This document shows positions 1-64,000 of a stretch of DNA of 64,000 bases, piece by piece. A program made the translations under genes and the position numbers. The stretch's first letter is position 1. Each line of letters starts with the position of its first letter. A model generated the notes under the pieces. That model was not told where the DNA came from. It worked only from the letters and a program-made list of their open reading frames with translations, and searched no databases. The stretch is from Scyliorhinus canicula. Taxonomy: Eukaryota. The DNA is taken from contig NC_052149.1 in the NCBI RefSeq assembly GCF_902713615.1, positions 152,745,383 to 152,809,382 of the forward strand. The letters run 5' to 3'.

Positions 1-6
1 GTACAC

Positions 7-486
7 TTGGCACCGCGTGGCACTGTGGGAGGACACCCTCACCCCGTGGCCGTCAAGGTTACGGTGGCCCTGAACTTTTATGCATTCCAGGCGCCGAGTG
101 GGGACCTGTCTTGCATCCCACAAGCATCGGTGCACCGGTGCACCCAGGCAGTGACAGATGCCCTATATGCCAGTGCAGACTGCTACATCCAGTTCCCTAT
201 GGACGGGGCCAGCCAGGATGCCTGGGCAGCGGACTTCGGTGCTGTGAACAGGATGCCCATGGCCCAGAGGGCGATCGATGAGATGCATGTCACTGTGCAG
301 CCACCTGCAGATAACAGGGCCGTGTTCACATATAGGAAGGGGACCTATTCCATGAACGTTCAGGTGATCCTGCACATCTGCGCCTGGTACCCGGGCAGTG
401 TACATGACTCATTCGTATTGGTGCAATCTTTCATCCCCACCATGTTCAAGGGACCCTTGCGGTTTTGCCCTGGGTGCCACGCATGA
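7..486 (+). pseudogene. PIF/Harbinger (HARBI1-like, DDE_Tnp_4) transposase fragment, running in from the window edge and truncated at its 3' end
   Basis: Translation has Harbinger motifs: VKVTVALNFYA, SVHRC..AVTDAL, AID(E)MHV, RKG.YSMNVQ, YPGSVHDSFVL. Several motif residues are altered, and the C-terminal GDxGY region is disrupted. Confidence 0.85.
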
Positions 487-855
487 CCAGAACCACCCCC
501 TGCTCCTGGATACGGGTGGACTCCCGCAAGCCAGCCGTCACCCCCTTCGATCGTCCCTTGGTCTATGGGTGGGTGTGGTAACTCCAGGAACCCGGGATAG
601 CAGGTGGTTGCTTGCGCCGGGAAGCCCTCCGACCGCTGGGCCCCTCGGCTGCTCCTGCCTCCACCTGCTGTACCGGGACGGCTGTGCTGTGCGCACCAGT
701 TAGTGTACCAGATGCCTCATCGCTAAAGTGCCCAACCGAGGTGAGTGTCTCTGCGATGGTGGAGGGTGTTGGAGACAGCAGTGGCATAGTGTCATGCTCC
801 TCATCCAACCGTCCACGGTCCCCTGGAGTGATGCTTCTTGTCTCTCCGTCCCCTG

Positions 856-2050
856 TGTGTCAGTGTCTGAGTGTCAGTGTCCTGTGCGTTGGTGTCCTGT
901 GCGTCCGTGTCCTGTGCGTCAGTGTCCTGTCAGTGTCCTGTGCGTCAGTGTCCTGAGTGTCCGTGTCCTGTGCGTCAGTGTCCTGAGTGTCCGTGTCCTG
1001 TGGGTCAGTGTCCTGAGTGTCCGTGTCCTGTGGGTCAGTGTCCTGTGCGTCCGTGTCCTGTGCGTCCGTGTCCTGTGCGTCAGTGTCCTGTGCGTCAGTG
1101 TCCTGTGCGTCCGTGTCCTGTGCGTCCGTGTCCTGTGCGTCAGTGTCCTGAGTGTCAGTGTCCTGTGCGTCCGTGTCCTGTGCGTCCGCGTCCTGTGCGT
1201 CAGTGTCCTGTGCGTCAGTGTGCTGTGCGTCAGTGTCCTGAGTGTCAGTGTCCTGTGCGTCCGTGTCCTGTGCGTCAGTGTCCTGAGTGTCAGTGTCCTG
1301 AGTGTCAGTGTCCTGAGTGTCAGTGTCCTGAGTGTCAGTGTCTTGAGTGTCAGTGTCCTGAGTGTCAGTGTCCTGAGTGTCAGTGTCCTGTGCGTCCGTG
1401 TCCTGTGCGTCAGTGTCCTGTGCGTCAGTGTCCTGAGTGTCAGTGTCCTGAGTGTCAGTGTCCTGAGTGTCAGTGTCCTGTGCGTCAATGTCCTGAGTGT
1501 CAGTGTCCTGAGTGTCAGTGTCCTGTGCGTCAGTGTCCTGTGCGTCAGTGTCCTGTGCGTCAGTGTCCTGAGTGTCAGTGTCCTGTGCGTCCGTGTCCTG
1601 TGCGTCCGTGTCCTGTGCGTCCGTGTCCTGTGCGTCAGTGTCCTGAGTGTCAGTGTCCTGTGCGTCCGTGTCCTGTGCGTCAGTGTGCTGTGCGTCAGTG
1701 TCCTGAGTGTCAGTGTCTTGTGCGTCCGTGTCCTGTGCGTCAGTGTCCTGAGTGTCAGTGTCCTGAGTGTCAGTGTCCTGAGTGTCAGTGTCCTGAGTGT
1801 CAGTGTCTTGTGCGTCAGTGTCCTGTGCGTCAGTGTCCTGTGCGTCAGTGTCCTGTGCGTCAGTGTCCTGAGTGTCAAGTCTTGAGTGTCAGTGTCTTGA
1901 GTGTCAGTGTCCTGAGTGTCAGTGTCCTGAGTGTCAGTGTCCTGAGTGTCAGTGTCTTGTGCGTCAGTGTCCTGAGTGTCAGTGTCCTGAGTGTCAGTGT
2001 CCTGAGTGTCAGTGTCCTGAGTGTCAGTGTCTTGTGCGTCAGTGTCCTGT
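856..2050. repeat. 15-bp minisatellite array A (CAGTGTCCTGAGTGT / CAGTGTCCTGTGCGT), about 80 units
   Basis: Directly visible tandem array with two main variants and a few off-length units (about 867, about 925, about 1878). Confidence 0.97.
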
Positions 2051-2052
2051 GC

Positions 2053-2455
2053 ATCCTGGGTAGGTGTGTCCTGGGTCAGTGTGTCCTGGGTAGGTGTGTC
2101 CTGGGTCGGTGTATCCTGGGTCGGTGTGTCCTGGGTCGGTGTGTCCTGGGTAGGTGTGTCCTGGGTCGGTGTATCCTGGGTCGGTGTGTCCTGGGTAGGT
2201 GTGTCCTGGGTAGGTGTGTCCTGGGTCGGTGTGTCCTGGGTAGGTGTGTCCTGGGTCGTTGTGTCCTGGGTCGGTGTGTCCTGGGTAGGTGTGTCCTGGG
2301 TAGGTGTGTCCTGGGTCGGTGTGTCCTGGGTAGGTGTGTCCTGGGTCGGTGTATCCTGGGTCGGTGTGTCCTGGGTCGGTGTGTCCTGGGTAGGTGTGTC
2401 CTGGGTAGGTGTGTCCTGGGTAGGTGTGTCCTGGGTAAGGGTGTCCTGGGTCGGC
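2053..2455. repeat. 15-bp minisatellite array B (CCTGGGTAGGTGTGT / CCTGGGTCGGTGTGT), about 27 units
   Basis: Directly visible and abuts array A; shares the GTGTCCTG core. Confidence 0.97.
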
Positions 2456-2754
2456 TGTGATGGGGGCCTGTTCCTGTGGCTGCCCCCATTCGCCGCTAGG
2501 TCTGACCCGCCGGCATCGCCGCACTCGTACAAGATGGGGGCGTCGTCTCCCTGGTGCTCCAGGTCAGTCCTTGGCTCGTTGCTGCCCTGGATCATCCTGG
2601 GAACATCGTATGCCTGATGGGCTGGGTCTGTCCCTGGCTCGTGGCCACCCTGGATCATCCTGGGGACGGTCGGCATTCGCGGGGACTGGTGCCTCGACGT
2701 TTGGTCCTGCAAAACACAATACAGCAGCATGGTTAGACACACAGACATGGATCT

Positions 2755-3245
2755 GGGGCAAGGGGGATGTTGGGGATATGGGGGAAGGGGCTATGGGGGA
2801 AGGAGGATAAGGCGATATGGGGGATATGGCGGAAGGAGGATATGGGAGAAGGGGGATATAAGGGAAAAGGGATATGGGGTTATGAGGAAGGGGGATATGG
2901 GGAAGAGGGGTATGGGGATATGGGGGATATGGGGGAAGGGGGATATGGGGTGAAGGAGATATGGGGGATATAGGGGAAGGGTGATATTGGGGATATGGGG
3001 AAGTGGGATATGGGGATATGGGGAAGGGGATATGGGAAGGGGTATATGGGGGAAGGGGGATATGGGGGAAGGGGGTCTGGGGGATAAGGGGGATATGGGG
3101 AAGGGGATATGGGATATGGGAGGGGGTATATGGGGGAAGGGGGATATGGGGGGAGGGGGTCTGGGGGATATGGGGGAAGGGGGATATGGGGATATAGGGG
3201 ATATCAGGGATATGGGGAAGGGGATGTGGGGAAAGGGGAAAAGGG
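2755..3245 (+). repeat. G-rich degenerate tandem repeat (GGGGGATAT/GGGGGAA units) in an intron of the Harbinger accessory gene
   Basis: Dozens of G3-G6 runs separated by ATAT/AA spacers. Confidence 0.9.
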
Positions 3246-3794
3246 GGGCAGGCCGTTGGGGGTCTCACTTGGTGATGCGCCCCCGACCTCTACATATGCA
3301 ACCTCCCGGTCTTCGGGTCCACCTGCGAGTTCCAGGGCCCTCTCCTCATGGATGGTGAATGGTCGCAGTTCAGATGGACCTCTCTGGTCCTCTCACGCTC
3401 CCAGATGTTGTGTGCACGCTTCTCCTGTGGGGGGTGCGTGGGTGGCAGGGATAAAGGGCAACAGTGTTAGGCTGACATATACATGTGGACCAGCAGCTTT
3501 GTGTATATTGGCAGAGGTTCACAACCCATCCTGCCACTGCAACCTGCATGGGTGGGTGCAGCCATGTCGGTTTCGCCTCAGGTTGTGCCGCACATCAGAG
3601 GTGGGGTGGGGGGGGGGGGGGGTACTCACCCTGGCTGCCCTGACTAGGTCATTGACCTTCTTGTGGCAATGGATGCCTATCCTTGCTGTTACATAGTCTA
3701 TTCTCCACATTGCCAGCAAATGCCAATGTTGTAGCTGCACTGGAACAGCCTGGCTAGGGGCACGGCACGTTCTGGAGCGCAAGTCTTCAGTCCA

Positions 3795-3935
3795 ATTTTT
3801 TTGACAAAGAGTCATCCAGACTCAAAATGTCAGCTCTGTCCTCTCTCCACAGATGCTGTTAGGCCTGCTGAGATTGTCCAGTATCTTCTGTTTTTGTTTC
3901 AGATTCCAGCATCCACAGTAATTGGCTTTTATCTT
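3795..3935 (+). mobile_element. Short shark-type repeat with a degenerate Penelope/hammerhead-like head
   Basis: TTGACAAAGAGTCATCCAGACTCAAAATGT, followed by a tail (CAGATGCTG...GAGATTGTCCAG...AGATTCCAGCATCC) that recurs at about 11480-11590 and in part at about 52060-52150. Confidence 0.5.
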
Positions 3936-4193
3936 CAGTACTATTACTGGAATGTTGACAGGGCCCATTGCCTTTGCAATATCCTTTCAGCTGTTACTTG
4001 ATATCACTTGGAGCGAATAATGTTCGGCATAATGATTGGCATGTGTGATGCTGGGGGTCTCGGGAGAAGACCGAGGTGGATATGGCTGAAGATTGTTGCA
4101 AACTTTTGCAACTCATGCTTCCCAGTTGTCAGTGTCAATATCCAACATTTTCATTTCTCATTTGCAGGTGTCCTTGTAATGGAAGTGTTTCTA

Positions 4194-4900
4194 TTGTTAC
4201 AACACCCTGAGCTAGTGCACATTCAATTCCACCCCAACAGGCCCCAGAGTCCCAACACAAGTTAATTAACCAATAATGTATTTATAGTTTCTGAAATCTT
4301 TGACCCTTTACTGCTCCAATTACTTACAGGTACCAGATTTGTAAGTAAAACACAATTGTTTATTTATAACAATAGAGATTAGACATGCAATAACCACAAT
4401 GGCATAATGGCCAGCTTATTTACTACTCCCCCTTTTTACCGACCCACCCTCTACCAAAACACATAAGACATACACATGCAGAGGGACGGAGAGGGGAAAA
4501 GTAAAGGAGGATTAATGCGAGATTGAAGATGCGTATCCTTGCTTCGGATGTTAAAGTTGTTCTCCAGCTGACTGTCCTTCCAGGACGAGGAGTGTTGATG
4601 GCAAACAGGGATACTCTGGCTGGAACCTTCAAGCAAGCCTCTCAGGCTGTGGGATCCCGTCTCAGATGGTGGGATCCCCTCTGGGGAGTCACGTTAACTT
4701 GTATTAACCAGGGCCTTCACTCAGAAGATCCACCTCAGGTCTGTTTAATTCTGACTTGCTTCTACATACCAGCCTCACTGAGATCAGACTGGAGTTCTCC
4801 ACACGAGATTGCAAGAAGGATTTTTTAAAAACACTGACCTGGATCATCTAGTGGCTGATTGGATCCTTAAGATTATTTGTCTCCTCTCAAAGCCAGCTCT
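4194..4900 (-). mobile_element. Probable solo LTR (right boundary uncertain)
   Basis: Starts TGTTACAACA. The minus strand has AATAAA at about 4360 and a TATA-like TTTTAAAA at about 4825. No coding sequence. Confidence 0.35.
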
Positions 4901-5949
4901 CAGCTTGGATTTTAATCTTATTTGGTCTCCCTAGAAAATCTATCAGCTCGGCTGGGGAGAAAACAGAGCCCCCACTAAGGTTTGAGAGAGGGTTACCCTC
5001 TGATAGAGTAGGCTTCAAAAGAGCTTACCTCAGCTCTTCAAAACCGGCATTGTGGTGATCCCAAGTAAAATGGGAGAAGCCAAAAGAAGATAAGGACATA
5101 TAATTCAAGTAGATGAATAACAAATTTCAAAAAGGATTAACATTCTTCACTCCTAACACTTTTGTCTTAAAATCTAAGATGGTGGGTTCCCATCACATAG
5201 TTGAAATCAAATCTCGTTGAGCCTGTTTTATAGGCCAAAAAGGGCACAAGATTTGACTTTTGGGGTCCTGCGCCCCAAGAACACCTTGTCTCACCTTACA
5301 TGCCAATGAGGAACTGAGAAACAGTTTTACGACCGCTCTGCCAAATTAGGCTGCCCTGAGCTGAGTGGGAGTTGGGTGTGGTTGAGACAATGGCCACCAC
5401 CAATAAGTAAAGCTTAGGCACTTGAGGAAGCCAGCGGTCAGAGAACAGAGATTTATTTAACTGTATACAATATTCTGCTCAAGCAGCAACTCACTCCCAG
5501 TACAGCTGTAATAATAAGGAGAAATAACCACAGCTGGCCCTGCTTTGGCTGGCTTTTATGTTCGTTTGTAATAAGCTCCAACTGGGTGCTCTTCGCCTCC
5601 TATCTGGGAATCTCGCACCCCACGAGTCCTACTGGAAGATTAGCAATTGTTTCCCCATGGTCCTCGTGGGAGTTATAACAGTAAGCACAATCGTCTAGGT
5701 TCCCTGCTCACTGTCTTCCTCGCCCCCAAAATCTACCTGAGGCCTACTGCCGGTGAGGTCATTGGCCTAAAATTGGACTCTCATTTGGACAAGCAGTCTC
5801 TAGGAGAGAGACTGGTGCCAGCAGCCCACCACAAATATGACGATGAAGTCCGAGAACCAGCTTGCACCATCCTTCGGCCAACGCCTTCCCAAAATAATCC
5901 CTGCAATCATTTGGCACCTCAGAACTGGATGAAACTACTTTCTGATCTA

Positions 5950-6130
5950 GACTGACATCTCAGTGCAGTTCGAGAGGGAGTGCTGCACTCTTTCATTTCA
6001 GGCATTATACTGAGGTCTTTTCTGCTTTCCCAAGAAGAACCCAACAGATTTCATCTACTGTTTATCAATGAGCAGGGATGATTTCCCTGCATCCGGGACA
6101 ATATTTATCTCTCAACCACCAAATAAAATG
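5950..6130 (+). mobile_element. Deu-domain SINE fragment (SacSINE1/AmnSINE1-like)
   Basis: CAGTGCAG..GAGGGAGTGCTGCAC core. It is the reverse-complement counterpart of the longer copy at 62565-62950. Confidence 0.5.
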
Positions 6131-6510
6131 AATTCCGCCAATAAATACACTTCAAAGTATATCTGACAACTCCATTGTATCAGATAGAACACTCTGGTGT
6201 CACACGGCATTGAAAGTAATCAGGAAAATCCCATTATTTTTACACTGCTGTAAAATGGGTTTGCTTTGTCAGTGAACGTAATGATAGCATTAATTATGTG
6301 TCAGTTATGCTTCAGTTGTAACAGTCAGTAGATTGTTTTCAAGCATCACTACAGCACAAAGTCTAGGCTGATTCAGTGAAATACTGAGGAATCGAAGCAC
6401 TGACGTGACCATAAAAGATCCCACAATATTATTGAATAAGAACAGAGGAGACATCCCTAATATCCTGGTCAATATTTATCCCCCTTCCAACACCATTAAA
6501 ACAGATCACA

Positions 6511-6690
6511 TGAAAATGAAAATCGCTTATTGTCACGAGTAGGCTTCAATGAAGTTACTGTGAAAAGGCCCTAGTCGCCACATTCCGCCGCCTGTCCGGG
6601 GAGGCTGGTACGGGAATCGAACCGTGCTGCTGGCCTGCCTTGGTCTGCTTTAAAAGCCAGCGATTTAGCCGAGTGAGCTAAACCAGCCCC
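6511..6690 (-). mobile_element. Short tRNA-derived SINE with a (CATTTT)n tail
   Basis: The minus strand starts GGGGCTGGTTTAGC, has a B-box GGTTCGATTCCC, and ends AATAAGCGATTTTCATTTTCA. Related copies are at 21417-21624, 50512-50697 and 53090-53190. Confidence 0.85.
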
Positions 6691-7007
6691 TACATTGCTG
6701 TTTGTGGGAGCTTGCTGTACTCAAATTAGCTCCTGAAGTTCCTATAATACAACAGCGGCTACACAGGCTGACAAGCATTGTGAATGGCACAATATAAATG
6801 CAAGTCTATCAATTGTTTATTTATTGTTGCTGAAATATTGTACCCTTTGTTCAAAATTCCTTTCTCTCTTATAGTTCAGACAGTGAAACCAAGCTGAGAC
6901 ATCAACACGAGTCCGCATTGCCCTTACTGACAGAAAGAAGAGGGGCAAGGGTCTCTTTCTTTTACTTTCTTTGACAGCACCAACCACCTCCAAAATCCGC
7001 AACCTCT

Positions 7008-7330
7008 AGAACATAGAACAGTACAGCACAGAACAGGCCCTTCAGCCCTCGATGTTGTGCCGAGCAATGATCACCCCACTTAAACCCACATACCCCTAAC
7101 CCCTAACCCAACAATCCCCCCATTAACCTTTACACTACGGGCAATTTAGCATGGCCAATCCACCTAACCCGCACATCTTTGGACTGTGGGAGGAAACCGG
7201 AGCACCCGGAGGAAACCCACGCACACACGGGGAGGACGTGCAGACTCCACACAGACAGTGACCCAGCCGGGAATCGAACCTGGGACCCTGGAGCTGTGAA
7301 GCATTGATGCTAACCACCATGCTACCGTGA
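7008..7330 (-). mobile_element. HE1-like V-SINE with a CR1-type (GTTCTAT)n tail
   Basis: tRNA-like head with GGTTCGATTCCC, a V-domain (GGGTTTCCTCCGGGTGCTCCGGTTTCCTCCCACAGTCCAAAGATG), and a tail shared with CR1 3' ends. Near-identical to 61803-62147. Confidence 0.85.
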
Positions 7331-7990
7331 GGTCTCTAGTAGTTAGAAGAAGGGCAGCAGGTGCATGGGAACACCCTCAGCCTGCAGGTTCCCCACCAAG
7401 TCACTCACTAACCTAATCTGGAAATGTATCGCCGTTCCCGCATTGCCACTGGAATCCTGAATGGCCCTCCCGAGCAGCACTGTGGCTGTACCTACACCAC
7501 AAGGCCTGCAGGGGGTCAAGAAGGCAGCTCACCACCACCTTCTCGAGGACAATTAGGGATGGACAATAAATGCTGCCAGCCACGCCCACATCCTGTAGCT
7601 GGATCTATGAATAAAAAAATATAATTCCAAAAAGCAAAGCCTCTGTTTGATCATTCCGGACACTTCAATGTTGGCTTTGGCAGTCAATGCCTAAGAACAT
7701 AACAGGCTGCTCAGCTGGAGAATGCGGCTCCCGAGGGCTGTGGAGGATCAGTCATTGAGTATGTTCACGACTGAGATCAATAGATTTCTTCATAGTAAAA
7801 ACATCAAGGGCACGGGGATAGTGCAAGAAAATGGTGTTGAAGTAGAAGATCAGTCTTGGTCTCAGTGAATGGCGGTGTGGGGCCTGAAGGACTGAATGGC
7901 CTATTCCTGTCCCTATTTCTTATGTTCTTATGAAACAGAAAGGATGAGCAGTGAAAATGTGAAAATTCATGAAATGTTGTGTTCCTCCAG

Positions 7991-8140
7991 GGTGTACAAG
8001 CTCGGGACAAGTTGCATGGATACTTTGAAAAGCCCATTGAGGATATGCTTCAGTCTAGTCCTGAATACTCGACTGCCCTTGGCATCCTCATAAAGAGTAG
8101 CCAAGAACAAGGGATGAAGATCGGCATGCAGGAACTGAAG
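7991..8140 (+). CDS. CYP26-family P450 (CYP26B-like), internal exon, equivalent to exon 4
   Basis: Acceptor ttcctccag and donor gtagga; 150 nt, phase 0/0. Encodes GVQARDKLH...GMQELK, matching the CYP26 exon G(I)QAR...MQELK. Confidence 0.9.
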
Positions 8141-8747
8141 GTAGGAATTAATAAACTTACAAGCCAAAGGTCAGGGCCAGCTTTTCTCAGGGGAGTGGAG
8201 GAGATTTTCATCCCGTCAATTTCAGGCTTTCCAGCGATGAGAAATAGACCTTTTTGCACCATTTCAGAGTTAGAAGCTCCCAGATCAAGCCTAACTCAGG
8301 TATTACACATAAGATAAATGTATCTTCCCTTCTAACTTCAAACAAATTCCCACCCTACCCCTGCTATCCCTTTCAGCCATGTGTGATTTTATAAAAATAA
8401 GTCGTACTGAAACCAACACAGTTCAGATTTGACAAAGTTTAATTTATCTGTGAAAATGAGAGGAATTTGAATGATGTGTTCAATGTAGTTTGTGCTCTGG
8501 TTTGCTTCCAATAAAGTGAATGGGAAGGATGCAGATCTCGCTCAAACAGCTTGCCTTAACTGCAGCAGTCTAGCGACATCTATTGGCATAATATCAGTGA
8601 TGTGAACATTTGAAAACAAAATCTCTAATGCATTCCTGCTAAAATAAATGTTTGCAGTAAACATTAAGAACAAAAGCGTTTCTGTTGACGGGTCACAATT
8701 TCAAAGGGTGCTCACCTATTGCTGAAAAACAGATTCTTTCATTGCAG

Positions 8748-9029
8748 GAGGCCATGGTGGAGCTGATGTTTGCTGCCTATGCTACCACTGCCAGTGCCTG
8801 CACTTCTCTCATCCTGCAGCTTATGAAGAATCCTGCTGTCCTTGCCAAGTTGAGGATGGATCTCCAGACCAATGGAGTCTGGCCCGAAAGTACCACAGGG
8901 GAGAACGTGTCGCGTCTCAGCGATGTCACCCATCTGCAGTACCTGGATGGTGTGGTAAAGGAAGTACTGAGGCTGCTCCCCCCTGTGTCTGGAGGATATC
9001 GAGTGGCACTCCAGACCTTCGAGCTGGGC
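8748..9029 (+). CDS. CYP26-family P450, internal exon, equivalent to exon 5 (I-helix and K-helix)
   Basis: Acceptor tttcattgcag and donor gtaagt; 282 nt. Contains ELMFAAYATTASA, the ExxR motif KEVLR, and PPVSGGYRVALQTFEL. Confidence 0.95.
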
Positions 9030-9169
9030 GTAAGTTTGTTTATTTTAAATTTAACCATACTTCCTACTTAACTATGAAACTACATCTGGATACACAAATG
9101 CAAGTCATTGTTGTCGATTTAGCACAGATGATTGAAGCTGGAATTCAAGTACACAGTCCATGAAGCAGT

Positions 9170-10025
9170 CCAGTCCATTTCCAAATACAGCAATATCCAA
9201 GCTTGGGCTGACAAGTTGCAAGTAACATTTGTGCTACACAAGTGCCAGGCAATGACCATCCCCAACTAGGGAGAATTAAACCATCGCCCCTTGACATTCA
9301 ATGACATTAACATTGCTAAATCGCCTATCAACATCCTGAGGTTACCACTGACTAGAAACTGAATGGACTAATCCTATAGATACTGTGGCTACACGAGCAT
9401 GTTCTGTAGCAAGTAACTCACCATCTGACTCCTCAAAGCCTGCCAATCATCCACAAGTATGATCTATAGGAATATTCTCCCCTTATTTGCTTGAGTGCAG
9501 CTCCAACAAAATTCAAGAAGCTCAACACATCTACAACATAGCAGCCCATTCACAAACATTCACTCCCTCCACCACTGACACATAATGGCAGCAGTGTGTC
9601 CCATCTACAAGATGCACTGCAGAAACTCACCAAGGCTCCTCAGGCAATACCTTCCAAACCCACGACCACAACAATCAGGAAGAACAAGGGGGAAAGACAG
9701 TGAGAATACCAATGCCTGGAAACTTCCCTCCAAGCCCCTCAGAGATAGTGAATTGTGAAAAATGCATTCCGTTTACTTGGGTGAACATAGTAAGATCCTT
9801 GTGTGAACTGAACAAAATTTACAAGATAGTGACACCTTGTGGCACCACTCACCATCCTGACTGCAAAATGTATCACCATTCCTTTCCTATGACTGGGTTA
9901 AAATGCTGGATCTCCTTCTCTAACAGCACTGTGGATGTTCCTGCACCACATGGTCAGCAGACGTTCAAGAAGGCAACTCACCACCACTTTCTCCAGGGCA
10001 TTTAGAGATGGGCAACAAATGCTGT
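9170..10025 (+). mobile_element. Degraded non-LTR retrotransposon 3' fragment (shark CR1/L2-like) in the CYP26 intron
   Basis: Its 3' segment (CACTGTGG..CACCACATGG..AAGAAGGCA.CTCACCACCAC) also occurs at about 7480-7570. Confidence 0.45.
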
Positions 10026-10029
10026 GAGG

Positions 10030-10790
10030 TGTGAGGTATGCACTTTGGCAGGGGTAATAAGACAAGAGAGCACTCAATTAATGGTAGGACACTCGGGAGG
10101 TCAAGGGAACAGAGGAATCTCAGGGTCTTGTCCACAGATCCCTGAGGCCGGCAGGGCGGGTTAATAAGGTAATTAAGAAGGCATATGGGACACTTGCCTT
10201 TATCAGTAGTGGCATAGACGAGCTTATGTTTGAACTGTACAGGTCATTGGTTAGGCCACAGCTGGAGTACTGTGTTCAGTTCTGGTCAATGCACTATAGG
10301 AAGGATGTGATTGCACTGGAGAGGGTGCAGAGGAGAGTCACCGGGATGTTACCTGGGACGGAGCATTTTAGCTATGAAGTGAGGCTAGAAAAGCTCGGGA
10401 TGCTTTCTTTGGAGCAGCGAAGGCTGAGGGGACCTGACTGAGGCGTATAGGATTATGAGGGGCATGGACAGGGTGGATAGAAAGCCATTGTTCCCCTTAG
10501 TCAAAAGTTCAGTAACAAGGGGGCATAATTTTAAGGTGAAAGGCAGGATGTTTTGAGGGGATTTGAGGAAAATACATTCCTTTCAAGGGGGTATTGAGAT
10601 TATTGTAAGGGAGGGTAGTTGAGGCAGGAAACCTCACAAACTTTAAAAAGTACTTGGATAAGCACTTGTCATAACATTCAAGGCTATGGGCCAAGTGCTG
10701 GGAAGTGGGATTAGTGTAGATAAGAGTAGTTTTTTTTGTCAGTGCAAGCTTGATGGGCCAAAGGGCCTCCTCTGTACTGAATGATTCTAT
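10030..10790 (+). mobile_element. CR1 LINE 3' fragment
   Basis: LYRSLVRPQLEYCVQFWS...ALERVQRR is the CR1 ORF2 C-terminal signature. Confidence 0.85.
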
Positions 10791-11285
10791 GGGAGGGTTT
10801 CTCCAGTTGCCGACGTCAAAATTGCATTCGGCGATCCGCCGGAGAATCACTGTTCATGCAAAAATTGGTGGCGGCGCTGCTTTTGCGATGCTCTGCCCCT
10901 TCCAAAATGGCTTACTCTAGGAGTATGCCACACGCCGTATCGACGGCCTCAGGACGTTGCCTGAGGTCCTCCCCCCGATGCTCCGCCCCGACTGGCCGAG
11001 TTCTCGACGGCGTGGGTCTCTCATGGTATTATTTGTCGGGAACTCAGCATGGTGGCTGCGGACTCAGTCCAGCGGCGTCACAGACGGAGAAAAGCCGATC
11101 GGTGAGCAGGGGGGACTTTGGCTGGAGCTTGGGGCACTGTTGGGAGGTGGTCCAGGGGTCGCAAGCTGGCCAAAGGGGGGTATCACTGCAAATGCACGGC
11201 CACGGACCCAGCAATTAGTTTTGCGCCGGATTTTCGGTCATAAAAGGCCGGCGTGGATATAGCCTGAACATCGGAGAATCCAACA
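10785..11285. mobile_element. GC-rich non-autonomous Harbinger-type MITE
   Basis: Ends resemble the GG..ATTCTCC / GGAGAAT TIR family also seen at 31064, 34060 and 63983. Confidence 0.5.
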
Positions 11286-11955
11286 CTACGAGTCTGTGCA
11301 TGAGGGTGTGTGAGTCTGTGTGTATGTGAGTGAGGGTATGTGTGTGTCTGTGATTGTGTGAGTGAGGGTGTGTGTTACTGTGAATCTGTGTGTGTGAGAG
11401 TGTGTGAGCGAATGAATGAGCAAAAAGATTATTATTTTACATAAACAGCAGGTAACCGGACATTATATTGAACCTCAGCTTTGAAAAAATGTCATCCAGA
11501 CTCAAAACATCAGCTCCCTTATCTCTCCACATGTGTTGTCAGACCTGCGGAGATTGTCCAGATTCCAGCATCCGCAGTAATTTGCTTTTAATTTGTCTTC
11601 ACCCTATTTTGTTCCGGATAACAGATATTCCCCTTTACTGAACTACACAATAACACTATCCTATTAATGTAACAATTTTCCTATAAGCCTCTCCCAGTTT
11701 GCCCACCACACACAACAGCTGGAGAGATTGGCCCTTTTTATCAACTAGACCCATATGTTCACTGGTGGAGGTTTGTGGCTTCGGTCACCTCTGGTTTCAG
11801 AGTTACTATTTGATTCAGAATTGTGTGGGTCAATTTTAAAATTCACGTTTTTATGACATAAGGGATTCTGTGGACAAGATAGACATTGCTGAATTTGTGT
11901 GTGAGAGAAAGAAATGTTCAAATATATAATCAGGCCAACATTTTGTTTCTGACAG

Positions 11956-12312
11956 GGTTTCCAGATCCCCAAAGGATGGAGTGTGATGTACAGCATCCAA
12001 GACACACATGACACCGCCCCTATATTTCAACATCCCGAAATATTCAATCCAGACAGATTTGCTGAAGATCAAATGAAAGGCAAGGATGCACGCTTTCAGT
12101 ACCTGCCATTCGGCGGGGGAGTTAGACGCTGCCTTGGCAAAGAGCTCGCCAAGCTCACCCTCAAAATCCTTGCCATCGAGCTGGCCACAATCAGTCATTG
12201 GGAACTAGCTACCAAAACTTTCCCCAAGATGCTGATGGTGCCAGTTGTTCACCCAGCTGATGGACTGAAAGTACAGTTTTCTGCTCAACTTTGTAATGAG
12301 TGGCACAGCTGA
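11956..12312 (+). CDS. CYP26-family P450, terminal coding exon (heme-binding)
   Basis: Acceptor ttttgtttctgacag. Encodes [19 protein letters not shown] (PERF motif) and [11 protein letters not shown] (heme Cys). Stop TGA at 12310-12312. Confidence 0.95.
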
Positions 12313-13011
12313 GGTGAGTTGGGAATAGACAAACTCACGATCAAAGTGGAGAAATATTTATCTTATGGTGTGATTGATAATTTATAACCCAATAATATGA
12401 TACTTAATTCACTGTTACTTTAATGCTTCAATTTGCTATAAACATTTTTCAATTCCAGTCAGACTCACAGATGTTGAATTGATTGATTCAGAGCGCATTA
12501 TTGATGATCTGCTGCTCATGCAATATTGTGCCATGGATTACACTAATTCATGGAATTAATATGACAAAGTTATTAAACACTTATAATTGTGGGGGAGAAA
12601 AAGTTTTTCCTGGGACCCAGTGTCAACATTGAGCACTTCCTGATCAGAAATAGCCCAAGTTAAATGCAGAGTACGCTTTCTTAAGTATGTGTGTTAACAC
12701 ATTCCTAAGAGTACCCAATTGAACTGAGTGATTTATTTTGTCATCGGCCAGCTTCACAAAGTGAAAATGTTAATTTTATACCTAATTATGAGCAGATTTG
12801 AGCTGTAGATTTTGAGTCTCACACTTATGAACTGTGTTGAGATATTCCAAATTGATTCCAGGTCAGAGCCTGGCAACCAATTGAGAAAAGCAATCTTTAT
12901 CTCATTCGGTTAGGTTGGATCCACCATCCTGCCGAACAGTTCATTCTTTTACATGAACTGCTTCATGCCCTCACCATGAGCAATGCAGCATTTGTCTTGA
13001 TCAGTGGAGTT

Positions 13012-13672
13012 AATGAGCATAGAACAGTACAGCACAGAACAGGCCATTAGGCCCTCGATGTTGTGCCGAGCATTGTCCCAAAACAAGATCAAGCTATCCC
13101 ACTCCCGGATTTTCTGGTGTGCTCCATGTGCCTATCCAATAACCGCTTGAAAGTTCCTAAAGTGTCCGACTCCACTATCACAGCAGGCAGTCCATTCCAC
13201 ACCCTTACCACTCTGAGTAAAGAACCTACCTCGGATATCCCTCCTACATCTCCCACCCTGAATCTTATAGTTATGCCCCCTTGTAACAGCTACATCCACC
13301 TGAGGAAATAGTCTCTGAACGTCCACTCTATCTATCCCCCTCATCATCTTATAAACCTCTATTAAGTCACCTCTCATCCTCCTCCGCTCCAAAGGGAAAA
13401 AGCCCTAGCTCCCTCAACCTTTCCTCATAAGACCTATCCTGCAAACCAGGCAGCATCCTGGTAAATCGCCTTTGCACCCTTTCCAATGCTTCCACATCCT
13501 TCCTATAATGAGGTGACCAGAACTGCACACAATACTCCAAATGTGGACTCACCAGGGTCATGTATAGTTGCAGCATAACCCCACGGCTCTTAAACTCAAG
13601 CCCCTTGTGAATAAATGCTAACACACTATAAGCCTTCTTTACGGCTCTATCCACTTGAGTGGCAACCTTCAG
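13012..13672 (-). mobile_element. CR1 LINE 3' fragment, antisense to and downstream of the CYP26 stop codon
   Basis: ORF 13367-13654 has LVSPHLEYCVQFWSPHYRKDV; CR1-type tail at 13012-13070. Confidence 0.88.
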
Positions 13673-14751
13673 CGATCTTAGTCAAGCTGCAGGAAGAATT
13701 TAACATGATTGAAACTTTGCTTCAACTCGCATTGCAAAGTTGAATGAGCATTGTACTATCGTGGCTGTGTCTGTCTCCTTTCACTACACTGGTGAATGTC
13801 CGATGTGTTTCATGCAGGAAACTTACAGAACTGTGCTTGAACATTTCATTTGGCACTTGTAAAGTAGTATGGTTTAATAAATGTTCAGTTGTATAAGATT
13901 ATTAATATTTGATTATGCAAAGTACTTGCATTGCCTGTGGCAGACAGATGTTATCTGTTGGTGTGTCTTTGAATAGATTGCCTACGTTTAACTATTTTGA
14001 ATGCTAATTTATTTATGTAACCTTAAAAAGTTTAAACATTTTTTTATGTACAAGATTCTTGTTTCATTACTTGAGTATAGAGTATTTAACTGTATGAAAT
14101 TGAAATAAAAACGAGACAATGTTGAGAGACAAAATGCATTTTCCATGTTTAGCTCCCTTTCCCTCGGGTCCACACCACCAAAATCTGTGTGGATTATCTT
14201 CATCACTGCCTGAGCTGGGGTAACGCCTGCTCGTCCTGTTTGTTAATATTGGAGCAGAAAGCTCAAAGGTCTTCCTCATCCAGTAAACACAGTAACAAAA
14301 AATGCCAAAAGAATTATCATCCTTTAAGAAACATTGATAAAGTTTAGTCAAAAGTCAATATAGAAATTATCCAGATAATGCATTCTTTTCATTTTCTACT
14401 CAGTAGACACATGGTTACAGGTGAATCAATAGAAAATCACCAGCAATAATATTTCCCCAGCTTGACAGAAAGCATATCCACAACATACCCTGTATGTACA
14501 ATACTTTGTGTATCCTCATGCATCCTCATATATCTGTAATACCCCCATATTCCTTCCATACTCTTCATGTACTCTTGTACACCCTCCGTCCACATTTGGA
14601 CCCCTATAAACCTTGTACGTACACTTTGGACTACAACAGCCTTCATGTACTTCATACACCCAGCCCTTCCTTGCATTGCCTTCATGTAACTGATATACCC
14701 TTGTACTCCATCATTCCATCTGTTGAGACACACTCATTCACCCAGTACATC

Positions 14752-17700
14752 ACCTCAGAGCCCCCAATGGGGGAGTCCGGGATGAAACGGTTCCTTGATG
14801 GACTGGATATTCCAGTGTGGGAGAGGGCAGAAAAAAGGGGCCTGGAAGCACCACTAGCACTGGGAGAGATCATGGACAGCATTAGCTCCATGCAGACGGG
14901 GAAGGCGCCGGGACCAGACGGGTTCCCGGCGGACTTCTACAGAAAATTTGCGACAGCATTGGCCCCGCTCCTGCGGGAGATGTTCACAGACTCGCTAGCT
15001 AGGGGCACACTGCCACCCACACTAGCATAGGCCTCAATCTCGCTGAAACCTATCAAAGATAAAGACCCAACGGAATGTGGGTCATACAGACCCATCTCAC
15101 TGCTGAACGCAGATGCCAAATACTGGCCAAAATCCTAGCCAAAAGGCTAGAAGACTGTGTACCTGTGGCGATCGCAGAGGACCAGGGTTCTGTCAAAGAT
15201 AGACAGCTTACCTCGAACATTAGGCACCTGCTGAACGTGAACTTGACCCCCTCCGGAGAGAGAACACCAGAAGTGATTGTCTCCCGAGACGCAGAAAAGG
15301 CCTTCGACAAAGTTGAATGGAAATACCTCCTAGAGGTACTGGAGCGGTTTGGGCTTGGAACAGGGTTCACCGCTTAGGTAAAGCTCCGATACAACACTCC
15401 CATGGCGAGTGTACGGACCAACAATACCAACTCCCAATACTTCCAGCTGCACAGGGGCACCAGACAAGGATGCCCACTGTCCCCGCTGCTGTTCGCTCTA
15501 GCAATCGAACCACTAGCAATCGCGCTCAGAGCAGCAGAAAGCTGGAGGGGGATCCGAAGGGGAGGCAGAGAGCACAGAGTCTCACTCTATGCAGATGATC
15601 TGCTCCTCTACATCTCGGACCCACAAAGCAGCATGGACGGAATCATCGCGCTCCTGAAAGAGTTTGGAGCCTTCTCGGGCTACAAACTCAACATGAGCAA
15701 AAGCGAGATCTTCCCAGTACACCCACAAAGTAGGGGGGGGGGGGGGGCAGCACTAACGGGACTGCTGTTTAAACAAGCCCGACACAAATTCTGCTATCTG
15801 GGGATCCAAATAGCCCATGACTGGAAAGGGATCCACAAATAGAACCTCACCAGTCTGACGAAGGAAGTAAAAAAGGACCTGCAAAGATGGACCACACTCC
15901 CACTCTTCCTCGCGGGGAAAGTCCAGACGATCAAAATGAACGTACTGCCCAGGTACCTCTTCCTACTTAGATCCATTCCGATCTACATCCCCAAGGCCTT
16001 TCTCAAAGCGCTGGACAAACTGATCATGGCGTTCGTATGGGGGGTGGAAACATGCTAGGATCCCAAAGAAGGTCCTACAAAAAACAAAATCCAGGGGGGG
16101 CTAGCCCTCCCGAATCTACAATTCTACCACTGGGCAGCAACAGCCGAGCGAATAAGGGGATGGATCAAGGAGCCAGAAGCTGAGTGGGTGCACGCGGAAG
16201 AGGCCTCCTGCACGGGGACCTCCCTCCGGGCCCTCTCCACGGCAGCACTCCCACCCCCACCCAAAAAACACTCCAGCAGCCTGGTGGTGATAGCCACCCT
16301 CCAGTCCTGGAACCAACTATGGCAGCAATTTGGCCTGACCAAAATGCCAGACAAAGCTCCCATCTGCAACAACCATAGGTTCACACCAGCGATGACTGAC
16401 GCCACCTTCAAAAGGTGGGGGCAGGATGGAGGGACACTGACAGTCAGGGACCTATACACGGATGGCAGGATTGCAACATTGGATGAACTGACAGAGAAAT
16501 TCCAGCTAGCCAGGGGGAACAAGCTAAGGTATCTACAGCTCAAAAACTTCCTACGCAAGGAGACAAAGACGTACCCACAAACGCCACGACAGACACTACT
16601 GGAAGAACTACTGGACTCAAGCATATTAGATAAAGGAAACTGTAGTGACATGTATGACCAACTGGTAGAAAGGGCTGACACCGTACTGGACGCAACAAGA
16701 AAGAAATGGGAGGAGGACCTGGGGATTGAGATAGGTTGGGGACTCTGGAGCGAAGCATTGCATAGGGTCAACTCCACCTCCACGTGCGCAAGGCTCAGCC
16801 TGACGCAGCTAAAAGTGGTACATAGAGCCCACTTAACAAGAACCTATATGAGTAGGTTTTTCCCGGAGGTGGAGGATAGATGTGAACGGTGCCAAGGAGG
16901 CCCGGCCAACCACGCCCACATGTTCTTATCTTGCCCCAGACTTTGAGGCAATGTCCAAAATGGTGGGGGTGAGGGTGGAGCCATGCCTGAAAGTGGCGGT
17001 CTTCGGGCTTTCAGACCAGCCAGATCTATTCCTGGGGAGGAGGCCGGACGCCCTTGCCTTTGCCTCCCTGATCGCCCGCTGTAGAATCCTGTTTGGCTGG
17101 CGGTCAGCAGCACCGCCCAGAGCTGCAGACTGGCTGTCCGACCTCTGGGAATCTCTCCAAATGGAGAAAATCAAATTCGCCATCCGAGGATCAGACGACG
17201 GCTTCCACAGAACGTGGGAGCCATTCACCCAATTGTTCCGGGACCTGTTTGTGGCCAACAAACAAGAGGAGGAATAGCCAGGTAGCCAAGAATCAGGGGA
17301 AAGTAGCCAAAGCATGAGAGGGAGAGATAGACCGGGAGGGAGAGGTGGGGGGGGGGGGGGGTGGGGGTGGGGGGGAAGGGGGGGGGGAAAGTGGGGGGGG
17401 GGGGGGGAACAGCTAAACCTAAGAGGAAAGAAAGGTGAATCACAGGAGGGTGGGGGGAGGGGGGGGGGGGGAGAGGGAAGAGATAGGGAACAAGAGAGAA
17501 GAACCAGGGAGGTGGGGGGGAGGCAGGGAAATGAGAGCCGGAAAGGAGGCATGGGATACAATAACGAACATGGCATCTCCAGGAGTAGGGAACGAGGAAA
17601 ATGAAGACGAAAGACGGGAGGAACGGCAGAAGCGGAGGTGAGCGCGAGACGGCAGCGAGATCCATCCAGGAGAAACAAGCGACACCAACACCAAACCCAT

Positions 17701-18049
17701 TCGAGTATTGCCCACTGTAATTGTTTCTCCGGCACCCGAATGTATATTCACCTCCCAGTGTCCACCGCCCTCCCTCCCCTTCCCCCCCAACAGTCGCCCA
17801 CTTATTTGTGGTAAATAATTTTGCCAGGTGTACAGAGTTGCTGCTGTTGAGCTGGTGCACAATACCTTACCAGTTATTCTATTTTATTTTTTATTGTATT
17901 TTTTTTTTTCTTTGGTATGTTTGGGTGTGCCCTTCTCTTCTATATATGGGTGTGTATATAATATACATATATATGTCTCTTCCCCTGTGTACATAATGGT
18001 AAATATACTTTGTTCAAAAACCCAATAAAAAACATTTATTTTTTTAAAA
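14752..18049 (+). mobile_element. 5'-truncated L1-clade LINE with a 16-bp TSD (ATTCACCCAGTACATC at 14736-14751 and 18050-18065)
   Basis: RT motifs GKAPGPDGFPADFY, DAEKAFDKVEW, GTRQGCPLSPLLF and YADDLL, plus a C-terminal CERC...H motif. G-rich 3' UTR with AATAAA and an A-tail. Contains stops and frameshifts. Confidence 0.93.
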
Positions 18050-18599
18050 ATTCACCCAGTACATCCATTATTTAGCTTCCTTACATCCTCTAAATCTTTG
18101 CACACTCGCCACAGTCTCTGTCGATCCTCAAGCATCGGCCATACTCCATATAGTCACTCATACAGCCCCCAAGTACCCCATATACACTTTTAAAATTTTC
18201 ATTTATGGGATGTGGGTGTCGCTGGCTGAGATAGTATTTGTTGCCCTTCCCTAGATGTCCTTTAACTGAGTGGTTTGTTAGGCCATTTCAGATGGCATTA
18301 AAAAGTCAACCATATTGCTGTGCATCTGGAGTCACATGTAGGCCAGACCAGGTAAGGACAGTAGATTTCCTTCCCTCAAGGACATTAGTGAACCAGATGG
18401 GGTTTTTTACAACAAACAACAATGGTTTACATGGTCATCATTAGACTTTGATTTCCAGATTTGTATTGAATTCAAATTTAGCCATCTGCCATGGTGGGAC
18501 TTGAACCTGGGTCCCCAGAGCAAATTCCCTGGGTCTCTGGATTACTAGTCGAGTGACAAGGACACTATGCCACTGCTTTTGTGTCTCAGTCTGCTCCGG

Positions 18600-20270
18600 G
18601 TGACAATCTCTTTATTTCAAATTGTTTGTCCTCAATGCACCTCCCACATGGGCGCTGATGGGGGCGTTGACACTGCTTGAACACTCCAGGAGGCAGCATC
18701 AGAGATGCAGCGGCCAACATTCAATCACCCAGGGGATGGGCCCCAGCCCCGGGCACATGTCCATGGCCAGGGCATGTTGGGTGGGGGCTTGGGAGGGGGG
18801 GGGGGGGGGGGGGGGGGGTATTTTAATGTTCCTTGAGCAAGTGTACACCACTGCCCTACTCTCCCAATATTGCAGCCCCACTATCTCTACCTTCCCCCCA
18901 AATGCCCCCAACCCCTCCCACTCCACTCCCGCCCTCCATGCATACTCTACTCCCTAACCCCCACCTACCCCAGCACCCCCTCTCCCAGTACCCTGTCAGT
19001 GATCCTCGATGTGCTTGGCCTTTCTTGCTCTGCCGCTATGTCTAGGTGTACCCCCAGGATATACATCAGAAGCTGAGCCAGCTGCTTAGCTCGACCCTTG
19101 GCCTTCGATGTACCTGGCAGGTGTCCTCTGGAGGCTCTGGGTGCACTTGACGGAGACACATGCACAGGCGTGCCACCTTGTTCCGGGTGCTGACTGCGAG
19201 ATGCGACCTCAGTAGAGGGGTGGATCTCGGGGGAGCTGGTGCCCACTGTTGCCAGTCCATAGACTTGTTCCTATATGCCACCCTGTGCCCACTCCTTCGC
19301 TCAATGCCCATAGGGCCCTGGGGTTTGCCTCGGGACGAAGGGACGGATGGATTGAGCCCGGCTGCCCCTGCGGCATCAGGCTCTGCCAGCCCTGAAGGCT
19401 CCTCAATGTCTGCACCCTCGGTGATGCTCCTCAGTGATTGGGCCATGTTCTGCAGCGCCTCGGAAATGCCCACCTGTGATGGGCAAGCTCCGCAGAGCCT
19501 CAGCTATTCCCTCAGCGCTTTGTCAATGTTAGACTAGTACCGGGTCACATCTCCAGTGAGTCGGACAGTCTACCGAGACCCTCAACCATGGCCATCATCG
19601 ACAGCACATGCCTTGGACTCCCTTACTCATGCTGCTGTCATCGTGCACCAGACTCTCTACTGTGTTCGCCACCCTAGCAGTGTTGGCCTCAGTGCCACAG
19701 ATTACCGGCGCCATCTCCTGCGCCTGTAGCCTCTGGGACTCCACCAATCGGCTGGAGTGTCACTGGCATCTCCCTGTGAATGTCCCAAACAGTGACATTC
19801 CCTGTGAGTGTCACTCCCTAACATTCCATTATCTCCGGGATAGCATGTTCCATCGGCTCAGCATCTGGCTGGAACACAGCTGGGACCTGGGATCCAGCAA
19901 CTTTCTAACTGCTGTCTCGATTGGGGGTTCCTGCCTCCACCCACAATGCATCAGCGGCTGTGTAGTGCTCACCAGATTGCGCCCCAGAATCATATCCACT
20001 AATGTTGCCCACCAAGGTGCGTGTCTCTGCGCTGGTGGAGATAGGGATGACAGCTGTGCCACATCGATTGTGGCATCCTCGGAGGTCTCCTCCAAGGTGG
20101 TCTCATGGGAGGCAGGGAGCCGCCATCGGCTAGAGGGCCTGCGGGAGAATGAACACGTGGTAAATCGGGGAGGGGGGGGACACGTGGTAAATAGGGGGGG
20201 TGGAATAAGTTAATCTGTATGGCATTAACTTCTCACGTTTGACAGGTCCTTTGGGTGGGGCCCGGTGGAT
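18600..20270 (-). mobile_element. Second decayed Harbinger accessory (Myb-like) gene segment
   Basis: AQSLRSITEG resembles ASLQSVAQSQRAMAEG of the 56400-58800 copy. The AC/GTGAGA donor at about 20235 matches the exon ends in the other copies. Confidence 0.55.
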
Positions 20271-20549
20271 CCTATCCTATGCAACACAATTTTACCTGAA
20301 ATCATTTTAAATACATGTATTATTATAAAACTCTACGGGGCGCTATGACATTCAGGCATGCATTACAAAATTGAAAACTGGAACCTCTATCTATCCTCAA
20401 TAGACTATCCTCACTCAAACAATCCAAAAATAATCTATAACATCTTAAACTGTACAAATAGCAGCACACAAATTTCTCTGGCTTGGCAGTCAACCACAGA
20501 GTTTACATTTCTTTATTGAACGAAACACACAGAAAAAAACGGATGCACT

Positions 20550-20902
20550 TTAATTCATGTCAAGGGGTTCGGGGGTTTGGTGAAGTCCGAAAATAGGGGA
20601 CTTAAACGTGTATAAAGGGGTGCGAGAGCAGTGGGCTCTCAGTCGCCATTTCCTGATTCTAAGTGTCTGCACGACACTGCAAAGTATCGCCAGTACTAAG
20701 AGGGCTTCTACTACGTATGACAGTGAATACCAGGTGATAAACTTATCACACCAGGTCGGGGTATTGTTAACTTCGGGGTTCTGTGTATTGCAGGGGTGGG
20801 AATCATTGACGGCTTGTGTGGTAGGGGTCAGGGGGTAGCGTCCGCGTGCAATTGAAGGGATCCCGCTAAGATCCAGGTGAAGAAGATGGAGGTCGCCTTC
20901 AT
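20550..20902 (-). pseudogene. Putative small type-I membrane glycoprotein at the env position (117 aa after repairing one homopolymer frameshift)
   Basis: MKATSIFFTWILAGSLQLHA looks like a signal peptide. One extra C in the run at 20831-20835 joins it to a region with NDS and NNT sequons, a TM segment (YVVEALLVLAILCSVV) and a basic RIRKWRLR stretch. Confidence 0.6.
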
Positions 20903-21416
20903 CTTTCCTGTTGTCGGTCTTCTTCTTTCTCTTCCTCTGGGTTCCTGAGTTTCCGGAGTTCTGTGAACACAAGCATAATATCTGTTATTATCTTGCTTAA
21001 GATCTCATATGTCTGTCTGTCTGTTCTTTATTGCCAATTACCCTTTATAATTGGTCACCATCTGTGACTCCATCTTTTTTTTTTAAAGCCGAATATCTGG
21101 ACAAGACATCCTAGAAAAATACTGACACAGTGCGAGCTGTCTCGCAGCCTGTGCGATTTACCATCCCAGTGTTTGAGGATGTAAATAGCATATGGAGAGC
21201 AACGTAAGGGTCGCCATAAACAAACAAAAGAGTTTTGAACCAGAAGTTCCGAATGGGGTGCGTATGGGGTGCGGGTAAGAAATGGATGGAATCTCCGGGT
21301 AGGACGGTGATCAGTGCCGTTTGTTCTCTACCCGAGCATAGCTGACCAGGGGGCAGGTCCTCAGGCAGGACGGAGACCAGTGCCATTTCTCCACTGCCTG
21401 AGCAACCGGCAAACCA

Positions 21417-21624
21417 GGGGCTGGTTTAGCACACAGGGGCTGGTTTGGCACACTGGGCTAAATAGCTGGCTTTTAAAGCAGACCAAGGCAGGCCAGCAGC
21501 ACGGCATAATTACCGTACCAGCCTCCCAAACAGGCGCCGGAATGTGGCGACTAGGGGCTTTTCACAGTAACTTCATTGAAGCCTACTCGTGACAATAAGC
21601 GATTTTAATTTTCATTTCATTTTC
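21417..21624 (+). mobile_element. Short tRNA-SINE with a duplicated head, inserted in the retrovirus-like element
   Basis: Same family as 6511-6690; GGGGCTGGTTT occurs twice at the start. Confidence 0.85.
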
Positions 21625-21965
21625 AAGAACGGGTAAGAATGTGGTCGTCGTGGGGGTTGTCGTTATGCATCGCCTGCCTCGAAGCAGAAGAGCAGTTATG
21701 AGCTGTTGTCTGTGGGCAAAAGTTTACCTCTAAATGGGTTTCTGTTGACAAACTAGTCCTAATGGTTGTCTGTGGACAAACTTGTTCCATTAACTGCCGG
21801 GGGCATTAAAGGAGTGGTGGCGTGGGGCCGTGAAAAACGTGCAAAATCACAATCAACACTTAACATTAACACTAACGAACAAACATACAACAAACATGGT
21901 GCAGGTTCCATCACAAAGGACACCGTATCTCTCCATCGGTTCCTTTTTACCATCGTCTGGACACC

Positions 21966-24900
21966 TCATTGCTCAATAGCGAACAGAGTCGCAAAGGGAT
22001 TCGTTTGGTGGGAGTCAGACTCTGTCATCATCTTCTCTCGGCTGCCATACTCTTGACTGGAGTAACTTTGATAAAGCTGCTTGGGGCGAATTGGGTCCAT
22101 CTCATCATTCCGGATGAGCCTGAACGAATTGTCTCGGTGCCAGAATTGTGTGTCGAGGTTGGAGCTACTAAGGTTTAATCCTTAATCTTCGGGCGGTGGG
22201 TCTGGGTCAGGGGCATAAATGTATGTAATCTCGAACGGGTCACTGGAATCATGCTCGGAATCGCTGGGAGTGGGGCCTGGTACAGGGGATAATCATAACG
22301 TGGTGTGCTGTGGCTGTCGTCATCGCTATCACTGTCGCTGTCGCTGCTGGTTGAAGGGAGAGGCGGGGTCATGCCTCTGGGGGTGGAGTTGAAGTCGTGT
22401 CTGAGGACAGGCTGGACTGGCTGGGGGAGGGTAGGAATGCATCATATGTGGGAGGGGGTGATTGGCTGCTGCTGCGAGCAGGATGTGGTGTGTATGGTTA
22501 TTCTGCGAGCCATAAGCCTTGAGCTGGTTTATGTGAAATCACGCAGACTTGCCATTGGGATATGTAATCTTGTATACCGGGGCTGACTTTGTCCAAAATG
22601 GAGTACGGTCTGGAAAATTTAGGGGAAAGGAATGAACTGGGGTTATCTTGGGAAAGCATCACTTGCTGCCCTACTGCAAACTCAGTGGCGTGTACTGTCT
22701 TGTCGAAACAAGCCTTGCTCTGTTTCCTCCGTGTCCCAAGTCTCACAGCTGCTGCGAGTTGGGCTGCCTTAATGTTCTCCATTAGCTGCTGTACAGTGTT
22801 TTCATGTGTGAGGACTGTGACTGTGGGGCTGGCCAAATCTAGTCCTAATAAATACTCTGTCCCTTTCATGGGGCGTCCGGTCATGAGAGTGTGGGGAGTG
22901 TATCCTGTGGACGTGGATACCGTGTTCCGTAAAAACATTAAAGCAAATGGGAGAACTGAATCCCAGGTGCTGTTATTCTGCTGCCCCATTTACCTGAGGG
23001 TAGCTTTTAATGTCCTGTTCATCCTCTCTACAATACCACTTGACTGGGGGTGATATGCTATGTGAAACTTTTGTCTGATGCCGAAAATTGTGAGGACGTT
23101 TTTCATTACACATCCTGTAAAATGGGAGCCTTGATCGGACTCTATACTGTGGGGGAGGCCCCATTTTGTGAAGATGTGCTCTGTTAGGATTTTAGCTGTT
23201 GTTTTCGCCGTATTCGTTCTTGATGGAAAAGCTTCCACCCATTTTGTGAAGGTGTCGATGATCACCAACACATACTTATAACCATTTCTGCAAAGGGATA
23301 GGGGTCCTATGTAATCTATCTGCAGATTCGTCCAGGGGCCATTAACAGGGCGGGTATGACTAAGTTGAAACTTTTTTGCATATCTGTCCGGATTGTTCTG
23401 GGCACAGATCAAGCAATTCTCAATGTAGTGGGTTACATGGGCGTTTAAATCAGGCCACCAGCAGAGCGGTCTGAGGTGGGCTAAGGTGGGTTCAATGCCT
23501 TGGTGTCCATGATTGTCATGGAACTGACAAATGATCTGGTTCCTGTCCTGGCTGGGAACTACATAAATGCCTTCTTTCAGAATCACACCATCATGTGTGA
23601 TTATTGCATTTTTAAACTTATCATCCGGGGCTGGGAAGGTTCCCTTTAAAACTTCCCTGAGTTTCTCATCTTCCTTTTGAGCCTTCGCTAAATCCTGTAT
23701 GTTGGTCTGTGAGACCTGAACTGCGTGTACTGGGGTGCTTTCGGGGGGTTCCAAAAATAACCATGCCTGGAACCTGCCTTCGCTAGGGCGTCTGCTTTAA
23801 CATTACCGGGGAGGAAGAATAGTGATGACTGTGAACCTTAATGATACCATATTTCCTATCCCTCGCTGTCTCTAAGATATGTCGGAGTAATGGGGCTGAG
23901 GGAAGGGGTTTTCCGTCAGCGGAAACGAATCCTCCCATTTTCCACAGGGGTAGGAATTCTGTTAAACTATTACAGACGTACAAGCTGTCCGAATAGATGT
24001 CTGCTGGGGTCGGGAACGAGTCGGGGTGTTCTACAATATAAGCGATTGCAGCCAGTTCTGCTGCCTGCAAGCCTAAGTGTCCTGGCAACTTTAGTGAAAT
24101 CTCATCTAGGGTGCGTCCCTGTGCGTCCTCTACATAAATGCCGCAACCGGTGATTCTCTTTCCATTTAAAACTGTGGAGGAGCCATCCACATAAATTTTC
24201 AGGGGTGCACACGTGTCTGTGGGCTGGGGTCTCTGGGGTGTACTGCCTGCTTTCCTGGGAGGTGTCTTAGGTATAAATGGGCCTGTGTTGTGTTTTGTGG
24301 TGATGATATCACACTCATGAGTGGGTGCCTGCATACTGCAAATTATCGGAAAGGAAGGTGTGGGTCTTGGTTCTTTTCACTGTAATGTCCCGTCCTTGTA
24401 AAAGAAGGGTCCAACAGGCTGCGCGGATTTGGCTGACTGTGCCATCTTTAAGGCAGCCGCCTAACAATAGCTGTGTTGGGGTGTGTTCAGTGAGAATGGT
24501 GATGGGGTTGAGTCCTGTAATGTAGGCGAAGTACTGTACTGCCCAAAAAACTGCGAGCAGGTGCCTTTCACAGGCAGAAAATCCTTGCTCGACAGGATCG
24601 AAAATGCGTGAGGTGTATGCGAATTGGTCATGGCGTTCCTGGAGGAGCACGGCCAAAAGGATTCGGTCGGTGCTAGCTACTTCGATAGCGAACGGGGAAA
24701 GTGGATCTGGGACCTGTAGTGCGGGGGCTGTGCTGAGTGCTCTTTTTAAAGCATCCATGGCATCCGTGTGCTGTGGAAGCCATTCCCAAGGTGCTGCTTC
24801 TTGAGAAGTTCAGATATGGGCGCTGCTTTAGTGGCGAAACCATCAATATGGTTTCGGCAGTAGCCAACCAGTCCCAGAAATGACCGGAGGGCTGAGACAT

Positions 24901-26166
24901 TGTGGGGAAGGGGCAATTTGATGATTGAGTCAATTCTCTTTTGCTCGATCTCGCGTTTACCGTGAGTGATTACTGTACCCAAGTAAATCACTTTTTCTTC
25001 CAAAATCTGGGCCCTCTTGGGGTTGACTTTACATCCAATTTCTTTAGGAGACCTAGGAGTTCGGCGGGAAGTGAAATGTGCTCTCCCTTTGTGTCTGTCT
25101 GTAGTAGCAAGTCGTCTACATACTGGACCAGACAATCGGGGCGGGAAAATTTTGCTAATCCATTTGCCAGCTGTCGGTGCAAAATGGAGGGGGAGTTTTG
25201 GAAGCCCTGTGAAAGGCACGTCCATGTATATTGCTGTCCCTTGAATGTGAAGGCGAATTTGTACTGGCACGCTTTATCCAATGGAATGGACCAAAAGCCG
25301 TTGCTAATGTCCAAAACCGAAAAACATTTTGACTGGAGTCCCTGTTTGAGCATGGTCTCGGGACTCGTCGCTATGGTGGGGGCTGCTGCTGGGGTTACTT
25401 TGTTCAGTTCCCGGTAATCAATGGTCAGTCGCCATGATCCATCCGGTTTCCTGACGGGTGCAAATGGGTGCATTGTTTGTGGAGGCTACTGATCTGAATA
25501 CACCTTGGCCAAGTAAACTCTCTATTACCTTTGAGATTTCTCCCTCTGCTTCCTGGGGAAATTTGTGTTGCTTCTGGGGTCTGGGGTCGGGACCTGTAAT
25601 ATGCACAGAGCCAGCCAATTTGCCACAGTCGTGCTTGTGCTGTGCAAATGCTGCTTTGTGTTCCTGCGGGACTGCCCTAACCTGTTTGTCTAGACTAATG
25701 GCTCGAGGGTCGAACCAGAAGTCTCCAACTGAGCTAATCCTGTTCTCATACTCTCCTACTGTGAGCGTGGCGAGGCTCATGCTGCCTTTGCCATTTTCCA
25801 AACACACTTGTTTACCGGATCCGAAGAAAGGTTGTGGGAGCTCATAAAATCGATCCCTAGGATTTGTTCAGCTGTCTGGGGCAGATCAACCAATATTACG
25901 GGGTGCTTAGTTGTAATGTTACCTATTTGTATCACTGCAGGGGCTGTAATGTGTCCCTGTTGTAAATGACCTGTAAAGCCGCTGAGTGTGTTGGTGTCTG
26001 TTGTGGACCACGTGTCCCTCTGGAACATCGTGGAGGAATTGAGTGTGGACCCTCCTGTGTCCCAAAGAAATTCTACGGGTTGTACCCGGACTTTGCCGGC
26101 TACTACCGGTCTACCGGACGTGTCCCAAAGGGTGTCGCAGACCCAAGTTGGAGAGCCCAAACACCG
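21966..26166 (-). pseudogene. pol: pol: protease, RT, tether, RNase H, integrase and long C-terminal tail, with several frameshifts
   Basis: Protease FLWDTGG. RT LDISNGFWSIPL, QGFQNSP and YVDD. Degenerate RH (IEVAS in place of TDAS). RH YVDGSS...AAELAA...YSDS. IN HDNHGH..CLIC, QIDYIG, ESDQG and IVERMN. Confidence 0.92.
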
Positions 26167-27896
26167 TCAGTCTGTGCGGTTCATGTCTGCATTCTTTGAA
26201 CGGGCGCTAACGCTATGGATCGGCTTTGCCCTATTCCTATTTAGGGTGCCTGTCTGCTGGTTTCTCTGATGCTTTTGGGGCGCGTTGCACTCTTGTGCAA
26301 AGTGTCCTAACTGTCCACAATTGTAGCATTCTTGTGATTTAGGCTGGAGTGGGCTGTTCCTGCCCTCATTTACCCATGTGGGGTTCTGGTGCGCTTTAAC
26401 TGGATTCATGTCTGCCTGTTCTTCCTCAGGTTTTATAAATGCGGCTTTGCCTTGGACTGATTGCTCCCAAGCGGGGGACAACCTTTTCAAAACCCATTTT
26501 TCATTGTGGGCCTCCTCTGAGGGGTCGTAATTCGCGCAAGCTCTCTGTCCTGCATCTGTCGCGTGAGAGACCAAGATTCGAGTCCATTTGGCCATATTAT
26601 CTGCGAACAAATGGGCGCGGGCTAACTCTCCGAAAACTACTGTGAAGTGTATCCACAAGCGTCCAGCAAATGCTGTGGGGTGCTCTGTTTTCTTTTGCCT
26701 ATACTTGTTTAGGCCTTCTACCGGGTCTCCTCTGTTATAGCCGATCGCGTCCAGGATCGCTGTGTGCATTTCTTGGAGTGTGCCTCCTCCTACATTCTGT
26801 GGGTCGGGAAGGGCTGCCATGACTGAAGGGTCGAGGCTTAAAACTGTGAGCTTCACTTGCTCCTTCTCGTCCAGGCCGTACATGGTGGCCTGCTGTTTAA
26901 CTTTAGCGAAAAACTGGTGGGGGTCCGATGTGGGAAGAAACGGTGTAATTTTTCCACACTCGTCCCTTAATTGGGTTACGGTTAACGGGGTTGTATAAAG
27001 GAAATCTGCGTCTCCTTCTGCTGCGGCCCTGCGGTGTGTGGTTACAGGGTTCACGGGGTATGTTCTGCCTGTTCAGTCGGGGTTGGGGTGCTCTCCTTTT
27101 CTGGGGTTTTTCCTGCATACATGCTCCATGTACGTATCTATGGGCAGTCTCATTTAATTCCTGCCAATCGGGGCTGTTTTCCTGATTTAACTGGGGTCCA
27201 AATGTACTTTAAAACCCATTTTGAACGGAAAGCAAAGATTGCAATTCTGCAATTTGCTTCTGGCACTTTGCATGGTCTACGGAGCTCTGCCTTTCCTCGT
27301 CGTGGAAGTGTGGAGTGCTCGTAGGGCTGCTTTTAAATCATTACACTGTTTCTGCAATTTCTCTACCTGTTGCTCGGTTTCTTGTCTAACCAAGACCGCA
27401 CGTTGTGTGTCCTGATAGGCCTTATCGTATTGGGTTTGGAAACTATTCAAATGCGCGAGACAAGACTGGTGTGCCTTCTTGGCATCATACACCTCTCTGT
27501 CCCTCACTGCTAACTGCTCTCTTAACTCCTTATTCTCCTCAACTTCACTCACATCTACCTCACTATTTCTGTCTCTCTCCTCAATCTCTCTACGGAGCAT
27601 CTTAACGACCTCCTCTGTGCCTCGCAATTGTGCCAGACAGGACACGATAGCCATCAGCTTGCGAGCTTTCCCTAAGCTCTTCTTGCGAATCTCTGACAGG
27701 TTCTCCCACCAAGTATGCCCTATACTTCCGGGACCTGTTTCGTTATTGGCGCAGAATTCGCTCCAAAGGGGCCATCCTTTCCCTTTGAGATATTTTCTGA
27801 TCTCATCTTCCCATACGGGACACTGTCCTACTCTACTGGTCGCTGCGACCTCAAATTCCTGGGGGTTCATAAGCATTCCATTGCCTTCATTGCCAT
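26167..27896 (-). pseudogene. gag: gag (N-terminal coiled coil, capsid-like region, one CCHC knuckle), frameshifted
   Basis: ORFs 27277-27876 (heptad-rich ELREQL...VEKLQKQCNDLKAAL) and 26167-27054 (RQKKTEHPTAFAGRL; CYNCGQLGHFAQEC). ATG in MAMKAM at 27896. Confidence 0.85.
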
Positions 27897-28181
27897 CTTC
27901 TCTATCTAGGTTCCCTACTGAATTTGGAACAGGGGGTGATAAAGTGGTGATGTAAACACGGGTATGGCTTACGCCAATTTCCAGCCTACAAAACTCCCGA
28001 CAGTTTTACGCAACAAAATCTCTCAGGTTTAGCTTATATCCCTGTTAGTACGCATGCATTAACACACTTCCGAATTCTGGAGGCTTGATCAGTATTGTTC
28101 TTACGCTTGTGGTTTTTCTGTTTCTAATTGGATTCTCAATTCAAATTTGGGTTCTCTCGGAGCGGTTAGGCCACTTCTAAA

Positions 28182-28203
28182 TCGAGTCCCGGCGGAGTCG
28201 CCA
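28182..28203 (-). promoter_or_regulatory. Primer-binding site complementary to the tRNA-Arg(UCU) 3' end
   Basis: The + strand reads TCGAGTCCCGGCGGAGTCGCCA, which matches my recollection of the vertebrate tRNA-Arg-TCT 3' end plus CCA. Confidence 0.8.
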
Positions 28204-28208
28204 GTAAA

Positions 28209-29084
28209 TGTTGCTCGTTGTGTTCTCTCTTTAATTGGCTCTGTTTATGGTGGTTAATATGGTCGCCTTCCTTAATTCTAATTACGTTTGTTCAAGAGTC
28301 GGCAGGTATCTTTCGGTACCGCCACAAGGTTCAAAACCGAATACTGATCAAAGACTCGATACACCAGTTAGGAAGTTCGAAATCAATGCTCATTTATTTA
28401 CACACACAGTCAAATATACTCATGCGCAAAACTCTACCAACTAAACTATCACTACTACTAAAGCCTATACTTAGCTTCGGGCGCACACTCAGTCAGAGGA
28501 ACAATGGCCGTTGTCCGGTTCTGAGGCTTCTGGGATTGAGCTGGTACAGAATAGTAGATAAGAGCATCTGTCTCGTAGCGTGCATTGACTTTGGACTTAC
28601 TTGTTCTGGTGCAGCTGCTAGGCAGGTCTCTCCTCGCTGAGAGCCAAGGCCAAGAGAGCAATTCTTTCTCAGGGGCTCCTTCTTATACCCAAAGGAGGCT
28701 TTGCGCGCTTTTGGGTGGGCCTTGAACTTGGCCCCAATTAATTGGACCGCATCTTTATCATTCTTATCGATTTCCTCCAATAAAGGGGTGGGTGCCCTGA
28801 TTGCTGGGCGGGCCCCACGTGGCCGTTGGCCTGCTTTGTTCTCCTCTGGCGCCGGGGTGTCTGCCTTAGTATCGTTTACCTAAATGTTACTCTTTTGTCC
28901 CCGGAGATGGCTCATCAGTATGGTAATGGCTTTGCAGTATCGGTCTTGTCTGGGAGCTATAACTCCAATCAACAGACAAACCTTGCACCTGCTTGCTTTC
29001 TCAGTACAGTATTGTCAATTTTCCCTGCATTCTTTGCAAAGTGTCCATTTTGTAATCGGGACGTGGCCATCCCAGATGGCTACA
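28209..29084 (-). repeat. 5' LTR (876 bp) of the retrovirus-like element
   Basis: The minus strand begins TGTAGCC and ends GCAACA. It has TATAA at 28687-28683, CCAAT motifs at about 28735, and AATAAA at 28398-28393, and lies next to the PBS. The second LTR is not present to confirm the boundaries. Confidence 0.75.
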
Positions 29085-30479
29085 ACGCTCGCTACCACAC
29101 TGAGACATCTTTCCAGAGTATCACACCCATTATTAACAAAGACATTACAAATCTCTATTAGAAATTGAAGCATGGCCTATGAAACATGTCCGGCTTCTTT
29201 TGAGATTAATAAAATACAGCAAAAACAAGTAATTGAAACAGGGCAGAATATAATGCCCTCCCTTGAGGAATGTTTCGTGAAGGATTAAGTCAAGTGGATA
29301 GCCTTCTCACCAATTGAGACCCACAAGTGGGCAATTAATGTATAATTATGGCCTTGATCTCACTGCTGCTGATATTCACTCGGTGGGGAGACTCAGCATG
29401 CAGTAAGCTCTGTTTTCGGGAAGGTGTGGGGGTGACCCCCGTCAAAGACAGTCAGTACCACCTCCCTGCCCTTGCTGTTGACCAACCTCCGGTGACCCCC
29501 ACCTCACAACCCTCCTACCGCAGCACACACCTGTGACCTGGATCCCTCAGCGATCCTGTGCCTTGGCTGGGCGCATTTCTGGTAGTAGCCCCACCAGCCC
29601 TGCCAAGCAATGCACAACGGTCGGCTTCTGATTCGGCGGCAGCCCTCAGGAGGCAGGACCTCCGCCCATGGGATCCTTGAACCCTGGGAAAGCCTACTGC
29701 TCCCCAGTTAAGTGACCGATTAACATTTAATTTAGCACTTTCTCCTGAAAGTAGGGGATTTGAAGGCTCTTTCCGGCTTTCCAGTCACCGACATTAAACT
29801 ATGCCCACAGAGCCAAAAACAAGTGTAAACCATGAGGGTGGAGGTACAGAGGAAACGTGGACCAGGGGCACACTTGGTCTCTTTGAAAGCAAAGTTTCTC
29901 ATATCAATTGTACATAATAAGTGGATTTTAATTACTTTTAATTAGTTTATTGAAAGATCAATTGTGGGATGTAAAATTGGTCCGAAGTATATTTGCGCAA
30001 TGGATGACATCCTGTTGGGAGCTGAGATAATACAGTTCCTAATCATATGAGGTACAGGCCTAATTTGTTCTATTCTTGGATTTCCTGTCAGTAATTAAAG
30101 GAGAAGCTAGTGACAAGTTTAGGACGCATAAAAATAGATTACATTGCAGAAGTAAAGAGCCTGTGCAAAAGATAATGAAATGAACTCCAACATCAATATA
30201 GCAAAAGGCATTAAGAACAGGAACAAACACATTGTGGCTTTCATTTTGATGGGCAAGATAAATTTAAACTTACAGGACAATTGTTAAGAGGAAGCTCATC
30301 TGTTTAGATCTGTGGGAAACATTTGTGCAGCTTCATTACTTTCAAAGGAATTGTGGGAAGAGAGCCGTTTTTAGCAATGCTGTTGCTCCTTTCATAAATC
30401 CTCAACAAAAATGGCACTGGGTTGCCCAGAGAAACAAAGTGCCATTTATCCGTTTATTTCTGAGGAGGCGCAAAAGAAA

Positions 30480-31060
30480 GAAATATGAAACAGAAGATTA
30501 ATGGCAGAGAAGGCCATTTCAGCTCACTGGGTCTGTGCCGGCCAAAGGAGACTTATCCAGCCCAATCCCAATTTCCAGCTCTTGGGCCATAGCCCCACAG
30601 ATTACAGCACTTCCACGACATGTTAACCTATATTTTAAATAGGGTGATGGTTTCAGCCTTCACCACCCTTTCAGGCAGTCAGTTACAAACCTCCATCGCT
30701 CTCTGGTTGGAAAGATTTAACCCCAACTTACGCCACACCCCCAATCATTCCACCAATTGCTTTAAATCTATGGTCCCTAGTTGTGATCATTTCTGCTCCG
30801 GGAATTTGGTCATTTCTAACAAGGCCCCTCATCATTTTAAACCCCTCAACTAAATCTTGTGTGTTCCACAGAAAACAAAATCTATCAAATCTTACCACAC
30901 AGCTAAAATCCTCCATTCCTGGCAACATCCACGTAAATCTCCTCTGCATTCTTTCTGGTGTGACCTCAGTCTTCCTATAATGTGGTGACGGGAACTGTAC
31001 TCCAGCTGTGGCCTAACTAATATTTTATACAGTTCAAGTATAACCTTCCTGTTCTTACAT
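30480..31060 (-). mobile_element. Degraded CR1 3' fragment
   Basis: MQRRFTWMLPGME in ORF 30728-30949. Confidence 0.7.
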
Positions 31061-31063
31061 CCT

Positions 31064-34000
31064 GGGCGCGATTCTCCGACCCCCCACGCCAGGTGGGAGA
31101 ATCACGGGAGTGCCGGGCGATTCCGGCCACGCCGCCCTGGCACCCGCATGCGAGTCTCCCCCCCCCCCACCCCCCAAAACGGTGTCCCGCGGTTTACGAC
31201 AGGCCGCTCGGAGAATCGCTGCTCGCCGTTTCTTTTTTTTTATATAATTTTATTGGAAAATTTTGAATTTATACAACAACATCAAACCATGCTAAAATAC
31301 CAACAATAACAATAATGACAACAATCATGAACCTTCGCCCCTCTTCAATGAACAACCCAACATATTAACAACAACTTAAATTAACACAATGTTAAGTTAC
31401 ATAACCGTAGCGAAAAAAAATAGAAACTATAATACAGAACACCCCCCCCACCTTGCCCCCCCCCCCCCCCCCCCCCCGGCCGGGTTGCTGCTGCTGTTGA
31501 CCAAGATACCTACCTTTGAGCCAGGAAGTCCAGAAAAGGCTGCCACCGTTTATAGAACCCTTGTACTGATCCTCTCAGGGCAAATTTGACCCTTTCCAAC
31601 TTTATAAATCCTGCCATGTCACTGACCCAGGTTTCCACGCTTGGGGGCCTCGCATCCTTCCACTGCAGCAAGATCCTCCGCCGGGCTACTAGGGACGCAA
31701 AGGCCAGGACACCGGCCTCTATCGCCTCCTGCACTCCCGGCTCCACCGCAACTCCGAAAATCGCGAGTCCCCACCCTGGTTTGACCCTGGATCCAACCAC
31801 CCTCGACACCGTCCCCGCCACCCCCTTCCAGAATTCTTCCAGTGCTGGGCATGCCCAGAACATATGGGCGTGGTTCGCTGGACTCCCCGAACATCTGGTG
31901 TACCTGTCCTCACCCCCAAAGAACCTACTCATCCTAGTCCCGGACATGTGGGCCCAGTGCAGCACCTTAAATTGGATGAGACTAAGCCTCGCACATGAAG
32001 AGGAAGAGTTGACTCTCTCCAAGGCATCTGCCCAAGTCCCGTCCTCTATCTGCTCCCCAAGTTCCACCTCCCATTTAGCCTTCAGCTCCTCAACTGACGA
32101 CTCCTCCACCTCCTGCATTACCTTATAGATGTCAGACACCTTCCCCTCTCCGACCCACATCCCCGAAAGCATTCTGTCCATCGTCCCCCGCGAGGGCAGC
32201 AAAGGGAAACCCTCTACCTGTCGCCTAGCAAACACCTTTACCTGCAGGTATCTGAACATGTTCCCTTGGGGAAGCCCAAATTTATCTTCCAGTTCCCCCA
32301 GGCCCGCAAACCTCCCGCCAATAAACAGGTCCCTCAATTTACTGATGCCCACCCTTTTCCACCCCATAAATCCCCCATCCTTGTTCCCAGATAAACCGAT
32401 GATTGCCACCCATGGAGCCTCCATCGAGCCCCCTGTTTCCCCCCATGCCGTCTCCACTGTCCCCAGATTCTTAGGTTCGCCGCTGCCACCGGGCTCGTGG
32501 TATACCTCTTAGGGGAGAGCGGCAACGGCGCTGTTACCATGGCACTCAGGCTCGTACCTCTACATGACGCCATCTCCATTCTTTTCCACGCCGCCCCTCC
32601 CCTCTCCATCACCGATTTATGCACCATTGACACATTGGCCGCCCAATAGTACCCCAAAAGGTTGAGCAGCGCCAGCCCGTCTCTATCCCTTCCTCGCTCC
32701 AGGAAAACCCTCTTCACTCTCGGAGTCCCATGTGCCCACACAAAGCTCAAGATACTGCTAGTCACTCTCCTAAAGAAGGCCCTTGGGATGAAGATGGGCA
32801 GGCACTGAAAGAGGAACAAGAACCTCGGAAGCACCGTCATTTTGACGGACTGCACCCTCCCCACCAATGACAATGGCAGCATGTCCCACCTCTTGAACTC
32901 CTCCTCCATCTGATCTACAAGCCTGGTGAAGTTATGTTTGTGAAGAGTCCCCCAGTCCCTGGCCACTCCGCTCGCCGTTTCTAATGGTCGAGCGGCGATT
33001 CTCCGGCCCGGATGGGCCAAGCAGCCTGCCCAAACCGACGGGTTCATGCCGGCGCCAACCACACCTGGTCACTGCCGGCGTGAACAGTGCGCGAATGCTG
33101 CGTGTGCGGCCTGTGGAGGGGGGGGAGGATCGAGCACCGGGGCGTGCTCAAGAGGGGTCTGTCCCGCGATCAGTGGCCACCGATCGGCGGCCGGCGTCTC
33201 TAAAAGACGCACTCTTTTCCCTCCGCCGTCCCGCAAGATCAATCCTCCATGTCTTGCGGGGCACCCGCGGGGAGGACGGCAACCGTGCATTCACAGATTG
33301 GCGCCAGCCAACCTGCGCATGCGCAGGTGGCGTTATTTAAGCGCCGCCGGCCGCGTCATTTAGGCGGCGCCGCTTTGACAAGGGCGCCAAGGCCCGGTGC
33401 GCAAAATAGACGCGGCGCCGCTCCTAGCCCCCTGGGGGGGGGGGGGGGAGAATAGGGGGCGAGCAGCGGCCTCCGATGCCGGAGTGAAACACTCCGGTTT
33501 CACTGCGGCGTCGGCACTTAGAGTGGAATTCTCCACAAGGCCCGACGCCGTTGTGAAACCCGGAGAGGTTCACGACGGCGTCGGAGGCCGCTCCTGGCCC
33601 CCTATTCTCTCCCCCCCCCCCCCCCCCCGGGGGAGCTAGGAGGGCCGTGCCGTAAATCTCGGCCGCCGGGAATAACGCAGCCGGTGCGCCTAATGACGTC
33701 AGCCGGCTCAAACCCGCGCATGCGCGGCTGACGTCACAACGGATGACAGCTCAAACCCGCGCATGCGCAGTTGCCGTCTTCCCTTCCGCTGCCCCGCAAG
33801 ACGTGGCGGCTTGATCTTGTGGGGCGGCGGGGGGGGGGGGAAAGAGTGCGTCCCGTTGAGACGCCGGCCCAACGATCGGTGGGCACCGATCGCGGGTCAG
33901 TCCCCTCCCGAGCACGCTCGTGGTGCTCACTCCCCTCTCCGCCCCCCCACAAGCCACAAAACAGCTGCTGGCGCCATGTTCACGCCGGCAGCGGCCAGGT

Positions 34001-34071
34001 GTGGTTGCCGCCGGCGTGAACCGGTCGGGAACGGCCGGCGGCTCGGCCCATCCGGGTCGGAGAATCGCAGC
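31064..34071. mobile_element. Nested Harbinger-type MITE cluster, including an approximately 1.07-kb imperfect inverted repeat at 32995-34068
   Basis: TIR-like GGGCGCGATTCTCCG at 31064 and CGGAGAATCGC at about 34058-34068. Several arm-to-arm complementary blocks are centred near 33528. Confidence 0.75.
31234..32969 (-). mobile_element. 5'-truncated L1 inserted into a MITE, with a 13-bp TSD (GCTCGCCGTTTCT at 31221-31233 and 32970-32982)
   Basis: ORF2 C-terminal ORFs at 32334-33062 and 31510-32457 are homologous to the 14752 L1. Poly(T) on the + strand at 31233. The target reads TT/AGAAA on the minus strand. Confidence 0.92.
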
Positions 34072-34332
34072 TAGTTTCTGTGCTTGCTTGCTTCGTGTCT
34101 TGTAAGATAGTTTTAAGTGATTTATATTTATAATAATCTTTATTGTCACAAGGAGGCTTACATTAACACTGCAATTAAGTTACTGTGAAAAGCTCCTTGG
34201 CACCAAACTCCGGCGCCTGTTCAGGTACACTGAGGGAGAATTCAGAATGTCCAAATTACCTAACAGCCCATCTTTCGGGACTTGTGGGAGGAAACCGGAG
34301 CGCCTGGAGGAAACCCACACAGGTGCAGGGAG

Positions 34333-37300
34333 CAGTGGTGTGCAGAGGGGGGGGCCGACGGTGCATTGGCCCCGGGCATCCATTGGATGGGGGCATCCAA
34401 TCAGAGAAGGAAAAAAAAAAAAATTTTTTTTTTTTTTTTTAAATTTTTTTTTTAATTTAGATTACCCAATTATTTTTTTCAATTAAGGGGCAATTTAGCG
34501 TGGCCAATCCACCTACTCTGCACATTTTTTGGGTTGTGGGGGCGAAACCAACGCAGACACGGGGAGAATGTGCAAACTCCACACGGACATTGACCCAGAG
34601 CCGGGATCGAACCTGGGACCTCAGTTCCGTGAGGCGGTTGTGCTAACCACTAGGCCACCGTGCTGCCCCAGAGAAGGAAATAAGATAGTAATTTTAAAAT
34701 TTCAGCGGTGATAAATCAATTTTTGGAGGCTCACCACACTGCAGAGGCAGTTGTTAGCCCTTTATTCCTTTAACATGGTGTAGCTTTCTGTCTAGAGAAA
34801 TTGGTCCTTCTCCCCATCCCCCCCACACGCATGCGCATGATGTACGTGGTGCAACCATCAAAAGCAACAAGCAGACGTGGCTGTTCGTTCCTGCGTTTCC
34901 TCGAGTCATAACTCGTCTTTTCTTCAGCTTTTTGTGCATCTAGATTAGTTCTTTTACCTACTCACGTCAGTGAATAGCTCTAGAACAGGTGCAACTACGG
35001 TTTTTATAGGTTTGTTGGCGATATTTAATGAAATATTTACGTGGGATGTAGTAAGAGTGAAGCCTGGATGATCAGAGGACTGCTATGGCATTTAATCTCG
35101 GAATAGGAGACATTTATTCCTTAACATGCTAATATTCGAATACAGATACCACTAATTTGCAAGTCTATGATATAAATTGCACAAAATTATCAGTGGAGAA
35201 TCAGTGTGAAATAATTTGATACGAAGGAACAAAGAAATGAAATATAGTTTATCCGTCTGCAACTGACCGATTGTTTACCATTTTCTTCCCATTTTCTCAT
35301 GCATCTTACGGTTTTTGAGATAGAAAATGAAATGTTACGAGTATTTTGTGTACAACCGAGTGGAGCACAGAACAGGAAAAAAAAGAGGGCCAGAGTCAAA
35401 GAAGAGTCCCATCAAAGAGGGGCATTAGATGCATGGATAAAAAGAAGTAAAGAAGAAGTAGGAGAACCTGGAGAAGTAAAAGATGATGTGGGTGCAGAGA
35501 AGGATTTTTCTGATACGGATTCAGCTCGGTCAGAACATAATACTCTCTCTCCTCAGTCTCGTTGTCAGGATGATGATCCATGTGAAGAAAATAAAGAAGA
35601 TATTTGCATATTTTTGCAAAGAAGCGATTTTGGCTGTTTGAAGAAACCGATTCCAGATCATTTGAAGATGACAATATTACAACATGGCCCTGAAAGATAT
35701 CAGAATAAAAGTGGTCCATTTGCTGAGAAGGATGGGAGATCATTTTCCAAACAGTGGTCTGATAAAGTTTCCACAAACGGAGAAATTGTGGAGAGAAAAT
35801 GGTTGTTATACTCTCCATATCGGAAAGCATGCTACTGTTTTGTTTGCTTTTTGTTTTCAAAGGAGCATTTGTTGTCTGTGTCAAACTTTGGAAAGGAAGA
35901 CGGTTTCTCCACTTGGAGAAAATTAAATCCAACAATACCTGACCATGAGAAAAGCCCTTCTCATAGAGCTCACATGAGGGAATACCTGAACCTCGTAGTT
36001 CGACTCCATCATTCAACTACGATAGATGCTGAACTTCAACAGCAAATGTCTGCTGAAAAGAAAAGATGGAAAGCTATAACTGAACGGATTGTCGAGATTA
36101 TATCCTTTCTGGCAAAACAGAATCTGGCCTATCGTGGACATCGAGGAGAAGGAATATCTGGGTTATCAGAGCCAGGGGAGACAGTCAGTGAAAATACAGG
36201 AAACTTTCTAGCAACAATCAGACTTTTGGCCAAATATGATGACATCTTAGCAAAACACTTGCAGAGAGGGAAAGAGAAACCAAAAAGTGTCACCTACTTG
36301 TCCAACAGAATTCAAAACGAAATAATCAATCTTCTTGGTGAAACTGTCAAGAAAAATATAATTTCCGAAATTAAGGACGCAAAATATTTTAGCATAATGC
36401 TGGATTCAACTCCAGATATTGCCCATGAAGATCAGGTTTCTGAAATTCTGCGTTACGTTCATATTGATGAAAACAGAAAAGTAGAAATAAAGGAGACATT
36501 TCTAGGATTTTTTTCAAGTCAACAAGAAAGATGCAGTCAGCCTGGTAAATAAAATTCAGGAAAAATTGGAAGAAGACAAAATTTCCATGAATGACTGTCG
36601 TGGTCAAGCATATGATAACGCAGCAGTTATGGCTGGAGTGAGAGGAGGTGTTCAACAAAAAATTCTTGAAGTTAACCCAAAAGCTGTGTTTGTGAACTGC
36701 GAGAACCACAGCCTCAATTTGTCCTGTGTCCATGCAAGTGAGGTGCAACCTGTTGTTGTTACATTTTTTGGCATTCTAGAAAAACTCTACTTTTTTTTCT
36801 TCATCTACTTCTCGTTGGGAAGTGTTAAAATCATTTGTCACTCGGACTGTGAAAAGACAGTGTGACACAAGATGGAGTTCCAGCCATGATGCTGTGCAAG
36901 TAATCCACGAAGAGTGTGACAACGTTATTGCAAGCCTTCAACACCTGCTGGAAGGAGAATTTTCAAGGGAAACTAAATCTGATGCAGGATCGCTACTGAA
37001 CTCTATTCAACAGTTCCCGTTTATAGCTTTATTAAATTTTTGGTACTCAGTTTTATCATCAGTGGATAAAGTCTCAAAACATTTGCAGGATCCGAAAATG
37101 GGGTTCCATGAAGCTTCTTGTGATCTGAGAGGACTTATTCATATCTTGAATTTGAAGAATTACGAAATTATCCACAATGCAATAGATTTAGCCAATGAAT
37201 ATTGTCAAAATTGGGGAATACCAATTGCACGAACAAGGAGAAGAAGAATAATGCCTGGAGAGTCAGCAAGAGATAGTGGACTGACGGCACAAGAAGAAAT

Positions 37301-38042
37301 GAATAGAGTAATGGTAGAGATTGTGAACAAATTAAAAACTGAAATTGAAGACCGCAGTGTCCGTCTTCAAAGACTCAGTGACCGATTTTCTTTTCTTCTG
37401 AACTTGAATTCAGGAGTGATTGAAGATGAACAAGAAAGAGAGAAATTAAAAAAGGAATGTTCAGACTTTGCAAATTATTATGACAATGATGTGGTTGCAA
37501 TTCAGTTATATGACAAAATTATTGATTTTGTGATGCTCCTTCGAGCTGGAGGGAATAGAGTTCCCCCTGATCCTAAAGATGCTCTGGAGTCTTTACTGCA
37601 GTATGGGAGGGATGTCTTTCCGATGCTGTGTGTTTCATACAGATTACTGCTTACAATCGCATTTTCAGTCGCAAGCTGTGAAAGGTCATTTTCAAAACTG
37701 AAATTAATAAAAACATATCTGAGGTCTTCTATGTCACAGGAGCGACTGCCCAACCTGGCTTTAATAAGCATTGAAAAAGAATTTCTCACAGCTGATGTAA
37801 AAAGTGAAGTAGTTCAGGTGTTTTGTGACAGGAGGTACCATTTGGGGAAAAGAACTTAATAAATTTGATTGATTTATATTAAAATCGAATAAAGCGTTTA
37901 TTTCATGTTTCATCTGTGTTTATATATTCAAAATGTTTTCCTTTCTCATAATATTTCTCAGTATATTAGGCCTTATACTTGAGTCCTAGGGGCATACAAT
38001 CAAGATTTGCCCCGGGCATCACCAGACCTCTGCACGCCACTG
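34333..38042 (+). mobile_element. Full-length hAT DNA transposon (3710 bp)
   Basis: 16-bp TIRs CAGTGG(T/C)GTGCAGAGG with one mismatch. Perfect 8-bp TSD GCAGGGAG at 34325-34332 and 38043-38050. Contains an internal SINE at about 34415-34668. Confidence 0.95.
35299..37859 (+). pseudogene. hAT transposase (ZMYM1-like type), broken only by two frameshifts at T-runs
   Basis: TTF-type zinc finger (WLLYS...CYCFVC), FSIMLDSTPD, GQAYDNAAVM, CENH, TRWSS and SCERSFSKLKLIKTYLRSSM. Frameshifts at 36508-36514 and 36791-36798. The true start codon is uncertain. Confidence 0.92.
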
Positions 38043-38633
38043 GCAGGGAGAACTGCCAAACAGACAGTGACTCAGCCGGAAATCAAACCTGAGACCCTGA
38101 AGCTGTCAAACAACAGTGCTACCCACTGTGCTACTGTGCTGCCCAATTTGTATTGGTAAACATTAGAAATAAGGCATAGTTTTAAGAACATCGCATAAGA
38201 ACTAGGAGCGGGAATCGGCAATTCAGCCCCTCAAGCCCACGCCATCATTCAATACGATCATGATTGATTCCCTCTCGACCTTACCTCCACTGTCCATAAA
38301 ATAAACCCCTCTCTCTGGAATCAATCAAATGAACCTCCTCTGAATTGCCTCTAATGCAACTACATCTCTCCTCAAATAAGGGGATGAAAACTGTACACAG
38401 TACTCCAGGTGCAGTCTCACCAATGCCTTGTACAGTTGCAGCAACACTTCCCTACCTTCATACTCTATTCCTTTATCCATGAATGTCAACATTCCATCTG
38501 CCTTTCTTATTGCCTGTTGCACCTGCATGCAAGTTTTCTGCAATTCATGCACGAGAACACCCAAATCCCTCTGCAGCGTAGCACTCTAAAGTTTCTCCTC
38601 ATTTAGATAATAACTTACCTTTTCATTTTTCTG

Positions 38634-38842
38634 TAAGAAGTCTTACAACACCAGGTTAAAGTCCAACAGGTTTGTTTCAAACACGAGCTTTCGGAGCACG
38701 GCTCCTTCTTCAGGTCCACCTGAAGAAGGAGCCGTGCTCCGAAAGCTCGTGTTTGAAACAAACCTGTTGGACTTTAACCTGGTGTTGTAAGACTTCTTAC
38801 TGTGCTCACCCCAGTCCAACGCCGGCATCTCCACATCATGGC
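38634..38842. mobile_element. Penelope-like element terminal (pLTR) insert forming a perfect 168-bp palindrome (83-bp arms, 2-nt loop)
   Basis: Arms 38633-38715 and 38718-38800 are exact reverse complements. 13-bp TSD TTTCATTTTTCTG at 38621-38633 and 38843-38855. Confidence 0.8.
38717..38751 (+). ncRNA. Minimal type-I hammerhead ribozyme motif
   Basis: CAC-CUGAAGA-A-GGAGC(CGU)GCUCC-GAA-AGCU-C-GUG. This gives stem I, the core, an extra A, stem II, a palindromic AGCU in place of stem III, and a UC cleavage site after 38748. Confidence 0.7.
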
Positions 38843-39544
38843 TTTCATTTTTCTGACTAAGATGGTTAACCTCACACTTATCCACATTAAACTTCATCTG
38901 CCAAATTTTGGCACATTCACCTAACCTATCTATTCATTTGCAAATTTCTTATTTCCTCATTGAAACTTACTATCCCACCTATTTTAGTGTCTTCTGCAAA
39001 TTTAGGTGTCGTTTCTTCTATCTCTACATCTGTTATTAATATATATTGTAAATAGCTGGGGCCCAAGGACCGAACCCTGTGGCACCCCACCAGTTACATC
39101 TTGCCAACCAGAAAAATACCGATTTATCTCGAATCTCTGCCTTCTGTCGGTTTTCCAGTCTTTTACCCAAGCCAATAAACTACCCCTAAACCCATGATCT
39201 TACATTCTGAGCAGCACCTTGTCAAATGCCTTCTGGAAGTCCACATTTGCTACATCTACAGGATTCCCATTATCCACTTGGCTTGTTACATCTTCGAAGA
39301 ACTCAAGTAAATTAGACAAACATGATTTACCCTTCATAAAACCACGCTGACTGATGGATTGAATTTTCACTTTCTAAATGTCCTGTTATTACTTCCTTAA
39401 TAATGGATTCTAACAATTTCCCCAACAACAGATGTTAAACTAACTGGTCCATAGTTTCCTACTTTCTGCCTCCCTCCCTTTTTAAACAGAAGCGTTAGAT
39501 TAGAATTTTTCCAATCCACTGGAACCTTTCCTGCATCGTTACCC

Positions 39545-40400
39545 AATTTCACGCTCTTTTCCTCAGCAATGAATTAGGCATACTCGCCCGATGCCTGTTA
39601 GCTGGCCTTACACATATTAATAGCGTCTTCAATCGATAAAACCGGTCTTCGTAACATCTTCTCGTGCAACTGTTCATCGTTTATTCCGAACACAACTTTA
39701 TCTCGCAGCATAGACTCGGAGGCTGAGACTAAATTACCCGACTGCGCTCACAGTCTTAGAGCTGTGATGGATGAATCCACTGACTCTTCTGAACTGCAGC
39801 CAATTTCTTAACATGTAGCGCTCATAGAATCTTTTCAGAATTGGTAATCTCTGTAACACCATGCTGTATTTATTTTTATCCTCATCTGCACTTAGCTCAA
39901 ATGAATTAAAGCGCTCCAATGCTTGCAGACCAGCCAAATTTAGTAGGAGCGCTATTTTCCATCTGAGGCATTTTCAAGCACGGAGGCAGAAATAAAATCT
40001 TCAAACTGCTGCTTAAAGAAAGCCCAGTTCTGGCATAATTTACCATGTGTCTTGAAGTGGTCAGGCATTTTGAGACCTTCCATCTTCTGATCAGTCTTTT
40101 CTGTACATTGTTTCTGAGTTCTAGCTTCTGGATTGCTTCTTCAATCTCCAATGCTATTCTAACCTCATCTAAATCGCTGTTTCGCATAAGGAATAGACAC
40201 CTGGTACCATGTGGGATCTTTACTATTTAAAGTATTCCACTCCTGGTTGCCATGTGGTGTTCGTTGTGCTGCTTATTTCAGGATGGTTGGCGTAGTGTTC
40301 ACAAAGACAACAAAATAGCTTTAACTGAAACAAAGTTATGATTGTATTTACACTACTAAACTGGGATATGGCACTTCGTCCTGAAGAGTACACAACTGAA
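39545..40400 (-). mobile_element. Truncated Gypsy element (LTR remnant, tRNA-Leu(UAA)-like PBS, gag fragment)
   Basis: Gag-like LQALERFNSF...FYERYML and MLRDKVVFGI. PBS-like sequences at 40198-40209 and 40237-40252. Confidence 0.65.
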
Positions 40401-40578
40401 CGGGCAGCACGGTGGTGCAGTGGCGAGCGCTGCTGCGGCCCCGGGTCACTGTCCATGTGGAGTTTGCACATTCTCGCCATATTTGCATGGGTTTCACCCC
40501 CAACACAAAGATGTGCACGGTAGATGGATTGGTAACGCTAAATTTCCCCTTAACTGGAAATAATGAATTGGGTACTGT
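40401..40578 (+). mobile_element. V-SINE (internally deleted)
   Basis: GGGCAGCACGGTGGTGCAGTGG head and V-domain. Confidence 0.75.
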
Positions 40579-40589
40579 AAATCCGTGAT

Positions 40590-43500
40590 GGGCATTCGCA
40601 GGACAGGCAAGCTGCAGCTGCGCTTAAACAATACACCCCCCACACACACACTGATCGAGGCCAAAAAGATGGGTCAGGTTGTGCTGGAGCACCCATACAG
40701 CTGATGGGTCAGCCGGGGCCAGAGGGCTCCCAGGGGGGTGCCCCAGGGGGGTCAGCTATACGACTCAGGGCACCAGGTTTAAAACAGCCTGTCTGCAGCA
40801 TGTGCAGCTGCATGGTTGTTAAACATGAAGGCAACCGACCGTTGGTCAGTGAGGAGAGTGAATCTCCTGCCGGCCAGGTAATGCCTCCAATGCCGCACAG
40901 CTTCCACGATGGCTTGGGCCTCCTTTTCAACAGAGGAGTGCTGAATTTTGGAGGCATGGAGGGTGCGGGAAAAGAAAGCCACGGGCCTGTCTGCCTGGTT
41001 GAGGGTGGTGGCCAGAGCGGCGTCCGATGCATCGCTCTCGACCTGAAAGGGGAGGGTCTCGTCGACCGCGTGCATCATGGCCTTGGCGATGTCTGCCTTG
41101 ATGCGGTTGAAGGACTGGCGGGCCGCAGCCGTCAGGGGGAAAACTGTGGAGTGGATGAGTGGGCGGGTCTTGGCCGCATAGTTAGGGACCCACTGGACAT
41201 AATAGGAGAAAAACCCCAGGCATCGTTTCAGGGCCTTGGGGCAGTGGGGAAGGGGAGTTCCATGAGGGGGCACATGCGCTCAGGGTCGGGCCCTAGAACT
41301 CCATTTTCCACAACATAGCCAAGGATGACTAAGCGGTTGGTGCGTAACATGCACTTCTCGTTATTATATGTGAGGTTAAGGAGTTTGGCGGTGTTGAGAA
41401 ATTTGAAACGGTTAGCGTCGTGGTCCTGCTGGCCGTGGCCACAGATGATGACGTTGTCTAGGTACGGGAAAGTGGCCCACAGCCTGTACCGGTCAACCCT
41501 TCGGTCTATCTCACGTTGGAAGACCGAGACCCCGTTAGTGACGCCAAAGGGAACCCTAAGGAACCCTAAGGTAGGCAGATTTCAGGTCCCCTGTGGAAAA
41601 GACCCGGTACTGTACAATCTGATTGACCATATCAGATATGCTTGGGAGGGGGTACACGTCGAGCTGCGTGTCCCGATTGATGGTCTGACTGTAGTCAATG
41701 ACCATCCTGTGCTTCTCCCCAGTCTTTACTACTACCACTTGGGCTCTCCAGGGGCTGTTGCTGGCCTCAATGATGCCTTCCCGCAGCAGCCGCTGGACCT
41801 CTGACCTGATGAAGGTCCTGTCCTGGGCACTGTACCATCTGCTCCTGGTGGCGATGGGTTTGCAATCTGGGGTAAGGTTTGCAAACAGGGAAGATGGGTC
41901 GACCTTAAGGTCGTGAGGCCGCATACAGTGAGGGGTGGTAGGGGTCCGCCGAAGTTTAGAGTTAGGCTTTGGAGGTTGAACTGGAAATCCAGGCCGGGTA
42001 ACAGGGCAGCGCAGAGGTTGGGGAGGACGTAGAGTCGGAAGTTGCTGAACTCTACGCCCTGGATGGTGAGGGTTGCGATGCAGTACCCCCAGATTTCCAC
42101 AGAATGGGATCCGGAGGCCAGGGAGATTTTCTGGGTAACGGGGTGTACCGCGAGGGAGCAGTGCCTTACCGTAGAGGGGTGGATGAAGATTTCCGTGCTC
42201 CCGGAGTCAAGAAGGCAGGGGGTCTTGTGCCCATCGACGTTCACCGTCGTCATCGTGATTGCGAGGTTGTGAGGCCGGGACTGGTCGAGCGGAATGGAGG
42301 TGAGCTGCGGCTGATGCTGGTAGGCCCCGGGCTGGTCAGCGGTGGTGGCAGGCGATTAACGGCCCAATGAAGTGCCCGACGAGCAGCGGTCCTGAGGCGC
42401 CGTCCAAAATGGCGGCAAAGATGGCAGCACCCACGGGGCGCACATGGCGGGCGGCGTTAAAGATGCCGGTGCACGTGGCCCGCTGGGAGGAAGATGGCGG
42501 CGCCCACGGGCCGCACGTGGTCTGCACGGATGAAAATGGCGGCGCCCACGGGTCGCACGTGAGTGGTGCAGGAACACTGGGCCGAGATATAGCAGCGATC
42601 GACCGGGCTTGGCACACAGCAGCGAAATGTCCCTTCTTTCCGCTGATCTTGCAGATTGCACTCCGCGCCATGCAGTGCTGCCGGGGGTGCTTTGTCTGCC
42701 CACAGAAATTGCATTTGGGCCCCCCAGGGTTGGCTGGCTGTCAAGCGGCGCAGACTTGGGGTTGGCTGGGGGCGGTCGCTGGTGGGGCCCACGAGGTCCA
42801 TGAGAGCACCGTGTGGTCAAGGGCGTATGCCGTGCGTTCGGGGGCGTACAACTGTACGTTACGGGAGGCTACCCTTAGCGAGTTCACGAGTTGCCTGGTT
42901 GCCGCGAGGTCGAGCGTCCCCCCTTTTAATAGGCGCTGGCGGATGTACGCCGACCCCATGCCCATAACAAAAGCGTCCCTGATTAAGATTCTGTATATTC
43001 AACGGCCGAAACTGCCTGGCAATCGCAGTTCCTCACCAGGATGTGCAGGGCACGCCAGAAATCATCTAATGACTCACCGGGGAGTTGCTGCCTTATTTGC
43101 AGGAGGTGCCTGGCGTAGATTTTGTTGATCGGCCGGATATGATGTCCTTTAAGAAGCTTCATAGCTTCAGGGGAAGTGGCCGCATCCCGGATAGGGGAAA
43201 AATCTCGGAGCTCACCCGTGAGTACAGGATCTGGAGCCTGTGCGTCCAAGGGTTGTTCAGTCGATGATCCGAGGTAGCTTTCGAAGCAAGCTAGCCAGTG
43301 GTCGAAGGCCAACGTGGCTTTGGCTTCTTGAGGGTGCAGCTGTAGGCGATCTGGCTTGATGCGTACTTCCATCGCTGTAACAGCTCTACTTAATAAATTG
43401 ATGCACTATCAATTATGATGAGACGAGAGTAGAGAGTAATCGAGGCTTTATTAAGCAAAGATGCGTGACCTCCTGCAGCTGCTACCAGAATGGGAGCAGC

Positions 43501-43637
43501 TCGGTGTGCACACACATTTAAACTCCGCCTACTGGGCGGAGCCAGCATGCAGGGATCTGCCCCCATACCTGTAGTACAGGAGCCTTACCGTAGTACCTCT
43601 AATAGCAACTATTATACAATCAGTGGTGACTACCACA
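40590..43637 (-). mobile_element. Gypsy LTR retrotransposon: 5' LTR (43399-43637), gag, PR, RT, RH, start of IN; 3' end missing
   Basis: LTR TG...CA with AATAAA. Gag MEVRIKPDRLQL and a C-x2-C...H-x4-C knuckle. PR LLDSGS. RT SPWRAQVVVV, DYSQTIN and YLDN(V). RH VESDASD and HSSVEKEA. Confidence 0.9.
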
Positions 43638-43870
43638 GAAACGCCCCTAGTTGCCATATCCTGGCGCCTGTTCGGGTACACAGAGGGAGAATTCCGAAAG
43701 TCCAATTAACCTAACAGCACGTCTTTCTGGGCTTGTGGGAGGAAACCGGAGCACCCGGCGGAAACCACGAAGACACGGGGAGAACGTGCAGACTTTGCAC
43801 AGGCAGTGACAGTGACAGGGAATCGAACCGGAGACCCTGAAGCTGTGAAGCTGTACTAACCACTGTGCTA
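43638..43870 (-). mobile_element. V-SINE fragment flanking the Gypsy LTR
   Basis: Same subfamily as 57362-57662. Confidence 0.75.
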
Positions 43871-44924
43871 ATTCTAGAATTGTCTGAAAAATCCTGGATA
43901 TTGTGTCATAAAAGGAGTCCCAGTGTCCAGCAAGCTGAGGCCAAGATCAGAACGCATGCATGTGGTTAGCTGACGTAAGTGAACAGTGGTCACACTTGTT
44001 CTCCACATCTTGAAAGAATCCACTCATCCTTGCCTTTGTCCAATGTGTTCTATGTAGCACTCTGAACTGAACCAAACTCAGTCTGGCTCAGGATGAAGTG
44101 GAATTCACCCTGTAGAGAGCTTATCTCCAAACCTCCTCAGTAAGCACAGAGCCTAGCCCCCCACCCATTTCTAATATTCTCTATCCGCAGAGGCAGGACC
44201 TGAAGATAGAATATGGTTGTACAGATTTGAAATTGACCCTCTTCCCCTGCTATGCCAAGGCCAATACCTTTTCCAGCAGGGAAGAAAAGGGATCCCAAGG
44301 GGAAGGAAGAAAATAATTTAACATGAGAAATCCCGAATTTGAAAAACACGAGAAAGGTTGGGACTAGACACATTGTATCTGTCTGAGAGTTTTTCAAGGC
44401 TGGCAAAGTCTCCATTTAGGAATAAATCCCCAAAGTGTACCAGACCTCCCGTTCTCGAGGACCTGAATGATGGATCCAAGCCCAAAGGCACGAAGACGGG
44501 GCTGTCACATATCGGGGCAAGTGAGGATAGTGAAAGAAGATTGAAGTGCTGCCGAAACGGCTTCAAAACCCTGAGGGAGGAAATCACCACTCAGGGCTCG
44601 TGAAAGACCTACCGGAGAGAAGGGCAGCGGTGTGATAATTGTGGCGTGTAGGGAGGAGGCTGCGGTGCAAGACCCGTGCCTCCATTCTACTCCAGTTCGA
44701 CCCGGAGTCACTGGCTTTTGTAGGATTTTCTGTACGTTGGCAGCCCTGTAATAAAATAGGAGGTTCGGGTGGGCTAAGCCTCCCAATCCTGTCTCTCTGA
44801 AGCAGAGAGCTGTGCATTCTGGGACTCTTACCTGTCCAGGTAAAAGGCGATATTAATTTGTTGATTGTAATAAAAAATGCTTTGGGGAGAAAAACATGGA
44901 GATACATTGAAATAAGAATGAAAA

Positions 44925-45106
44925 TCTTTTTTTAAATAAATTTAGAGTACCCAATTCTTTTTTTCCAATTAAGGGGCAATTTAGCATGGCCAATTCACCG
45001 ACTCTGCACATTCTTTTGGGTTGTGGGTTTGAGACCCACGCAGACAAGGGGAGAATGTGCAAACTCCACACGGACAGTGACCCGGGGCTAGGATCAAACC
45101 CGGGTC
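44925..45106 (-). mobile_element. 5'-truncated poly(A)-tailed V-SINE with a 13-bp TSD (ATAAGAATGAAAA at 44912-44924 and 45107-45119)
   Basis: TSD and V-domain seen directly. Confidence 0.85.
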
Positions 45107-45946
45107 ATAAGAATGAAAACCTAGGTAACATATTCACCTTGACAGTTTGGATTCTGCTCGCTAGAGACAGGAGGAGGTTGTTCCACCTCGCAAGTCTGTT
45201 TTGATCTTACCGATGACGTTTGAGAAGTTCCGTTTGTGAAGTAAGGTCCAGTTATGGATCATGCGTATCAGGAGATATCGGAAATTAGAGGGCGCGAGGC
45301 GAAACGGTAGCGAACCAAGCTGAGCTCCTTTGGCTGTTGAGTTCACTGCGAAACACTCACTTTTCCTGACATTTCATTTATAGCCTGAGAATGTGTCAAA
45401 TCTCTTCACTATCTTGACAATTTCTATTGAGGAGACCGGATCCGTAATATATAAAAGTAGATCATCTGTGTATAGTGAGATCCGGTGCTCCTCTCCCTCT
45501 CGGTATATTTCCCTCCATCCCTCTGACGACCTCAACACTATCGCCATAGTTTCAATGGCCTTCGCGAAGAGCAGTGGAGAAAGGGTGCAGCACTGCCTGG
45601 TGGCCCTGTCTGGTGGAAAGTATTCAGAGGAGGTCATATTTGTGCAAATGTTGGCTTTCGGAGAATTGTACATCAAACAAACCCAGGAAGAGAAGTTGGG
45701 GCCAAAACCGAATCTATCGAAGACCTCAAAAAGGTAGTTCCACTCCACACTATCAAATGCTTTTTCTGCATCCAAAGATACTATAATTTAAGGTTCCCAA
45801 GCAGATGAGGGGGATAGCAAAATCTTCAAGTAACGTTGCGCATTGCCCGATAACTGTCTACCTTTGATAATGACTGCCTGGTCCTCCACTATTATGTCAG
45901 GAAGACCTGGCTCCATCCGGCTTGCCAGGACTTTCGCCAGTATCTT

Positions 45947-46172
45947 TTTTTTAATAAATTTAGATTACCCAATTATTTTTTCCAATTAAGTGGGCAATTT
46001 AGTGTGGCCAATCCACCTATTCTGCACATTTTTGGGTTGTGGGGGCGAAACTCACGCAGACACAGGGAGAATGTACAAACTCCACACGGACAGTGACCCA
46101 GAGCCGGGATCGAACCTGGGACCTCAGCGCCGTGAGGCAGTTGTGCTAACCACTAGGCCACCGTGCTGCCCT
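45947..46172 (-). mobile_element. Full-length poly(A)-tailed V-SINE with a 15-bp TSD (TTTCGCCAGTATCTT at 45932-45946 and 46173-46187)
   Basis: Head, V-domain and A-tail present. The target reads TT/AAGA on the minus strand. Confidence 0.9.
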
Positions 46173-48569
46173 TTTCGCCAGTATCTTAACATCCGTGGTG
46201 AGGAGTGAAATGGGTTGGGTCAGTAAGACCCACACTCCACTGGGTCCTTACCTTCTTTCAGGAGCACCGAGATTGTGGCTTGGGCCAAGGACATGGTAGT
46301 GATACCCTAGACAGTAAATCATTGAACATGTCCAAAATTAGAAGTATTAGTTGCTCTGAGAACCTCTTATAACATTTGGGTGGGAAGCCGTCAGGACTGG
46401 ATGCTTTGCCAGATTGCAGCCGACCGATACATTTCTGTATTTCTTCTGGGCTGAAGGAGGATTCCTGTTACCATTTCCTGCCTTCCTCTATGGTCGGGAT
46501 GTTTAAATCATCTAGAAACCTCATTATGTATGAGGTATCTGGAGGAGACTGTTTCATATAGCGCATGGTAAAATGTACTGAAAGCTGCATTTACCTGGAG
46601 AGGGGCGGAAACTAGGTTACCTTCTTTGCTTCGAATCTGTCGGATTCCTTGGGAGGTTGCCTGCTTCTTGAATTGATGTGCAAGAAGACAGCCCGCCTTT
46701 TCCCCATGTCCATAGAAGGTGCTCCTAGAACATCAAAACTAATGCACCACTTTAGTCGTGGAGATCAATTCGAATTGAAGTTGCAAGTTTTTTCTGTGCA
46801 TCAGTAATTCCGACGTTGGGGCAGAAGAATGTTGGCGGTCAACCTCCAAGATGGAGTCCACCAGCCTTTGTTGTTCCACTCTTTCCTTTTTCACAATGTG
46901 AGCTTTATACAAGATAATTCCACCCCTTATGACGACCTTTTGGGTTTCCCATAGTGTCGACGGAGGAATTGACTCTGTTTTGATGAGTTTGATAAAGTCT
47001 GCTATAGCAACAGACAATCACTCACAAAATTTGGCATCAGACAGTAAAGTGGTGTCTAGTCTCCAGAACGGGCACACAGGGGGGGCCAAAATCAAAGCAA
47101 AATTCAACAAAATGAGGGGCATGATCCAAGATGACTACTGCTGAGTACTCGGCTGTTCTCACTGAGGGGAGGAGGGATTTGTCAACAACTAAAAAATCAA
47201 TTCGGGAGGAGGGACAGTGAACATGCGAAAGAAAAAGAAAATTCTTCACTGTTTGGATGCAGAAAATGCCACTGGTCAACACCTCCAATTCTATCCATGA
47301 AAGAGGTCAATGCCCTGGACATCCCAGGTTAGGGCTGGGATTTCAACATGGAGTGATCCATTTTAGGGTCCAAGACACAGTTTAAGTCTCCTCCTCGATG
47401 TGAGTCTAAATCAGGAGGGCATTCACCAGGGAGTTCATGAAGCTTGGCTTGTCCCAATTGGAAGCATAAATATTCGCCAAATTAGCCAGAGTTTTCCCCA
47501 GCAATAATATAGCGACCCATTAGGCTCATCCATAATCTGGCAGGGAGTAAATTGTATTTTCTGTGGATTAGTATTGCTGTGCCTTTGGCCCTACCATCAA
47601 AGCCTGAGTGAAAGTCTTGCCCCACCCAATTTTTGTGAAGCCTCATCTGGTCCTTCACCCACAAATGGGTCTCCTGTAGGAACACAACACCTGGGTCCAG
47701 ACCCTTCAAATATGCAAAGATCCTTGCCCGCTTCACTGGTCCATTGAAACCCCTCACGTTCCAGATTATAAGGTGGAAAGGAGAACGTCCACCTCCTCTC
47801 CCACCCAGGGCAACCATTACATCTGTAGATCAGCAAGCAAGAAATTCCATCATGCCATGGCGAGGCAATCCCACCAGGACAGCAGACTGTACCAGTCTAA
47901 GCCAGACAAATACAAATTAGTGGACAACGTCAGGCTACAAATTAGTAGGGGGGTAAAGGGAGGAACAGTGACGTACCCAACCTTGCAATCCACACCAAAA
48001 ACATCAAATTCATATAAAACCTAAAGTCTTTAACACAATAATCTAAGTTCCCCCTCGCCAGGTATTTGTGAGTGGAAGCTGCAGAATACCCACATTTATG
48101 ACTTCACTTCTCCGGGTCCATCTCTAGCTATAGCTGAGAGGCTCTCCAACCGACCCTATAATAAAAGATGAGAAACTTCAAAAACAAAAATTTCACATAT
48201 AACAATCCTGTGGTAATGACAGCATTATAACAGCAATATATACAGCACTGGTATAATGCGGAAAAAAAGGAACACTTCAACAGTAATAACTTTACAGTGT
48301 AAATTAGCCAAATAAACAACAATGATATAACTTCCAAACATACAGCAATTTAACTTTTAGACAACAATAGAGAAAGATTTACGCAGAATTCAAGCCCAGT
48401 TTCTGAACCAAAGTATTTCTTCATCTGGGGAGTCAAAGAAGTGATCCTTTCCCACGACCGAAACTCGAAGACGGGCCAAGTAAAGTAGCCCAAACAGGAT
48501 ACGCTTCTTGAATAGGGCGGATTTTGCCCCGTTAAATGCTGCTCTTTTATTCGCCAACTCAGCGCTAAG

Positions 48570-49395
48570 GTCCTGGTGAAGTGAATCAAATTGCAGATGG
48601 AGTTCAATTTATGCAAATACGAGGTGATGCATTTTGGAAGATCTAATTCAAGAGCAGACTATATGGTCAATGAAAGAGTCCTGGGGAAAATTGATGTACA
48701 GAGAGATCTGGGAGTTCAGGTCCATTGTACCCTGAAGGTGGCAACGCAGGTTGATAGAGTGGTCAAGAAGGCATACAGCATGCTTGCCTTCATCGGACGG
48801 GGTACTGAGTACAAGAGTCGGCAGGTCATGTTACAGTTGTACAGGACTTTGGTTTTGGAATATATTTGGAATACTGCGTGCAGTTCTGGTCTCCACATTA
48901 CCAGAAGGATGTGGATGCTTTAGAGAGGGTGCAGAGGAGGTTCACCAGGATGTTGCCTGGTATGGAGGGTGCTAGCTATGAAGAAAGGTTGAGTAGATTA
49001 GGATTGTTTTCGTTGGAAAGACGGAGGTTGAGGGTGGACCTGATTGAGGTCTACAAAATTATGAGAGGTATGGACAGGGTGGATAACAACAAGCTTTTTC
49101 CTTGTCAATTACAAGGGGTCATGATTTCAAGGTGAGAGGGGAAAATTTAAGGGAGATGTGCGTGGAAAGGTTTTTACGCAGAGGGTGGTGGGTGCCTGGG
49201 AGCGCTTTGCCAGCGGAGGTGGTAGAGGCGGGCACGATAGCATCATTTAAGATGCATCTGGACAGAGATATGAATGGGCGGGAACAGAGGGAAGTAGATC
49301 CTTGGAAAATAGACGACAGGTTTAGATAAAGGATCTGGATCGGCGCAGGCTGGGAGGGCCGAAGGGCCTGTTCCTGTGCTGTAATTTTCTTTGTT
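48570..49395 (+). mobile_element. CR1 3' fragment inside the old L1
   Basis: MQMEFNLCKYEVMHFG and EYCVQFWSPHYQKDV. Confidence 0.88.
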
Positions 49396-50332
49396 CTTTA
49401 ACTCCTCCATTTAATGTCGTGGTGCTCCCTGGCCCATCGCAGGATCTGCTCATGTTGGCTATGAATTGAGTGGGGGTGTTGCCCTCTGTTCCCTCCAGCA
49501 GACCCTACGAGGCGGTTGTTTTTCCTTCGGGACTTGTTCTCCAGGTCATTTACTTTATTCTTTAAAAACTATTCACAACCAGGACCGAAGACAAGTTTTT
49601 CTCCAACGACATGACCCCACTCACTGTGGTCGGATGGGGCCACCTCCATAGGTTTGACTGTGTCACCTCACACTTCTATTTTTGTATCCATCCCTTCCAA
49701 CAGACTCAAGATTTGGCTTTGGGATTCATCCACTGATGTTTTTACTGCCAGGTCCCGATGGTGTTTTTTCAGTTCAACCACCACGATGCGGCTAATGTCC
49801 TCAACTGATGGCCATGTGGTCTCCCTGGGGGAGGAGATGCACGCCACCACCATTTTGTCTCCTGCCGACTCCACGGACGTTTCCCGATCTGAGAAGCACA
49901 TTTGGCTCCCCCCTCTTTAGTTTTTGTTGTTCTTAGGTATTTTTGAAATGCTGTATGGTTGCCCCCAGTTTTTACTTTGTTTTTTTTTGACTAGCGCTGC
50001 CTTTTAAGCGCTTTGCGAGTCGGGTTCAGGTCGGAGCGTCTCCTGGTGTATGCCCTCCACTCACATCCATTGCCGGAAGTCCCCAGCACACTTTATTTCT
50101 GGATTTTGGCATGGAGCAGACAGGTTCAAATTATACTGTTGTGAGCAAGTTGTATCAAAATCCAAACAAAAGTGTCCTCTGAAGAAGTTTTGGAAGAGTA
50201 CCTCACTATTATTCCACATCACATCATGGCTGCAACTAGAATCAGATTATTGGGAACATTTATTATTGGACAAAACTTAAATAAAGAAGTAATTCTTGCA
50301 AAGTGGTCATTTCTACGAACACACACACAGAC

Positions 50333-50697
50333 GGGCAGCATGGTAGCACAAGTGGATAGCACTGTGGCTTCACAGCGCCAGGGTCCCAGGTTCGATTCCC
50401 CTCTGGGTCACTGTCTGTGCAGAATCTGCACGTTGTCTGCGTGGGTTTCCTCCAGGTGCTCCGGTTTCCTCCCACAGTCCAAAGATACACCACACCAGTC
50501 ACACACCACACATGGGGCTGGTTTAGCACAGGGATAAATCGCTGGCTTTTAAAGCAGACCAAGGCAGGCCAGGAGCACGGTTCAATTCCCGTAGCAGCCT
50601 CCCCGAACAGGCGCCGGATTGTGGCGTCAAGGGTCTTTTCACAGTAACTTCATTTGAAGCCTACTTGTGACAATAAGCAATTTTCATTTCATTTTCA
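50333..50697 (+). mobile_element. Tandem SINEs: a V-SINE 5' part (50333-50485) followed by a short tRNA-SINE (50512-50697)
   Basis: Two heads, each with a B-box; (CATTTT)n tail. Confidence 0.8.
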
Positions 50698-52257
50698 TAC
50701 GCATACACACGTGCATGTGAAGAAACCAATTTCAAAGAATCATCATTGTTTAATTATAGGTCTGCTAACCACATTTGTTTGTCTCCCAAAATAATTCAAC
50801 AGTTTCGCCCTTTATGGGAAAATGTCAAAACTGTTACTTCTGCATGCAACACCAACTTGGTGCAGTTTCACAGAGTGAATGAACATCTTACCGTACTGTC
50901 GCCACATCAGGACATCATAAATTCCTTTACAGTAAAGGAAATTCTTCTGAAGTGCAGTCATTGCTGTAATGTAAGAAATGGTGCAGCTAACTTGTGCACA
51001 ATGTCCCAAAAACAGCAATGCAATAAGGCCAGATAATCTGCTTAGTGATATATAAATTCTGGAAATAGCATGTCTGGCAGCATCAGTAGAGAGGGAAAGA
51101 GAGTCAACATTTCAGGACAATGTAATAATGAAAAATCTTTGGAATAAAAATATTTTGATAACATTTCAGGTCAGTGATATTTTCTCAGCACTGATGAAAG
51201 GTCGTTGAACTGAAACGAACAGGCCGTAATCTCCAAGCTCCGCAGCATTGGATTGGGGTGTTGCCCCAAAGATGTGCTCGGAAATCCTCTTCGGTGCTTC
51301 CCAGGCAAGGTTTGCACAGTAATTGCCCAGAAGTGTAAGCTTCCCCTGCACTGGGAATCTTCTGAAAACAGGACTAAAATCGCAAACTGCCCACTGAGCT
51401 ACATCAACCGTTACCCAGAATAAGTTAGAAGAATTAAATTCACTTCTAATTTCTGGACAACTATTGTACAGACCCAGACTGACCCCTTCCTCATGGATTC
51501 CCCTAACCCATGAGGTACCTTCCCCTACAACCCGACTACCTCCTCACAGGATTCCCCTCCACCCCCAGAGGGGCACTCCCCCCTCCCCCCACCACAAAGC
51601 TCAAATTTCACCCCCACTTCAGCGCCAGACCTGACCAGACCCGACCCTCAAACACCCCCGACCTCCGCCCCCCCCCCAGACCTCCGACCACCCTGACCTC
51701 TGAACCCCAGACCTGAATCCCCACCCCCAACTCCCCAAATACTATCTACTTATCTTAGACACTTAGCTTCTTGCTGGCCTGATATGAACTTTTACATTTC
51801 AATGGACCTTTAAACTCACTGGTATATGGCAGCTAGTGTTGTAAAAAAAGAGGCATGTCCACAACCCCTTCAAATCAGCTGCACTTTGACACTAGGCCCA
51901 GGGACTCGCTGCACGGGCTGGATCTCACCAGGCCTAAGTCAGACGGTTGGGCTAGACAAGCTGGGGAAAAAAATTGAGGTAAGAAATTGGGCATAGAGTG
52001 GCAATCTGACGCTGATTTCCAGTGCGAAGAAATTAAGGGCCAATGGGGTAAACTCTGGTTTGCTCTTCACAGATGCTGCCAGATCTGTTGAGGATTTTTC
52101 TCTTTTTGTTGCAGCTTTCAAGATTCGGCAGTATTTTGCTTTTGAATCTGGTGCTGGTTGAGAATAAGTATTGACCAGGATACTGGGGACAGCACATCTG
52201 GGGACAAGGCCCCTGGGGACAACACCCATAGAAACAATGTCCCTTAGGACAACACCT

Positions 52258-55200
52258 TGTAATGTTCTCTCTAATGCACGAATGGTGAGGTATTTGTAGT
52301 TGAAGTGGTCAGAGAACATATGGCTTTGTAAATGAACAAAACTGTCGTCCCGCCACCTATGATCGGATGCTGGAATACTATTCTATACTTACAGGCACTA
52401 ATGTTTACATACGGTTTGGTTATTATATTAAATGTAGATGATAGTTCACAGATCATCGCATCCTCCTCTTTTCCAAAATGATTGTTAAATCATTGACATG
52501 CACATATAAGCTATTTACCGATACATGAATTTTATATGGGTCAAATTGAATGCGTGCAAATTTTAAATGTTCATCATTTTAAAATGTCTGTATCAGTCTC
52601 TTCGATGTGTAGGGTGTTCTTTGTCTTGAGCTTGTGGTGTTTAAATGTCTTACCGGCTTTTGCTGTTAGTGCAGCTTCCCGATTAGGTTTTGAAGCAAGT
52701 GGCTCGGTGTTATTTGGCTTCAGGGATTTCCTTGTTATACCAGGACTCACCGTTGTGCTGTTCAGTATTTGCTGGTGTCCATGTGCTGCAAGGATAGTCA
52801 TCTCATCGTTTTGCTGCTTTACGATTAGGTGATTGTTTTCTATGATTCTTTCGTTTTGGTTTAGTTGTTCTTGCTGCTGTTGAGATTTGCGTTGCATTGT
52901 GTTTATTATATCATTTGATTCACGGTTTTGGTCGCTGTATTGTTGCATGCTCTCGGAGGGAACCGCATCTTCTAGACCCACCATGCTTTCGGTAACAGCT
53001 TGATAGTGCTTTTTTCTGAGCAGAGCTACGGCTTGAGCTTTGGATTTTATCTCTAGCGCCTGTTGTGTCTTTTCATCTATGGCTGCCATGTACCAGCCTC
53101 CCCGGACAGCCGCTGGAATGTGGCGACTAGGGGCTTTTCACAGTAACTTCAATGAGTAGGCTTCAATAAGCGATTTTCATTTTTCATTTCATGTGCGCCA
53201 TCTGTATGCAGTCTATGTATAGACAGGTCGTATAGTCGCTGGACTAGATGTCGGGCCTCACATGCTGTCGAGCCTAGCAGTGAATGCCACCAAATATGAT
53301 TGTTCGATAACCTCTACTTGCAGAGTGCATTTTCCAAGTGCCTTAATTTGTGCGCCGTGGTAGTCTGTGAGACTGCATTCATTGTCTGGCTGAATGTGTG
53401 GCTGAATGCACATCTCCTTGAGGTTTGCCTCATTTATTAAATTTTCTCTGGCACCAGTGTCCATTTTGATGAATGTGCTAGTTTGATTTATCATTAGCTG
53501 AATTGTTCAATTGTCTACCTGGCCAGTTCTCGTTTCTTCTATCTCATAGAATTGTTCCATGTCTTCGTCAATGGCATCGGTGAAGAATGAATCTTCTTCG
53601 CCATCTGTTGCACTGGTGCCCTCAGCTTGCCTACTTTCATGGCATTCTGCAATGTAGAAGGTCATTTCTCCTTTCATTTATGTAGTTGATGCTCCTCGGC
53701 ACCTGTGTCCGCTCCATGTACTGGCATTGCTGGGCAAAATGTTTGCGCTTTGAGCATCTGGCACACCTTTTGCGAAATTCAGGGCACTTACGCGGGCTGT
53801 GCGTTCTGCTGTACCTCAGACACAAAGTGGCGTGTTCTGGTGGTCCTCTGAAATGACCAGCCCCATGCTGACCACGTTGGCAGTTTTGCTGCGACACAGC
53901 AAGGATGCCGCCAGTCTCACTTTCTCGTTTCGCGTCACTTCCCTGTGTTTGAATTTCCGTGAGTTGTTGCAAAGCAACTTCGCGGGCCTTGCACATCAGC
54001 ATTGCATCGAATAAAGTCAAATCTTGTTCACATAACGTGTCGCTTTTAAGTCCATAAACAATTTGGTCCTTGATTAAAGAATCCTGCAATTTATGATGCA
54101 AAATTGCAGGTTAAGATGCAAAAGAGTCGAGTGCTTCGCCCAATTTTTGTGACCGCATACGAAAAACATTTCACTCAAACGTTACATTTTTCTTCAGATG
54201 GCAGTAGTCATCGAAGCGTTCAATTATTTTATCAAAGCTTTTCCTGTCATCCTCCAAGGCAAACTGGAATGTGTAATATAAGTTAATTGCCTGGGGACTA
54301 GCTACAGTCATCAGTAGGGCTATTTTCCTCTGATCTGATCTGAGGCCTCCTGAATAACCTGGGCCTCCACGTAAAAAATTAATTGTTTAAAAGCACGCCA
54401 GCAGTTGGTGTCTACGTTACCAATCATGAGTGGGCCGGGAGTCTTGAGTGCTTCCATCTCGCTTCACCTGATCGTCTCGGGTTTCGCAGCCGATCTCTTT
54501 CTTGTCGAGCCTCCGATTGTCCTTTTCGGTTTTTCTTGTCTTTTCTAGTTTTTCCTAACTACACTCGTTTGACATTCACTCCATGGTACCATGTAATGTT
54601 CTCTGTATGCATGGATGGCGAGGTCTTTGTAGTTGAAGTGATCAGCGAACATAAGCCTTTGTAAATGAACAAAACTATTTATTAATTAACTAAAATACTA
54701 AAGGGTTCTCTGATGTCCACCAAGGTCATAGTTGGATATGATGGCTAAATACAAACAACTATGATTAATTATTATTAATTACTGTTGATTCAGGAGCTGC
54801 CGATATGCGACTGCACTCTGTACTTGCTGTCCAGGTTTTGTCTCTCATTTGTGGGTGTCTTCCAGTGACGTTCTCCTGTCGCCACGCCACCAGTGGTTGG
54901 ATGCTAGAATACATCCTGTCTCACCATGTGGCCATCTTCCAGTAATGTTCTCCTGTCATCACGCCACCTGTGGTTGGATGCTAGAATACTATTCTATACA
55001 TACAGGCACTAATGTTTACATACATGGAATCATAGAATTTACAGTGCAGAAAGAGGCCATTCGGCCTATCGAATCTGCACCGGCCCTTGGAAAGAGCACG
55101 CGACTCAAGCCCACGTCTCCAACCTATTCCCGTAACCCAGAAATCCCACTTAACCTTTTTGGACACGAAGGGCAATTTAGCATGGCCAATCCACCTAACC

Positions 55201-55422
55201 CGCACGTCTTTGGACTGTGGGAGGAAAGCAGAGCACCCGGAGGAAACCAACACAGACACAGGGAGAACGTGCAGACTCTGTACAGACAGTGACCTAAGCC
55301 GGGAATCGAACTGGGACCCTGGAGCTGTGAAGCAACTGTGCTAACCACTGTGCCACTGTGCTGCCCGTTATTGGTTTGGTTACTATACTGTATACATAGA
55401 TGATAGCTCACATATCATCACA
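52258..55422 (-). mobile_element. Non-autonomous Gypsy element (LTR-PBS-gag-PR-unknown ORF-PPT-LTR) lacking RT, RH and IN
   Basis: Related LTRs at 52258-52460 and 54592-55422 (the latter has an internal duplication and a SINE at about 55025-55367). PBS at 54577-54591 and PPT at 52461-52472. Gag DSLIKDQIVYGL plus a knuckle; PR MDTGA. CACCT duplication at 52253-52257 and 55425-55429. Confidence 0.85.
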
Positions 55423-55660
55423 CACACCTGGGGATAACAGCCCTGGGGACGCCATTTGAGATAACACCACGAAGGTCAATGCCCCTAGCGACAATGTCCT
55501 TTAGGACAACACCCCTGGTGATAACAACCCTGGGAACAATCCCCCGGGGATTGCACCCCTGGGGACAACACCCCTGGGGCTAACACCCCTGGGGACAATG
55601 TCCCTAGCGACAATGCCCCTGGGAACAAAGTCCCTAAGGACCACGCCCCTGGGGACAGCA
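55423..55660. repeat. Degenerate 15-bp minisatellite (GGGGACAACACCCCT); the remainder lies at 52181-52257
   Basis: About 16 units here and about 5 units left of the Gypsy insertion. Confidence 0.85.
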
Positions 55661-56145
55661 CGCGTGCTCCTCGTCCAATACTGTCATGTGACTTTTGTGT
55701 CCACCTGCAAGAGAGAATGGGGATTCCGTTCAGTGACACATCTCAAAGAGAGATCCTCTGATTGTGCAGTGTTCCCTGAGCACTGAAGTGTAGCCTGGCT
55801 TTTGTGGCTCAAGTCTTATGGTCATGGTGTGGGCAACGTGCGGTCTCGGCTGTGCGTTCCCCACTGAGGTCCCTTATACAATGTGAGACGCGTTGTATAG
55901 CCATGTGTTTCCCGGATCTGCGAGCACCGGGAAACACGCGCCTAAACGCACTCGCTATGGGAATTAGTTGAATTGCGCCCAAAGTGTTGAAGCCGGGACA
56001 GAATCGGTGGACATCTGTGACAGCAGACTTTACGCCGCTCCTGGAGCAATTCCACAACTGTTAATGGGCTAGCACCCATGCCACCTGGAACACGAGCGAT
56101 TCCAAAGCAAAAAGGTGTCAGATTCACAGCGTTGAGATTGACACC

Positions 56146-56385
56146 AGAGGCGGCAGGGTGGTGCAATGGTTAGCACTGCTGCCTACGTCACTGAGGACCC
56201 AGGTTCGATTCCGGCCCAGGGTCACTGTCTGTGTGGAGTTTGCACATTCTCCCTGCATCTGAGTGGGTCTCATCCCCATGCAACCCAATGATGTGCAGGG
56301 GAGGTGGATTGGCCAGGCTAAATTACCCCTTTGGAAAAAAATAATTGGGTACTCTAAATATATAAAAGAACAAAAAAGGAAAAGC
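56146..56385 (+). mobile_element. Full-length V-SINE with an A-rich tail
   Basis: A-box TGGTGCAATGG, B-box GGTTCGATTCC, and V-domain. Confidence 0.88.
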
Positions 56386-56399
56386 AAAAAAAGGAATTG

Positions 56400-58800
56400 A
56401 CACCCGAGAGGCTGACAAGCTGCAGGTGCATATTAGCACTCCACTCCCCACACACGCTCAATCCAGCCAACAAGATGGTAGCACGAAGAACGGCACCCCG
56501 GTTCACCTGCGCAGACCTCGAGACCCTGCTAGACACTGCGGAGGAGAGACGGGCTAACCTGTATCCTGGAGTGGGAAGGAGGCCACCACCCTGCTGGGTG
56601 CAGGTGGCAGAGGTCCGGAGTGCCATGGGCCTTGCGCCAGGACCCTACAGCAGTGCAGCACAAAACTGCACTGCCTGCTCAGGGCAGCCAGGGTGAGCAG
56701 GCAGCACTGCGACCCTGGCTCCAACACCTGCCTCATGCACCCGTAACACCAGTCCCTGGCCTACAAGACCACCAGCCATCCCCTCCCTGTGCTGCATGAG
56801 TCCGACTGCACTTTCTGTCTCCCACCCACCCCCCAGGAGAAGATGGCCCACAACCGCCGGGAAAGGGAGAAGACTAGGAGGGGGGCTGACGGACCTGTGG
56901 ACAGACCCCCACTTCAGTGGAGGGCCTAGTTGGAGATTTCGGAGGGCAGTTGCCCAGGCGGAGGTCGGCATTGGGCAACAAGTGAGACCACGCCCAAACC
57001 ATCCATCCCCACACCCCCCTCCACCATCATGACCCCCACACCACCACCCATGCCACCCCCCCCCCCCCCCCCCCCACCCGCCCCACACCACCCCGTGATC
57101 CAATCATGCATCATGTCATGTGTCTTGCCGGTACTTCTGGTGTCCCCCCACCACCCCAACCCCAAGCGGATAGCCGGGAGGAAGAGAAGAGGACACGGAC
57201 AGCGATGGAAACCCTCGATCCACAGCACGAGACACCCCGGAGCACTAATCCAGGGACAACACTGATGTCCCGACACAGCTGTCTCCAACACCCTCCACCA
57301 TCCCAGAGACACTCACCTCGGTTGGGCACTTTAATGAAGAGGCTCCTGGGGCACGGTCTGGTTTAATTTAATCACCTTTATTGTCACAAGTAGGCTTACA
57401 TTAACACTGCAATGAAGTTACTGTGAAAAGCCCCTAGTCGCCACATTCAGGCGTCTGTTCGGGTACACAGAGGGAGAATTCAGAATGTCCAAATTACCTA
57501 ACAACATGTCTTTTGGGGTTTGTGGGAGGAAACCGGAGCACCCGGAGGAAACCCACACAGACACAGGGAGAACGTGCAGACTCTGCACAGACAGTGACCC
57601 AAGCCGGGAATCGAACCTCGGACCCTGGAGCTGTGAAGCAACAGTGCTAACCACTGTGCTACCATACTACCTACAAATGTGGGTGTCACCACACACGTGC
57701 AAAGATACATAAGGTGGAGGTAGAAATCCCTGAGGGGACAGACGGTCGGAGGGCGGTCCAACCCAAGGGACCAGCTGCCGTCCGGATGGGTTTTGGGCTT
57801 CTGGAAAGGGCGGTCCCAATGATAGTGGAGATTCTGTCACAGAGACAGGGGCTGCATGACGGGCTATGAGCAACCATCCAGTGCCTGAAGGTGCAATTGG
57901 AGAAGCCCAACCATCTGTCGGGGCAGAAGGCAATGCCAATCATGCGTGCCACCCAGACCTTGAGGATGAAGGTATCGGCCAGGGGTCAGGATGTCCAAGG
58001 CGTCGGGCACTCTGAGCGGGTGGTGGCTGAGGCACAGGATAGGGCTGCCCTGACACAGGCAGCTATGTACCAGGGCCCAGTGGACATTGCAGCATCACTC
58101 CAGAGCGTGGCTCAGTCACAGCGGGCCATGGCTGAGGGTGTCAGCGGCATTTCCCGGGCGCTAGCTGACTGAGCCAGGCACAGAGGGAGGTGGCACAGTC
58201 ACTGGCTGATGTGGCACAGACCCAGAGAGAGGTGGCGCAGTCACTGGCTGATGTGGCACAGACCCAGAGGGAGGTTGTCCGCTCCCTGTACTCCATGGCC
58301 ATGAGCATTGAGACCTTGGCCGAGAAGGAAGCAGGCCTCCAGGACTGCAGCGCCAGGTGACAGAGGAGCCTCAGGGGTTAGTTCCGTTCACAGCCCCTTC
58401 CCAAGGAGTAGCCCGGGGCCATTGCGCACCATGGGGGAGGAGGTAGTGATCGGGCCCATACAGGTGACTCCCCCCTCTTGTCCCTGGCGCATGTGATTGG
58501 CTGAACAGGGCAGCCAATAGGGACACCCAAGCAGCAGCCGGGGCCATCGAAGCCCAGTCCCCCCAGAAGACAGCCACCAAAGTGGACCCAGGTCACAAGG
58601 CAGGATTTACAGCAGGCCGCTTCCACTCCTGATGTACCGCCTGGGGATCCACTTAGACATAGTGTCAGCAGGCATAAGGCCAGAATGGCAGACACCCGTT
58701 AAGTTGGCACGGGTGCACCAAACAGTATAGTGATAGGGGCTCAGGCACAAAACTGTACTTTTATGTTCACCGTTTCACAATAAGCACCTCTTCACAGCGT
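56400..58800 (+). mobile_element. Third decayed Harbinger accessory (Myb/SANT) gene, with a SINE at 57362-57662
   Basis: ATG at 56474: MVARRTAPRFTCADLETLLDTAEERR (Myb_DNA-bind-like). Donor after GCAGCCAGG at about 56693. Next exon cag/GAGAAGATGGCCCACAACCG. Homologous to 563-3760. Confidence 0.8.
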
Positions 58801-59029
58801 TTGAACCTGCCTCGGTGCTCTGTCAGAGGCTGTGAGGGATGGGCGGGGTTGGCTGCAGAGGAGGTACTCAGAGTAGGGGGAAATGGGTGGACGTTGGGGG
58901 GTGGGCTTTGGCCAGGGACCCCAGTTCTGCCAGTGCTCACCGCTCCGGTATCCGACCCTCACAAACCATGCCACCCCCACCTCCCTCCCCCCCTCCTTGG
59001 TTTGGGATGCCGTAGGCAAAGGAATTCAC

Positions 59030-59420
59030 GTACCTTTCATGTGTGCACTGGGTGTAATGGATAAGGCACTGCTGGCGGGGGTGGCCGATTCGGAGTATTT
59101 GGCGATCATGAGCTCGAACCACGCGCTGCCATGGGTAGATTTGTGGGTGGTGCAGGGGGAGGCCCAGCAGCCGCAGTAGAGGTTGGATGTGGGATTGTTG
59201 GCGGATGAGGGAGTGTGTGAGAAGGCGAAGGCAGCCATCTGAAGCTATGTTGAGCTGAACGACACGGGGGAGGTCACAGCCTCCACATTGTGGGAGGCAA
59301 CTAAGGGGTGAATTTATCTCAATACGGGCACACAGGGAGAGGGTGGAACGGGAGGAGAGAGCAAGGCTAGCGGATAAGATTTTGAGGGTGATGGGGAGGT
59401 ACTCAGCTACATCAGAGGAG
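59030..59420 (+). mobile_element. L1 ORF2 fragment (end of EN and linker)
   Basis: Degenerate DKALL..VADSEY..I..NHA, W.LDVGLLADE and STLWEATKG. Confidence 0.65.
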
Positions 59421-59894
59421 GGGCTATTAAAGGAGAGACAGAGGCCCCAGATGGAATTTGTCCATCTGGAAACAGTCCAAAGATATGCAGGTTAGGTGGA
59501 TTGTCCATGATAAAATTGCTCCTTAATATCGAGGCATGTCCAGATTAGGTGGGGTTACGGGGGAGTGAGCCTGGTTGGGGTGCTCTTTCAGAGGGTCGGT
59601 ATTGACTTGATGGGCCAAATGGCCTCCTTCTGCACTGTAGGGATTCTATGATTCCTCAACCAAGACTGGGGAGCGTAGTTTTCAACGCTAAAAGGCTATT
59701 CTTCTCATATTTCAGTCCCCAGATCAGGCTCTCCTGCAGCCCACGGTCACATTCCTAGTTCATTGTATTGATCTGTTTTATTTAGAAAATCAAACTCACA
59801 ACAGGTGCTTTTGTCATTTGAAGCAGTTCATAAAGAATTACTTTATTGCGCAATCGTTATTTAAAAAGCAGACAATGATATACCAAAACAGAGC

Positions 59895-60722
59895 GGATTG
59901 GATTGGATTGGATTGGATTGGTTTATTGTCACGTGTACCGAGGTACAGTGAAAAGTATTTTTCTGCGAGCAGTTCAACAGATCATTAAGTACATGAAAAG
60001 GAAAGGAAATAAAATAAAATATATAATAGGGGAACAGAAGGTACACAATGTAACTACATAATCACCAGCATCGGGTGAAGCATACAGGAATGTAGTATTA
60101 ATGAGGTCAGTCCAAAACAGGGTCGTTTAGGAGGCTGGTAACAGCGGGGAAGAAGCTGTTTTTGAGTCTGTTCGTGTGCGCTCAGACTTCTGTATCTCCT
60201 GCCAGATGGAAGAAGTTGGGAGAGTGAGTAAGCCAGGTGGGACAGGTCTTTGATTATGCTGCCCACTTTCCCCAGGCAGCGGGAGGTGTAGATGGAGACA
60301 ATGGATGGGAGGCAGTTTCGTGTGATGGACTGGGCTGCATTCACGACTCTCCTGGGCCGAGCAGTTGCCATACCAGACTGTGATGCAGCCAGATAAGATG
60401 CGTTCTATGGTGCATCTGTAAAAGTTGGTAAGAGTTATGTGGGCATGCCGAATTTCCTTAGTTTCCTGAGGAAGTATAGGCGCTGTTGTGCTTTCTTGGT
60501 GGTAGCATCGACGTGGGTGGACAAGGACAGATTTTTGGAGATGCGCACCCCTAGGAATTTGAAACTGCTAACCATCTCCACCTCAGCCCCGATGATGCTG
60601 ACAGGGACGTGTACAGTACTTTGCTGCCTGAAGTCAATGACCAGCTCTTTAGTTTTGCTGGCATTGAGGAATAGATTGTTGTCGCTGCACCACGCCACTA
60701 GGTTCTCTATCTCCCTCTGGAA
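59895..60722 (-). mobile_element. Rex1/Babar-like LINE 3' fragment with a (CCAAT)n tail
   Basis: LNASKTKELVIDFR and KKAQQRLYFLRKLRKF. (GGATT)n on the + strand at 59895-59920. Confidence 0.8.
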
Positions 60723-61802
60723 CGTCAACATCGAGAGTTTCAGAGGGAGCGAGGCTCTGGTTCATATTTACAATGAGCTGGCTGATTCAAGCATGGGCTG
60801 GTGAGGATGTATCAGCAGATTGATTCTCCTTAACAGAGAGGAGAAAGGTAACGTGCCGCACTTGAGGTAAGTAGTTGAGGTGCTTTCGAAAGGAAAGGAG
60901 AAAAAAAGGAATAAAAAGCTATCCTGAAAAGTTGATATGAGGTAGCTAGATTGAGAGATTTGTGTAAAGCACCGACTAGCTGGGCTCAAATACCTGTTTC
61001 TGTGCTGCATATGCTCAGAAAATCAAGGCAAAAATCCAAACTTATCTCGGTTCTTAACCCATCAATACCAGAGTATATTCTTCACAATAATGTTGAGGAA
61101 GTGACCAATAACAATGGGTGTAAGAAATCAGCATACCTTCCTAGAATTATAACGGAACTGAGTGGTAAAAGCTGTGCCTTTGCAAGAAAGATAAAAATCT
61201 CTCCCATCCTTTACTGTTCCCTCAAATAGATTTTGTGTAAATAAAAGAAAAGTCTTTAGAAGTAAGCCCTGGAAAGAATAATTAGTACTGAGATTTTAAA
61301 ATATCCCCAAGTGCTGGAATGCTAAAAGAACAGCAGAGAATGCTGAAAACACACAGCAGGTCTGTCAGCGTGCTGAGATAAGTCAAAGAATTGCTGAGTC
61401 ATTGGCAAGCTGATACACTTCTCTATTTCAGAATGCTGACTGGCCTACTGCTTTTTCTGATTAATATACTGTCTGAATGGTTGAAAAATATGAATTCCAT
61501 TTATTTTATGACTGAAACTACTTTAAAAGGCAAGATCAATAAACTATTGGCAACAACAGAAGCATAATGGGGACTGTCACATTTCTAGGTTCGACGTGAA
61601 CTACTATCTGAATGTTAGCATCACTGTAAGGCATCCTTATGTTCCCCACGATCTGGCTTGCATCTCTCCTTGCCCAACGTCTAAGGAAGTAATAGACACC
61701 CAGGAATCATAACAGAGAATCTTATGCTGTACACTGACTAATAGAAGGTTTCAGATATTACCCCACCCCCTATTGTCCCCCTTTTCCAAATACAGAGTGA
61801 AT

Positions 61803-62147
61803 ATAGAACATAGAACATAGAACAGTACAGCACAGAACAGGCCCTTCGGCCCTCGATGTTGTGCCGAGCAATGATCACCCTACTCAACCCCACGTATCCA
61901 CCCTACACCCGTAACCCAACAACCCCCCCCCCCTTAACCTTACTTTTAAGGACACTATGGGCAATTTAGCATGGCCAATCCACCTAACCCGCACATCTTT
62001 GGACTGTGGGAGGAAACCGGAGCAAACCCACGCACACACGGGGAGGACGTGCAGACTCCGCACAGACAGTGACCCAGCCGGGAACCGAACCTGGGACCCT
62101 GGAGCTGTGAAGCATTTATGCTAACCACCATGCTACCGTGCTGCCCC
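61803..62147 (-). mobile_element. HE1-like V-SINE with a CR1-type tail
   Basis: Near-identical to 7008-7330. Confidence 0.88.
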
Positions 62148-62564
62148 CAATATATATTGTTAACTGACAACCCATTAGAAACTAAACCAACAAGCAATTT
62201 GATTTACAAGCATAACAAAGAAATGTTTTCCCTAACTACACTCAGAATCATAGAATCATACAGCCCACAGTGTGTCCGCTCTGCTCCCTCCCCCATACAA
62301 CTGAAAATTCTTTGTTTCAATTGTACACCCTTTTGCCAGTTATTTTTGAACGTAAATCCATCACCCTTTCAAACATTGCATTCCAGATCATAACCACTCA
62401 TTGCACAAAATAAAATTCTCCTCGTGCTCCCAAATATCTTGAACCACTGGTTTCTGACCCTCCAGCCAGTGGAAATAGTATCTTACGCTCTGCTCTATCA
62501 AAATCCTCAATAAAGATGAATTTGTCTCTCTCTAAGTGCCAAAGAGAAAAAAAGACTAGCATTG

Positions 62565-62950
62565 AAACAGCACCTTTCATCTCAACGTGCTTTACAGTAA
62601 CTTAAGTACTTTTGAAAGTAGCCACTTGTAATGTAGAAAATATGGCAACCACTGCACCTAAACAAACAGCAAGGGGATAATCTGCTATTTTTGTGATGTT
62701 TATTAAGGGGTAAATATTGACCATGGAGCAAGGGATAACCCCCCAGTTCTTCTTCAAAATGATGCCATGGAATCTTATATGTCAACCTGGGGGCGGAGGT
62801 AGGGCCTTGGTTTAACATCTCATCTGAAAGGTGACCCTTCTGACAGTGTAGCACTCCTCAATATTGCACTGGAGTGTCAACATAGATTTCAGTGCTCAAG
62901 TTCTGGGGCAAGACCATTATTCTGACACAGTATTCTGACTCAGAGGCAAG
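62565..62950 (-). mobile_element. Deu-domain SINE (SacSINE1/AmnSINE1-like)
   Basis: GCCATGGAATCTT...GGTTTAACATCTCATCTGAAAG...GACAGTGTAGCACTC matches the Deu core as I recall it. Confidence 0.6.
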
Positions 62951-63124
62951 CGTGCTAACAACTAAGTGATGACTGACACAGTTCCCCAGCTACTGATGCC
63001 AACAGTGAAGGATCCAAGGATCTGTATTTCAAGTGGATGTGAACTAATATCTGGACGATTCAGGGTGACAGTCATGATCTGAAAGTACAATTCTTGTCCA
63101 TGTTAACAGGTTTGTTCCGATGGA

Positions 63125-63982
63125 TTCTGGTCTGATATTCAGGCTCAAAGTCCCCCTGAAATTAGAGCATAAGTTAAGAAGATAAGAAAGAGGAGCATGT
63201 GTCGGCCATATGGCCCTGGAACATTCAATAAGATTGTGGCCGATCTGATCTTGGCCTCAACTCCTCTTTCCAGTCTGTTCCCATGTAGTTCAACAATCTG
63301 TCTATCTCCGTCTGGAATACCAGTCTCCACGACTTTCTAAGGTAGATAATTTGAGAGTTTCACGACCCTCAGAGAAAAGAAACTCCTCCTCATCTCATCT
63401 TAAATGGGAAATCCCTGATTCTGAAACTATGCCTCATGGTTCTGGACTCCCCATCCCCATGAGGGGAAATATCCTCACAGCATCTAACCTGTCATCCTTC
63501 CCCCCCCCCCCCCCCCCCACCAAGAATCCCATATGCTTTAATAAGATCACCTCTCATTCTGCTAAACTCCAATGAATATAGGTCCTGCCTACTCACCCTT
63601 TCCTCGTAAGACAATCCTTTCATCCCAGGAATCAACCTTTTTTGAACTGCCTCCAATAAACCCCCCATTTAACGGGAGACCAAAACTGGGTGCAGTACTG
63701 AAAATGTGGTTACACCAATGTCCTGTATCCATCCCCTTTGCAATAAAGGACGGTATTCCATTTGCTTTGCTAATTACTTGCTGTATCTGCATGCTAACCG
63801 TTTGTGATTCATATACAGAGATACCCAGATCCCTCTGTACTGCAGCATTCTGCAATCTCTTACTATTTCTATAATATGCTGCTTTTCTATTCTTCCTGCC
63901 AGGACAACCTCATATTTTCTCACATTATATTCCATCTGCCAAATTTGTGTCCATTCACTTAACCTTGCCTTTGTAGACTCTT
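63125..63982 (-). mobile_element. Degraded CR1 fragment, followed by the start of a MITE TIR (GGCCGGGATTCTCCGAC) at 63984-64000
   Basis: KANGIPSFIAKGM and QRDLGISV motifs. Confidence 0.7.
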
Positions 63983-64000
63983 TGGCCGGGATTCTCCGAC

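Follow-up and report, generated by a model that had tools for sequence, protein, structure and literature searches.

A short membrane protein gene under purifying selection at the env locus of a catshark retrovirus-like element, probably derived from env by internal deletion

What does a retrovirus-like element encode at the place where Env should be, if the frame found there is only about a hundred codons long? The window, a stretch of 64,000 nucleotides from the catshark Scyliorhinus canicula (contig NC_052149.1, positions 152,745,383 to 152,809,382), carries such an element on its minus strand. The initial annotation read its last frame, here called mini-env, as a spliced gene for a small non-Env membrane protein. 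The layout of the window copy is as follows, from the 5' end of the element.

28209..29084, minus strand: 5' LTR, about 875 nt; matches both ends of other copies
28687 and 28398, minus strand: TATA and AATAAA, respectively, within the 5' LTR (motif scan)
28595..28600, minus strand: candidate major splice donor CAA/GTAAGT, within the LTR and 87 nt downstream of the TATA; GT[AG]AG in 41/52 aligned LTRs
28186..28203, minus strand: primer binding site, taken to be of the tRNA-Arg type, which starts with TGG 5 nt past the end of the LTR
28099..28104, minus strand: leader donor of the initial annotation, GTAAGA; GT[AG]AG in 7/23 aligned copies
27967..27972, minus strand: second leader donor candidate; GT[AG]AG in 16/24 aligned copies
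26167..27896, minus strand: gag, broken in the window copy (PF00098, E 9.8e-07)
22498..26166, minus strand: pro-pol, broken in the window copy, with protease, RT, tether, RNase H and integrase (Pfam)
21412..21624, no strand assigned: short inserted repeat, in the window copy only, absent in other copies and dispersed elsewhere in the window
20961..20992, minus strand: splice-acceptor cassette ahead of the env locus; AG in 39/39 aligned copies
20550..20902, minus strand: mini-env, frameshifted near 20830 in the window copy
20271..20549, minus strand: 3' untranslated stretch; the window copy stops here

The window copy shows its age: both gag and pol are broken, it has taken up a repeat, and it lacks the 3' LTR. 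Other copies carry a 3' LTR about 100 nt further on, and in these mini-env lies between pol and the 3' LTR, which is the retroviral env locus. Full copies found among 20 ten-kb stretches have two LTRs and carry no long gene after pol; where long LTR pairs were seen in these stretches, the two members are 88-96% alike. Gag comprises an N-terminal coiled-coil-like part, a capsid-like part and one CCHC knuckle, and it terminates at a TGA in frame with pro in 26/26 aligned copies, from which we infer that Gag and Pol would be joined by stop read-through. The pro-pol region matches PF00077, PF00078, PF17919/PF17917, PF00075, PF17921 and PF00665 and includes a dual RNase H, a trait common to all retroviruses. 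About 1.5 kb separates the integrase from the acceptor-like AG at 20961, and Rfam gave no match within window positions 20200-29200.

Several other features were seen in passing. The nine-letter start of the primer site is duplicated inside the LTR in most copies, 70-100 nt upstream of the site (window about 28305, minus strand), and the integrase apparently extends into a long Pro-, Ser- and Asp-rich stretch that is broken here (22000-22500, minus strand). In 19/26 copies the gag stop TGA is followed by CGG (26164-26169, minus strand); TGACGG is a read-through context. Elsewhere, the window contains a tandem array in which a 15-nt unit occurs in about 76 registered copies and which has long open frames (794-1900), as well as a perfect 83-nt inverted repeat (38633-38800).

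The element likely belongs to the snakehead-retrovirus-like lineage (clade Huo). Its RT motifs KPDGSWRLTIDYR and LDISNGFWSI are shared, by eye, with the SnRV row in the accessible part of the supplement to PMC7947760. Clade Huo spans vertebrates according to the available portion of PMC6001957, and SnRV-like ERVs occur in a chimaera, as stated in that of PMC4422223. The best RT match in the PDB is to a foamy virus (93 bits, with MLV at 61), and among named proteins those called "NYNRIN-like" in frogs and coelacanth come nearest. A Lokiretrovirus placement was dropped after comparing core RT motifs by eye: CPFG.NSP and IYVDDIL in the Lokiretrovirus rows available versus LSQGFQNSP and QYVDDLLL here.

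Much of the anatomy first proposed for the gene can be traced in the window. The acceptor-like stretch indeed ends in AG at 20961; the first ATG behind it, at 20902 with A at -3, opens a signal-peptide-like segment, and no other ATG lies between them. The two sequons, the Cys residues, the hydrophobic segment, the RIRKWRLR stretch and the short tail are present as described, in another frame that runs from stop to stop between 20984 and 20550. The window copy had been called frameshifted, and it is: the break lies just behind the signal peptide, near 20830, and the ATG frame closes after 24 codons. In uninterrupted natural copies the signal-peptide frame and the TM frame are joined, and this is the norm of the family.

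We found mini-env uninterrupted in 6/30 copies of the window's subfamily, chosen for DNA likeness (in one of these the frame overruns the usual stop), and in 9/30 copies of a second subfamily about 80% alike to it, selected through upstream DNA alone (of these nine, two are longer and one is the query copy); it is broken in the other 24/30 and 21/30. In both subfamilies the uninterrupted proteins are mostly 113-118 aa long. They are predicted to begin with a signal peptide and a Thr/Pro-rich stalk that carries sequons, to continue with a Trp-rich membrane-proximal segment and the TM, and to end in a basic stop-transfer stretch and tail; small size, a single TM and a basic stretch behind it are all present, as judged by hydropathy. 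The Cys and sequon pattern is specific to the family and showed no conservation across related families in protein alignments. Genome searches returned 1995 first-look candidates for the element DNA and 5617 for the mini-env protein, figures that are not copy numbers.

A comparison of dN/dS across copies, which the initial annotation had proposed as a check, revealed purifying selection. With within-group divergence subtracted from the between-subfamily value, net dN/dS between the subfamilies is 0.20 (0.10-0.32) for 12 + 12 copies. Because these copies had been picked by protein, we repeated the estimate with copies picked by upstream DNA (14/29 + 14/29) and obtained 0.22 (0.14-0.36). The two other frames, in contrast, yield 0.98-1.31. 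Within mini-env, dN/dS is 0.23 in the signal peptide, 0.33 in the stalk, 0.04 in the membrane-proximal segment plus TM, and 0.36 (0.16-0.97) in the tail. Elsewhere in the element it is 0.10 for RT and 0.03 for integrase, while the non-coding controls give 2.76 (3' UTR) and 0.65 (0.39-1.22; spacer). Mini-env is therefore under purifying selection, strongest on its membrane-proximal and TM part, and we are highly confident that it has a protein-level function in the lineage. These results support the reading of mini-env as a real, selected gene at the env position of a retrovirus-like element, for what is predicted to be a small type I membrane protein.

Database searches found few homologs. The short protein has no homolog in a protein set clustered at 90% and nothing significant in Pfam; a search of 1.8 billion representatives returned four real matches, all catshark gene models, plus one chance match. 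A profile search with a related 218-aa form (see below) gave two matches. All named proteins recognized as homologous to the small one are gene models of the catshark. One catshark gene model, protein P0036 ("HEPACAM family member 2-like isoform X2"), has the stalk, TM and basic stretch of mini-Env at its end, which may reflect capture of the anchor by a host Ig gene or else a prediction artefact.

Farther families in the genome, reached via a chance second match in one stretch, carry 115-aa, 218-aa and ~650-aa versions at the same place behind pol, so the series of intermediates is read in one genome. RT in the 115-aa and 218-aa families is 63-77% identical to the window's RT in most copies. 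The ~115-aa form has the same plan as the window's form, and the 218-aa form has, in addition, a Cys-rich domain of ~105 aa between the signal peptide and the stalk. An alignment of 20 proteins shows five invariant residues, namely two Trp, two Leu and a Glu, all in the membrane-proximal and TM part. Searching the genome with the Cys domain of the 218-aa form led to older families in which this domain continues into a long gene. The order there is signal peptide, Cys domain, an RVKR or RRKR site, a GL(I/V)N fusion-peptide-like stretch, a heptad-like stretch, a Cys-rich middle, TTWW..FW.W, TM and a basic stretch, with 609-654 codons from the Cys domain to the TM in the seven copies measured; all long-gene copies are decayed.

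The 218-aa form matches both ends of this long gene without its middle. Its N-terminal Cys domain aligns to the long gene at 159 and 173 bits (shuffles reach at most 15), and its C terminus does so with an hhalign E of 3.5e-12, 6/9 rows lying above the shuffle maximum of 13.2 bits. The 118-aa form in turn matches the 218-aa form (profile E 9.2e-16; 12/12 rows at 43-58 bits, shuffles at most 25.7). The direct match of the 118-aa form to the long C terminus is weak (hhalign probability 77%, E 1.9e-05), its 2.2-7.5 bits lying below the maximum of 10 in window-shuffled controls, and the link between these two therefore rests on the 218-aa intermediate. An acceptor cassette ending in YAG/G is also common to the 115-aa, the 218-aa and most of the long-Env copies shown, and the frame, start and stop of the env gene are retained despite what appear to be two in-frame deletions and an RT divergence of 23-37%. 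The cleavage site, fusion peptide and heptad repeats, present as motifs in the long form, are absent from the 118-, 115- and 218-aa forms. The lost parts are thus those predicted to serve cleavage, fusion and, in the window's family, a putative receptor-binding domain; the kept parts are those predicted to place a protein in the membrane with its tail inside.

A quick integrase tree of 44 rows, from which six loci were dropped for short matches, nests the outgroup, long, 218, 115 and 118 forms in that order (SH-aLRT 97, 86, 92, 95 and 96) and places one long copy (L190) among the 218-aa copies. The RT tree, likewise a quick one and built from 36 rows, is poorly resolved; it groups the 218-aa with the long forms (89) and does not recover the nested order. 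Given this conflict, stepwise loss from long through 218 to 115/118 aa is the likely reading, its order unproven. The "Env" label of the long gene rests on its place and its predicted anatomy. Pfam and PDB sequence searches with natural pieces of it found no match, and neither eight natural long-Env pieces, which are short and decayed, nor one profile matched PF00523. An Atlas search with a long-Env piece gave leads that are mostly viral glycoproteins, all under 0.9, and the same search with the 218-aa form gave no match; two structure predictions have pLDDT 41 and 33. Through the 218-aa form, the protein that had been described as non-Env is linked to a ~650-aa Env-like gene at the same locus, and we consider it very probable that mini-env originates from env by internal deletion. 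Other internal env deletions, joining the N-terminal domain to later parts and some of them within one open frame, were seen in several old copies (L196, L197, L198, L199, L200 and L193); the middle of env thus seems to have been deleted more than once.

How the gene would be expressed is less clear-cut than its selection. The leader donor first proposed does read GTAAGA at 28104-28099, but its description as strong does not stand: the exon side is AGC, and GT[AG]AG is kept in 7/23 copies (GT alone in 21/23). An exon ending at 28104 would contain four upstream ATGs, and the first exon defined by the LTR donor contains none. GTAAG is found at a similar LTR position in four copies of far families. 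The leader donor is thus probably the wrong one, and the LTR donor at 28600 is better kept. The proposed spliced mRNA itself did not appear: among the matches listed in two RNA read mappings, which sampled about 1 in 100 of the deepest RNA run, there was neither a donor-acceptor joint nor a loose end at the acceptor. With the window copy as target, where the inserted repeat swamped depth, no donor-to-acceptor joint was present among the 15 of 42 joints listed; with a repeat-free natural copy, none of the 24 of 208 loose ends listed lay at the acceptor, and depth was higher on its intron (upstream) side. One oligo-dT run has a sense bias over mini-env, about 3 versus 0.3 if the library is an ordinary stranded one. 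This bias is what sense transcription would give, at a low depth that equals that of pol.

Upstream of the acceptor, a double hairpin followed by a T run is predicted (window 21110-21200, minus strand; L073:2083-2144) at -24.4 kcal/mol, a value obtained without a shuffle control. Hundreds of RNA reads share ~60 nt of this double hairpin with other flanks, and in far families only its first 20 nt match.

What, then, does the protein do? To our reading there is an even chance that mini-env is an internally deleted env, selected and tethering the element's own particles to membranes as a fusion-dead anchor, and our confidence in the anchor and assembly mechanism specifically falls a little short of even. 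Because selection acted between multiplying subfamilies, the protein worked for the element itself. Gag probably starts with MAMK (the start is itself deduced), without a Gly2 for myristoylation, and we therefore propose that a membrane anchor brings the capsids to the membrane. In this mechanism the donor at 28600 in the LTR would be spliced to the acceptor at 20961 and the resulting RNA translated; the protein would enter the ER, be glycosylated and adopt type I topology; its tail or TM would contact Gag; and capsids would reach the membrane to assemble or bud, the element spreading without infecting new cells. The tail is the least constrained part of mini-env (dN/dS interval up to 0.97), which counts against this explanation.

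Other explanations account for parts of the same evidence. That mini-env is a functionless remnant of env, or is conserved solely as an RNA signal, would agree with the absence of a junction among the RNA rows listed and with the broken state of 24/30 and 21/30 sampled copies, and env decay is common in multiplying ERV families. Single-copy breaks are, however, expected after insertion, dN/dS is near 0.2 in the coding frame only, and frame, start and stop were kept through the deletions; the codon-phase signal largely refutes this explanation, which we regard as extremely improbable. A product that does act on something other than Gag could resemble Vpu, which acts on host factors through TM or tail contacts. 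Counteraction of a host membrane restriction or immune factor in this manner would suit the selection peak in the membrane part, the invariant Glu within the hydrophobic segment with two invariant Trp before it, and an ectodomain that is dispensable. The invariant residues are largely inherited from the long Env, though, where their role is entry or assembly, and such antagonism appears unlikely.

The initial annotation had named a mini-fusogen among the candidate functions. In that case mini-Env would be a cell-cell fusogen or channel former of the FAST/sORF2 kind, passing capsids from soma to germ line. The resemblance lies in a length of 113-123 aa, one TM, a basic stretch and a membrane-proximal segment that is rich in Trp and most strongly selected, and the short-form families yield 5617 and 5011 search candidates versus 693 for long Env (again not copy numbers). 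Yet the N terminus is signal-peptide-like, Gly2 occurs in 0/16 natural short proteins, the ectodomain consists of a stalk that varies, is rich in Thr and Pro and carries sequons, and homolog searches gave no sequence link to any known family. With the fusion-peptide-like and heptad-like parts deleted as well, the idea finds little support, and we hold it to be quite unlikely. Receptor interference, also raised at the outset, would block reinfection by enveloped relatives in the manner of truncated Envs such as Refrex-1. Enveloped relatives were once in the same genome, and the 218-aa form, which this idea fits better, retains the N-terminal Cys domain at the position of the receptor-binding domain in other Envs. 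That domain is lost in the window's family and in the 115-aa family, leaving the window's form without a folded N-terminal domain, and Refrex-type proteins show the opposite anatomy in the available text of PMC9245640; interference is very unlikely as the function here. The selected membrane anchor remains our preferred reading. A more far-reaching but unlikely reading is that the fusion machinery was shed stepwise (about 650, 218, then 115-123 aa) and that the anchor became a small transfer protein, carrying capsids directly from cell to cell and into the germ line. If this were true, the protein would be a vertebrate counterpart of fly sORF2 that arose by env pruning, and the cause of the families' large expansion.

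In the usual picture, ERVs that multiply within a genome simply lose env. Here both ends of env were kept in frame and selected while the middle was dropped, and the intermediates are preserved in the same genome. The lineage would thereby isolate the non-fusion job of an Env membrane anchor and tail on a 118-aa protein, and it offers a natural series for the origin of small viral membrane proteins from large glycoproteins. We found no description of such a selected mini-Env form in the literature outside subscription papers, as far as the text of those sources was accessible, and a selected mini-Env with its intermediates is, within that scope, an env truncation of a kind not found described. 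A catshark ERV-Spuma consensus has been published (PMC10699275, accessible in part), and that element may bear on the novelty of mini-env.

Among known systems, SnRV and the clade Huo ERVs, including elephant-shark CmiERV lineage I, come close to the element; the RT motifs in common are those of the SnRV row. SnRV has an Arg primer site and a coiled-coil Gag. Its in-frame gag stop is read through according to the accessible part of PMC13517186, as we infer here, with UAG as the stop in SnRV and UGA in the element. SnRV differs in its full Env with a 136-residue tail and in its accessory ORFs (PMC12193657, available portion), whereas here the tail is ~35 residues and env is truncated. Foamy viruses and fish foamy-like ERVs supply the best PDB match to the element's RT. 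An LTR donor and Env-dependent budding of a non-myristoylated Gag are foamy traits; a CCHC knuckle, a gag in frame with pro across a stop, a non-Lys primer site and a short signal peptide are not. The element departs from the foamy viruses in all four of the latter, which are its own features. Lokiretroviruses also have a dual RNase H, and their Env comprises a signal peptide, RXKR, fusion peptide, coiled coil and TM (accessible part of PMC7947760). Their RT core motifs are unlike those of the element, and the sole Chondrichthyes row seen in the survey gives none found.

The closest functional parallels are small proteins. Like the mini-env product, MDG1 sORF2 and the reovirus FAST proteins are small, cross the membrane once and have a basic juxtamembrane stretch, and the elements concerned have no fusogenic Env (available text of bioRxiv 2025.03.14.642691). 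The sORF2/FAST-like proteins described there are 63-114 aa long, most have an N-myristoylation motif, their transcripts are unspliced, and "signal peptide" is not a term used in the text available. Mini-env is unlike them in having no Gly2, a signal-peptide-like start, sequons, an acceptor ahead and a probable env ancestry, and there is no sequence similarity. Refrex-1 and its primate counterparts resemble mini-env as short env-derived proteins with a signal peptide and a retained function, but their anatomy is the reverse: the N-terminal domain is kept, the TM is absent and the protein is secreted (PMC9245640, in the part accessible). Refrex-type proteins serve the host, whereas selection on mini-env acted between multiplying subfamilies of the element.

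Follow-up and report, generated by a model that had tools for sequence, protein, structure and literature searches.

A high-copy env-less endogenous retrovirus of catsharks carrying a selected small gene for a predicted membrane glycoprotein

Anatomy of the element

The window analysed here is a stretch of 64,000 nt from the genome of Scyliorhinus canicula, and the element on its minus strand is one degraded copy of a high-copy shark endogenous retrovirus (ERV). Its features are as follows.

28209..29084, minus strand: 5' LTR, 876 bp, TG...CA, matching both ends of other genomic copies
28687 and 28398, minus strand: TATA-like and AATAAA-like motifs, respectively, in the 5' LTR (motif positions)
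28186..28203, minus strand: primer binding site, tRNA-Arg(TCT); all 18 bases pair with the 3' end of a tRNA-Arg(TCT) gene of the host (L051)
26167..27896, minus strand: gag, frameshift-broken, with N-terminal coiled coil, capsid-like helical region and one CCHC knuckle (Pfam, coiled-coil score, Gag relatives)
25777..26166, minus strand: protease with DTG (Pfam RVP and gag-asp_proteas)
24790..25570, minus strand: reverse transcriptase (RT), frameshift-broken, limits approximate (Pfam RVT_1; trees)
24380..24785, minus strand: tether, an RNase H fold of Gypsy type in which three acidic catalytic positions are altered (Pfam RT_RNaseH_2; PDB matches; alignment)
23790..24200, minus strand: second RNase H, acidic motifs present, limits approximate, frameshift near the end (Pfam RNase_H; PDB matches; tree)
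22500..23570, minus strand: integrase (HHCC and DDE), broken (Pfam Integrase_H2C2 and rve; trees)
21966..22500, minus strand: Pro/Ser/Asp-rich C-terminal extension of Pol, up to the pol stop (open in other copies)
21413..21623, no strand assigned: short high-copy repeat (SINE-like), a later insertion foreign to the element (missing there in other copies; very high read depth)
20961..20975, minus strand: predicted splice acceptor, its AG ending at 20961, 59 nt 5' of the small-gene ATG (motif in 43 of 80 copies; catshark gene models)
20550..20902, minus strand: small gene in the env position, frameshifted shortly past the leader in this copy (unbroken frames in other natural copies; purifying selection)
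20271..20549, minus strand: 3' untranslated part, where the copy is truncated about 100 bp short of the polypurine tract and 3' LTR (comparison with other copies)

All features named in the original prediction lie on the minus strand, and the anatomy holds throughout: an LTR, a tRNA-Arg primer site, a Gag with a coiled coil and a single zinc knuckle, an in-frame gag stop, a protease, an RT, a dead RNase H (the tether), an intact RNase H and an integrase. Of the bounds first given, 21966 to 29084, the latter stands, whereas the former is only the pol stop: downstream of it the element resumes beyond the inserted short repeat of about 210 bp (21623-21413) and reaches about 20271. The polypurine tract and the 3' LTR, present in other copies, are absent from this one; no second LTR was found within the 64,000-nt window, and the limits of the 5' LTR were drawn from other copies. 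Target-site duplications of 4 bp were seen for the element family. The primer binding site of SnRV, the snakehead retrovirus, likewise takes an Arg primer, of another isoacceptor than the tRNA-Arg(TCT) of the element, and that of CmiERV lineage I, a group of elephant shark ERVs, is of the Ser type, unlike the Arg of the element.

The long N-terminal coiled coil and single CCHC knuckle predicted for Gag were confirmed by a simple heptad score above those of 200 of 200 shuffles and by a Pfam zf-CCHC match in 26167-27072 (E 1e-6). Gag proteins named for Scyliorhinus torazame are 72-75% identical to that of the element. The gag gene ends in TGA, in frame with pro-pol, and the TGA is followed by CGG in 13 of the 19 copies with an aligned junction. 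The structural model of the capsid was poor (pLDDT 48, best Z 4.2); Atlas features of Gag point to a retrotransposon or Ty3-type capsid, a lead only.

In pol, Pfam placed RVT_1 in 24988-25485 (E 1e-24), RT_RNaseH_2 and RT_RNaseH in 24315-24809 (E 3e-19 and 2e-14, respectively), RNase_H in 23783-24376 (E 2e-11), and Integrase_H2C2 and rve in 22990-23796. Together with the motifs recovered (LDISNGFWSIPL, QYTWTCL, YVDD, YVDGSS, QAAELAAI and IYSDS), these matches agree with the earlier description of a complete second RNase H of retroviral type followed by the integrase. The top PDB matches of the tether are the connection domains of MLV-type RTs. Loss of its first catalytic Asp, noted as IEVAS in place of TDAS, is real, and alignment with Gypsy-type RNase H corrects the register: the residue opposite the lost Asp is the Ala of IEVAS rather than the Val. 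In the same alignment the second acidic position (Glu) has become His and the third (Asp) Glu. The C-terminal extension of Pol is itself constrained (pN/pS of shared variants 0.43, p=1.4e-6).

Copy family and the missing env

The family comprises at least 150 copies with an integrase identity of 79-92% (150 of 150 scored). All 20 long stretches compared are colinear and lack any long frame in the interval from pol to the 3' LTR, and among 60 further copies selected by their integrase, of which 47 have the small gene and 40 a 3' LTR within reach, no sense-strand match to post-pol proteins of SnRV, foamy, gamma, epsilon or loki viruses was found. The expectation that the element lacks a classical Env is borne out: none of the 80 copies examined showed an env of the family. 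The small gene gave no match in 13 of the 60 copies, and a strict filter for the whole frame retained only 10 of them.

A crude env-motif pattern flagged six of the 60 copies, none of them backed by tblastn. One copy (L280) has an antisense class I env fragment, which was read as an insertion from another element. Queries with part of the SnRV env and with a loki post-pol frame gave no match in the genome (G000) with these queries. The genome has 78 class I env loci, and none of the best 20 has the LTR or 3' sequence of the family within 1.5 kb. Loss of env is common among ERVs. An env-bearing parent could exist among the unexamined copies, and the class I env genes of the genome could complement the family in trans.

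A small gene under purifying selection

In other natural copies the frames of the small gene are unbroken and 113-119 aa long. The protein of about 115 aa consists, in order, of a hydrophobic leader (a predicted signal peptide), a Pro/Ser/Thr-rich ectodomain with an N-glycan sequon, the motif W-C-x-x-F-x-x-W-Y, a predicted transmembrane (TM) helix and a basic tail. The prediction is of a glycoprotein that spans the membrane once. The signal peptide was judged by hydropathy and an AlphaFold helix (pLDDT 64), not by a dedicated predictor; the leaders are hydrophobic throughout, though they differ among subfamilies. Past the leader the ectodomain measures about 35 aa and includes a Pro-rich stretch; a basic patch is juxtamembrane, a conserved Cys stands at the end of the TM helix, and the sequon is present in 17 of 18 aligned copies.

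Shared variants of the small gene (37 of the 60 copies) comprise 38 nonsynonymous and 60 synonymous changes (pN/pS 0.23), which indicates purifying selection, vs 109 and 28, respectively, for private variants (pN/pS 1.41; Fisher p=1.8e-10). Selection is strong in the segment from the WC to the TM helix (pN/pS 0.11), and all four shared gaps within the gene are multiples of three. No selection was detected in the other two sense frames or in the upstream 3' region; the region 3' of the gene, with seven alignable copies and no shared variants, provides no control. On the antisense strand, the frame whose third positions coincide with those of the small gene scores as well (p=1e-6); it has stops, and was taken as a shadow.

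Homologues of the small gene were found in two catshark species only. Among 1.84 billion proteins searched with a profile, only five catshark gene models matched, all with the small-gene exon; a word search gave no homologues, and Atlas matches were all below 0.9. Against Pfam only a sub-threshold match to TMEM156 appeared (16 of 18 members), no fold match was obtained in a viral structure library, and a host source gene was not found. In two of the catshark gene models (P0061 and P0063) the shared exon starts at residues matching the predicted acceptor. RNA reads (82% likeness) gave low coverage of both strands and were dominated by the short repeat inserted there; the RNA joints listed include no splice junction leading to the small gene.

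Origin and role of the small gene

The small gene may be an env whose interior was deleted, so that the signal peptide came to abut the membrane-proximal region, the anchor and the tail, and which was kept for a residual job. We regard this as possible, if doubtful. The env position, the splice acceptor upstream, and the leader at one end with the aromatic pre-TM motif and anchor at the other are in keeping with such a remnant, and CmiERV lineage I, which has been grouped with SnRV (Han 2015, PMC4422223), has a class I env at this place. However, the best match to the SnRV env (E 0.057) lies off its TM, a profile of the small gene reached at best E 0.21 against reference post-pol proteins and the reading frames from 20 class I env loci of the host, and the profile search of the protein collection yielded nothing but the catshark models with the same exon. 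This reading concerns the origin of the gene and is compatible with the explanation preferred below.

Alternatively, in the same ERV, the small protein would be a cell-cell fusogen resembling FAST proteins and sORF2, taking an env-less retrovirus from somatic cells into the oocyte. The sORF2/FAST of the Drosophila MDG1 group also belongs to env-less LTR elements and is a small single-pass membrane protein with a basic juxtamembrane patch (PMC11952523). The predicted topology agrees with the FAST/sORF2 profile of a protein of about 60-200 aa that has one TM, a short ectodomain and a polybasic stretch next to the membrane, and in length, single predicted TM, ectodomain, Pro-rich stretch, basic patch and Cys at the TM end the protein shares several features given for sORF2/FAST proteins (PMC11952523). 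The env position and the strong selection on the WC-to-TM segment are also consistent with a fusogen, and sORF2 lies downstream of pol in some of the moth elements covered there (PMC11952523). The sORF2 elements, however, are Metaviridae, and sORF2 is mostly myristoylated and lies upstream of gag, whereas the shark gene has a leader and glycan sequon and occupies a retroviral env slot (PMC11952523). A Met-Gly start occurs in none of the 18 aligned copies, so that an N-myristoylation motif is missing, no Tyr directly follows the TM, and the viral library gave no structural match. Typical FAST proteins are not known to have an N-terminal hydrophobic leader or an N-glycan sequon, both of which the small protein has (the sequon in 17 of 18 copies), and the features in common are generic to small membrane proteins. 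A fusogen is unlikely. It is similarly improbable that a vertebrate retrovirus has swapped env for a minimal FAST-like membrane protein and spread cell to cell into the germline, so providing within Retroviridae an equivalent of the sORF2 elements of insects.

A parallel in genome position is CrocERV31 (PMC4299795), in which a non-env membrane-protein gene in the env position is likewise under purifying selection; there, nectin3 was captured in place of env, whereas for the shark gene no host source was found.

Phylogenetic placement

The RT falls within the canonical retroviruses (support 100/99 and 99/96 in two trees) and outside the Gypsy clades, so that, with the RNase H tree, the view of the element as retrovirus-grade rather than Gypsy was upheld; the element is likely in or beside the SnRV group. 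A clade supported at 98/94 joins its RT with frog and coelacanth Pols. SnRV joins this clade, as one side of a branch, at only 79/90, and under the mixture model the node is an open fork, so that the alliance is a loose one. RT identity amounts to 49-53% with SnRV, 50-61% with frog, coelacanth and unnamed Pols, 29-37% with loki and 35-37% with foamy. The SnRV reference (L031/P0018) was anchored by its 10,688-nt length and by the identity of its RT with the published sequence, and the three loki references (L057, L062, L065) were recognised by matching published loki RTs. The trees contain no ERV-L/ERV-S, fish foamy-like ERVs (FLERVs) or verified Odin sequence, and the comparison with CmiERV was made by eye alone.

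SnRV, for which SnRV-like ERVs (clade Huo) are described (PMC6001957, PMC4977317, PMC12193657), is the closest named virus in RT. Like the element, SnRV has a gag stop in frame with pol and a Gag that combines a coiled coil with a single CCHC; unlike it, SnRV has a large env, a 3'ORF and a TAG gag stop, its Gag is alignable at the knuckle only, and its tether and integrase are distant. The frog and coelacanth Pols annotated as 'NYNRIN-like' or 'Gypsy integrase-like' (P0007-P0009, P0012, P0014, P0016, P0019) share the RT clade and domain order but are unnamed as ERV families. At the level of the clade, an ERV of the same architecture had already been described from a chimaera, a case that the original prediction had named as its refutation: CmiERV lineage I (PMC4422223), with motifs and layout read by eye. 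It resembles the element in its RT motifs (LDISNGFWSIPL and KFAFTF.GQQYTWT.LPQGFHNSP), the LEVA of its tether, the presence of a second RNase H, a one-CCHC Gag with a coiled-coil-like N-terminus and a cartilaginous-fish host; its class I env sets it apart.

The proposal of a chondrichthyan lokiretrovirus or spumavirus, or a sister of these, was not sustained by the RT trees, the AU tests or the RNase H tree. For a lokiretrovirus or its env-less sister speak the tether and integrase, whose best matches beyond the clade of the element are lokiretroviral (tether identity 35-37% with loki, 26% with SnRV; integrase 42-43% and 37%), and the integrase tree, without a true NYNRIN, in which loki integrases nest among the relatives of the element (98/88 under LG+G4, 92/79 under the mixture model), a nesting that is not significant (AU p=0.16). 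The tether tree gave no resolved branching. Lokiretroviruses (PMC7947760) also have the dual RNase H, as do Odin elements (PMC9040795), which lack env like the element. As groups, lokiretroviruses are marked by an RT clade sister to the canonical retroviruses, an RNase H that goes with foamy viruses (group I) and an integrase close to CGIN1/NYNRIN, and Odin elements by an RT sister to loki; the RT of the element lies inside the canonical retroviruses. The tether-plus-RNase H layout was found as predicted; it is common to retroviruses and therefore no pointer to loki. Grouping of the element with loki in RT was rejected (AU p=0.0022), as was that of its wider clade (p=0.016); in the RNase H tree, where long branches were flagged, loki and foamy form a group (95/91) with the element outside. 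Moreover, the loki RT motif RCPFGY.N is absent from the element, and as an exact pattern, which does not show absence, it had no match in the genome (G000). The element has a CCHC in Gag, unlike the one loki Gag examined, and is without the Mononegavirales F-like env of lokiretroviruses. Loki was found in none of six chondrichthyan genomes, among them S. torazame, a host of this family (PMC7947760). The lokiretroviral reading, already largely refuted by the RT tests, is very improbable.

Equally remote is a foamy-like (spuma) ERV, for which the 4-bp target-site duplication and the best PDB matches of RT, RNase H and integrase to foamy virus proteins might speak, the latter because the match lists contain no SnRV-like entry; element and foamy do not group in RT (AU p=0.038, with three mammalian foamy viruses and no FLERVs in the trees), and the CCHC knuckle and a pol in frame past the gag TGA are unlike foamy viruses. 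Foamy viruses have a Gag without a Cys-His box and do not make Pol as an in-frame Gag-Pol. The catshark ERV-Spuma.0-Sca was rejected as a prior description, as it differs at the LTR start, on comparison of its first ~400 bases, and has an annotated env (PMC10699275).

Proposed explanation and significance

We consider it reasonably probable that the element belongs to a high-copy, env-less shark ERV family with an RT of canonical retroviruses, likely in or beside the SnRV group, which carries a selected gene for a predicted membrane glycoprotein of about 115 aa, moves most likely by germline retrotransposition and uses the small protein as an accessory. Reverse transcription would be primed by tRNA-Arg(TCT), and ribosomes reading through the gag TGA would yield Gag-Pol. 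Expression of the small gene would be from a spliced RNA in the fashion of env, and the hydrophobic leader would take the small protein into the secretory pathway. The family would have multiplied by retrotransposition inside germline cells, while the small protein may act at the cell surface, in host modulation or particle trafficking, rather than in virion entry.

SnRV-like ERVs are already known from cartilaginous fish, and the pol layout alone is ordinary. In the literature searched (Repbase and Dfam being outside its scope), no large env-less vertebrate ERV family with a selected small orphan membrane gene was described. The available part of one source lists fusogens of the FAST/sORF2 kind for Metaviridae, reoviruses, coronaviruses, nackednaviruses and picornaviruses, not for retroviruses (PMC11952523). 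The small-gene exon is spliced into host gene models and therefore may be raw material for co-option. Selection has kept the small gene in several subfamilies and in both catshark species, which makes it a testable case of env substitution, whether the substitute is an accessory factor, a fusogen or what is left of a stripped env.

Structure of the element

Reading from 29084 on the minus strand, frame translation and Pfam searches reveal an LTR, gag, protease, RT, two RNase H-like domains and integrase, and every coding part is split by frameshifts or stops. The two RNase H domains and retroviral pol order of the original prediction were confirmed by Pfam, PDB and alignment. The first RNase H fold matches Gypsy-type families in Pfam, and its best PDB match is the MLV connection domain. 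Alignment with a Gypsy-type element places Ala, His and Glu at its three acidic catalytic positions, and the domain is therefore a tether; the first Asp is lost as predicted, although the proposed register was off by one residue. The acidic motifs of the second RNase H are intact. The coiled coil and single CCHC predicted in Gag were also recovered, the former by a simple heptad score above that of all 200 shuffles and the latter by Pfam. The limits of the copy are as follows.

29084-28209, minus strand: LTR, with limits from 20 long stretches around RT/integrase matches
21623-21413: short repeat, a later insertion, from comparison with the 20 long stretches
about 20271, minus strand: 3' end of this copy, from comparison with other copies

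This copy is truncated about 100 bp short of the polypurine tract and 3' LTR. The PBS is complementary to host tRNA-Arg(TCT) at 18/18 positions. The gag stop is in frame with pro-pol and reads TGA-CGG in 12-13 of 19 aligned copies, a context suggesting that Gag-Pol may be made by read-through of the gag TGA. In addition, Pol closes with a Pro/Ser/Asp-rich tail of about 180 aa (21966-22500, minus strand) under weak purifying selection (pN/pS 0.43 for shared variants).

Phylogenetic placement

The trees included snakehead retrovirus (SnRV), three lokiretroviruses, foamy, gamma, delta and epsilon viruses, caulimoviruses and Gypsy-type elements. The SnRV anchor (L031/P0018) is identical to the published SnRV RT, and the loki references are metagenome contigs recognised against the published loki alignment; labels of the non-anchor reference rows were assigned within this analysis, the "Odin-like" one being a guess. 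An RT tree of 59 rows under the mixture model sets off the canonical retroviruses by a 100/99 branch, with the element on their side; there it belongs to a 23-row group (92/86) in which frog and coelacanth Pols also fall. A 29-row RT tree recovered the canonical retroviruses at 99/96 and the element's group at 98/94. The best RT tree joins this group to SnRV with a support of only 79/90, and the RT of the element is 49-53% identical to that of SnRV, 29-37% to loki and 35-37% to foamy sequences. Meanwhile, AU tests on RT rejected the union of loki with the element (p=0.0022) or with its whole group (p=0.016), and that of the element with foamy viruses (p=0.038). In the RNase H tree, loki and foamy viruses group together (95/91) with the element outside, and PMC7947760 reports the same loki-foamy grouping; that paper found lokiretroviruses in none of six chondrichthyan genomes, S. 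torazame among them.

The elephant shark ERV CmiERV lineage I, placed with SnRV in PMC4422223, agrees by eye with the element in RT motifs, tether and Gag layout, but unlike it carries a class I env. On the RT and RNase H evidence and this likeness, the proposed loki or spuma affiliation fails; the element is best regarded as a canonical ERV, probably related to SnRV. However, its tether and integrase are closer to loki than to SnRV, which runs counter to the RT and RNase H placement. Two loki integrases (L057, L062) nest among those of frog and coelacanth Pols of the element's RT clade (P0007, P0008, P0009, P0016), at 98/88 under LG+G4 and 92/79 under the mixture model (AU p=0.16), and the replaced integrase of loki could derive from this ERV clade as its hitherto unnamed donor. 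The marine metagenome contig L058 carries an element with an RT motif of the loki type and a pair of RNase H-like domains, yet it falls outside loki in RT trees; it is possibly Odin-related, a label that is a guess.

Copies and age of the family

All 40 scored matches of a 601-bp RT probe besides itself showed 91-94% identity, and all 150 of an integrase probe 79-92%; first-look probe candidates numbered thousands, a figure not to be taken as copy number. Target-site duplications of 4 bp flank six of the eight copies with both ends located by script. LTR pairs diverge by 0.028-0.083 in 13 of 14 pairs, the remaining one being left out for wrongly set ends; at the rate of 0.5e-9 assumed in PMC10699275, this loosely gives insertion ages of ~30-80 million years. 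The named homologues of Gag and the 3' gene are from Scyliorhinus canicula and S. torazame, consistent with a catshark host. In the searched genome, many copies of a separate class I-like ERV family retain long open pol frames along with frames for class I env, so that family looks much younger than the present one.

A small gene in the env position

The family is an LTR element with retroviral enzymes and is env-less in all 80 copies examined (20 long stretches and 60 integrase-selected copies); no long frame separates pol from the 3' LTR in any of the 20 long stretches. A small frame recurs in this interval: 18 of the 20 stretches match it, and many natural copies have it intact at 113-119 residues. 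This gene in the env slot is what sets the element apart from a known kind of ERV. Its predicted product opens with a hydrophobic leader, followed by an ectodomain rich in Pro, Ser and Thr that carries an N-glycan sequon in 17 of 18 aligned copies; then come the motif W-C-x-x-F-x-x-W-Y, a hydrophobic helix and a tail of basic residues. Sixty of the 150 integrase matches were sampled, so that the small gene itself was not the selection criterion: 47 contain it and 40 extend to a 3' LTR; the env-region proteins used as queries matched none of the 60 on the sense strand.

Run as a profile against 1.84 billion proteins, the small gene gave five matches, all catshark gene models with the small-gene exon. 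A search of the open-access literature found no description of the ERV family or small gene. A splice-acceptor-like site lies 59 nt 5' of the ATG. The exon common to two catshark gene models begins at residues matching this predicted acceptor; the acceptor-to-small-gene junction was absent among the joints listed for RNA reads mapped to the element. In the S. torazame models P0062 and P0063, the exon is spliced into HEPACAM2-like and prostaglandin EP3 receptor isoform models, altering their C-termini, and may possibly have been exonised in these host genes.

Selection was assessed in the 37 of these sixty sampled copies that cover the small gene. Variants shared by at least four copies (38 N, 60 S) give a pN/pS of 0.23 and private variants (109 N, 28 S) one of 1.41 (p=1.8e-10), ratios that are approximate because variants were counted per alignment column, not per tree event. 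The corresponding values are 0.06-0.08 for integrase, 1.9-2.0 for other sense frames of the small gene and 0.8-1.2 for the upstream 3' region. The four gaps that copies share within the gene all have lengths divisible by three, unlike those in the flanks. The small gene was thus under selection during replication of the family.

Other features of the window

At 38633-38800, two 83-bp arms form a perfect inverted repeat around a 2-base loop and look like a short repeat present twice, head to head; nested inverted repeats within a 68% GC stretch (32991-34072) are foldback- or MITE-like. Tandem arrays at 794-2200 and 58175-58300 have units of 15 and 21 bp, multiples of three. An open frame of 332 aa (31510-32508, minus strand) has no Pfam match and resembles the C-terminal end of a LINE ORF2.

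Possible role of the small protein

The gene might be a stripped env, as its position in the element would fit; sequence lends this no support, searches against SnRV env, host class I env and Pfam families having given no above-threshold link, and we consider such an origin rather unlikely, though compatible with an accessory role. It is also unlikely that the protein is a FAST/sORF2-like fusogen: it shares several generic features with those described in PMC11952523, but the myristoylation motif is absent. We favor a small protein that would be translated from spliced RNA and routed to the membrane, where it would act as an accessory factor. ERVs without env can attain high copy number, and the present family would have amplified within germline cells without an envelope. 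In addition, class I env genes elsewhere in the genome may complement the family in trans.
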